NCBI RefSeq assembly: GCF_009914755.1
Contig: NC_060932.1
From: the human T2T-CHM13v2.0 reference genome, Homo sapiens
Strand: one strand, 5' to 3'
Length of the DNA: 64,000 nucleotides
Below, in pieces: positions 1 through 64,000 of the stretch (the first letter of the stretch is position 1; every line of letters starts with the position of its first letter). The position numbers and the translations under genes are program-made. Under the pieces are notes generated by a model that searched no databases, had not been told where the DNA came from, and saw nothing but the letters and a program-made list of their open reading frames with translations.

Positions 1-1857
1 CCCGAGCGCACGCTGTGTCTGGGGACAGTCCGGCCGCTGCCCCGGCACCTATACCTGACACTATCTTCCTGTGGAATTAGCCACCTGAAAAGTCTCCTGC
101 CCAGGGAAGTGCAATGCTGACACTGTCCATTTTCTGAAGAAATGAAAAGAAGAGAAATGCTGCCAGAGAGCATGTGGCACAGGCGTGGTGAGTGCATTCT
201 GCCAGCCAAATTGGGAACGTGGCACTGATGACGGCCCCAACGACGCGGAACCAGGCCTGCCCCACCCGGGGATCCAGGAATGCGGATGCTGGGGCAGAGC
301 ACCTCCTGCTCCGGGAACGCTGTGCTGGCGGCGGCAACAGCGTGTGACACCCAGTGAGGCATTTCCCCCACCCCGCCCGGCCTCTCTCTTCTCCCCTGTA
401 AAATGGAGGGAAAGACCAGCACCTGACAGGCCCTCTCTGCAAAGAACACTAGTGTGGGAGAAGCCACATTCGGTCACGTTTCTAGGGCTTAAGGTCACCC
501 CGGAAGAGAAAGGACCTGGCAGGTCCCAGGATGGGTGCGGAGGGTGGGATGAAGGGCACAGTGTGGGAAGGAGCGCCGGAGACAGGGCAGGGACAGCCAG
601 GCCGGGAAGGCCTTGGCTCTGGGCTGAGAGTGTGGCCCCTCGCGCCAGAGGCAGCAGGGACCCCTCAAAGGTGCCTGGGCTGGGACACGCAGGTCCCCGT
701 GAAGGCCACGCTGCAAGTTGGTGGGGGGAGGACCATGAGGAGGCCGGTTTGGTCCAACCTAGTACTCCCTGGACCAGATGACCAGCTAAGTCCCCGAGGT
801 CAAAGGCTTGGATCACAAGGTCACCACTGGATGAAGAGGGCACATTAGGAGGGGCTGCTCCAAGAGGGCCGCGCAGCTACCTGGAGTCGGATGCCACGTG
901 GGGGAGCACCCAGCAACAGCAGGTGGGCGGACGGCTGGCACTGTGGGACCCACACCGAGTGGTCGGGTCACCTGGCCACCTGGCATCTTCCAGACAAAGA
1001 ACCCTCGAGCCAAGGTGCAGGCAGAGACCCAGGGACCATGGGGGACCCTCCCCCATCAGACACAGAGCCACTGTGGGCCCTGCCCAGCCCACTACATTGA
1101 CAGGCACAGTAGGAAACACTCTTGCCACACGGCACCGAGCCATGGATCCCACTAGGAAGTTACTGCCACATGAGACTGCTCTGTGTGTGCGAAGGCCCAG
1201 TACACAGCGACGCCTCTCAACAGCGCCTGGTGAGGGCAAATGGCCCGAGATCAGGAGACCCCACTTCAGTTCTTTACCAAGGTTCTCCTCCCTCCATGGG
1301 CACTGGAAGGTAGTGCCTGGGTAACCAAGGCTCCAGGTCACGTAGCACTGCCCAGGCCCAGTGAAAATGGCAGGAACAGTACATTCCAGTGGGGCCAGGC
1401 CCCACACGCCAAGTGCCCGACTCAGGCTCTGCATCTCTCCTCTGCCGCTGGCCTACAGAAGGGGTCTTCAGGGGTGAAGCTGAGCCTCCAATGGATTATA
1501 TCATCTGCCTAAGCTCATACAGATGCTAGGGACTGGAGGGGGCGGGGGAACCCCCCTCAGGCTCCCACACATGGGGCCGGGGAACCTCAACAATCCATCA
1601 CACGCCAGCCCCGCTGCTCTGTGCGCCATGCTTTGGCCATGGGCTGGTTCACGTCCAAGGCTTGGACAAGATGACAGCAAATGTCCCCTTCAGCTATAAG
1701 CCTTTATGGTTTGAATTAGGGACAGATGGGAAATCCAGCTGCCACCCTTATATACTGCTGTTTGTAGCTTTGATTATAACAGATGGCCAGAAACACCCCA
1801 AATGCCCAAGCATGGAACAATCACGCCAAGGCCTCAGGTGAAGACAGGGAATGCTGC

Positions 1858-2224
1858 TGCTGCAACATGAACGCACACTCAGTGGCTCCCAGGTGAGCAC
1901 TCAGGAGCTGCAACGTGAACACACACACTCAACGGCTCCCAGGTGAGCGCTCATGAGCTGCAATGGGAACACACACTCAGTGGCTCCCAGGTGAGCACTC
2001 ACAAGCTGCAACGGGAACACAGACATTCAGTGGCTCCCAGGTGAGCGCTCACCAGCTGCAACGGGAACACAGACATTCAGTGGCTCAACACAGACATTCA
2101 GTGGCTCCCAGGTGAGCACTCACAAGCTGCAACGGGAACACACACACTCAGTGGCTCCCAGGTGAGCGCTCGCGAGCTGCAACGGGAACACACGCACTCA
2201 ATGGCTCCCGGGTGAACGCTCACG
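1858..2224. repeat. Minisatellite, ~48-50 bp unit, ~7 copies
   Basis: Repeated CTGCAACGGGAACACACACTCAGTGGCTCCCAGGTGAGC(G/A)CTCAC(A/G)AG; one copy has an internal ~21-bp duplication. Confidence 0.93.
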
Positions 2225-2702
2225 ACCAGCTTGGGCTGGACTGGCGTCTCCTTTCAGTGGTTGCCACTTTCCATGGTGTAGATGCTACCACCCCGCCCAA
2301 TCTCAAGCTGCTGAGGTGACGTCGCTGAACAGGAGTGGAGAGGAGCAGCAGCCAGCGCTGAGCGGCACCTCTGCCCCGCAGGTACAGCAGGCAGACACAC
2401 CAAGGCGAAAGGGAGTCGGGCATTAGGAAGTGCTAAGTGCGCGTTAACTTTGCTAACCTAAATCAACTGTAAGCAAGTAACTTTTTTCACAATGGATGTG
2501 TTAACGGCCAGCCCGCAAAGTTCTTGAAAATTTAAGCTGGCTCTCAGGAGCCAGGATGAGCTGGTTCCAGCACACAGCTGGGCTGCAGACATTCGTTCAT
2601 TGTACCCTGCCTACTGCCACACACTGATTTAGATGTGGCTTGAGAATGCTATTAAGTTAAAACTAGCAAGTTTTTGGAAATTAAGGAAAAAATGAATTCT
2701 TA

Positions 2703-3102
<400 letters not shown>

Positions 3103-5093
3103 TTATGACACTTCTGCCCAAGACGGCAGGCCCCTGGGAAACGGCTATGGAGCGTGGCACCCGTTTTGCTGTGCTTTTCCCGTTTTGCTGGTGCAGGGCC
3201 TTGGCTAGGCAGGTCCAGCAGGTCTGCGGCTGGACCTGACTCTGGGCTGAGCTGAGCTTCAGAGGCCAGCACTAGGGCCCCATGGTTGAGTGGAGGCTGA
3301 ATTCCGAGTCTGAATCCCAGCTCTACCATCTACTAGCTCTGTTGAGTGTCCGTTTCCTGATCTGCAGAAATCTGTAAACATCATCACCAGGCTTTTATGA
3401 GAACTGAGTCATCCTGAACAGCTCACTGTTGGCATAAACCATTAGCGAATCGTCGCCAACATCGGGGCCTGCATCGCTCACCTGAGGGAGTGGGGACTGT
3501 TCTTCTCTATGTCCACTGAGGCCTAATTCACATCTCGTCCCTCGGAAACCTCAGCCCTAGCCTGCTGGTGCTGGTGGAAGGCAGCCTGGTTTGAAGGAAA
3601 AGTGCTGGCCTCCAATTCACATTCTTCATTCACCGTCAGGACCTCAAGGAGGTCACCTTTCCCTTTGGAGCCCTGGTTTCTAGAGACAGAGGCCACCTCC
3701 TCGTGGGCCTAGCTTGGGCTCTTCCCAGGACTGAAGGGTGCGGGGTGGGCTTCCTGGCCAGTGTGGAAGAAGGGCGTCCGTTGTTTGTTCCCTGCTCATG
3801 GCTGGCAATTTGAACCCTATTTGCTACCCCATTTTGACATTTCCCTTTCCTGTTACTACATTTAGCATCTTTCTACCCAAACAGGGTCGCAGGTGGCCTG
3901 GCTTCCCCAACAGGACTCCGTGTGCACCAGCAAAGGGTCCAGAGGTGGGCAGGGAGTGTTACTTGCCAGCTTGAACCTACCCCAGGTCCTGATGCAGTCT
4001 GCCTGCCGTGGGATATTCTCCTGCGCGCTGCCAGGAGAGGGCCCTTAGACCCTGTCAGGGCTGTGGCGGTGGCCTGAGGTGACCTCCCTGATAACTACAC
4101 TGATGACAACAGGCTTTGGAGAGGTCTCGACTGGCACAGGAAAGCTGGACACAGCTCACCTCCACGTTCCGCTCTGGCCCCTCCCCCCAGCACAGCCAGG
4201 CTCCAGCAGGACTCGACCTCCTGGGATTGCGTCACTGTGAGCTTTTGCTCCCCAGCCTGGAACGGCTGTCCCCCTTGGTGACCATGATACTGGCTGTTTA
4301 AATGTGTGTCCCCGCGCTGGTCTGCCTTCCCCGAGGACAGGAATGCGCCCGCTACCTAGCAGGTGCTCGGAAGGCACTCTGCAAACCGAAACTGACTCTC
4401 CAGCACTGGGTTTGTTGCTTCATCTCCGAGTGAAGGTGCAGGTGACCACGCTCAGCTCTCCACCCACAGGAGCCATGGCTTGGCTTGTTAAGGCTTGTCC
4501 AAGGTTGTCACACTCCGAAGCCCCCGACCCACAGCAGCAGCAGTACTGAAAACCAGGTGATATGAAACCAGCAGGGAACGGCACTGACTGCTCAAATGCC
4601 ACCCCCCTTCTTCATGCAGGTGAAGCAATTTAAATGCATGAGACACACAGGCGGCCCCATTTATAAATCATGAGCGTCAGGTTACCGTGAGGGGCATTTC
4701 AACCCAGGGCACAGCGGGTGTGTCTGCAGAGTGCACTTCCGGTGTGGCTGCAGTTAAATCATGCTCGGCTGTCATGGTCTAGCAAGGGTCACGGTGACGA
4801 GGAGGACGTATTCGTATTCTGGAGAATATGAAGGACCAAAGACCCTCTGTGAACCCCACAACGATTCTAACGTAAAGCTTATAAGAACTGGTGAATTATC
4901 CGAAGAAAACACAAAGCCACAGGGAGCCAGGCTGGCCTTGGGCTTGGCAGAGAATGGGGAACTGTTTCAGAGCTTAGGTGTCAGGCCCTGGGTTTACGGA
5001 AGAGGGAGAGAGGGGCAGGCATTGCACAAAACTGCTCCGAGGTAAAAAACAAAACAAACCATGCCGTCAAAACATAGGCAGCAATTCTCATTA

Positions 5094-5671
<578 letters not shown>

Positions 5672-7649
5672 TCAAACTGGAACTCAAACTCTCAGTTTCC
5701 CCAAAGTTTTCCATTGTGTAACACATCTACACCCAAATCCTCACATATCAAGTGTCTAACAGTTACTTCCAACTCAACATTTAATGTTTCTGTGATGTTC
5801 CCAAATAGTTCACAAGCTAGAAAATACGTCTGCACATCCAAGTCCATGCTTCACTTTAAAAAGGGGGCAAACAACCTATTCTGCACCCAAAGACAAATCC
5901 TATTAACATACTATTGACATAGTTACACATGTACCTATCCTTCTGTAAGATCTAAATAGTCCGTTTTTTTTAAATGACAAAATGACCATCATCTGGGAAG
6001 CATCCTGCTGGTGGACACCTTGTATACTGATTGCTTTTAATGGCAAAGTAACTGCCGCATTTTATTCTAAAACTTACTTTCACAAAAAGCCCACTTATTT
6101 CCATAATTTAACTTTATTTTGATACATGGTTTAGGGAAATATTAAACATTTATGGAGTAATTCCCTTGAGAACAGTGCGCCCTTCCTCAGAGAGCCACTG
6201 GGCGGTGCCCAGTGGATGAGGGCACGGAGGGCTGGCCAGAGGGTAGCACTAACACATGGCCCACAGATCAACACAAACCTCCATCGGTCCCTGAGCTAGC
6301 TGGTATCCAGTCCTATCAGTTCAAACACATTTGTGCTGTTTTGTTAATATTTAATTTCCTTTTGGCTTTTGTTAAATGATCATTTTTCGGCAGAAATAAT
6401 TGATTTTTTTGGTTTTAATTCAAATGTGTATGGTTCATGTTCTAAGATTTTGAAAATTATAGCGATCTAGTAAGTTTGGAAATTGCCAAAATATGATATA
6501 TTGCTTACTATATGGGATTTAAAAACTACTGTTACTTTACCAGTGCTCATATGCACAATATTGAAAAGAGGCAGAATCGCTCAGGTTTCTCTGTAAATCA
6601 CCTCCCTGGAGTGGCACGTAAGGCCTCCTGTGATGTCGTCCTTCCCTGCCTGAAACACCACTCTGCACTGAGCTCACAGACTTCTGCCATGCTAGACTAG
6701 TCACCACTTCCATAACATGCCACAGTCTCCCCACCACACCACAGCCCAGATTGTGCCCAGGGCCACCCTTGCTTCACTGACCCCTAGTGACCCCTTGCAA
6801 CTTGGGGGCACTGCCTCCTGGCTTCCAGCCCATCTTTCTGTCTGCATTGCGCTGGGTGTCCCTCTGCCCTGTTCCCCTGTACTCCATGCTTACCTTTAGA
6901 AGCGAGCAGGTAATGCCTCATATTTTAACCGTCCTTCCTAATCTTTCTCCTCCAGACCTGGAGGGCCTCCAGGGCAAAAATCACAACCCTCACCTCAAAG
7001 CCACACGGTGTCCCTCACCGCCGCCCTCCATGCCTTCCCCGAAGTGGCGCTCCACGATCCTTGGAGCGAGTGCTCAGCAGGCCAGTGTCTCCTCTCAGCA
7101 CGCTTCTCACCTCACCGAACTGGGAGCGCCAGGTCACGTGCTCGTATCTCCAAGTGAGCTGGAGGCCTCAGGCTGCCCGTTTCACCTCCAGCCCTGGGCA
7201 CAATGCCCAGCATCCAGCAGGTAGGTGCTCCGTAAGTACTTGACGAAAGAATAACAGGCGTGTAACTCTTTGGGAAAAATTACCATAGTTGACATTTTAT
7301 TGTTTAAAAAATACAATGATCTGAAATGCAAGGAAATCCAGGCTTCCCAGTCTAAACAAAACATCCTTGCACAAGAAGTTTCTCAACTATTTTGGTCAAG
7401 ATCTCCTGAATGCTGTCCAGCCCACATACGTGGTTCTCCCTCTAGTGTGCGGTTAGCTGGTCATGGGCCACCTGTGCTGCTCCGTGGACGCCTAGGACTC
7501 CTGGGCAGCAGACGCGTGCCCGAGTCTCCGAACCCTCTCCCACTGGACTAGAGTGGGCAGTCGCAGCTCCAAGCCTGGACCTGCGTCACCATCAAGCTAT
7601 AAGTCTCCAGTCAGCAGGAAATCCAATTTTTAGCTTTGTAAAGTCGCCC

Positions 7650-7930
7650 CTTTTTTTTTCACATTTTTATTGTGATCAAATATACACAACATCGAATTGA
7701 CCTTTTTAATCCCTGTGAGCGCACAGCTCAGGGGCGGTGAGCGCACTTAGACTGCCGTGCAACCATCACCACTCACCCCAGAGCGACGCCATCTTCCCAG
7801 ACTGAAACTCTGTCCCCACAAAACATGCACTCCTCTTTCCTCCCCCAGCCCCTGGCCTCCGCCATTCTGCTTTCTGCCTCTATGAATCTGACACCTCCAG
7901 GGCCCTCCTATGAGTGGAATCACACAGCTT
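7650..7930 (-). mobile_element. Old L1M 3'-end fragment
   Basis: T-tract then TTTTATTGTG...AAATATACAC...GTGCAACCATCAC...CATTCTGCTTTCTGCCTCTATGAAT, typical of L1MB/ME 3' ends in antisense. Confidence 0.65.
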
Positions 7931-8936
7931 TCCACCGAGTCTATCCAGCTGTGGCCATTCACAGTCTTCCCCCACCACCGCATCTCCCCCTGGCCCCTGG
8001 AGGGCAGCAGGCTCCAAGCTCTCCAGCCTCTTCCAGCATCCACCACCCATTCCCCACAGAGACCTGCTCACTTTGTAACTCTGAGGAGCCCTTGAGTATA
8101 GATTTACGTAGCACCCTCCCCAACACCAGGCATGATGCTAGACGTGGGGTGCCTGCACCCACAGTACAGCTGCCAGGGGGCCGGCGCGGGGCAGAGCAGG
8201 CTGCCCTGCCCTGAGGAGCTGCAGACACGCAGCCCCATGAAAGCCCAGACTGTGGGAGGTGCTATGAAGGGCGCCTGGGAAACCCCAGTGCGAGGTACTC
8301 TTCTAGTAAAGTCTCCCCAGGTTCCTCAACAGCAGTTTCCAGCTCATCCGAGTTAGTATAGGGAGGAAAGAACCATCAGACCAGAAGCATGATGGAGAAA
8401 ATTAACCACCCGGCTGCTGTGAGCCAGGGCTGCTGCCTGGGCCACGCGGTGAATTTCTGCAGGGTTCACTCTAGTCCCCAGATGCTTGCTGTGACAAAGC
8501 CCTACCAGGTTACCCACGTGACTGCGGCAAACATGCCCCTTAGGAATTATTCCTGCCAAAAAGGAAACTGTTTAGGGTTAGCTAGGTGCTGAGTGTGGTT
8601 TTTCAAAACAGGAAGACAAACCAAGAGCGTGCTATCCACAGACATCCCTGGGTCAGTGGGTGTTTTCAGACAAAACAAAATAGGTTTACTGAACCCCTTT
8701 CAGAGTGTCATTACACACAGAGGAACTCCTAGAAAGGCATCGAGTGTACCTGAACTGCAGAAGTGCACTATTAAAATACTTGCCAACCTCCCAGGCAAGG
8801 GAATTGCAACACAGCTCAGCTTCCGAGTTTCACACAGTTGCCCAGTTAGATACATCCTGCAGAAGGAAAGTAACCAACTGCTTAGTCACCTGCTTAGCAA
8901 AGTAAGTGCTTACTCCAGGAGGGTGCAGGAGCAAAG

Positions 8937-8972
8937 CACACACACACACACACACACGCACGCACACACACA
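8937..8972. repeat. (CA)n microsatellite
   Basis: Interrupted CA run. Confidence 0.95.
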
Positions 8973-9944
8973 GCATCATGAGGTGCATTTTCACCTGAAC
9001 GTGGTAGGAATGTGTTTCTCAATTCTTGCCAAAGATGTGTTTTCAGGTGGATTTCAACACTAAGCTATGGTCAGTTGCATAAGACGGCTGCCGGTTTTAG
9101 AGACAACACGCTGAGTTCCTAAGAAGGGCTGGGCTCATGAGACTGGGCTCTGGAGGGCATGGCCTCTGCAGGTGACTCAGTGCGGGGCTGAGGCCTGGTC
9201 ATCTCTGCACACCTGCTCCCACCAGCACCCAGCATAGAATGGTCAGGGCCCCACACAACCCAGGGAGTGGAGGGCAATGACCAGCACTTAATGTATGTTT
9301 TAAAACTTCCAGTGTTTTGTGTGAGGCAGGCTTTTCAAGAGTAGACTTTTCCCAGAGGAAGAAAAGGCGAGCTTCCAGCTACAACAAACCGTATCCTAGG
9401 AATCTCGATTCACACGAAACGACAATGAAGAATGGAAAGTCTGGTGTTTTAAACAAATGGACAGATATAAAGTGAGCATAGCTTTAGTCATTACGCCCAG
9501 CCTCCTGAATTGAGACGGACAAGAATAAACCTGACTTCCCCCACAAATAAATCTGCAGACGTCACTTATTCATTCTCGGATGTTCTATTGCTCACGATCT
9601 TCGTCGAGTGGAGAGAAGTTAGGCTCTCACGTTAATCCAGTTCTAACTCATGAGTCAAACTGAGACTGCAACAAAAGAACGCCCCTTTTTTCTTTTACAT
9701 GATTTTCCTTTTCCCCTGAGTATACTTCCTGAACCAAGAAGAAAACAATCAACAGGAGGGGAGACTGGACTTCTCCTTCCCGAGGGAAAAAGGCTACATG
9801 GGAAAAACACATCCCAGCGGGAAGGGGTGCTCCAACGGAGCTGAGCGTGACTCAGAGACTGGGGGCTGGCTCTTTGGAAAGGTCGGCTCCCAAAGAGTTC
9901 CAGAGCAGCGTGGTTCCACAACACGCTTTTAAAAAGTGACCACA

Positions 9945-10120
9945 GGCCAGGCCCAGTGGTGGGGACAGTGCCTGTTGTCCCAGCACTTGGGGAGGTTGAG
10001 GTGAAAGGATCACTTGAGCCTGGCAGGTAGAGGTCAGAGGTTGCAGTGAGCCGTGATCGCACAACCACACTCCAGCCTGGGTGACAGAGCGAGACCCTGT
10101 CTCACAAATAAATAAGTAAA
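9945..10120 (+). mobile_element. Alu monomer (FRAM/AluJ right arm)
   Basis: GGTTGCAGTGAGCCGTGATCGCAC...CTCCAGCCTGGGTGACAGAGCGAGACCCTGTCTC + A tail. Confidence 0.88.
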
Positions 10121-12855
10121 ATGAGAAACCGGCTGCCCGACACTGTGATTGGATCCTAGCTCTGAGACACCACACGCATCACCTGCCGTGCTGCAGTGGA
10201 GACGCATGTCGATGTGCAGAGTGGGGCCTGCAGGACGCTTCCCAGACAAAGCCCTCCTCTCCCCTCCAGACCGTCCTGTGAGGGCAGCTGGGGGCAACCG
10301 CCCGGATCCATGGGAGGGGGAGTATCTTCCTGGGTCTTGACTAACATCGGGGCCACTTCACACCCTCCCGCTCTCCCCGCTTTGGGGCGCTGTGGGCCTA
10401 TGGGCACCGGTTTGTGGGTGTGCTCTCATCTCCTTTATGGGACTCAGCCTGGGGCTAAGAATGTACATATTTTTAAAAGTCTCCTCCAGAAGTGCATCGT
10501 TCAATAAATGGTGTGGAAATGTAGTGCATAACACACACAGCGTCACAAACGGCCAGGCTGCGGTGAGCAGTGGCTCTGCGGGCAGGCGGAGCAGCAGCAC
10601 AGCCAAGAAGGGCGACAGACGGCTCACCGGCAACGTGGTGGACACAGAACCAGAGGCTTTATCTGCACTGTTGTTCTCCAAGAGTTGCTCTGGGGACAGT
10701 GGCGAGGTCCAAGGACGCTTGCCTATGGTGCGACTGTGTAGAAGCTGGGGATGTTGCTGCCTTCGGGGAAGGGAGATGGGAGGCTGCGGGACAGGAGTGG
10801 ACGGAAACCTCACTGTCTGCCCTATGGTAACTTCTCAACTCTGAACTTGGTGAAGGCGCTGTCCATTTAAGAAAGTAGAATTCATATTTTAAAAACAGTG
10901 CCTTTGCATCCATTACAATACAGTCAAAGAAAAAAAAAAGAAAAACAGCTTCCCTTTTGAGTCAGGTCTGGGAACCGCTGGTGGGCTGGCTCTGTGGGGC
11001 AGGACCTGCTCAGGGGATGGTGCTGACAGGGTCCTCTGGGGACAGGTGGGCTGTCTCTCCCTTCACAGCCAGCCAGAGGTCTGGGCACCCCCACTGCCTC
11101 CAAGCCTTTCCTCCCAGGCCTGGGAGCCCAGCAATCCCCCCAGCACTAGGAGGGACCACTGCTTCTGCTCTAGAGCGCCTTCAGAAAAGGACGTGGCTGT
11201 GTGGAATCAAGGATTCAGGTCCCATCCTGGCCAGGCAGAAGTGGGGGCAGGGCCATTCCTGCCGGGACACAGATGGCAGCTGTGAAGGCATGGTGCATAC
11301 AGGGACAAGACAAGGGAGTGTATGGTGGCCTTCGCACGGACAGCGGGACAGCCCGAATCTCCAGGTCAGACAGAAAAGAGCAGGCAGCCCTCCTCATGGC
11401 TGGGAGCCTATCCTCAAGCTCCCTGCACAGATGAGATGAAAAGAGAGGCGCATCCCGCCAAGTGTGGCCATCATTATACGCACATTTAGCCGAGATCACA
11501 GGGAACAACTGGCAACTGAAAATAAAAACCCACAGACTCAAACTTCACCGTGAAAGAAAAACAAAATCCTCCACAGCTAAGAGTGATGACCAGGACGATG
11601 ATCAAAAGGCCCAGAGTCTTCTAAATAATCCAGCTCATGTGACAGATAGAATTTAAGAAATAAAATAAGTACTGGAATCACCGTGATTTTTAAATTTCTT
11701 AAACCTAGGTATCTAATAGGCCAGGCCCAAGTGACTTCCACAGCGGGAATGAACGTGGCTCCTGGCTGTGACAATTCTACATTGTTTTCCCACAGAGGAT
11801 GTTTAGACCAGTGGGGGAAGTGCTGTGATTAGAAACGCGGGCTCCAGTATCAGAAAGAACACCATACTCCCCCATTATCAAGAACGGGCGAGACAGTGCT
11901 GGGAAAAGAGCCTGAGGGTCTCATGAGAATACAAAGTTGCTCAGTTCGTAGCTTGCTGCAGCTCCCGTGGTACATCGGTGAGTGCCCCAGATAACAAGCC
12001 CAACACTGACCCTGGACAAGTCGCTGAGTCAAACTCCTCCATTAGGCAGCTTGCCACTCCCTGCTCTCACTCACAGGCTCCTGGGAAGAGAGCCGGCAGA
12101 TACTGTCTTCCACGAGCACCTCAATGCACAGGCCCGAGACTGGAGGCCACGCGTTGGGGGAGCCCATCTACCACCATCCTGGGTTTATACAAACACCGCG
12201 GGAAGCTGAATGTGGACCTGAATGTGTATCCCAGGCCACGCAATGTGGTAGGAGGCTATAGAATCTCTCACAAGAGGCGACGGGATTTTCAAACCTAAGC
12301 CAGCCCGTGTGCAGCGGGGAGCCGGCAGGGCGAGGACCCATCTACCGGGTGGTGACAGAGAGCTCCACCTCCAAGACTTTGCTGGGAGCCACAGAAAAAC
12401 CTGCTAGAGTTGGGAGTATTACTCCTGCTCCGGGGTCCCTCCACACACTGTCAGTCCCCCTCTGAGCACCACCTTGCAGCAACCTGTTTCCATGACTGTC
12501 CTCCCCACCGGGCCGCCAGAAAGTCAGGGGGACCCCATGTCTGCCTTCTGTGTCCCAAGACACTGCATGTGGCTCAGCAGGTCCTCCAATGTCGGAGGGA
12601 GGGCAAGGTTTGAGCAAGCCTACACAGTGGTGTGGGGATGTGACCGAGAGCAGCTCCGCCAGGTGCCCCCCGCCGCAGCAAGCACGAAGCGCAGTGGCAT
12701 CTGTGTCAATGGCGCTCTCATTCCCACAAACTAGAAAGGCTTTTTAAGAACAGGAAAAGCCGTTCCTTCCGCTGTCAGAAAAACAAAACCACTTGCCATC
12801 AACCATACTAAACCTGAAATGACATTTGCCAAAAACCTTTCAAGATTTAAATACA

Positions 12856-13013
12856 GGCCGGGTGCAGTGGCTCACACCTATCATCTCAGCACTTTGGGAG
12901 GCTGAGGCAGGAGGATGGCTTGAGCCTAGGAGGTCAAGGCTGCAGTGAGCCGTAATCGCACCACTGTGCTCCAGCCTGGGCGACAGAGACCCTGTCTCAA
13001 AAATAAATTAAAA
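12856..13013 (+). mobile_element. Alu monomer (FRAM-like)
   Basis: Single Alu arm with tail; AAATACA(G) on both flanks. Confidence 0.9.
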
Positions 13014-13015
13014 TA

Positions 13016-13427
13016 CAGTTGACCCTTGAACAACGTGGGTTTGAACTGTACCGTCCACTTACACAGATTTTCTTCCGCTTCTGCCACCCGAGACAGCAAG
13101 ACCCCCGCTCCTGATCCTCCTCAGCCTACTCAACATGAAGATGAGGATGAAGGCCTTTATGACGGTCCACTTCCACATAATGAATAGGAAATACATTTCT
13201 CTTCTTAATAATTTTCTTAGCTATGTTTTCTTCAGGTTACTTTACTATAAACATATAATACATATAATATAGAAGGTATGTGTCAACTGACTGCTTATAT
13301 TATTGGTAAGGCTTCCAGTCAGGAAGCTGTTGGTAGTCAGGTTTTAGGGGGAGTCAAAAGCTACACATGGATTTTTGACTGTATGGGGAGTTGGCACCCC
13401 TAACCTGAGCTGCTCAAGGGTCAGCTG
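13016..13427 (+). mobile_element. Tigger2a/MER28-like non-autonomous Tc1/mariner DNA transposon, complete
   Basis: TIRs CAGTTGACCCTTGAACAAC ... GCTGCTCAAGGGTCAGCTG with TA on both sides. Confidence 0.88.
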
Positions 13428-15601
13428 TATACCCAACTGCCCTCCCAATCAACTCGGCTACTTGGGAGACTGCGCCCCTATTCTTCATGGTGCGCTCCGC
13501 CTGTCCTGAGGTCACAGGAGGTTCTGTCTCGGGCACAGTGCTGACTGGTAACACCTGGGTTTGAAAGGCCTCTTCCCTGCCCTGCCTGCAGGAGGTTCCC
13601 CTGTGCCTCCTCCAAGCGAGCAGCTCCAGATGGAGTCCAGCCCATGCCTGGGCCGGAGGCAGAGTAGCCTCCAGCCTCCTCCGGAATGTAATACATCAGC
13701 TTCTGACCTGGGACAGGAGCATGTGGCCATATGAGGCATCCAAGGCAGGTCAATTTCTCCTTCATCAGCAAGTCACTCGTTCAGTCCTGCAAGTCTTTGT
13801 TCCACACTGGGCATGGGAACAAAGGTGAGTTGGACCTTGTCCTTAGGGGATGCACAGTCTAGGAGGGAGAGGGCAACCTTCAGGAACAACGGGTGGAAAG
13901 ACAGGGCTGCAGGGGGTCCTGGAGCACATGTGAACACTGAAGAGATGCACACACTGTGGAGTGCGTTGAGTGGGAGCATGCAGAGGGGCCAGGCCAGGCG
14001 GATGTGAGCAGTAAACAGCTGCAGAGACAAGTCTGGCCTGGAGATGGGCTGTATTTCATCAAATCCAAGATGCCACCATTTTCGAAAGCACTGCTCTCTC
14101 AAACATACTGAATGTGACAGACCCTGGAGTTGTCCAGTGTGACACCGACGGGGCTCAGGACGGGACACACACAGGACAAGAGTGAGGGAGGGCAGAGCCG
14201 GAAACCAGGCCCACTCAGCCCTGTGCGATGGGAGACAGGGCCAGCACCAGGGCCCAGAAAACCTCTGAGTTTGGAAATGAGGACATCCCTGCGCATTCAG
14301 CAAGAAGACGTGGGCGGGGGGGCGGTGTGGAGGTGGAGGCTGGGCTAGAGTGGGGTGCAATGAATGAGGTGCAAACTGCCCCACTGAGTGACTTTTCCAC
14401 AGTAAGTGTGAGGCAGGCCCTCGACAAGTTACCACCAAGGCTGCTGACTACGAACCCAAGTGGAGAAAAAGATAATGACAGTAATAACAGCTAACAATTA
14501 CAGGCTCTGTTCTAAGCACATCATATGTGTCAACTCTGCACACGTTTCCAGAAGAAAGGAGATGCTGGTATCTGCTGAGATAAGTAAGGCTACACACTTG
14601 GAACATGGTCGATTTTTGGATTCTCCAAGAGGAGCCAACATTGGGTTGCTGGCTGCTGCTACCTCCACCACCACCGTTTCGAGGAGGGACAGGAAATCTC
14701 TGTCACTTGAGCAAATAATGGAAATGAAAGAGAAACCAGAAACAGGACTTGAATCATCATCATAAAGGAAAGTGTTAATTCATCACTCAACGAACAATGG
14801 GCCTTCCGCTCCATCACGTCTTCTGTCCAGGGTTCCCAGAGCCCCCTTTACTGCTTGCCTCCCCCAGGGCTGACCCGGGGGGCAGCCAGCAGAATCCCAG
14901 AGCATCAGGGACTCCCAGGAGACCCCAAAATCTGGTCTCAGCATCATAAGCACACCAAAGTCACCTGATGGCAGACAACTCCCAACCTGCCGCTCAGAGG
15001 AGGCTGGACTCTTAGAGCTAGATGGGACTCACAGACCCTCAGCGTGTCCCAACCCCAGACCAGCCTTAGGCACAGGAGTCAAGGGCAGGGGGAAGGGAGG
15101 GGCCTCCCAGGGGCAGCAGCACTGTCTGCCAGCAGCATCGCAGGCAGTGTCACCACTAACTTCTGAAGAAGATAGCACACTGCCTGGGCTAAGGATGGTG
15201 CAGGCTGAATTGCTTTAGGAAACTGCCATCAAGGGCCACCTCACACACACGGGCATTAGCTGGCTGCTCCTAGATTCCAAACAACTCCTCTACTGATGCT
15301 GATGATGGCAGAGACTGAGCTAATTTGCTTCTCACAGCTTCCAGTTTGCTGATTTTCAAAGGGAAAGTTTTCTTTGGGGAAGAGAGAAAGGGCAGACTTG
15401 CTATTGCTTGATATTTCAAAACGAGTTACAATCTAAGGTTTCTGCTGCGATATTTATCAATACAAACATGCTGCTTCTGTAGTACCTTCGTACCCCTTCT
15501 ACCAAGATGAGGATTGAGACAACGGGAAAAATTCCAATGTACCCAAAGTTATACAGGGGGAAGCAGTGCAAAGAGTCTGACAAACAGAATATTCTGAGCA
15601 C

Positions 15602-16200
15602 GTGTACTGGTTTCCTGCTGCTGCGTAACAAACTGCACACCACCCAGCGGCACCGAGCAACAGTGACGGCCACATACCTCCTGCGGCCGGGAATTCAGGC
15701 ACAGCTCTGCGGGGTGGCTCTGGTTTGGGGCCTCTCACAGGCTCCTGGACTGAGAGCCTCGGCCCTGGGGGTGTTGGCTGAGGCCTCCTGCTCAGTTATT
15801 TGCCATATGGGTCTTTCCAAGAAGGCAGCTTGATTCATCAAGATGTGCAGGCCAAGGCAGCAACAGAGAGGGTCTCCCAGCAAGGTGGAGTCACACGTTT
15901 GCGTCAGGCGACATCCCCTCGATGCTGCCATATTCTATTGGTTAACAGGAATTACTCAAGATGTGCAGGCCAAGGCAGCAACAGAGAGGGTCTCCCAGCA
16001 AGGTGGAGTCACACGTTTGCGTCAGGCGACATCCCCTCGATGCTGCCATATTCTATTGGTTAACAGGAATTACTCAAGGGGAGGGCACTGCACAAGGCCG
16101 TGAAAGCCAAGGGGTGAAGGTCACGGGGTCACACAGAGGGTATCTCAGGGGTCTCTTAGAGTCTCTTTATACTCCTCCCTGACCCCTCTGTGTAACAGCA
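15602..16200. mobile_element. MaLR (MLT1-like) solo LTR remnant
   Basis: Starts TGTACTGGTTTCCTGCTGCTGCGTAACAAACTGCAC; contains GCCATATTCTATTGGTTA, typical of MLT1. Confidence 0.6.
15838..16078. repeat. Perfect 118-bp tandem duplication
   Basis: Copies start at 15838 and 15956 and are identical by eye; TCAAG occurs at both ends and the junction. Confidence 0.95.
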
Positions 16201-16303
16201 AATTTATTAGAAATGAAACCATTTCTAATAAATGATTTTATTAGGAAAGAAAAATATAAAAAAACCAATGCTATAAGCTTCACCTTAAGAAACTAGAAGA
16301 AGT

Positions 16304-16440
16304 AGCCAGTTGTGGTGGTGCACACCTGCAATCCCAGCTACTCAGGAGGCTGAGGCAGGAGGATTGCTTGAGCCCAGGAGTTTCAGTCCAGCCAGCCTGG
16401 GCAACACAGTGAGACACCATCTAATAATAGAAAAATAATA
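16304..16440 (+). mobile_element. Alu monomer (FLAM-like)
   Basis: Single arm; AAACTAGAA on both flanks. Confidence 0.85.
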
Positions 16441-16731
16441 AACTAGAAAAAGAGCAAATTAAAACCAAGTAAGCAGAAGAAAACAAAATGAATATAAGAG
16501 CATAAATTAACAAAATAGAAAATAAACAACAGAGGAAAAAACCGAATGAAGCTGAAAGCATAGTCTTTGAAAAGACCAACAAAATTGATAAACCTTTAAC
16601 CAGGCTGATCAAATTACCAATATCAGGAAAGAAGGAACATCAATACAGGTCTTACAATTAAAAGTTACTGGAACTACTAAGTGAGTTTGGCAAAATTGCA
16701 AGGTATAAGGTCAATATATAAAAATCACTTA

Positions 16732-16801
16732 TACTACTCTATAGAACGATGAACAACCAGAAATGGTACTACTCTATAGAACGATGAACAACCAGAAATG
16801 G
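16732..16801. repeat. Perfect 35-bp tandem duplication
   Basis: TACTACTCTATAGAACGATGAACAACCAGAAATGG x2. Confidence 0.95.
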
Positions 16802-17088
16802 AAATTAAAGCAGTGCTATTTACAATAACATGATAACAATGAAATACTTTAAGTATGTGACGGACCTACATACTAAAAATTATGAAACATTCCTAGGAGA
16901 AATTAAAGACTTCAGTGTGTTGAGAAGATATATTATGTTCATGGATCGAAGGACTCGAAATTAAGATGTCAATTCTCTATAGATTCAATGCAATTCCAGT
17001 AAAAATCCAGCAGGCTTTTTGTAGAAATTGATAACTCTAAAATTTATATGGAGATGTGAAAGAACTGCAACAGCCAAAACAAGTTTTC

Positions 17089-17217
17089 TTTTTCTTTTTT
17101 AGAAACAAGGTCTTGCTGTGTTGCCTAGGATGGTCTCGAACGCCTGAGTTCAAGCAATCTTCCCGCCTTGGCTTCCCAAAGTGCTGGGATTACAGGTGTG
17201 AGTCACTACGCCTGGCC
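17089..17217 (-). mobile_element. Alu monomer (FLAM/left arm)
   Basis: CCCAAAGTGCTGGGATTACAGGTGTGAG...CCTGGCC preceded by a T-tract. Confidence 0.9.
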
Positions 17218-17793
17218 CAAAACAAGTTCCAAAAGGTAGGCATATTTCCTAATTTCGAGATGCCCCATAAAACTACAGAAATCAATCAATCGTTGTATCA
17301 GGAACAGACATATAGATCAATGGAACAGAATAGTGCCTAGAAACAGATTCACAATATAGGTAGCCAGTAAATGCCAACAGAGGTGCCATGGATTTCAATG
17401 GGAAAGGACAGGCTTTTTACAAGTGATGCTGGAACAACTCAATTTCCACGTGCCAGATGGAGGGGGAATCCCTCAACTCTTACGGTATACAAAAATTCAC
17501 TCAAAATGGATCACAGACCTAGGTGAGAGAACTACTGAGGCATCTAGAAGGAAACATAAGGGAAAATCATTAAGACTTCAGGCCCAGGAGTTGAAGCTGC
17601 AGTGAGCCACGATCACAGTACTACACTCCAGCCCAGGCAATGCAGTGAGACCTCCAGCTCTTAAAAAAGACTTCAGGTCAGGCAAAGAGTTCTTAATTGA
17701 AAAAGAACAAAAAAGAACATATTTGATACACCAAATTTCATCAAAATTTAAAACTTTTGCTTTCTGAAAGATACCATTAGGAAAATGGAAAGG

Positions 17794-18543
17794 AACCTGG
17801 CACAGTGGCTCACGCCTATAGCCCCAGCACTCTGGGACTCAGGCAGGAGGATCACTTGAGCCCTGGAGTTCTAGACCAGCCAGGGCAACATAGTGAGACT
17901 CCATCTCCCTAAAAAATTTAAAACATTAGCTAGGTGTGGTGGTGCGTACCTACAGTCCAAGCTACTCAGGAGGCTGAGGCGGGAGGATCACTTGAGCCCA
18001 GGAAGGTTGAGGCTGCAGAGAGCTGTGATCACACCACTGCATTTCAGCCTGGGAAACAGAGTCCCTGTTTAAAAAAAATAATAATAATAAATAAATAAAA
18101 GTGGCTCATGCCTGTAATCCTAGCACTTTGGGAGACCAAGGTAAGAGGATCACTTAAGCCCAAGAGTTCAAGACTGGCCTGGGTGACATAGCAAAACCTC
18201 GTCTCAATAAAGTGTAAGAATATATAAAAAAACAAAACAGGCTAGGCCTGTAGCTCACATCTGTAATTACAGCACTTGGCGAGGCTGAGGTGGGCGGATG
18301 GCTTGAGCCCAGAAGTTCGAAACCAGCCTGGGCAACATACGGTGAAACCCCATCTCTACAAAAAATACAAAAATTAGATGGGCGTGGTGGTGCACACCTG
18401 TAGTCCCAGCTACCTGGGAGGCTGAGGTGGGAGAATCAGCTGAGCCCAGGGAGGTCATGGCTGCAGTAAGTTGTGATAGTGCTGTGGCACTCCAGCCTGG
18501 GTGACAGAGTGAGACCCCATCTTAAAAAAAAAAAAAAAAAAAA
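17794..18543 (+). mobile_element. Head-to-tail cluster of AluJ-type elements (17794-18100, 18101-18237, 18240-18543)
   Basis: Consecutive Alu consensus matches, each with an A-rich tail. Confidence 0.92.
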
Positions 18544-19683
18544 GACATGCAAATTAAAGCTGCAATGAGATATGGTTCACACCCACTTCGATGAATGAAG
18601 TTGAAAAGGACTGACAACACTAAACATTGACGAGGATGTGGAGAAATGGGAACTGTCCTACGCTGCAGTGGGAATGCAAGATGGTACCGTCACCCTGGAA
18701 AGCACTGGACCCAGCAAGCCACTCCCAGTGAACCACTCATGAGAAATGAAACACATCCACACAGAGCCTTGCAGGTGAATGTTCACAGCAGCTTTATTAT
18801 CACAGCCTCCAAAATGGAAACCACCCAAATCTCTACCACCTGATGAATGAAAACAAATGATGGCAGGTCCATTCAGTGGAGTACTAGTCAGCACAGAAAA
18901 GGAGCAAAGAAAGTACTGATTCATGCAGTAACGGGGATGAATCAGAAAAGCATTATGCTAAGTGACAAGAGCCAGACCATACGCTGTGTGATTCCAGTTA
19001 CATCAATTCCCGAACAGGCAGCACCATGACAACAGAGGCAGGCTGGTGGTGGCTGGGGGCAGCGGGGGCTGATGTGGGGGGCATTTGGGAGCACTGGGGT
19101 GATGAAAATATTCTAGGTCCTAATGGTGGCAGCCACACCACTGTGGACATCTCATGCCAACTGTCAAACTGCCCGGAGTGAAGGTAACAGTATTTCCAAA
19201 TCCAATCATAAGCACTGTGGCTCTGGGTATGGACAGCAGACAACTTTTGAAAGAAACTCCAACTCCGATCAGGGAAAACTTTGGTCACTACGTTGCCCTT
19301 GTAAGTGTCATTTCAGTCAAACTCTGAGAAATAAATTGGGCCTTTTGTTGTCTGGACTCAATCTAAGCACGTCTAAGAACAAACTCATTAAAGCCCTGTT
19401 CCTATAACCTGTAAAAATACCTTCTATTCATGATTCCTGCTCTCCTGCTGAACACAGACCAGGGCTTACAGTTTTACGTGAACTCTGTAATGCTCAGGGT
19501 CAATAAAGGTTACTTTCATCTGGTGAGGGTCAGTTTGCCACAGCCTAACCACTTACTACAACTCTCCCTATTTCAGTCAGCATTTCTGGAGGTTTATATG
19601 GAATCTATGGAACAGACACCCCTACAACTTTGGAAAGCTACCTTCAATATGCACTACATATATTGTGTAGTAAAGTACATACG

Positions 19684-20335
19684 CAGACAGGTCCTGGGCT
19701 TATGATGGTGGGACCTATGATTGTTCAACTTCACACTAACGTGAAAGCCATACACATTCACTTGAAACCATATCTTGAGTCCTCATACACACTGGTTTTC
19801 ACTTTGAGTACAGTATTCAATAAATTACACAAGATCTTCAACACTTTATTATATAAAATAGGCTCTGTGTTACATGATTTTGCCCAACTATAGGCTGGTG
19901 TGAGTGGTTTTTTTTTTTTTTTGAGACAGTGTCTTACTCTGTATTCAGGCTGGATGATCATGGCTCACTGCAGCCTCCATCTCCCAGGCGCAAGCAATCC
20001 TCCCACCTCAGCCTCCCAAATAGCTGTGATTACAGGTGTGCACCACCACATCCAGCTAATTTTTTATTTTTTGTAGACACGGAGTTTCACTATGTTGCCC
20101 TAGCTGGAACTCCTGGGCTCAAGTGATCCTCCCACCTGGGCCTCCCAAAGTGTTGGGATTATAGGCATGAGCCAGAGTGCCCAGCCTGATGTGAGTGTTC
20201 TGGGCATGGTTAAGGAAGGTGAGGCTGGACTATGACGTGCGGTGCGGTAGGTGTGTTAAATCCATTTTCGACTCAAGGTATTTTCAATGATGGGTTTACT
20301 GGGACATACCCCCGTTGCAAGTTGAGGAGCATCTG
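19684..20335 (-). mobile_element. MER47A/Tigger5-family DNA transposon split by an Alu
   Basis: Right end reverse-complements to CAGATGCTCCTCAACTTGC; internal AATAAATTACACAAGATCTTCAACACTTTATTAT matches my recollection of MER47. Confidence 0.75.
19908..20186 (-). mobile_element. AluJ inserted in MER47
   Basis: Poly-T then antisense Alu; TG(G/A)TGTGAGTG on both flanks. Confidence 0.93.
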
Positions 20336-21850
20336 TATTTGTCCTCCTAAATTATCTAAAATCTATACAAGTCTTATGTAATAAATAATCAAAACAAAAC
20401 AATGAAACGTGCATAGAAATTGAGACTCACCATCTATAAAGTATGAAAATTCCAAGGTGTTGTGGAAGTATTAGGGTTTTCAAAGCCACAATACACATCA
20501 TCTGCCATAGAGAAAATTAGGGAAAAGCAGTTCCTAATGACTCTTTATCACATCAACTTATTCTCAGGAACCGGAGGTTCTAAATTTTGTATTTGTCACC
20601 AAGACCACAACTCGTTGTCCAGAAACTGAAGGATGGTGCCCAATTGGTAATTCCAAGCGCCTCAGCTTTGTTATGACAGTGCTTTCATGATTAGCTCGGT
20701 GCCAAGTCCTCACATACTGAAGGGACGAAATAAATGTTTAGTAAAATTAACTGCTACCCAACTTCCCCCTGGCTAAGGTCTAGTCGCGAAAGTGGTCCTT
20801 CAGTTCCACGAACACAGCCAGGTCTCCCCTCCCTCAGCCTCTGGATGTGATGCCCAAGAGCCCTTGCCCTGCTCTCCATGAAGGCCTTCCCACACTGGTC
20901 CAGCCCATTTCTTTCCCTCGCTGGTCGGGTCACTTTCTTTCTCGAAGCGCCCCCCCTGCCACAGAGCTAAGCCCCCTGGCCCACAGATGTGGGTTCTGTC
21001 CACCCTCCGTGCCCTAGGATATGATGGGCACCCAAGGAGCACAAGCAGAATAAATGCAGAATCACACACAGAGGAGAGAACAAGAGTGCGAGCTGCGCCC
21101 GGTCTCCTACGTCCGAGCCCCCGACCCTCCAGAAGAGTCCTCTAACCTTGTCTGAGCCCCAGGTCCTCTGGCCTTCTCATGAAGCCTTCTCAAAACAAGG
21201 TTTTTAAAGATGAAAAAAGACACAGGATTGCAGACGGAAAAGCACGCTGAAATACAATCATGGAAGCACTGGAAAAGTAAGATGAGTGCTTTTTCATTAA
21301 TGTATTAAGTGACAAGATCGAGGGATGGACACAGTATCTCCTGTGATTTTGGTAATAATCAGCATCAGCTCCCACGGCAGGGTGACAGGAAATCAGTGCT
21401 GATGCCAGCGGGGCTGCCCCACACACAATCAAAGAAAATGCTACGATTTCACACTGGAGTCAGATCCGTGCACATAACCGAGGGATCCACACTGCAGCGA
21501 GGCTGAGTGAGCGCTCACGGAACAAGAAACACTTTATTATGTTTGTATCAACAAACATCCCTAAAACAACCAAAATAAGTAGGCTTGAAAATACTTTACC
21601 ATGCAATATGTTGAATTCTAGAATAAAACGGATGCTTCTAAACTGTCTGCCTCTTACCAGATACCTTATATTGCTAAGGGTTTGGAAAATGACAGATTTT
21701 TTTAAAACTTCCTTAGGTCATAAAGAAAATAAACATTCTGACAAAATTTTTAGGGCCCAAGACACTCCCAGTGGGGACTCCCTACAGGGTCCCCGCTCTG
21801 CTGCCCGGTAATCTGGAAGAAACACCACATCTTGCCCATGCGAGCCTGGT

Positions 21851-22865
21851 CATGCCAACCTGTGCGTCTCTGTTAATTTCCGTGTTTTCACGCCCACCTG
21901 CGCGTCTGTGAATTTCCGTGTTTTCACGCCCACCTGCGTGTCTGTGAATTTCCATGTTTTCACGCCCACCTGTGCGTCTGTGAATTTCCGTGTTTTCACG
22001 CCCACCTGTGCGTCTGTGAATTTCCGTGTTTTCACGCCCACCTGTGCGTTTGTGAATTTCCGTGTTTTCACGCCCACCTGTGCGTCTGTGAATTTCCGTG
22101 TTTTCACGCCCACCTGCGAGTGTCTGTGAATTTCCGTGTTTTCATGCCCACCTGTGCATCTGTGAATTTCCGTGTTTTCATGCCCACCTGCGTCTGTGAA
22201 TTTCCGTTTTCACGCCCACCTGTGCGTCTGTGAATTTCCGTGTTTTCACGCCCACCTGCGTGTCTGTGAATTTCCGTGTTTTCATGCCCACCTGCCCGTG
22301 TCTGTGAATTTCTGTTTTCATATCCACCTGTGTGTCTGTGAATTTTCGTGTTTTCATGCCCACCTGCGTGTCTGTGAATTTCCGTGTTTTCACGCCCACC
22401 TGCGTGTCTGTGAATTTCCGTGTTTTCACGCCCACCTGTGCGTGTCCGCGAATTTCCGTGTTTTCACACCCACCTGTGCGTCTGTGAATTTCCGTGTTTT
22501 CACACCCACCTGTGTCTGTGAATTTCCGTGTTTTCACGCCCACCTGCGAGTGTCTGTGAATTTCCGTGTTTTCACGCCCACCTGCGAGTGTCTGTGAATT
22601 TCCGTGTTTTCACGCCCACCTGCAAGTCTATGAATTTCCGTGTTTTCATGCCCACCTGCGGGTCTGTGAATTTCCGTGTTTTCATGCCCACCTGCGTGTC
22701 TGTGAATTTCCGTGTTTTCATGCCCACCTGTGTGTCTGTGAATTTCCGTGTTTTCATGCCCACCTGCGCGTGTCTGTGAATTTCTGTGTTTTCATGCCCA
22801 CCTGTGCGTCTGTGATTTTCCGTGTTTTCATGCCCACCTGTGCGTGCCTGTGAATTTCCATGCTT
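21851..22865. repeat. VNTR, ~36-bp unit (34-38), ~28 copies
   Basis: TGTGAATTTCCGTGTTTTCA(C/T)GCCCACCTG(T/C)G(C/T)GTC repeated over ~1 kb. Confidence 0.98.
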
Positions 22866-22924
22866 TTGGAAATGCCTGTCTCTGAGCCATCTACTGTCCA
22901 CAATAACCTTGGATTCAAGTCAAC

Positions 22925-23110
22925 AGCAACAATGATAAGATGACAGCATCTTCCAGTATCTCCCACAGCCAGGCACTGTTCTAAGCACACCTGGGACCCT
23001 CTTAGGGTTGGTTTGCGAATGCAATCACTTTACACACAAAGAATCAGAGTGTGGCACAGAAGGGCTCCCGAATTCGCCTGCATGACACAGCCAGTGACTG
23101 TCAGTGCTGG
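22925..23110. mobile_element. MIR SINE remnant
   Basis: GCCAGGCACTGTTCTAAGCAC ... GACACAGCCAGTGA MIR-like motifs. Confidence 0.55.
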
Positions 23111-23463
23111 CGACCCTGCCCTTTGCCTCGTTGTTCACTGTGGCCTGGCAGGGACAGCGGGAGAGGTGAGCCCCGGCCGAGAGCCAGTACTTATCAGTGC
23201 CAATTCTGCCCCAGATGCTGAGCTACCACTTTGCCAAAACTGTAATTCAACGTCAACATCCGAAGACCACTCCTCCCCAAACCTGGCTGAAAACAGGAGA
23301 CGAAAACCACCATCAGGGCAGGCTGAAGGGAGAGGAGACAAAGACTCCAGTGCCCGGGGCTCTCCAGGACGCACCATCCTCTGCCTCCAGAGGATCAGAG
23401 CCACGCCCAGTCCGCTAGCACTCCGCTCAGCGTTCACTGCGCACAGACGGGGAGGAGACTTAC

Positions 23464-23704
23464 CAATCTGCAACAGTATTGGTGTGACCAGAGCGGTTTC
23501 CATGGCGTAACAGAACTCCCTGCCAAACATCACCGCCCCGTGCATCACCCACAGGCGCATGGGGATTCGGTCTATGGACCCCTCGCTGATGGTCTCGCAG
23601 TTCTCGGCCTCTGCGCCTCCGGCTTTCTGCGGGTCCGGCAGGGGCACGGATAACTCTTGAACTTGCATAGATTCCGGGTCGGCATTCTGCGGAGCCATTT
23701 TCAT
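23464..23704 (-). CDS. SLC45A4: First coding exon portion of solute carrier family 45 member 4 (MFS-type transporter), codons 1-80 plus 1 nt
   Basis: Translation MKMAPQNADPESMQVQELSVPLPDPQKAGGAEAENCETISEGSIDRIPMRLWVMHGAVMFGREFCYAMETALVTPILLQI(G) is the recognisable SLC45A4 N-terminus, with the SLC45 TM1 motif GREFCYAME. ATG at 23704; second in-frame ATG at 23698 in strong context (AAAATGG). In-frame TAA lies 8 codons upstream. Ends at phase-1 donor ATTG|GTAAGT; the ORF-track extension (KSPPRL...) is intron read-through. Confidence 0.97.
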
Positions 23705-23742
23705 TACCACCAAAAATATATGTATTTATCTATATATTCTAT

Positions 23743-23928
23743 CTATATAAATAATGCTTTCATATATCTGTAATGATAAATTAAGACGTCTTCTCTTTCT
23801 GCTTCTGCTGTGTTCCTCGGGCAGGTAACACTTACATTCCTCTTTGCACAAGTGGCTATCTCACAACTTCTCACAACGGTATGAGACATGCAGCAACACA
23901 GAACGATTTTTGGTTGGATTTTAAACAT
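23743..23928 (-). promoter_or_regulatory. uORF-C, 61 aa, Cys-rich, ending 38 nt before the main ATG
   Basis: ORF track 23743..23928 starts at a true ATG and lies wholly within the exonic 5' UTR, out of frame with the CDS. Confidence 0.55.
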
Positions 23929-23941
23929 ATGGCTTGCTGGT

Positions 23942-24088
23942 TTACTGTGAATTAGAGTTAAAAATCCATAATTGCCATTCAGTTAATACCAGTTTCATCA
24001 TTATTACTGAAGAGGTGCTGAAGTGATTTTTCTTGCTACAGAGAGGTGGGAAGGTGATACAAACAGGTGGTCCGCTGGTAATCCCCAT
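23942..24088 (-). promoter_or_regulatory. uORF-A, 48 aa (MGITSGPPVCITFPPLCSKKNHFSTSSVIMMKLVLTEWQLWIFNSNSQ*)
   Basis: Hand translation of the exon 5' UTR. ATG 24088, internal ATG ATG at 24001/23998, TAA 23944-23942. Translation unproven. Confidence 0.55.
23958..23978 (-). promoter_or_regulatory. uORF-B, hexapeptide MAIMDF*
   Basis: ATG GCA ATT ATG GAT TTT TAA; the inner ATG has A at -3 and G at +4. Confidence 0.5.
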
Positions 24089-24573
24089 CGAGTGACTGGA
24101 TGATCTGCAAAAGAGGAAAACAACCCGGCCAGAGAGTCAGGGGACGGCCACCAGATGGCCCTGTGGACCGCCGCCCGACCCCCGAGCAAGCCGTGTGCCC
24201 CGAGGGCCCGACCCAAGATCACACAGCTCTCTGCCACTCACTCTGGGTACGTCTGTGCAAATAACCAAACCTACTTTCTAGAAAAACATTTTCTCATACG
24301 AAAGTGAATCCTGGGGAAGGACAAAGGTGGGGCAATCAAGGAAAGCAGGATCAAAGAACAGACAGAGAAAAACGCTGGAAATATTCACTCTTTGGCCAGT
24401 AACAATATCGTCCACCCTGTGTACCACAGCACGTAACTATTCCAGCAGGCTGGAGGCAGCTGGCGACACCCTTTGTGGCTGCAGATATCATGAAAGGGAA
24501 GTAAGGAGGTGAAGGGAAAAGTGGGGGAGGTAGGCAAAAGAGAATCAAAAGGGAAAACTTTTGTTTAAAAAAG

Positions 24574-24854
24574 TTTAATTTGTTAGTGACAAGGTCTCGC
24601 TCTGTTGCCCAGGCTGGAGTGCGGTCACACGACCATGGCTCTCTGCAGCCTCAAACTCCTGGAATCAAGTGATCTCCCACCTCATCCTCCCGAGTAGCTG
24701 CGACTACAGGCATGCACCACTACACCCAGCTAATTTTTCTAGGGTCCCCATTACATTGACCTGGCTGGTATCCAACTCCTGGGCTCAAGCGATCTACCCT
24801 GCCTCGGCCTCCCAAAGCACTAGGATTTACAAGTGTGAGCCACCGTGCCCAGCC
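24574..24854 (-). mobile_element. AluJ
   Basis: Diverged antisense Alu. Confidence 0.92.
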
Positions 24855-24908
24855 AAAAAGGGAAACTGTAGACCCTGCCTGGAGAGGTGGAAATTAAAAA
24901 TAAAAAGC

Positions 24909-25342
<434 letters not shown>

Positions 25343-26330
25343 TTAGGTTATAAAACCTCTTGGGAATAAAATGAAATTATAGACCTTTTCTCCAGAAAAA
25401 AATGTACGCATGTGCCAAACTCTGACTATAGTACCTAGGGGTTCGGAGACTCCCAACCCACACGCAGCTTTCCCAGGGTCTACGGAACCCTATCACCCCA
25501 ACCCTCGGCTTTCCACCACCCTGCCTCCAGTGACAAACCCAGCTTGGTGACAAATTCCCCACCTGGGCAAACACATACAATAAAGCAGCAATAAGCTAAC
25601 TGGAAATGCCACCTTGGAAATGTTTTAGGAAATGAGGTCAATCTCTCCTCAGGTAAGATAAGATCGGGGATGTGGAACACCCCAAGTTCAGGACTTCTGG
25701 AGTTAGGTCTCCAGACATGGGGTTCGGTTCAACTGAAGTGTTAGAGCCCCTAAAAACACACCTAAATGGTGTTCACAGTTTATATTAAGGTAGGTCTATG
25801 GGCCAATACCTTACTGAGAATTTTTCCAACAACTGGTTTCAACAAAAATATTTCTCATTACTTTCCACCGAACCAAAGGTGGTCTTAATTAGCTCCTCCT
25901 CTCTTTCTCCCCAGAGGAGACCAGAAACCTCGAGGTGCTGTCTTCACTCGGCTCCTCTCTCACACAGCCCTGATGGAGAAGGTGGGTCCCTGGCACGTGG
26001 GCCCCAGGAGGGAGAAGACTCCGCTGTACAGGAGGTTCTGGAAGGAAGCCGTGCGCCTGGCTCTTCCGTCCCAGCTCTTCCCTACATCTTCTTTCACGCT
26101 GCAGCGGAAACCAGAATGCCTACTAATTCCTTAAGAACCAAAGGTTCAAGTGGTGCTACCTATGTATTTGCTTCTTACGTCCCCTGAACGTCGCTACGAT
26201 TCCACACGACAGCCCTCGAGAATTCTTTCAAGTTTTCCAAATGTCCTCTACCGTAGAAACATCTCAATTAAAACAAGAGTTTCCAAACTGTCACCTTACT
26301 GCAATATTTTTTCAAAAAACTGTGTAATGA

Positions 26331-26625
<295 letters not shown>

Positions 26626-27126
26626 AGAACTATTTCTAACATATGCAAAGTAAACAGAATAGTGTAAGAAACCACCCAGGTTTAATAAGGACCAACATTC
26701 TGCTATTCTTGTTCCGCCCCCACCTTTTCGGAATCATTCCTAACAGAAAATTTCACGATTTTCCCTGTTTTCAGTCTGTCAATCTTGTACCAGAATAGGG
26801 TCAATGATTTTAACTGCTTTCTTCCACCAGGTAAGAAGAGTCATTTTTGTGAGAAGAAGTAACACCCAGACATGTCTGCAAAGACTGAAAACATCAGCTG
26901 GGTTTTGGGCAGGAACAAAAGCAATTAGTTTTCTAAGAAATCCTAATGACTTAATTATAAACATCAGACCCTTCATGCCTGCTCAATCGGCTCTTTGTCC
27001 CATTACAGTGTCCTCGGAGACTTGTGCCTGAAGTGAAGCCGTCTCTGTTCCTAAGAGTCGTTCCAGTAAGAGCTGAGAGTTAGGCAATAAATGTCTGTAA
27101 TAAGTAATATATGAATTATTCTAAGG

Positions 27127-27345
27127 TAGTGATTCTCAGCCAGGGGCAACTCTGCACCCTCCAGGGACACTTGGCAATGACGTGAGACATCTCTGCTTGC
27201 GACAACAGGGGGAGGAGGGGACAGTACTGGCATCTTATAGGCGGAGGCCAGGGATGCCTTTCAACTCACCACAGTGCACAGAACAGCCTCCAGCAGAGAA
27301 GGCCCTGGCCCAGAACGTCAACAGCACCAGAGGGAGACACTCTGT
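27127..27345. mobile_element. MER20 (hAT-Charlie) DNA transposon
   Basis: GTGATTCTCAGCCAGGGGCAACTCTGCACCCTCCAGGGACACTTGGCAATG...GGAGGCCAGGGATGC...GGCCCAGAACGTCAACAG. Confidence 0.8.
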
Positions 27346-27436
27346 TCTAGGGTTATTACTAAATAGGAAAACGGCTTTCTTTAAAAATGCTTCACCCCTT
27401 GATTATTCCATTCCGAGTCCACCGACAAGACCAGAC

Positions 27437-27662
27437 ACTGAAGCTTTCTCTGTAAAGCTGGATGATGAACATTTCCGGGATTTCGGGCCACAGATGGTCT
27501 CTGTTGCACATTCTCCTTTTTTGTTTCTTCTTCCTTTTTTTTTTTTTTTTTTTTAACAATCCTTTAAAAACACAACACCTATTCTTAGCTTGCTGGTCAT
27601 TCTTGTAAATCCCAGCTCTGCGCTGGATCTGCCCCCTGGGTCACAGTTTGCTGCCCTCCGGC
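27437..27662. mobile_element. MER58-like (hAT-Charlie) fragment
   Basis: TTTCTCTGTAAAG...GGGCCACAGATGGTCTCTGTTGCA...GCTGGATCTGCCCCCTGGGTCACAGTTTGCTG. Confidence 0.65.
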
Positions 27663-28072
27663 CTGGCCTAGGGTCAGGAAGTCGCCAGAGTCTCTCTAAC
27701 AGGAAAGAAGGCGACGGTGGAGCCCTGCTTGGCTCCCACACCCCCCAGCCTCACTCTGCTCCGTGCCACCTAAACTGTCCAGTCCTGACTTAAACGACCC
27801 GAGGCCAGGAGTGTAGGTGGCAACGCTACAGGCCATTCCTTTCCCAAGCAGCTCAGCTGCGCTCCAGCCAGTGGTATTTCTCAGCACCTTGTTTGCAAAG
27901 AGCAGGTTGCATAAGAATCACTGATGAGCCACAGAGAAAAGCCCCAGGCAACCATCGGCCTCTCACATGGAGCATGGACTCCAACCTTGGGGCCACAGGG
28001 ATGGCCACCAAAAGGTCTCAGGGATCAGCTAAAGACTCATTCAGCCTGTGCAACAGTCAGACCCGTTTTTCA

Positions 28073-28379
28073 AAGACAGCATGGTGGTGCACACCTGTGA
28101 TCCCAGCTACTCCAGAGGCTGAGGCAGGAGGATCGCTTGAGCCCAGGAGTTGAAGACCAGCCTGGGCAACACAGCAAGACTCCATCTCTATAATTATTAT
28201 TATTATTTTTTAATTAGCCAGATGTGATGGTATGTGCCTATAGTCCCATCTACTCAGGAGATTGAGGCAGAAGGATTGTTTGAGCCCAGGAGTTCAAGGC
28301 TGAAGTAAGCTACAATTATGCCATTGAACTCCAGTCTGCGAGACACAGTGAGACCTCTTTTTTAAAAAAAAAAAAAAAA
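28073..28379 (+). mobile_element. AluJ
   Basis: Diverged dimeric Alu with poly-A. Confidence 0.9.
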
Positions 28380-30074
28380 CAGACTCTAAAACAAGATGTC
28401 TTTTTACCTGGGAATAGCTGAGGATTTCAAAAAACTAAGCCCTCAGGGAGCAAAGGCCCTGTGTCCTTAGTAACAGAGTCACAAGTCCACAGAAGGACAG
28501 AGTGGTGCAGGAGCGCTCCCTTGACATGGAAAGTCAGCTGCCTCACTGGAGTTCCTCTGACATGTTGGGGCTTTCCTAGCAAACTTCTAACAACTGGTGT
28601 AAAGTTGGCCTTCCAAAGAGAAGATGAAAAGGAGGGAGACCAGCATCTGGGTGGGAAAGGCATCTAGCCCACACTCCCAGAGTATCCGCATGGCCACGGT
28701 CAGGGCAAGCCACCAGACACCGCTGCTCAGCAGGCTGAGGGGCCAGCAAGACGGCTTCACGCCTTGGGACACTGCTGACCCAGCCCGCCAGTGATGGCGC
28801 TGCACGTTCAGCCGTGCACACAGGCCCCACCTCAGGCCCCCCAGCTCCAGAACCATGCCTGGGCAGTGCTGCCCATTGGTCGAGGGATCACCCTTCGGAG
28901 CAGGCTGCCTCTCCGCCAGCCTGCACCCTTCCGTCTCTCCCCTGAGCTTGGCTCTGCCCACACCACCGGCCATGCATCTCCCTTGCCCTTCCCATGCATC
29001 TCCTCTTGCATCTCCTCCCGTGCATCTCCTCTTGCCCTTCCCACCTTCAGCTCAACCACCCTGTTTTTAGAGACTCTTCTCAGGGCTCACTGGACCCCTT
29101 TAGAACGGGTGATCCCCATCTTGCACAAAGGATTATGACAGCTACTGGTAGGTGGCAAAACCCTGCCAAGCAGTGAGAGAAGCCCCCTCAAGAGACCCTC
29201 ATCCCCCGCTTTCATCTGTCCCCAGATCTCCCAGCATCGGTCCACAGTGGGCAACGTCCATGCTTCTTGAACCTGGGCTTTCCCTTCCATATGCACCGTT
29301 TCCAGCCACACAGCAAGAGCTTGACAAGATTTGTTAAATGAACAAATGAAGCGAATGAATGAATAAGGCTGATCAGCTGATAGTTACTATGGGGTATCTG
29401 CACTGGAAAACCATTCCCCACCCCACCAGCTATGCTGAAGTCACGCCCAGGTGCCCCGGGTGACCAGCCACCGGCTTATGCGTCCCTGAAGTCCTCATGA
29501 AACAGCATGAGCATGGCACCGGTGTCACCTGTTACGCAAGTAGTCTACGCATGGACACAGCTGGCTTCCCTTCCTCAAGCAGGGCAGAGGCAGGGGCACA
29601 GTACACGGATTTTACACAGGTGACCTCACTGGCATCTATATTGATGAAAACAACAAATATCTTTAGACATCTTGAGTTTGTTTAAAGTAGCAGTAAGTAC
29701 AAAAATCTACCAAATGTCTCATACCTTCATGAACTTATCCAAGGAATGTTATCAACCTAGGGTGTTAACACCAATGCAAGCTTCCGAGCTTCTAAGAGCA
29801 GGCAAAGTTGAGGCAACTGTCCCAACAGTAATCTTAACAAGGCTAAATTAACCACTACAACAACATCACCTCATGTTAACCAACCTTAATTTCCTCAAAG
29901 ATATGCACCCATTGGACTAACCCAGTTTTAAAGTGAGTATCTTGAAGACAACACCCAACAGCTCACAGCAGGATGCCACCTGGTGCAGCTGCTGCTTCCA
30001 AACATTTTATTTCTGCAAAGCCCTGGGGATTCTGTAAGCACTTTAGGGGAAGTCAGAAAATAATTTAAAAATAA

Positions 30075-32910
<2,836 letters not shown>

Positions 32911-32944
32911 AGTTTAAGTGTTTACTTAGAAAATCAAGGGTCAT

Positions 32945-33297
<353 letters not shown>

Positions 33298-33959
33298 TTA
33301 AGGGTCCTATCACCTTGTCAAGGAGTGGCTATGAATACCGAAAGATCTAGAGGGTGGAACTGCAGGGGACAGCACACAGAGAAGGCCATGGTGACCCGGC
33401 CCCAGCACTGGCCACTCTGAAAGGAAAGCTGGTGGCCTCCGGGTTGGTGCCAGAAGAACCAGTCTGAGTATTTCTTCAGTTAAAGGGCCAAGGCTGAAGG
33501 ACAGGTTCCTGGGTCCACAGCCCATGGGAAAGGTACCAGCAAATTCTGATACGTTTAAGAACGCAAGAGCATGTCCCGGTCAGGAAATCCATGTAACAGG
33601 CTACTGAATGTTCAACCCAGATGACAGCTCCCAGTGGAAAACTATGTGGGTCCGTGTGAGGCCTTGGATCCATATGCTCGAGTGTGGTGTGAGTCAGGAG
33701 CCACTTTGCATCTCCCGGTGGCCCTCTGGGTGTTGCAGTATGATTGATCTGAGAGTCCACCGCCAGCCCTGAGACTGCTCTTTTATCACACACCAAATGT
33801 CGGCGTGCACTTGTCTCCGTTTCTCAAGGCTGCAATCTGTCCCACCCATGTGCCTGTCTACCTAGCCGCGGGAGGCAGAGAGGCTGCCGGGACATCTCGA
33901 CCTCTGCTGGGGGAGGGGAGGGTCCTGATGTTGCTGCTTATTCCCCATCAGTGCTGTCC

Positions 33960-34480
33960 TAATAATTCTCTCATGTTTATTGCCAAGAACTGTATGAGCA
34001 CGTGAACTTTTGATTCGCTCTGGGAAAAAAGTCTTTGTTGGTATTTTTATTGAGATTCCATTAATGTTATAAACTAGCCTGGGGGGAGCCAATATCCTCA
34101 GGCTGCTGAGTCGTTCTCTCCAAGAACAACAGCGCTCCTGCACCTGTCCAAGTCCACCCTGACGCCTTCGGGGAGAACTTAAAAGCAGTCCTTCCATGGT
34201 CTTCCACATTGTTTTCTCCTAATTAACCTTTGTCATGGTCACTGCAAATAGGATTTCCTCTGCCCTTATGTTTTCTAACTGGCTAGATCATGACAGCTGT
34301 TAAGTGTTGTTTATGAAGTCAGCTATAATTTACATGCAGTGAGAAGGTACTACCCAGACAGTTTCAACAAATTCCTATCAAGACAGAACCCGTCTATCAT
34401 GCTGGAAAGGCCCCTGTGTTCCTTCCCATCTAATTAAGGCTATTCATTCTTATATTTTCAGTTTATAATCTAATTCTTTT
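33960..34480 (-). mobile_element. Very old L1M fragments
   Basis: GTTGGTATTTTTATTGAGATTCCATTAATGTTATAAACTAG and related antisense L1 motifs. Confidence 0.5.
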
Positions 34481-36074
34481 GTTGTCTGAGCGAGAATGGA
34501 CAAAAAAAAGAATATAACCAAATTAACAAGTCTACCAAACCATCACCAAAATATGCATAGCTGCCAACTTAAAGATGGATTGTATTTCCAAAGTTTATGG
34601 ACACATGTTTGGATGTGATGGTCCATTTCCCGAGAGACAACAGTGGACACCTCGAGGCCCTCTGGTCCTCCTCACCCACAGCCCTTGCTGGGACTGGAAC
34701 AAGGGCCCATGTGGTGCATATTTCCTGAACACGAAGACTCTGAGGCAGTTTGAAATCCTTCCCTTCACGGCCTCCCCCAGTCACTTCATCTCTAGGGCCT
34801 CACAAGAAATGAAAGGAAAGCAGCTCTGAGAAGAGAAGGGAGGAGTGTGCAGGGAGGGGCTGGGTGCCAGCGCGGGGCGTGTTCTCACACTGCGCGGGGG
34901 CAATCAGATACCATAAAACCAGTCCAACGCCCAGCAAACTACAGCCGTGAGGTCACTTTCTTAGAGCAAGCAAATTGTTTTCTGTAAGGAAACTATTTTA
35001 TATAAGCACGAGAGCATTATCTGAAAAAAGGAAAATGATTCTTCTCTAGTACACAGCTGAAAACTCCCTACTGAGGCATGACGTCACACTGAACCCATTT
35101 AAGGGAGGTCACGCTCCTCCTTCCCCAGCACAGGCAATCCTGTACCCCTGAGAGCTGCTGTCGCCTCAGCTGCTTAAAATGCGGAGAAGCTCAAAAGTTA
35201 AGCTGTGACCTGTTCTAGTATCTCATATTCAAAAGAACAGTGAAACTTTTCGGGCAGATTTTCCCCAGCATGGAAAAGCAAGCTTCCCTTTGGAATCTGT
35301 TCCAGCGACTGTCGGGGCATTCGGTGACAACAATTTTGTTATGATTCGCAGATGCACTCAGACAAGCGAAACTACAATTGTTCCAATCAACAACTTCCTC
35401 TATTGTCCTGTTTCTAATTTAAGGGTAACTGATGCCAAAACACATGACTTCCTACAATTTGCTGAGTGGAAAAGCTGGCTGTAAACTTAAATTTCACCAA
35501 AAAGGTAACTGGAGAGTTGCTGCTGACACACACCTCAAGCTTGGGTGAAACTTTCAGATCTACAGCACAGTCCCAGCGTTCAACAGCGACAGGAGAATTC
35601 CGTGAGCCATGCTTCCTGGGAAGCGGTCTAGCGAGTCCGGACAACACGCGTCCGCACGGTGACCACAAACGTGTGCTGCCCCTTTCACAGCCCCTACACA
35701 CGAAGCGCATGTACACGCACGCATGGGCCTGACACCATGGGCTGCAGACACCGCTTGTGGGCGGCACATGCTGATGAGGGCCGGCTCATGAGAACGGCTG
35801 TGTGTTTTCTGCACCCACCACCCAGAAACAGGCATGAGTAGGGGCACCCACAGTCAGACAAACCCACCACCACCATCAGCCTCGGACGGCCCCGTTCAAT
35901 CTTTACCAATGCAGTTCCCCCAGTCACGGCCGGCACGTGTCTTCCTGCCTCTCCAGATGGCCACGGAGAGGAACACTAACAGCAGCATTGGCAATTCTGC
36001 GTCTAAGGCTATTTCCTGAAAAGCATGTGGGAAATCCCACTGACTTCCAGCATGAAACCAGTGTGTGTCAAGGG

Positions 36075-38090
36075 AAGAAGACGACAAGCCACAAACGGGG
36101 TAAAAGTATTCGCAAAAGACATATCTGATAAAAGACTGGCATCCATAATATACAAAGAGTCCTTAAAACTCAACGAAAAGAAAATGAGCTCTTCTACAAG
36201 TTCCTCCCCACATGTATTCAGTGCATGCCTGGCTGGGCAGGAAGTGTGGGGCAAGCAGTGTGTGCTGGAAGGGCGGAAATTTCCAAAACAGATCTAACAA
36301 GAGGGCCCAGATGTTGAAGTGCCTTATTCCCACAAATGTCCGCCATCACTCTACCATTAAGATACTGGAAATGAGGAAATGAAGTATTAATTTTCTAACA
36401 ATTTGTGGTACCCTGGTCTGGCAAGCTGTCTTGAGCTATACTGGACTCAGAGTAGGCACATAGTCAAGCAACACGACACAGCAAGGGAGCCCCAGGACAG
36501 CGGTGGGCAGGTCCCTGAACTGCGGGGGCTGGCAGGACGGGGCAGGTGACCTGCCTGTGAACGGCCAAATCTGTGTGCGCATATAGCAAGTGCTGCATTC
36601 ACCACAAGCCAGGAGACTTCCGTGACACTTCCACTGCCTTCCTTGGACTCTGGCCTTCCCTTGGCCTCAGCAGCTTCACTGCTGTCCTTCAGGAATGATA
36701 CCGGGGCAGCAGCTCTGGGAAGCCGGCAGACCACCTGCTGCCGTGTCCCGTGGGGCCTGCGTGGCTACACAGTGCAATAGTCCAGGCTCCTGCACTGGAG
36801 TGGAGACGCTGAGGGATGGAGGCAGGCTCACCAGCGAGCGTACGGCTGTGCACATGCGTGCCTGCAGAGTTCACAGAAGCCCTGTGCGGGCAAGAATGTT
36901 GTGACTACTTGATGACGCCGGACAGTGCCAGGGAATTGCATTTTTGAGGCAAGGCAAGGCTTTACACTGTGTGAGATGGGTTCTTATTACAGAAAGTAGG
37001 ATGCACATGATGTGTTGGATTTTGAGGCTTAAAGAGTAGCGTCTGCTCAGTTTCAAAGCAAAGAGCTGGAAGAACAAGAGCCAATAAATGATCTTTTGCT
37101 ATATGGGGGAAAAGATGGCAAAAAGTCTGAAGACACCTCACCAAAGATGATACACAGACAGCAAATGAGCATATGGAAAGATACTCCACACTCGAGGTCC
37201 TCAAGGGGTTGTAGCTGTGGTGCCACCACACACCTATGAGAATGGCCAAAGCTTAGGGCACGGACAACACCAAAAGCAGGTGAGGATGTGGGGCAGCAGG
37301 AACGCTCGTTCACGGTTGGCAGAAATGTAAAATGCAGCAACCACTTCGAAAGACGGTTTGCCCATTTTCACAAAACCAGACATACTTTCAACCATGCCAC
37401 CCAGCAACCAAGTTCCTTGGTATTTACCAAACAGAGCTGAGAACTTATGTCCACACAAAAACCTGTGCTCAGATGTGAGAGCCGCTTTATTCGTCATTGC
37501 CAAAACTTGGAAGCAACCAAGACGTCCTTGTGTAGGTGACTGAATAAACCGTGGAACATCCAGATGATGGAATGTCATTCACCGCTAAACGGAAATGAGC
37601 TCTGACGCCATGCACGAAAAGATATGCGGGCACTTTAAATGAGTATTTCTAAGTGAAAGAAGCTACTCTGAAACGGCTACCAACTGCGTGATTCCAACTA
37701 GACGACTTTCTGGAAGAGGCAAAATCAAGCACACAGTAAAAGAAGCAGCGGTGACCAGGGCCTGGGGAAGAAGAGAGGCTGAGGAGGGTGTCAGGGCAGT
37801 GGAACTACTCTGTATGGCACTCTAATGGCAGACGCATGTCACTATGCATTTGCCAACCTACTGGAGCTACAGCACCCAGAGTGGAGACCCTGACGTGACC
37901 TCCGCACTGGGGTGACAGAGACGTGCCACTGCAGGCTCATCCACCGTAATCAATGTCCCACTCTGGCCGGCGACACAGACACTGGGGGAGGCTGGGAGTG
38001 GGGGCAGGGGCACACGGGAAATCTGTTATCTTCCTCTCAATTTTGTTGTGAACCTAAAACTGCTCTAGAAAGTAGTTTGTTGATTTTCAA
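36075..38090 (+). mobile_element. Old L1M (MB/MC-like) 3' region in pieces (36075-36190, 37080-38090)
   Basis: GACATATCTGATAAAAGACTGGCATCCATAATATACAAAG; GACACCTCACCAAAGATGATACACAG; GCCAAAACTTGGAAGCAACCAAGACGTCC; TTTTGTTGTGAACCTAAAACTGCTCT. Confidence 0.8.
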
Positions 38091-38892
38091 TGTTGTGTCC
38101 TTGTATTTACATAAATAAATAAGGCAATCAAAAACTCCTGATAATCCCTGGTTGTCCAGTGTTAGGAAGAAACCAAAACTCTTCATGAGAAAGGAATTAA
38201 GGGGCATCCATGCTGACTGCCGCGTACTTGGGGAAGCTTTCTGTGCCACCTGCTTACACCTGAACAAAGTGTCCTATCGTGGAGGCGCCCATCTCCGGGT
38301 GTGCTATGCATCACTTGGAAAAACCCAGCTTGGCTGCCTCTGATCATACAACGAGCCTCTAGTCCCAGACACATGGGCTAAAGAAATACAAAGTTCACAC
38401 CAGTTTCAACGAGGCATGTGACATCCTGGCATCCTCCAAACACTCAGCGCCTCACGTGGATCAGTGTGGAGGGGCTTCCCTAAACTGCAGGTTCTGGGGC
38501 TCCACCCCAGACCCACTGGATCAGAGACCAAGAGTCTGCACTGCAGCCACTCCTGAGTCATACGCTGTATAGGGAGCGCCACGAGCTCCACCTCACCCGA
38601 CAGCTCCAGGCTGCGCTGTCACCCTGGCGGGGCAGCTACTACGTCCCCGCTTTCACCCTCAAGAGTGTCCCAGTTAGAACACCCCAGCACTTCAGAGATG
38701 AATGATCTAAAGCTTAATTGTGCCTTAAGTCTTCTGATAACCGTCTTTGTGCATTTTGTGCCACAAGTCAGGGCACTTCAGAAACCGAAAAGGACGCACA
38801 GCAGACCACACATCCATCCTTCTTCTCTGCTCTCCTTTCAATTAGAGCTTGCTGTGAATCTGCAGCGGCAGAGGGGAGTGGGCAGAGGCCAG

Positions 38893-38918
38893 GTGTATGT
38901 GTGTCGATGTCTGCCTAT

Positions 38919-38949
<31 letters not shown>

Positions 38950-39268
38950 ATGTCTGCCTGTGTCGCGTGTGTGTATCGATGTCTGCCTATGTGGGTGTGT
39001 GTGTGGGTGTGTCTGTGTGTCAATGTCTGCCTATGTGTCTGTGTGTGTGGGTGTGTCTGTGTATCAATGTCTGCCTATGTGTCTGTGCGGGGGGTGTGTG
39101 GGGGTGTCTGTCTGCCTGCCTCTGTATGTCTGTGTGGGCATGTGTATGTGTGTCTGTGTCTGTGTGTGTCTGTCTCTGCATCTCTGGATGGATCTATATG
39201 TGTCTGTATGTCTGTGTCTATCTCTGCATGTCTGTGTCTGTACATCTGTGCATGTGTATGTGTTGTGT
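38893..39268. repeat. Complex (TG)n-rich simple repeat
   Basis: TG runs with recurring ATGTCTGCCTATGT motif. Confidence 0.95.
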
Positions 39269-39705
39269 TTGTAAAATACCCTAAGTTTGAAGAAACTGAA
39301 TCAAGGAAAATCTGGAAGGGCCCCCAGGAATGAGCGGACACCGTATGGCCACAGTGTGTCTATGGCTGGCATCCCCACAGCAGAGGCAGCCCAGTGTGCA
39401 TGCCCCCAGCATGTCTTTCCCCGCACTCCTCTGCTGACCATACGGGGCGGCCTGGCCCAAGCCCCAGACAGTGCCCTGAAGTCTCCTCCCGCCTCCTCCA
39501 GACCCTTGCCCTGCCCTTCTCACACCTGCTTGCAGACCTTGCCTCCTGCCCCACAGACCCTGAGGGCACAGCGCAGTTGGACTACCTCTGGGTCCAGCAC
39601 ACACGCAGCGCAGGCACCCAGATGGTCTTTAAAAGAAACGAATCCCTAAGTGCTAAAGGCAGAGGGGCCAGTCCAACCCATAATTACTCCATCAATAAAG
39701 AAAAC

Positions 39706-40332
<627 letters not shown>

Positions 40333-41249
40333 CTAGTCAGTCACGTGCTTGTGTCTCCCCAGCCACGGCAAGATCCCTGAGCCCAGGGGCAGGCAGAGGG
40401 CATGGCCTGGCGAGACAGGGACTCAGAAGGACCTATAAATGAGCAAATGAAGCGCCTTGGGTGCTAACGCCAAGCCAGAGTAAAGGACCTACAATGGCAC
40501 TATTCCCACAAAGGCTCTGACTGACATCGACAATGCTGTTCTCATAGTTACTGATGAGCCAGAACGCTTGCCCGCCTCCGGCGCCCAGCACACGGGGCTA
40601 ACCCCACACATTATGGCTAGGAAATCCACTGGAAACTGAGCTTACTGGAAGAGCTCCCAGAGACTTCCTGGAGAAGATGACCTTCCTGCCGGTGAAGTCA
40701 CAGGCCAACTGTAGGATGCTGGTGGCAAGGCCCCTGCACCACAGGCTAGAGCATCACCTCACAGCTTCTGGGCTCTCCTGGCTGGCACCACACTCAATTC
40801 TGGAAGCCATTTTTCCATCTGCAAAGGCAAACCTCAGACTTGCCAACAGCTGTGGGATCCTACCAGGAACTCCCAGGGCCTGTGGGGCAGGGCACATGGC
40901 TGGCGACTGGCTCAGATGCCCAAGAACCACGTCATTCAGAAAGGCCACACACAGCTGGACAACGGGGTGCCAAGCCCCTACCTCGAGAGGCTGTGTGGGT
41001 GGATCAAATGGGAGCAGGCAGCAGGCATCAGGGTAATCCCCCTCCTGATCCCCTTCCTGACCCCATTTCAGAAGGGGCCAGGGAAGCTCAGCTCTTCTCC
41101 ACCAGACACCGTTCTATCCCCCAAACAACTGGCAGGGGAGAGCCACTCTCACAGATATGATCATATGTCAGGGGAAGTCCGCAGTTCACCAACACTCTTC
41201 CTGACACCACCCCAGCACCAACACAGCACAGGACAGGCACTGAGTGTAT

Positions 41250-41560
41250 ATACACAAGTGTGCACACAACACACACACCACGTGTGCATGCAACACACAC
41301 CTGTGTACACACACACACACGCACTCACACACGTGCATGCAACACACACCTGCGTACACATACACGCGCTCACACGTGTGCAACACACACCTGCATTCAC
41401 ACATGCACTCACACGTGTGCAACACACCTGCGTACACACATGCACCCATACACGTGTGCATGCAACACACACCTGCGTACACACATGCATTCACACACGT
41501 GTGCAACACACACCTGCGCACACACATCCATTCCCACACATGTGCACGCAACACACAGGC
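41250..41560. repeat. CA-rich degenerate minisatellite
   Basis: Recurring CACACGTGTGCA(TGCA)ACACACACCTGCGTACACACATGC units. Confidence 0.92.
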
Positions 41561-43405
41561 ATGCTGAGCTGAAAGTGTCTCTTTCAAAAATTTTCATTTT
41601 CATTGATCTTCCTGATCTTCAAAACTATATAAAGACAGGAAATGCAATCTCCCTGGTTGCCATATTCTAATCAGAGAAATTCATTCAGTTTAGAAGCATG
41701 ATTATGAAGCCTGCTGACACAGGTCAGGACAGTCCCCAAAATACACTAAAGCCAAAATCTGAACAGGAGGTGGTGTGTGGTGTGTTCACCAGCTCACGCG
41801 CTACGGCTGATCTCGCAGACTGGGCTCTGTCTCCCAGTGCACCCAGAACCTCCCCTCCCACCTTCTCCTCCACATCTGTGCCAGTGCATCTCCTGCCCAG
41901 GCTACCACGGGAGGGTCGTGACTGGTTTCACAGCTTCCACCCTTACCCACAGTACCCGCTGTCAGTACTGTGAACAGGGCGGTACCTTACAACACAGAGT
42001 CAGACCAGCCATTCCTCACCTCACGGAGTCCTGCCTGGCTCCCCAAACCCTTCCGGAGAGCCTGCCAGCCCAGCCCAACCACGGGGCCCTTGCCACACGG
42101 CACCTGCAAGCCTTAGGCCCTCACCCCCCCTACTCCTGCTATACCCTCTGCCCGCTGCCCCTCAGTGGTGCTGTCCTAGGCACACTGGTCAAACAGCCTC
42201 CTCGCCAGCGCTGCCTGGAGCCGAGTTCCAACAGGACCCCAAGCTCTCCCCCTTCCCTCCACAACACCAGACAGAAAGTAAACGCAACAGTGTATTTCAA
42301 CAGGCAAAGGCCAGTGACAATTTACATGACGGTAAATACTCCTCAATACTGCATCGAATCAAAGCATTTATTACTCCACTTTCTAAAATTTAAGGGTTAA
42401 GGTGTTAGGATTTGAAATAAGACACCTTTTTAAACAGAATCCCTCTTCATCTTCTACCAAAACAAACTGTTACCTAAATGTCAACAGGAAGAAGATGCAG
42501 TGTCCGACACGTAGCAAACACGCGAGAAGAGCTCATTTAAGAGGAAATCACATGAAAACAAGGACACACTGCCCCCAAAAGAAAATATTCTCCGCGCCAC
42601 TGAGCTTCTGTTAGAACATACAAAGTTTTGCTCATCTCCCTTCTTACCTGTATATAGTCTCCTTGATTTGCATGATCAGCTGAGTAGGTTTTTGGATTTT
42701 TAATTAAGAGGCAATGAGGGGTGTGCCCTTCTTTCCAAATGCTCAAGCACTGACCTGGTGTGTGTGCCAGGGTCCGAAGGACGCTTTGGCTGCCATGGAA
42801 ACGGTGGCATGCTTCTAGCCTGCGCATCCCCTGAAATCTCAGCTGGGAATTCAGGAAAATCAAGCGCCAGTATCAACCTGAAATGCCCATAAGCCCTAGG
42901 ATAAACTAGGTCTCCTCTGAGTCGCGGTTACTTTAGGAGCAAACGCAGGTACAAACAAACTGAGTCTGTCACCCGCAGCGTGGGAGAGGCAGGTCGCGTG
43001 TTCCTGACAGCACGCGAAGCAGCTAAATGGTATCCAAACATGGAAGCAGAAACCCTCACATCACACACATATAATCAAGAACTGACCTCACAGACAGGGC
43101 ACAATTGAGGAATACCACTAATGACTGCCAAGATGGAATTAGACCTTTTGATGGTTCTTCCATGTAAAATCAAGTCAAATCAAAGCGGTTTCCAGGTCCT
43201 GAACTTAACCTCAAGCAGAAAAGAACATAGTGAACGTCGTGCTACGAAAGTGAAAAATGGAAATGGCTAACTGTCCAATGATACGGAGCTCTTTCAGTTA
43301 TGGTGTGCACTCAGGACACACGATGTCCGTGTGTTTGAAGGGAAGTATGACGGATATTTCAGCAATGTTAATGTCAAAGCTTGTCTTTAAAAAACGTAAA
43401 GTTTG

Positions 43406-44159
<754 letters not shown>

Positions 44160-44908
44160 CTAAGGCTGAAGGTCAGCCATCTCGAGGGACAGAATGGGTC
44201 ACCTCTACTACTTGCTGGATGACATGGCATGGCTGAGCCACTAAAAACATGGGCTAAGGTGACACTTTTAACAGTACCTCATGATGCCCTGTGGCCCTTT
44301 GCAAAATCCTTCTACTTCCTCGTGGATCCCTTGTGTAAACTCACAACAGGGGTTCACCACAAGGAAAAGGGGGCCCCAGGGGCATTCCGGTTCAGAGGGC
44401 CACTGCGGATGGGAGACAGAGGAGAGGGCAGAACGGCCACTTTCTCTTCGTGCTCTCCTGTCTTCATGCAGGGAAGTGGCTGGACAACTCTACGGGGCGT
44501 GGCGCCGGCAGGAGCCAGCTCTGAATTCCGCCAACCACATCGGTTCGACTGAAAACCCACGAAACATCTCCCCTCCTCTACGAGAGAGGAGTTATCCCAT
44601 AACCTCGTGGTCCCCCATTTTCTGTGACGAGGAAAGTCAGTCTATAGTTCAGCGAGCAGCCCCTCATTTATCTGGAAAAGTCAGCTGTTCAGAACCAAGC
44701 GTTTTCTTGGGATTATGGACAGCAGCCACGTTCAAGATGAACAATATCTCCTAGGGAATTAATTGGGACAGTCCCGAAGTCAACAAAAATGACTTCTTAA
44801 AAACTGGAGTCCTGGTTAATATGTATCAAAAACCTTAAAATGCGTACAACTTTTGATCCCAAAATTTTACCCTTTAGAACTTATCATAAGAAAACAAAGC
44901 CACAGGAA

Positions 44909-45090
44909 GCCAGGCTTGGTGGCATGCTCCTGTGGTCCCAGCTATTCGGTAGGCTGAAGCAGGAGGATCACTTGAGTCCTGGAATTCGGGGCTGCAGTGA
45001 ACCATGACTCCACCTGTGAATAGGTGGCGTGCTCCAGCCTGGGCAATATAGTGAGACCCCTGTCTCAAAAAAAAAAAACAACAACAACCA
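44909..45090 (+). mobile_element. Alu monomer (FRAM/FAM-like)
   Basis: Diverged single arm with A tail. Confidence 0.85.
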
Positions 45091-45340
45091 TGAAACACTA
45101 CAGAGCAATGCTTATTACACCACTAAGAAACCTTAAATATCCAAAAAAGATTGGTAAAATAAAGCATGGCATATCCACATACAAAATCACAAAATCATGA
45201 TGAATGACAATTTGTTGACATGCAAATATACTTACCCACTACCTAAGTTTAAGCAGGTTAAAACTACATTATGATCACATTGAGTTCTTTAGAAAGGTAC
45301 GGATGCAGATAAAAAGGTGTTATTTACGCATGTTTCATAG

Positions 45341-45689
<349 letters not shown>

Positions 45690-47045
45690 TAAGTTACCTC
45701 TAAAAACAGATTTTCTGGTTCCCTGTCCAACATCACACAAGTCTGGGTAAGTGATATGACATTCAGGAGTGTTTTAAGATGACTTACTGAATCTCAGATG
45801 GCCTAGACCTTCCAACAGAGGTTTGCGATGCGAGCAGCTCCTGAAGCTCAGTAGGGAGAGCAAGTCTGAAAAGCTGACTGCACTGAGGTGCTAGTGGGTC
45901 CAGCTATTTGGTACGGAAACACTACAGAAGCCTTCCCCAATCTGGCAACAGCATGAAAGTGGCAGGCCCATAACCCCACCCAGGAAAACAGCAGGTTCCT
46001 CCCAAATGTTCTTGGAACCTAGGTGCTACTCATTCCTCCAGGATCCTTGGCGGGGACCTCACTCGGACTCTGCCCCAGTGTCGCCCACGCCTCTGCACAG
46101 CACTGCACTCACAGGTATCCATGAGTCAGCCCCAACTACAAGGCACTGAGCCTACCAGGAAGAAAGGAGTCGACTGCCCTTTTCCCTTCTTTCCAGGCTG
46201 AAAGAGACCACAGGACATGGTCTGCTACAGGCCCACACGGGCTCAGAAGCTCTACTTCTTGTCTGGGTAGTTTACAGCATCCTCCCTGCCTGAGGCCCAG
46301 ACAGCGCTGGGCTTCCAAGGCCAAACACCTCACGCGGGCTCCTCAGCTGAAGATATCACGGGCACCTTTCCAACTCATTAATTCCTAGGTGCTGACGTCC
46401 CCCCGGCCTAAGCACTGCCCTCCAGGATCGGATGGCTGCCTGTGAGCCAGCACAGGATGTCGCCTCCAGCAAGCTCCCAGCAGCAAGGGAAGGCAGGCAG
46501 AGCCCTTGGACACCTGCGAGCCAGGCTCTGAAGGATGCCCGGCACAGGGGTGAGGAGCCCGCGCCGCCCTCTACAGATGGGTGCGCCACGATGGCAACGG
46601 GCAATGCAAAGCCACACACGCCGGCCACATGTGGACAGACATCGTTTTGTCTGCATCCTGTGACACTGGTGAACTTCATCAGAATCTTCCTCATCTGGGG
46701 ACACAAGACAGGTCCGGGTCCGGCGAGGACCGGAATGAAAGGACCATCATGGGCTACCAAAAAGACCAGTTTCAGAAATGTCAACTGATCCCTGCCCGAA
46801 TATTAAAACCTTGCTAAGTGATGGACAAAGGTTCATGAAGCTGACACACAACAGTGTTTAAACCTAGAAAAATAATTAAGCCAAGCTACTCTGGACACAA
46901 TGGAGTCCTCAAATTCATCAATAAACTGTATTTACTTTATGTGAACTCCAAATGATAGTGAGACCTGAAAGCTTATCACAGACGTGATAAAATCAACATG
47001 ATTCACGTACTTTAGATGTTTTAGATTTTACTGTTAGTTCACTAA

Positions 47046-47522
<477 letters not shown>

Positions 47523-47782
47523 CCATGTCCGACTTATAAGTCACTGTTTTAAATACAGCACACTTCTCATCTGCGAATAGTTCCAGGACACACCCTTACA
47601 CTTTTGCACCTGCCTCAGCAGCAGCCCCGCCCTCTGACAGCCCCAGCACCAGGCAGCTGAGCTGAGCTCCTGCAGCACATAGGGAGCCTGGGCTGAGGCC
47701 ACACTCGTGAGGCAGTGGGTTTCCCCGATGGGATCTCGGTGCAACCCAACAACTGAGCCAACTGGGACTCCTCGGTCTGTGA

Positions 47783-48040
47783 AACCCATGAGGACATTGG
47801 CGAGACTGGGTGAGCACAACCCATAAGGACACTAGCGGGACAGGGGTGAGCACCTGCGGTGGAAGCGGGGCGGGCGGCCGACCCACGAGGACACTGGCGG
47901 GACAGGGGTGAGCACAACCCACGAGGACACTGGCGGGACAGGGGTGAGCACCTGCGGTGGAGGCGGGGCGGGCGGCCGACCCACGAGGACACTGGTGAGA
48001 CAGGGGTGAGCACCTGCAGTGGAGGTGGGGCGGGCAGCCG
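47783..48040. repeat. GC-rich compound tandem repeat (alternating ~36 and ~62 bp units)
   Basis: CCCACGAGGACACTGGCGGGACAGGGGTGAGCAC followed by either AA or CTGCGGTGGAGGCGGGGCGGGCGGCCGA; 5 core copies. Confidence 0.9.
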
Positions 48041-49940
48041 AAGGAGAGACAGGCCTCTGCCCCCTAGCCACCAGCAGCTGAGTGCTGACCACAGCCCCCA
48101 CGGGCAGCACAGGCAAGCAAGTGGAGGAAATAGAGGAACTGTGAGTGAGCAGAAAAATGCAATGCAATCAGCTGACCAGAGAGGAAGCTGGGCTCCTTGC
48201 TAACGTCTCAACAAGGCACAGACGCACCCGCAAGGGAGTGGGCAGCACTGCAGGATGCAGCAAGGGCTGCTCAGACCTGCTGGGGGCATCCTTTGCCCCG
48301 GGCTCTGTCCCTACTGCCCCCAGGCACATTTCACTGCCAGGCTGCTGGGGGCCAGGGCTCCAGCCTCCAGGGCAGCACACCTCAGCCTGCTCTGTCCCCT
48401 TCAAGGCCAGACAAGCAAAGCCCCAGCCCCCACCTTGGCCCCCAGCCTGTGGGCACAGTTTCTCTCCACAGGCTTGGCTGGGCCTGGCTTCCACACCTTC
48501 CAGCTCCAGCCTTCACCCCAAGACCCCCACCTCTGTGACGGCTCCCACATTCTGCGGGACCCACCTCCAGGCTCTGCTGGTTCTCCTCTCACCTCCTTCC
48601 CCCACGCAGCCTGGAAAGGAAGGGCCGATGCTCGTGGGAGCCCCTGTGGCCTCGGGGCCCTGGCTCTATCCCCACCGTGCCAGGCGGCCTTTCCTTGCCT
48701 CCCATCCGCCTACTCAGAAGCCCAGGATGGCTGCCAGGTGAAGGAAACGGCTCTGGAGGGGAGCCAGGACAAGTCTGGCTTTACTGAAAAGTAACATCCG
48801 CAGGACAGACTCATAGCTGACTTTGTTTGAAGGAGCAAGTCGGCTAAGAGTGTCATTTTCCTTTACACCTGCAATCCCACGGACCACATCTCAATGCCCT
48901 CTACCCCCATTCTTACGTCTGTCACTTGCTCTTTCACATACGTTGCAAGTCTTTGATGAGGGAGGCCAGCTTTCCCTCTGGAAGGAGATGCCTTCAGTTG
49001 TAAACCGACAATTCATAAAAAGTTGGGGGCTTCGAGTACACAATTCCGCATTCCCGAGAAGCCTGCCAATCATGCAGTGGAAACACCTGACCTGGTGCAT
49101 CGCGCACCCCTCCCTGGCCAGGCTGCCCTCCCTGGCACACGCCCCGCGCTGGCCGGCAACAAACAAAACCCACACGGACAAAGGAGTCTTTACAAGAACA
49201 GCCAAAACAATTCCATCTGCGAACAAAAACTAACGGCAGAATTAAAGGCTGCAAGTCCAAACACAATCTGGCTATTGTAAACAGTGCCTCAGTTTATCAA
49301 TGTAACAATAACTCTTTCAAAGATTAATAAAGTTCCCCCCAAACACTCAGCAATCTAGCATTGTTAAGATACTTTGGAGGATAAATATTAGCTTGGGACT
49401 CGCCTACATGAGAAGTGAAAGCTGCCAAGACAGCAGTTCTAAAGCAAGAACCAGCGGCAGCAGCGGCGGCCACAGGGCAGCGAGGCACGGGCCCAGGCAC
49501 TGCTTCCAGCCTTGCCGCACATCAGTTCGACTCCCCAGGCACCTCCTTGCACCCAGCACCACGCTGGCCCCTCACCCCGTGTCACACTCCACATGCAGCC
49601 CCCTGCGAGCTGAGCAGCAGGACTCACCTTGGGCACTGTGAGTGAGACAGAGCAAGGGCACCAATCCTCTGGGCCCCACGTGCCCCCTGCCCACCCTGTC
49701 CTGGGGTCACTGGCTCGTGAGGGCGGGACTGCGACTCTGTCTCCTGGATCCCTGATGGCCAGGCGCCTGGCAACAGATAAGCCACCCACAGCAAACAGGA
49801 ATAGGTGGAAAATGGACTTAACTAAAAGGAGAGGTTTTAAGATGATTGTTGGAAATAAAAGGGAACAAAGGAGCATTCAAGCTTAGATTTGATTCCAACT
49901 TACTTTCTTGAAAGACATTTAAGTAACCTGGGTAACCAAA

Positions 49941-50046
49941 TGCAACATGGTGTTGGGGCCAGCTCTGAGAGCAGTGGGTCACGCGGGGCCCCTGCAACAT
50001 GGTGTTGAGGCCGGCTCTGAGGGCAGTGGGTCACTCGGGGCCCCTG
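49941..50046. repeat. 52-bp imperfect tandem duplication
   Basis: TGCAACATGGTGTTG(G/A)GGCC(A/G)GCTCTGAG(A/G)GCAGTGGGTCAC(G/T)CGGGGCCCC x2. Confidence 0.9.
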
Positions 50047-50455
50047 CTATCAGCAATCCCAGGTTGAGACTCCAAACAGCCAGGCTGAGTGGGTGCTAGG
50101 CCGGCCCACCCTCTGCAGGGTGTGTTTTTGCCCCACCCGTACCTCCACCATGGGGGTTTTTGTTCGTGTAATGCGACAGCGTGCAGCTCCACACACACAG
50201 GAAGCAAGCTGTCAGGACAGAGCCTGACTCGCACAGGTAACTGGAATCCTCCCCAACAGGTGGGTGTGCAGAGAGCAGGTCCCTGTCCGGGCACCTCCCG
50301 AAGGACTGTCTTAGCACGACCTTGCTTCTCCCAGGGGAGGGAAAGGAAAAGGGCCTCGTGAGGTCTCCGCAAGACCGGGCTGTGCGTCCTACACCAGGCT
50401 GCCTTCTCCTGCACATTTTCCTACTCAAAGACAACGGAGTCCAGGCATCCTCTCA

Positions 50456-50851
<396 letters not shown>

Positions 50852-51369
50852 TCAGCCCTCAGTTTCCCCACCTGTAAATGGGAGCAACACTGCGAGTGTT
50901 GTAAAGGGCAGGTGGCGACACAGCACAGTGCCTGTCACAGCAGGCTCTCACGGACAGAGCGGTTGCTAATGGCCTTAAAGCTCCGCGGCAGCACGTGGCC
51001 CCTCGACTGCTCTCAGAGACAAGGTACTGTCAACTAAGGCGACTTTCTGAAATGGCCTTAGGATGAGTCAAATCCTTGGTTCAATACATGACAGTGTTTG
51101 CACATACACAGACTCAGCCTGAAAGAGACAAAAAACACAGGACCATCTAGCTGAAAAGCAGCAGCTACTGAACATGGTCTAATTTTTGTTTCAATGGCTC
51201 AAAAGAATAAAAGAATCATCTAATAATGATGATATCATTGGTTTCATTAGGATTTTTACCCAGTTGTCACTAAAAGGGATATATTTTTGGTTTAGAAAAC
51301 GAAAACCTTAGGTTAATAAGTGTTTCGCACTGGTTATCAGAAAGCCAGTGAAAGCCTGGCCCCCGTCCG

Positions 51370-51458
51370 GAGCTGCACGGCACCTTTCCTAACGCCAGGA
51401 CGCGTGGTGGCTCCTGCCCCGAGCTGCACGGCACCTTTCCTAACGCCAGGACGCATGG
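51370..51458. repeat. 51-bp-period direct repeat
   Basis: GAGCTGCACGGCACCTTTCCTAACGCCAGGACGC at 51370 and 51421. Confidence 0.9.
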
Positions 51459-51919
51459 TTGGCAAGGACACGGGTCAGCCATGGGGCTCCCAGGATTGAC
51501 CTCCAATTCCTCATCTGGGGAAGCCCAGAGCAAATCGAAGGATGCATGGGAACCTCCTTTGGAAGTAGGACGATCGTCAGAAATACAGGCAGGCCCGGGT
51601 CTCAGGACGTCGAGGATGGAAGGAGCATCCGAGCTGATCCTGCCCAACCTCGAACCTGCAGGGTAGAAACAGAGCCCGGGAGGCCAAGGGGGGGCCCTCA
51701 GCAAAGAGGACAATGACACGTGAGCAGAGCCGACCTGACACTATGCTCCTCCTGCCTTCCCAGGTGGCCCCACGATGGAGTTTCCTCGAATTTCCTGAAA
51801 ACTGGCCAGCTGCTCTGAACGAGCCTGAAGAAGGCAGCTGCACAAACTTAAGCAGCCACTAGTCAAGCTCACCCGCTGGGCGGCCCCGCCTCCACCAAAC
51901 TGCACTTCTGAGCCTCTGT

Positions 51920-52006
51920 CTCCATCGCTGCCCTCCCTCCAGGCCGCCGCTCAGGGCACGCCGCCTCCATCGCTGCCCTCTCTCCAGGCCACCACTCAGG
52001 GCGCGC
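51920..52006. repeat. ~45-bp imperfect tandem duplication
   Basis: CTCCATCGCTGCCCTC(C/T)CTCCAGGCC(G/A)CC(G/A)CTCAGGGC x2. Confidence 0.85.
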
Positions 52007-53599
52007 TGCGCTCAGCTCACACCACCCCGTGCACAGCTCGTGGATGCGGTCCTCCCTTTTCCATGAACTCTGCACTCGCCTCCCCTTTGCACTTCACAAC
52101 ATTAAACTTCAACCCAACGTCCAAGGCCTGGGCTACAGGTAACAGATGCCAAGAAGTCAGCCATCTTTCCCGGGGCTGGCACTGCCTTCGCGATTTGGGA
52201 CGATGTCGCAAGAGTCTGCCGTGCGCCTCCAGTGCCTGAACAGGCAGCTGCAAGTCCGTGGGCCTGAGCTCAGCTCCTTTCCCGCTCAAGTGCCACAGTG
52301 ACTTCTCGTCTGGGTGCCCAGAAGTGGGGCTGGCTGGCACGTGAGTCAGAGATGCAGGGCAGGGGTCACACGATGTCAGCGCGGCCTCGTGCCTAGGCCA
52401 TGAGGCCTAGCGGAGACGTGCACAGACCTGCGGCAAAGCTGCAGACCGGCATCCTGCCTGAGGCTCAGCGCCAGAGGCCAGCAGAAGTTTCTGGCAAAAC
52501 CTGAAGGGATAAAGAAGTGCTGATAAACCACCCCTACTGCCTCTGGAATGTTTGTGATTTTATGATTTTCTGCATCCAAAATTTGTCACATCACTGCTTC
52601 TCCTATCCCACAACCTCACGAACATGAGATTCCTCAAGTCCTGAGCTAGATGCTAGATACGGAACCTCTGAAGCATGACTCTGTGGGGAGCCCAGGCTAC
52701 GACACCTCAAGAACACTGCAGCCTCTGCGAACATGAGGAAGATGAGCAGGTGGCGCTCAGTACTTCTCTCTAAGGGGCACCAGTGGCAGTGCCTGGCCTC
52801 CTAGCAGGCCCAACAGTCTCACGTCCTGGGAAGGTTCCCTCCCAGCCCCAAAGCTCCAGGCCTACCTCTAGCTCCCAGTGCAGTGCACCCTGGGACAGGC
52901 AGGAGAAGGCAGCAGAGAGGAGAACCAATGAAGGCTTCTCGCACTGCATCCCTGGATGTCCCAACCGCTCCAGAAATCAATTCCAGGCATCAACATCGGT
53001 GTCACCCCCGCCTACGCTTTAGGCTAGTCCCAGGGGGCAGCAAGGGACAAAGGGCACCACCGGGCTGTGGTCAGTCAGCTTTCAGCCACCCAAGTGCAAA
53101 GCCTCAAGGATTTTCCTACAGTGACTGCTGGGCAGCTTGAAGGAGCAGAAGAAACGTGGCAGTGTGGGTACAGCCCAGCCACACTTCCACGTGGACCCAG
53201 AAGAATCAACGGCAGCCAGGTTACAAAGGGAAACCTCCAGCTCCACCCTGCTCCCTACTGCAGCAGGGCCCATGATGGCTGGACATTTGAAAACAGAAAA
53301 CTCCCAGAACCAGCACGTTACAAAGCACTTAGGGACATCAAAGCCCAGCTCTGCACATGAGCTCTACGGAAGGAGAGTTTCACCTGCTCAAACCCAATCA
53401 GGCTGTGTGGAGCTCATGCCACCTAAAGAGGCTGAGGAAGCCTGAGACGCAAAGTCTTCCTGCTCATCCTAATGGCAGGAGCTTCCTTTAACTAGGACTG
53501 CTGATATATTTTCTCCACTGGCTTTCATGTACACATTATGCAATTTGCTTAATGACTCAGTGATTATTTGATGACAGTCACCTTCCCCCAAACCACCCG

Positions 53600-53654
53600 C
53601 ACCTAGATCAACTGTCCACCTAGATCAATCGTTCATCTAGGTCAACTGTCCACC
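53600..53654. repeat. 17-bp tandem repeat x3
   Basis: CACCTAGATCAACTGTC variants. Confidence 0.8.
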
Positions 53655-56600
53655 GTCAAGTCATGAAGACTCTGAGGTCTGGGATGTAAGAAGGACAGCC
53701 CAAAAGAGAGCTCGGCTGGTGGGCACAGGGACCTGGGGCCTCGAGAGCAAAGAACAGGTGGCCACAGGGCCAGGGTGGCAGTGTGCACTTGAGGGCACCT
53801 GCCCAGCGCCCACCCCAGCCAGTGCGGGTCTCTCCTCGCACCAGCTCGGGAGGGAGGGGCCACCCCCAGCACTCCACGGCCATCCGGGGAAGGAAAGTTG
53901 GCGGGGCTGGCGAGGACGTCTGGTGTCTATAAAAAATGTTTCTCCCAGGAGGGCCGCTGAAAACAGAGACTCTGAGATACTCTCATTCTTTTCCTTATTT
54001 GCCACTCTGAAAAATAAGCCGTTCTTCCTATTCTGAAATGGAATACAGGTCAAAACCTCCTACGGTGAACAGTGACCCAAAGAAAAAGATCACTAGATCC
54101 AAAATATTTCTAGTTTGGCCAGTGGCCCCAAGTAACTCTGTTTATTTGGTTAGAGCAAAGCTCTCCTGGGGGATGAAACGCCTACCCCAGTACAAAGCCT
54201 GCCTGTGTCTGCCTGGGTCCCATGAAGAAGGACTGAAGGGCAGGAGGCTCCTTGCCCCTCCGCACCCCAGGAGGCCCTTCTGTGTTCCCACCAGGGCCTG
54301 ACTGTGGAAGAGAACAGCTGCCCGTGCCCCCTGCCCCGCCCCTGTCCCTGCCACGGCTGACATTTAGGAGCTCTGTCCCAAGCGTCCACCGTGGCATGCA
54401 GAGCCGCCCCACACCCCGACTCCCTGGGGCCTCGGCCCCCCAGCAAGGCCGGCTTGACAGGAACCAGTAGCCAGCAGAGGCCTGAGCAGAACAGGGTCCG
54501 GAGCTGGCAGTGGGGCTCGGGGCCACTGGTTCCCAAGCAGACTTCCCCCACCTCACAGGCAGCTTCTCCTCTCCAGCGGCCCAGCGGGATCCAGCACGGA
54601 CTGAGGGCGGGTGAAACGCCAGCTCCTGCCTTCAGCACGTGGTCACTGCCCTGCCCTGCCTGCAACAGCAGCCACCAGAGAGCGTCCGCTGGGAACCACA
54701 ACGCGCCCGCACCCCAGCGGCCATCCTCGGGTCACGGAGCCTCATGGCTTCCTTCACTGCCGTGGCTGAGATTCCTCGGCCTGCGCCATGACGGGGCCTC
54801 GCCTACGTTGGAAGATAGGTGGTTCCCCCGTGTGCTCCCCAGTTACACGGGTTCGACCTTCACTAAATCTTTACCGAATCCCCACTCCACAGTGACCGGC
54901 CTTGCACTTGGCCCGAGGTCACGGTGTGTCATGTTTTTCTGCGGAAGGACCCCACTTCAGACAAGACCAGGGGTATAAACCGCACACGAGCAGTCAGCCT
55001 CCAACAAATGCATCTTTACAAGTCCTGTGAGGTCTGCACTCCACCCACTGCACATCCACGGCCACGTCCGTTTAAACATATTTCCCAAAGAGACGCGCAC
55101 CCCAACTTAGGGAAGCGCCGCCCTGGGATAACGAGGACCAACAGGACAAGACTGAGAGGCAGGAGCACAACCCACGGCGGAAAGCACGACACCGGGCAGG
55201 GGTCTGCAAACGCCCCGTGCCCCCTTCTGACCGGCCGAGGGCACCTGAACACATCCTTGGCTTTCAGTCTTTCCCGAGTGCATCCTAAAGATGTGAGATC
55301 GTGAGTTCTAGCCATGGTCCCAATAGGGCACCCTCAAGACCTCTGGAACCTGTGTGGTGCTTCTCACAACAGAACAGGGCCGGGCACCTCCTTGACACTG
55401 TTCCTCAGGAGAACCAGCAGCGTGAAGGGGCCTGCGGTTGCCTGGGGTGGGGGCAGACGTGAGCGGCACCTCGTGGCTCTGTGGCTCTTGTTACTGACCC
55501 CACAGGCGTGGGCAGTTGCATTGCAGGGACCAAGGACACACTGGCTCCCCTCCGCTGGGGACTTCCTGGTCGTGAGCTATGCCCAGAGGAGTCAAAAAGG
55601 CACAAGGGGAGACAGGCCTGGCTCCAGCCCTTGGGGTGCCCAAGGCACTGGGTGCCCACAGCCCCTCCTCGGGAAGGTGAGGTATGGGCTTGTGACACCC
55701 CTTCCTTCCCTCGGGAGCTGAGGAGAATGGGCGGTGGTGGTTTACTGCATGTTCAGAAAAGGCCTCCACCCTCACCACCCTGCGTGAGACATGGGATCTG
55801 TGCCCTCAGGAAACTCAGTCCGAGAGGTGGCCTCACATGCGCGGTTGTTACAAGCAGAGCCAGGTAAGCGCAGAAGCCTGCCAATGTATCTTCCTGGTCC
55901 CTTTCGGGGCACCCTTTACCCACACGCCCTACTTAAACCACTTGAAACCCTTTCCAGATGAGGGCAGGTGCAAATCGAGGAATTTATACTTCACAAGAAA
56001 AGTACTTCCCCCATTGAATATTTAAAAGAGTAACTGCACCCATCTGCATTTGACCCTGCTTCCTACTCACACTTTCTTCAGAGCCTGCCCCCCAGAAATG
56101 TGACCCCCTGTTATCAGCCAGGAGCCCCAGGAATGGGTAAGGCCCCAACTTTAACTTCTTTCCCACTTGTTCGCTTATCAGCAGCAGCCCCCCCGCCCCC
56201 CCGCTCCCCACCACCGACCCCATACCACGGCCTCCAACCTCTTCCCCATCTTCCCCCAGTTAAGTTCAAGACTTGGGAAAAATAGAAGCAGCTGCTCTTC
56301 ACAAACTACTTTAAACCTTACAACGAAGCCAACCAAAATAACTCCATAGTTCAATGTCAGCTGCAGTGGGGAGGAGCTGCAGAGTTCTCTTGCTGGCGGC
56401 CACGGGGCTCCCTCCTGAACTCATCCAAGTTAGTATTTTTATCACCAAATCCTAAGACTATCAGAAAACATCTGAGGCCGACCAAGCACCGTGTGACCTT
56501 GAGGAAGTCGCCTGACCGCTCCAGGTCATGTGCGAGGCCTTAGGGTGTGAACAGAGCACTTCCCGGTTCCTTCCACTTCTACACGCTTTCATTCTACAAC

Positions 56601-57493
56601 TGAAAACCACACACGAAGGTGTGTGTATCATCATGAGAGAGAGGCCTTCAGAGCCCAGCAGCAACCTATAATAAACAGACTATAAACTCAGCACAGCTCA
56701 TGCTTTCTTCAAAAGACTGATTTTAACAGGCAGAAGACATAACCGCAGCTATGAAAACCTCTCCCGGCGGATACTAACTACAGCATCGTGACTCAGCTGC
56801 TCTGATGCTCTGATAGGTGAGGTCACCTGGATACTACAGGTGTTTTCACAAGAGGAAATAACCCACACGCAGGGCACGGAGCGCAGACTGTGCCCCTGCC
56901 ACAGACCGGCCTTCTCCCCAAAGTCCCTCGTTAACCCTTCACGGCAAGTCTGGAGTTTCCCATTTCCATGGCCAGGACGCTGGGCTTCTGGCCTCCTTGG
57001 CTGACTGGACAATTACAGACAGTTGAGTACTGTCTTTTCTGTGAACACTAGCATGTATTTAGCTTAAAAGGATCTTCTGTGCGGCATCTTTTCAGTCTAG
57101 CGAGAGAATGCTTTAGGCCATAACAGGTGAAAAGTGCCTCCTTTCACCTGCCACCCCGTTCAAGAGCTGCCAAGGTACAGCAGGCTCTCTGCTGGGCAGA
57201 AGCAGGCAGCCGGGTGGAACAGCTAGAATCTCCAGCATCTGCAGACAGGCCTCAGTGGGGCGGTGAGGAGACGGCTCTCAGACCTCCCAGGGCACAGTCC
57301 ACAGGGTAGCACACAGGAGGGCCCGGGCCAGGGGCACCTGGAGGAAGACGGGGCTCAGAGAAGGAGCAGCTCCATCTCGTACCCTCTTGCGCCCAGCCAC
57401 CGAGGGGGACTAGACGGCTTTGCACCGACCCCCACGTTTCTCCCACCCTCCTTGCCCCTTTCAAGCCTATGTCATGTCAACAGCCTCCTTTTT

Positions 57494-57640
57494 GGTGGTG
57501 GCTCACATCTGTAATCCCTGCACTTTGGGAGGCTGATGTGGGAGGATCGCTTGAGTCCAGGAGTTTTAGGCTGCAATGAACCATGATCCTGCCACTACAC
57601 TGCACTCCAGCCTGGGCGACAGGCTTGAGTATGTCTTAAA
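57494..57640 (+). mobile_element. Diverged Alu monomer
   Basis: GGTGGCTCACATCTGTAATCCC...CTGCACTCCAGCCTGGGCGACAG. Confidence 0.85.
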
Positions 57641-59507
57641 TTTTTTAAGACAGGCTGGGAATTCATATTCACGCTGCCCTTCAGAGCCTCGAGGGCTGCC
57701 CTTGTGCAGCTCATTCAAAACCTGCAGAAGGCTGGCCGCTCAGTGCAAAACACACAAACACCAGAAACAGAAAGTTCACAGAAAAGGAGATGCAAATGGC
57801 ACTTAGGGGTGTTCAAGCTCACGTCCAGTAAGAGAAATGCAAATTGCAAGCGCATCGGTACGCCACATTTTCACATACGACAGAGTGACCCACCACGGGA
57901 CAAGGCTCCAGGCAAAAGCCCTGACCGTGTCTGATGGGGACCACGCCTGGTTGGACCGCTCATGAGAAGCACACTTCTCTTGCCCCACCAAGTTAGATCT
58001 TCTGGAGCCCAGCTAGTCTACACACAGGAATTTCTCCTACAGGCCTACTTCACACAGCCAGGGACCTGTGTACTGACTATGGCACTGTCCTGTCCTGCAG
58101 GACTGAGGCAGCCAGGGCCCAGCAAGCTGCAGTGAGCGGGGTCACACTGCCTGAGGTCTGTGCTGGACACACAGCAGGGACTGGATGGAACCTATGCTCT
58201 TGGGGCACTCACGGAGGGTGCCGGCCCTGGCTACTTCATGCAGAGCCACTGCTGGGTTGGGAAAGATGACAGGAAGACGAGGGCAAGGGGCACAAGTCCC
58301 CGTGCAGCCACATTTTCTGTGGGACTCCCCGTCCAAATGCAGATGGCCAGGCAGCTGGCACAGCAGAAGAACTTGGGGAGCAGTCTGGACTGCAGTCAGA
58401 GATGAGTCAGTACCATCGAGGCGCTAATCCTTCGGCGTGGGTGGGAAAAGAGGTCCAGGAAAGGAACCCAGCTCCCAAGAGGGAGGCAGAGGCAGAGATG
58501 TGGTCCCAGAGGAATAAGCAGGGCCTCAGCCGGCCATGAAACCAGCCAGGTGCGCGATGGAGTCAGGGCCTGGGGAAGAGGATGATCGGAGAAGGCGGTG
58601 CCAGGGAACAGTGGGCACAGAGGCCAGGGCGAGAGCAGAAGGGGCAGAGGCGGGGATGGCGGGGGAGTGCACACTGCACTTTCGAGAAGGAGTGAGAAAC
58701 AGGGCTGCTGCTTGGGAGACTCGGAGCCAACAGGGGTTGTACTTTTGTCCTTTTTAGTGAAAGACATTAAATCCTACACTGATCAAAAACCTAAGTTCCA
58801 CGCCTTAGTTCCCCTTAACTCACTCACCCCTTCCATCTATGACAGACAGTCATCTGGAGTGAAGTCTATGAGTCACAAAGATGTTATCTCAACCGTGGCT
58901 CAGCATTCAAACAAGGATTCTAATCTTTCAGGGCTCCAGATGGGAAACAGATTGCTGAGAATTATCAGTTTTATTTGAAGAGTGCAGAGAGGCGATTTGT
59001 ACAAATGGGTATGACTGGGTTTTCCTTGGGCGGAGAAGAGCCGGCTGGCCTGCTGAGAAGCTGGCTTCCTACTCCGGTGGACGCCATGCTGGAAAGGGTC
59101 AGCTTCCTGTAGTAAGAGAAGCTAAGAGGTCAGGGGCCAGAGGGACCTTCAGGGGTCCCCTGCGGCTGTGGCCTCTGCAGAGGGGGGCTCAGGGAGGCCT
59201 GGAGTGAGGGCTAGAGAAAGCCCATGGCCCGGGGTCTTCCAGCCCAGCCCAGGGAGCACTCCAGGTAAGGCAAGGCCTCACCACCCTCCAAGTCCTCAGC
59301 ACTAGGAGCCCACCAAGAGCCAACTCTGCCCTGGAGGCCCCGGACACTGGAGCGAGGTGTCCCCAGCCCTACAGCTTCAGATCCCAGATCTCAGTCCCCT
59401 ACAAAGCATGCAGTCCCTCACCTCAGCAGGGAAAATGAGCTAGCAGAGAACTCCAACACCCAGACATCGCCCTACAAAGAACTTTAAAGAAGTAAAAAGC
59501 AAAAAAC

Positions 59508-59650
59508 ATATTATGTTACATTATGCTAGACAGTACTATCATTATACATCATATGTATAATTATACATGTCCATATATAATATATACACGTATATATGTA
59601 TATATTATACATGATCTACATCTACGGTCATCTAACACTGCACTGTATAT
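59508..59650. repeat. AT-rich (TA)n-like low-complexity tract
   Basis: TATA/TACAT iterations. Confidence 0.75.
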
Positions 59651-60036
59651 AAAGGAATCTATTTTTTTTAAGTGCGTGGTGCACATCTGGCTGTGAGCTC
59701 ACCACACGTGCAGGTGTCTGACCCCAGGCTCCTCTCCAGGACTCCTCGGCACCGGCAGAAAGGCCCCAAGTGCCGCAGCTCCAAGCCCGGCCCTCCCACT
59801 CAGGCTGGGCTCAGGGTTGAGAATTCCACCCGCCACTCCAACGCTGCCAAGTCTTATCTCTGCCACATTTCTCAATGTGACATTGCACAATTCTTTTGGA
59901 CAACCTTGACTTTCCGTGGTGCTCACTGCTAATTTTAACTACCTGATGTTTCCCCACAAAGTAAATATGAGGTGTTCATGCCACCACCATGGCAGCGTTC
60001 CAGTCACTCTGCAAATTCGGCCAGTTTCGGTCATGA

Positions 60037-60687
<651 letters not shown>

Positions 60688-62629
60688 TGAGAACAAGTTT
60701 ACAGCTTTCACCACATCTCCAAAGGAATCCATGACCCAGAAAAGATAGAGAACCAGCCCAGTCTGGAGAAAGAGGGCTGGGGGACACACACACGTTCATC
60801 TAACTGGCCAAAGGAATTTTTGTTGTGATGTGGTTATTATCTTCTCATAATTTTTTTTTAAATCAGTCCTCCCTTTTGTAGTTTACTTCAGAATTTAGTT
60901 GGGCAATTTAGGTTCATACCAAAACAAAAAAGGGGGGGCAAATAGAAACAAAGGAAAATAGATTCTAAGTTTAGGAAAAGCTATAAGTAACAGCGCAGAT
61001 CACTACAGAGCTATTTTCTGAAGCTCATCAAACACGTACTTGGTGATGTCAGAAAGTAACAGTCAAACCACATTTTCTAGAACTGATCCAAGAGGAATGG
61101 ACAAACGTATGAACGACTACAGGTAAAACTACTGGCATCTGTCAAATAAAACAAATCAGGCGAGCAGTGGTGTCTGGAGTGGAGTCCCTGGGTCAATGTT
61201 ACTGGCGTGGCTTGCCAGGGCAGTGTGAGCTTGTTGTGAACCCTCTGTATAGGTGTTAACTCATGCATTTTGAAAAGTAACCCAGGACAGACCCAGCCAA
61301 GGAAAGACTGAGCTAGAAAAAAACAGCAAAATACTGGTTTCACATTTCATAACCAAAGCACAGGCTGTCCTCCAGATAAAACGTTCATCTCATCTGCATG
61401 TTAGGTTCAAAGAAGCGGCTGGGACACTACCGCTCAACCCTCAGATTCTGGGGTCTGGCCACCGCGTTGGCCCTCAGAGCTGCTGCTCCTGCGTGCCTGG
61501 TGCTGGGAGGCCATGCGCTAACTTAGGTATCACAGCACAGAGAAACCAGACCTCACGGCCCTACTCCCCGCCCCTCACCGCCCTGGAGCTGCCTCGAAGC
61601 TGCACACGGCAGACAAGCGGGTGTCCATGCACAACCTGGGGCAGGTTCTCACAGGAGAAAACGGCTCACACTCAGGAGACCTGCATACATCCCCGACCAG
61701 GGCACGCGGCATTCTGGGCCCGCCAATCCAGCTGTGGGCTCAGGCCACGTGGCACACTGGGCCCACTCTGGGCTCAGGTTCCTCAGCTATGTGGGCCGAC
61801 ACAGACTTCTGCTCCCTCCCCAAGGCTCTAAGTTACCGTAAACTTATGGCCACAGCTCCCACCCAACAGGGAACCACACAAGGAGGCCGTGGAGCACAGA
61901 GCCCCGCACGCGCCCAGGGCGGGAGGCTGGCCAAGCACACAGGCTCCTCGGGTCCCTCCTCGGAAGGCTGCGGCCCGCTCCTGCACCCCTGCTCTCTTGG
62001 GGGGTTCCAGTAACAGCTCCCTCCGTGTGCCCCTTGGGCCTGGAGTGGAAGCAGCAGCATGAGGCTTCACCCCTCCTTGCTGGTGTCCCTCAGCCCTGCC
62101 CGACCCTCGGTCCAGTCCTTCCACTGCCTCCTCTCTCTCTCTCCTTGCAGGTGCCACTTGCCGCCTGGTAACACGAGGACCTGACTGACACAGCAACTAA
62201 CATCGCTCCACAACACACACAGGCATACACAGTCTTCATGGGTCACTGAAGGTGTCAGCGACAAAAACCACACCCTATCAACGCTGATGAAGGGCTGGCT
62301 CTAAGAAGTTCTCCATCAGCTTGTTAACAAATCAAGACTAGAACCATCAGCCTTGAAGCTGGCTCTAAACTGCAGGACAGATGAGTGCGCAGATGCCTGA
62401 CTCTGGGACACTCAGGCAAGGGGCCTACATACCCCCTAGGGCCCAGATTACAGGTCAGTCATCGGAAATGGGGATTGGACACCCACATGCATGGTGACTC
62501 GAGGACAGCACCATCCTCCCCCACCCCCCTACTGAGGCTGGATGCGTGGGCCTACGTAATGCACGCCAGCAGTTCACTGTGACTACAGCCACCTGCTTCC
62601 TCAAGCCCACAAAGTGAAAAAGAAAATGC

Positions 62630-63017
<388 letters not shown>

Positions 63018-63094
63018 TTAGCTTAGAGTGTTGGGACAAGGGGGAAGGCATGCTCGGAAATGCATTTTCTGTGTACAAAACTTCTCTGCAATCA

Positions 63095-63440
<346 letters not shown>

Positions 63441-64000
63441 CTACAGAAGAAAAAGTGAGAAAAAATGGTTTGAACAAGGGTTGAGACATCTGGTTTGGGG
63501 ATTCAGGCCAGCTGGGAGCAAAAAGAAGACCCTTGGGCACACCACGCTGCAGACCAGGAGGACCTGAGTCCGTGGCCCAGGATCTCTGTGGACCAGGGTC
63601 TCCGTGGACCAGGGTCTCTGTGTACTGTTAGCATAGCACTCCCCCAGGGCCAACCGAGGGACCCTGCCTGAGCTTCCTGGGGACAATGTGCCACCTGAGA
63701 AAACCCACAGCGACTGGTCAGGGTGGCTGGACAGAAGCAGGTCTCAGTCAACGCCTGCTGTGAATGAACAAGCCGCATTGGGAGGGACCAGTGCGTGCAG
63801 AGGGAACGTGCACCGGGGCCAGCCCCTGCCTAGAAGCAGAGCAGGAGGTCAGCAGAGGCAGCCCTGACCCCAGCCCCCGCCTCACCAACCCAATTCCAAG
63901 GTAGCACTGCAGGCAGATGGCCAGTGGGGACAAGGCTGGCCTGAGGCTTGCTGGGACACACGGTCCCTGCTGGTCCAAGGCTGGGACTGTGGAGCCCCAT

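What the first reader, a model, noticed from the sequence alone, without database searches (positions are those of the whole stretch)
23705..24104. uORF-packed 5' leader of SLC45A4: candidate polyamine-sensing translational switch
Seen: the 400-nt exonic leader has 9 upstream AUGs (24088, 24001, 23998, 23978, 23969, 23928, 23889, 23837, 23763). They form a 48-aa uORF, a nested hexapeptide, a 61-aa uORF and a start-stop. Established: polyamine-pathway mRNAs are classically feedback-regulated through uORFs (AMD1 MAGDIS, AZIN1 upstream coding region with PPW/eIF5A stalling, yeast polyamine transporter HOL1 uORF MLLLPS*). SLC45A4 has, as I recall, recently been reported to be a polyamine/putrescine transporter. 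Inference: this leader could couple transporter synthesis to polyamine level, a mammalian counterpart of HOL1 control that I have not seen described. Caveats: the leader is AT-rich, which raises chance AUG frequency, and the upstream 5' exon is outside the window.
Basis: partly seen in the sequence, partly recalled or inferred. Interest (0 to 1): 0.8.

Follow-up and report, generated by a model that had tools for sequence, protein, structure and literature searches.

The report
SLC45A4 exon-2 leader: catalogued uORFs, circRNA
The upstream start codons in front of the human polyamine transporter gene SLC45A4 are real and two of the small reading frames are already listed as translated, but nothing in the sequence marks them as polyamine sensors, and the whole exon is also a known circular RNA.

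Summary
The minus-strand leader 24104-23705 has nine AUGs at the stated places, forming four uORFs (48 aa, hexapeptide, 61 aa, AUG-stop). The count is not above chance: 9 against 10.1 +/- 2.2 in 5000 dinucleotide shuffles. The packing into two long frames is unusual (P about 0.004, chosen post hoc). Both long uORFs are already in the GENCODE Ribo-seq ORF catalogue. The 48-aa one is classed as conserved beyond primates and the 61-aa one as primate-young and de novo. Both have strongly negative PhyloCSF scores and no mass-spectrometry support. None of the four uORFs ends in the stall motifs that define known polyamine-sensing uORFs (PPW-stop, PS-stop). No held paper links SLC45A4 translation to polyamines. 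The two papers pairing SLC45A4 with uORF misprint SLC35A4. Best reading: an ordinary, probably constitutive uORF brake on the linear mRNA, in an exon that also circularises. A polyamine switch remains possible (about 0.12) but untested.

The parts
23464..24104 (-). SLC45A4 exon 2 (641 nt). This is the entire body of the single-exon circular RNA circSLC45A4 / hsa_circ_0001829.
   Evidence: Hub annotation gives the exon as 23464-24104. Acceptor AG and donor GTAAGT are present. Papers give 641 bp, single exon. The published reverse primer pairs with the first 17 nt of the exon plus its last 3 nt, and the forward primer lies at 23565-23584.
23705..24104 (-). AT-rich 5' leader part of exon 2 with nine AUGs. 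It makes up 62% of the circle.
   Evidence: GC is 37%, against 58% for the coding part of the exon and 50-57% for the flanking introns. Single copy in the genome.
23942..24088 (-). uORF1: 48 codons plus TAA, in frame with the main ORF. The AUG context is U at -3 and G at +4. Pro-Pro dipeptides sit at codons 7-8 and 14-15.
   Evidence: Identical peptide listed as Ribo-seq ORF c8riboseqorf113: 'conserved', PhyloCSF -54.4 (primates) and -543.4 (mammals), 0 MS studies.
23958..23978 (-). uORF2: six codons plus TAA, nested inside uORF1 in another frame. The inner AUG at 23969 has a strong context (A at -3, G at +4).
   Evidence: Too short (under 16 aa) to be eligible for the catalogue.
23743..23928 (-). 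uORF3: 61 codons plus TAG. The AUG context is weak (C at -3, U at +4). It starts 13 nt after the uORF1 stop and ends 38 nt before the main AUG.
   Evidence: Identical peptide listed as Ribo-seq ORF c8norep148: 'primatomorpha - young', de novo, PhyloCSF -44.0 and -898.2, 0 MS studies.
23832..23837 (-). AUG-UAA start-stop, inside uORF3 in another frame.
23464..23704 (-). Coding part of exon 2. The main AUG is at 23704 (G at -3, A at +4). A second in-frame AUG at 23698 has a stronger context (A at -3, G at +4).
   Evidence: The 80 residues equal residues 1-80 of PDB chains 9ghz_A and 9giu_A, named SLC45A4.
18366..18434 (.). Downstream-intron arm of an inverted repeat that pairs across the exon with 24673-24741 (86% complementary).
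   Evidence: pair I16. Eleven of the 25 listed inverted pairs straddle the exon.
24673..24741 (.). Upstream-intron arm of the same inverted repeat.
   Evidence: pair I16.

Best explanation
The 400 nt are the untranslated 5' part of SLC45A4 exon 2, an AT-rich stretch that plays two roles. (1) In the linear mRNA it follows a GC-rich, AUG-free first exon and puts four uORFs in front of the main AUG. Ribosomes translate at least the two long ones. Those uORFs are 48 and 61 codons long, and the last one stops only 38 nt before the main AUG, so reinitiation should be poor. The main AUG would then be reached mostly by leaky scanning past uAUGs in weak or middling context. The leader therefore most likely acts as a constitutive brake that keeps transporter synthesis low. 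It does not look like a metabolite sensor that depends on the peptide sequence. (2) The same exon, cut out by back-splicing from 23464 to 24104, is the whole of the conserved circular RNA circSLC45A4. Each back-splicing event removes the start-codon exon from that pre-mRNA. Sequence conservation in the leader may serve the circle rather than the uORFs. Shown: the anatomy, the catalogue listing as translated, and the identity with the circRNA. Inferred: repression, poor reinitiation, and competition between circular and linear products.
For: Anatomy and AUG contexts. The exon-1 region has no ATG. uORF1 and uORF3 are listed with identical peptides in the 7,264-ORF GENCODE Ribo-seq catalogue as tabulated in PMC10032668 Table S1, which was compiled from seven Ribo-seq studies. 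Both have negative PhyloCSF scores and 0 MS studies, so a regulatory role is more likely than a microprotein role. The AUG count is at chance. The polyamine stall motifs are absent. circRNA identity rests on the 641-bp single-exon description with hg19 coordinates. It also rests on a published divergent primer pair whose reverse primer spans the 23464->24104 junction. The window-to-hg38 offset is the same for both uORFs, and a single hg19-to-hg38 offset fits both exon ends. Inverted repeats flank the exon. Reviews describe circSLC45A4 as conserved between human and mouse, with a function in the neural progenitor pool.
Against: No reporter or translation-efficiency measurement for this leader was found, so repression is inferred from general scanning rules. 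Two uORFs of at least 48 aa in 400 AT-rich nt are rare in shuffles (18 of 5000). uORF1 is also classed as conserved in non-primate mammals, as are only 10.4% of catalogued ORFs against 1.0% of controls. Both points hint at selection on uORF1 that a purely incidental brake does not need. The footprints behind the catalogue entries cannot be assigned to the linear or the circular RNA. I could not run a cross-species alignment. The primary circRNA paper (Suenkel 2020) was not held. One of the two papers giving the circRNA's length and coordinates is retracted for image overlap.
Confidence: 0.6

Rival explanations
1. One reading: one of the uORFs (most plausibly the conserved uORF1) senses polyamines. 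High polyamine would slow eIF5A-dependent elongation or termination on the uORF. Scanning subunits would queue, uORF initiation would rise and transporter synthesis would fall, as for yeast HOL1 and mammalian AZIN1.
For: SLC45A4 transports polyamines. uORF1 is translated, is classed as conserved beyond primates and has a suboptimal start (U at -3) that allows leaky scanning. It contains two Pro-Pro dipeptides, a class of site that depends on eIF5A (recalled, not tested). The long-uORF arrangement is rarer than chance. uORFs occur in most polyamine-pathway mRNAs (abstract of PMC2811004, seen in the listing).
Against: No uORF ends in PPW-stop or PS-stop. The ends are NSQ, MDF, LFI and M. The Pro-Pro sites lie 33 and 40 codons before the stop and are not followed by W. 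PhyloCSF is strongly negative. uORF3 is primate-specific. The AUG count is at chance. No held paper reports such regulation. Conservation can equally be credited to the circRNA.
Confidence: 0.12
2. The sequence is shaped mainly by its role inside circSLC45A4, through RNA-protein or RNA-RNA contacts or cap-independent translation of the circle. The uORFs would be by-products of AT-rich composition.
For: The exon is the circRNA. Reviews describe it as conserved in sequence and function between human and mouse. The leader is 62% of the circle and differs in composition from its surroundings (37% GC against 50-58%). On the circle the main AUG opens a 113-codon frame that crosses the junction and ends at 24006. 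The AUG count is at chance.
Against: The mechanism of the circRNA is given as unknown. The leader shows no exceptional fold (z -0.69, 27 of 100 shuffles fold as well) and no Rfam match. The miRNA-sponge claims come from one retracted paper and one unreplicated one. This reading does not explain why stop codons are scarce in two frames.
Confidence: 0.2
3. The uORFs encode functional microproteins of 48 and 61 aa.
For: Both are catalogued as translated, and uORF1 shows amino-acid similarity in non-primate mammals.
Against: PhyloCSF is -54 and -543 for uORF1 and -44 and -898 for uORF3. Both have 0 MS studies. Neither has a Pfam family at E <= 1. uORF3 arose de novo in primates.
Confidence: 0.03
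4. The multi-uORF leader makes SLC45A4 translation respond to eIF2-alpha phosphorylation (integrated stress response), as in ATF4 or SLC35A4.
For: Several translated uORFs precede an inefficiently placed main AUG. Two papers literally say this of 'SLC45A4'.
Against: Those two statements cite Andreev 2015, whose main text has 0 mentions of SLC45A4 and 16 of SLC35A4, so they are misprints. uORF1 is long (48 codons), not a short reinitiation-permissive uORF. No uORF overlaps the main AUG.
Confidence: 0.05

Closest known systems
GENCODE Phase I Ribo-seq ORFs c8riboseqorf113 and c8norep148 (SLC45A4 uORFs)
   Same: The peptides are identical to uORF1 and uORF3, and the coordinates map with one constant offset.
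   Different: None: these are the same objects. The catalogue assigns no function. The hexapeptide and the start-stop fall below its 16-aa limit.
circSLC45A4 / hsa_circ_0001829
   Same: Same 641-nt exon and same back-splice junction.
   Different: The literature treats it as a non-coding circle. Its overlap with the uORF-bearing leader of the linear mRNA was not discussed in the passages I saw.
Yeast HOL1 uORF (polyamine importer autoregulation)
   Same: A polyamine transporter mRNA with a translated uORF whose start can be bypassed by leaky scanning.
   Different: HOL1 has one short uORF ending in a conserved PS-stop. Here there are four uORFs, two of them long, and none ends in PS. Polyamine response is untested.
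AZIN1 (and ODC1) upstream conserved coding region
   Same: A polyamine-pathway mRNA with a conserved upstream frame containing Pro-Pro.
   Different: The AZIN1 element ends in a conserved PPW. Here the Pro-Pro dipeptides are followed by V and L, lie far from the stop, and the start is an AUG.
SLC35A4 leader (11 uAUGs, one conserved 102-codon uORF)
   Same: An SLC mRNA with many uAUGs, most of them not conserved, and one conserved long uORF.
   Different: The SLC35A4 uORF shows protein-coding evolution and stress-resistant translation. The SLC45A4 uORFs have negative PhyloCSF scores and no stress data.

Membership tests
AZIN1/ODC1-type polyamine-sensing upstream coding region | Conserved C-terminal PPW immediately before the stop | tested here: not met
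   The uORFs end in NSQ, MDF, LFI and M. The Pro-Pro dipeptides at uORF1 codons 7-8 and 14-15 are followed by V and L. Motif as stated in the review passage.
AZIN1/ODC1-type polyamine-sensing upstream coding region | Weak start that is usually bypassed by leaky scanning | tested here: inconclusive
   The uORF1 AUG has U at -3 and G at +4. The uORF3 AUG has C at -3 and U at +4. These are suboptimal AUGs, not near-cognate starts.
HOL1-type polyamine transporter uORF | Conserved PS-stop at the uORF end | tested here: not met
   No uORF ends in PS. Motif.
HOL1-type polyamine transporter uORF | Main-ORF translation falls as polyamines rise, dependent on the uORF and on eIF5A | not testable with these tools
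   No data found. In the DFMO Ribo-seq paper, 12 of 17 supplementary files were searched, and SLC45A4 appeared only in tables of expression by MYCN status.
AMD1-type hexapeptide uORF | Six-codon uORF with the specific peptide quoted in the finding (MAGDIS) | tested here: not met
   The six-codon uORF2 reads MAIMDF. The peptide itself is from the finding and my recall, not from a call.
Catalogued translated uORF (GENCODE Ribo-seq ORF) | AUG-initiated ORF of at least 16 aa called as translated in at least one of seven Ribo-seq studies | tested here: met
   uORF1 and uORF3 are listed with identical peptides. Criteria. I infer from the ID prefixes 'riboseqorf' and 'norep' that they mean replicated and non-replicated; no passage I saw states this.
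Single-exon circular RNA circSLC45A4 / hsa_circ_0001829 | Back-splice joining the exon's 3' end to its own 5' end; 641 nt | tested here: met
   Exon length is 641 nt. The published reverse primer is the complement of the exon's last 3 nt plus its first 17 nt, and the forward primer lies downstream of it in linear order. RNase R resistance and Sanger sequencing of the junction are reported only in a retracted paper.
Single-exon circular RNA circSLC45A4 / hsa_circ_0001829 | Complementary repeats in both flanking introns | tested here: met
   Eleven of the 25 listed inverted pairs have one arm on each side of the exon, for example 18366-18434 with 24673-24741 at 86%. This is common in Alu-rich human introns, so the support is weak.
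Start-stop element | AUG directly followed by a stop codon in a 5' leader | tested here: met
   ATGTAA at 23837-23832. Whether ribosomes occupy it is unknown.

The most novel reading that the evidence does not exclude
uORF1, the translated 48-codon frame classed as conserved beyond primates, is a new kind of polyamine-responsive element. It would lack the PPW or PS-stop signature and use its internal Pro-Pro sites or its termination context. It would couple synthesis of a mammalian plasma-membrane polyamine transporter to cellular polyamine and eIF5A status. Back-splicing of the same exon would act as a second, independent valve on transporter output.
Probability: 0.1. Interest if true: 0.7.

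Novelty: already known. Interest (0 to 1): 0.3.

Why it matters
Feedback control of mammalian polyamine uptake is described as poorly understood (abstract start of bioRxiv 10.64898/2026.07.01.735194, listing). SLC45A4 has only recently been named a polyamine transporter and pain gene. A translational sensor on its mRNA would be a useful finding, but this work gives no positive evidence for one. The work does establish three practical points for anyone testing the idea. First, the two long uORFs are already catalogued as translated, and only uORF1 is old enough to be a conserved regulator. Second, the exon is also an abundant circular RNA. RNA-seq, qPCR, siRNA and Ribo-seq signals over this exon therefore mix two molecules, and reporters must be built from the linear leader. 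Third, the only printed 'SLC45A4 uORF' statements are misprints for SLC35A4.

Tried and rejected
- **Rfam:** a scan of 23000-24600 on both strands at E <= 1 gave 0 matches.
- **Leader fold:** MFE -85.1 kcal/mol, z -0.69, and 27 of 100 shuffles fold as well, so there is no exceptional structure.
- **Pfam on uORF1 and uORF3:** 0 families at E <= 1.
- **Repeat origin:** the leader is single copy in the window's own genome (1 match). Only two tiny tandem repeats lie in the region.
- **SLC45A4 plus uORF in print:** 2 papers, both citing Andreev 2015, which names SLC35A4 and never SLC45A4. Rejected as misprints.
- **SLC45A4 plus 'upstream open reading':** 1 paper, the same misprint. SLC45A4 plus 'Ribo-seq': 0 papers.
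- **The two transporter papers:** the Nature paper has 0 occurrences of UTR, isoform, upstream, feedback or DFMO. The Nat Commun paper uses DFMO only for metabolite tracing and has 0 occurrences of UTR or isoform.
- **DFMO Ribo-seq study (PMC12527938):** 12 of 17 supplementary files were searched. SLC45A4 appears only in tables of expression against MYCN status, with no translation-efficiency value. Five files were not searched.
- **Sandmann supplement searched by ORF id:** no further sheet mentions the two ORFs.
- **Junction motif in the main texts of the two hsa_circ_0001829 papers:** not found. It was found in a supplementary primer table instead.
- **Suenkel 2020 (Cell Rep):** not held, so its claims are second-hand from reviews.
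- **Cross-species alignment of the leader:** not possible, because the DNA collections on hand are prokaryotic, viral, plasmid or the window's own genome. I relied on the published classification.
- **Large protein-database searches with the uORF peptides:** not run, because unannotated uORFs would not be in them.

Full report
**1. The observation**

On the minus strand, the exon begins at 24104 directly after a polypyrimidine tract and AG. It ends at 23464 before GTAAGT. The annotated start codon is at 23704. Its 80 encoded residues equal residues 1-80 of the PDB chains 9ghz_A and 9giu_A, named SLC45A4.

They fall into four stop-defined uORFs:
- **uORF1**, 24088-23942: 48 codons, with 24001 and 23998 nested in frame. 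It is in frame with the main ORF but closed.
- **uORF2**, 23978-23958: six codons, with 23969 nested. It lies inside uORF1 in another frame.
- **uORF3**, 23928-23743: 61 codons, with 23889 and 23763 nested in frame.
- **AUG-UAA start-stop**, 23837-23832.

The ORF listing gives the same two long frames.

**2. Is it more than chance?**

The count is not. In 5000 dinucleotide-preserving shuffles the leader has 10.1 +/- 2.2 ATGs, and 77% of shuffles have at least nine. Sixty-five windows of similar GC on the same strand average 8.5. The leader is 37% GC, against 58% for the coding part of the exon and 50-57% for the flanking introns.

The arrangement is less expected:

| Measure | Observed | Shuffles | P |
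|---|---|---|---|
| Distinct uORFs | 4 | 7.7 | 0.03 (low side) |
| Stop trinucleotides | 21 | 28.1 | 0.02 (low side) |
| Longest uORF | 61 aa | 32 aa | 0.04 |
| Two uORFs of at least 48 aa | yes | 18 of 5000 | 0.0036 |

I chose these statistics after seeing the data, so they are hints, not proof of selection.

**3. The upstream exon**

The window's own genome is held. From the annotated TSS (window 77759) the sense strand is 84% GC and has no ATG in 600 nt. It has a single consensus donor at +194. If that donor is the exon-1 boundary (my inference), the selected mRNA has a leader of about 593 nt, and its first AUG is 24088. Alternative first exons inside the window carry further ATGs: 7 in 545 nt and 73 in 5380 nt.

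**4. What is known about the uORFs**

Table S1 of Sandmann et al. 2023 (PMC10032668; I read the supplement rows, the header and passages of the methods) lists both long uORFs with peptides identical to mine:

| ORF id | uORF | Conservation class | Origin | MS studies | PhyloCSF primates / mammals |
|---|---|---|---|---|---|
| c8riboseqorf113 | uORF1 | conserved | not calculated | 0 | -54.37 / -543.40 |

- 'Conserved' means an amino-acid conservation score of at least 8 in non-primate mammals. That class holds 10.4% of catalogued ORFs against 1.0% of controls.
- The catalogue pools seven Ribo-seq studies. It holds 3,085 ORFs found in more than one study and 4,179 found in one, and it excludes ORFs under 16 aa.
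- I infer from the ID prefixes that uORF1 is replicated and uORF3 is not. No passage I saw states this.

Ribosome footprints exist. One uORF is old and the other is primate-specific. Neither evolves like a protein.

**5. The polyamine hypothesis**

[quoted passage not shown] It is also reported as a peroxisomal putrescine transporter (PMC12634670, passages).

A review passage (PMC11550727) gives the defining features of the known sensors:
- the AZIN1 uORF has a highly conserved C-terminal PPW;
- the HOL1 uORF has a conserved PS-stop;
- both work through leaky scanning and a ribosome queue.

Here the uORFs end in NSQ, MDF, LFI and M. uORF1 has two Pro-Pro dipeptides, but they are followed by V and L and lie 33 and 40 codons before the stop. 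The six-codon uORF2 does not match the AMD1 peptide quoted in the finding.

The start contexts of uORF1 (U at -3, G at +4) and uORF3 (C at -3, U at +4) would allow leaky scanning. That is compatible with a sensor but not specific to one.

I found no data on polyamine, DFMO or eIF5A effects on SLC45A4 translation. In one DFMO Ribo-seq study, 12 of 17 supplementary files mention SLC45A4 only in tables of expression by MYCN status.

Two papers say that 'SLC45A4' shifts between uORF and main ORF under arsenite. They cite Andreev 2015, whose text has 0 mentions of SLC45A4 and 16 of SLC35A4. These are misprints.

**6.

The exon is a circular RNA. Two papers describe hsa_circ_0001829 as a single-exon, 641-bp circle from SLC45A4 at hg19 chr8:142264087-142264728. 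One of them is retracted for image overlap. The exon here is 641 nt.

The supplementary primer table of PMC12888668 gives a forward primer that matches 23565-23584 on the minus strand. Its reverse primer has 17 letters that match the plus strand at 24088-24104, and its last three letters complement the exon's final TTG. It therefore spans the 23464->24104 back-splice. The pair is divergent on linear DNA.

One constant offset maps the window to the hg38 coordinates of both uORFs. A second constant offset maps both exon ends to the hg19 circle.

Reviews citing Suenkel 2020, which is not held, describe circSLC45A4 as conserved between human and mouse. They also say it is needed to maintain neural progenitors, by an unknown mechanism.

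Eleven of the 25 listed inverted repeats straddle the exon. This fits intron-pairing-driven circularisation but is common in Alu-rich introns.

The circle's length is 641 = 3 x 213 + 2. On the circle the main AUG opens a 113-codon frame that crosses the junction and ends at 24006.

**7. How it most likely works**

I commit, at 0.6, to an ordinary uORF brake on the linear mRNA in an exon that also circularises.
- Ribosomes that start at uORF1 or uORF3 translate 48 or 61 codons.
- uORF3 ends 38 nt before the main AUG, so reinitiation should be rare (established scanning rules; an inference here).
- The main AUG is then served mainly by subunits that leak past nine AUGs.
- Back-splicing removes the start-codon exon from a given pre-mRNA, which would be a second, independent limit on transporter mRNA (inference).

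The leader has no exceptional fold (z -0.69), no Rfam match and no Pfam family in its peptides.

The polyamine switch stays open at about 0.12. The circRNA-centred reading stands at about 0.2 and is not exclusive of the brake.

**8. Novelty and verdict**

The uORFs and the circRNA are already catalogued. The proposed polyamine coupling is not in the main text of any held paper, but it also has no positive evidence. Supplements of bioRxiv preprints, five files of PMC12527938 and the primary circRNA paper were not seen and could bear on this.

Interest is 0.3: a reasonable, testable idea resting on an ordinary sequence feature.

Noticed in passing
window 23995-24006, minus strand: The run TAATAATGATGA gives four consecutive stop codons in one frame and overlaps the two adjacent AUGs at 24001 and 23998 of another frame. 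The junction-crossing 113-codon frame of the circular RNA ends at the first of these stops.
   Followed up: partly
window 23830-23837, minus strand: The start-stop ATGTAA is part of ATGTAAGT, whose GTAAGT is a perfect 5' splice-site core inside the exon. Use of this site would remove the main AUG from the mRNA. No annotated transcript in the hub table uses it.
   Followed up: no
window 23698-23704, minus strand: The annotated AUG at 23704 has G at -3 and A at +4. The in-frame AUG two codons later (23698) has the stronger context, A at -3 and G at +4, so some initiation may occur there.
   Followed up: no
window 23705-23778, minus strand: The last 74 nt before the main AUG form a long AU-rich hairpin in both the MFE and the centroid structure. 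The stretch is 16-30% GC and includes a 13-nt tandem repeat at 23719-23749. The leader as a whole folds no better than shuffles.
   Followed up: partly
window 24042-24104, plus strand: By the hub annotation, exon 1 of the antisense lncRNA SLC45A4-AS1 (24042-24246) overlaps the first 63 nt of exon 2. That includes uAUG1 and the exon's 3' splice site.
   Followed up: no
L002 (G000:C8:142428800-142429900), window about 77160-77759, minus strand: The region downstream of the annotated TSS is 84% GC with no ATG in 600 nt and one consensus donor at +194. This contrasts sharply with the 37% GC, AUG-rich exon-2 leader.
   Followed up: partly
window 48942-49486 and 35907-41286, minus strand: Alternative first exons of other SLC45A4 transcripts carry 7 ATGs in 545 nt and 73 ATGs in 5380 nt. 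Those isoforms would have even heavier uAUG loads ahead of exon 2.
   Followed up: no
literature, not a window feature: Two papers (PMC5758873 and bioRxiv 10.1101/106922) write SLC45A4 where their cited source, Andreev 2015, describes SLC35A4.
   Followed up: yes
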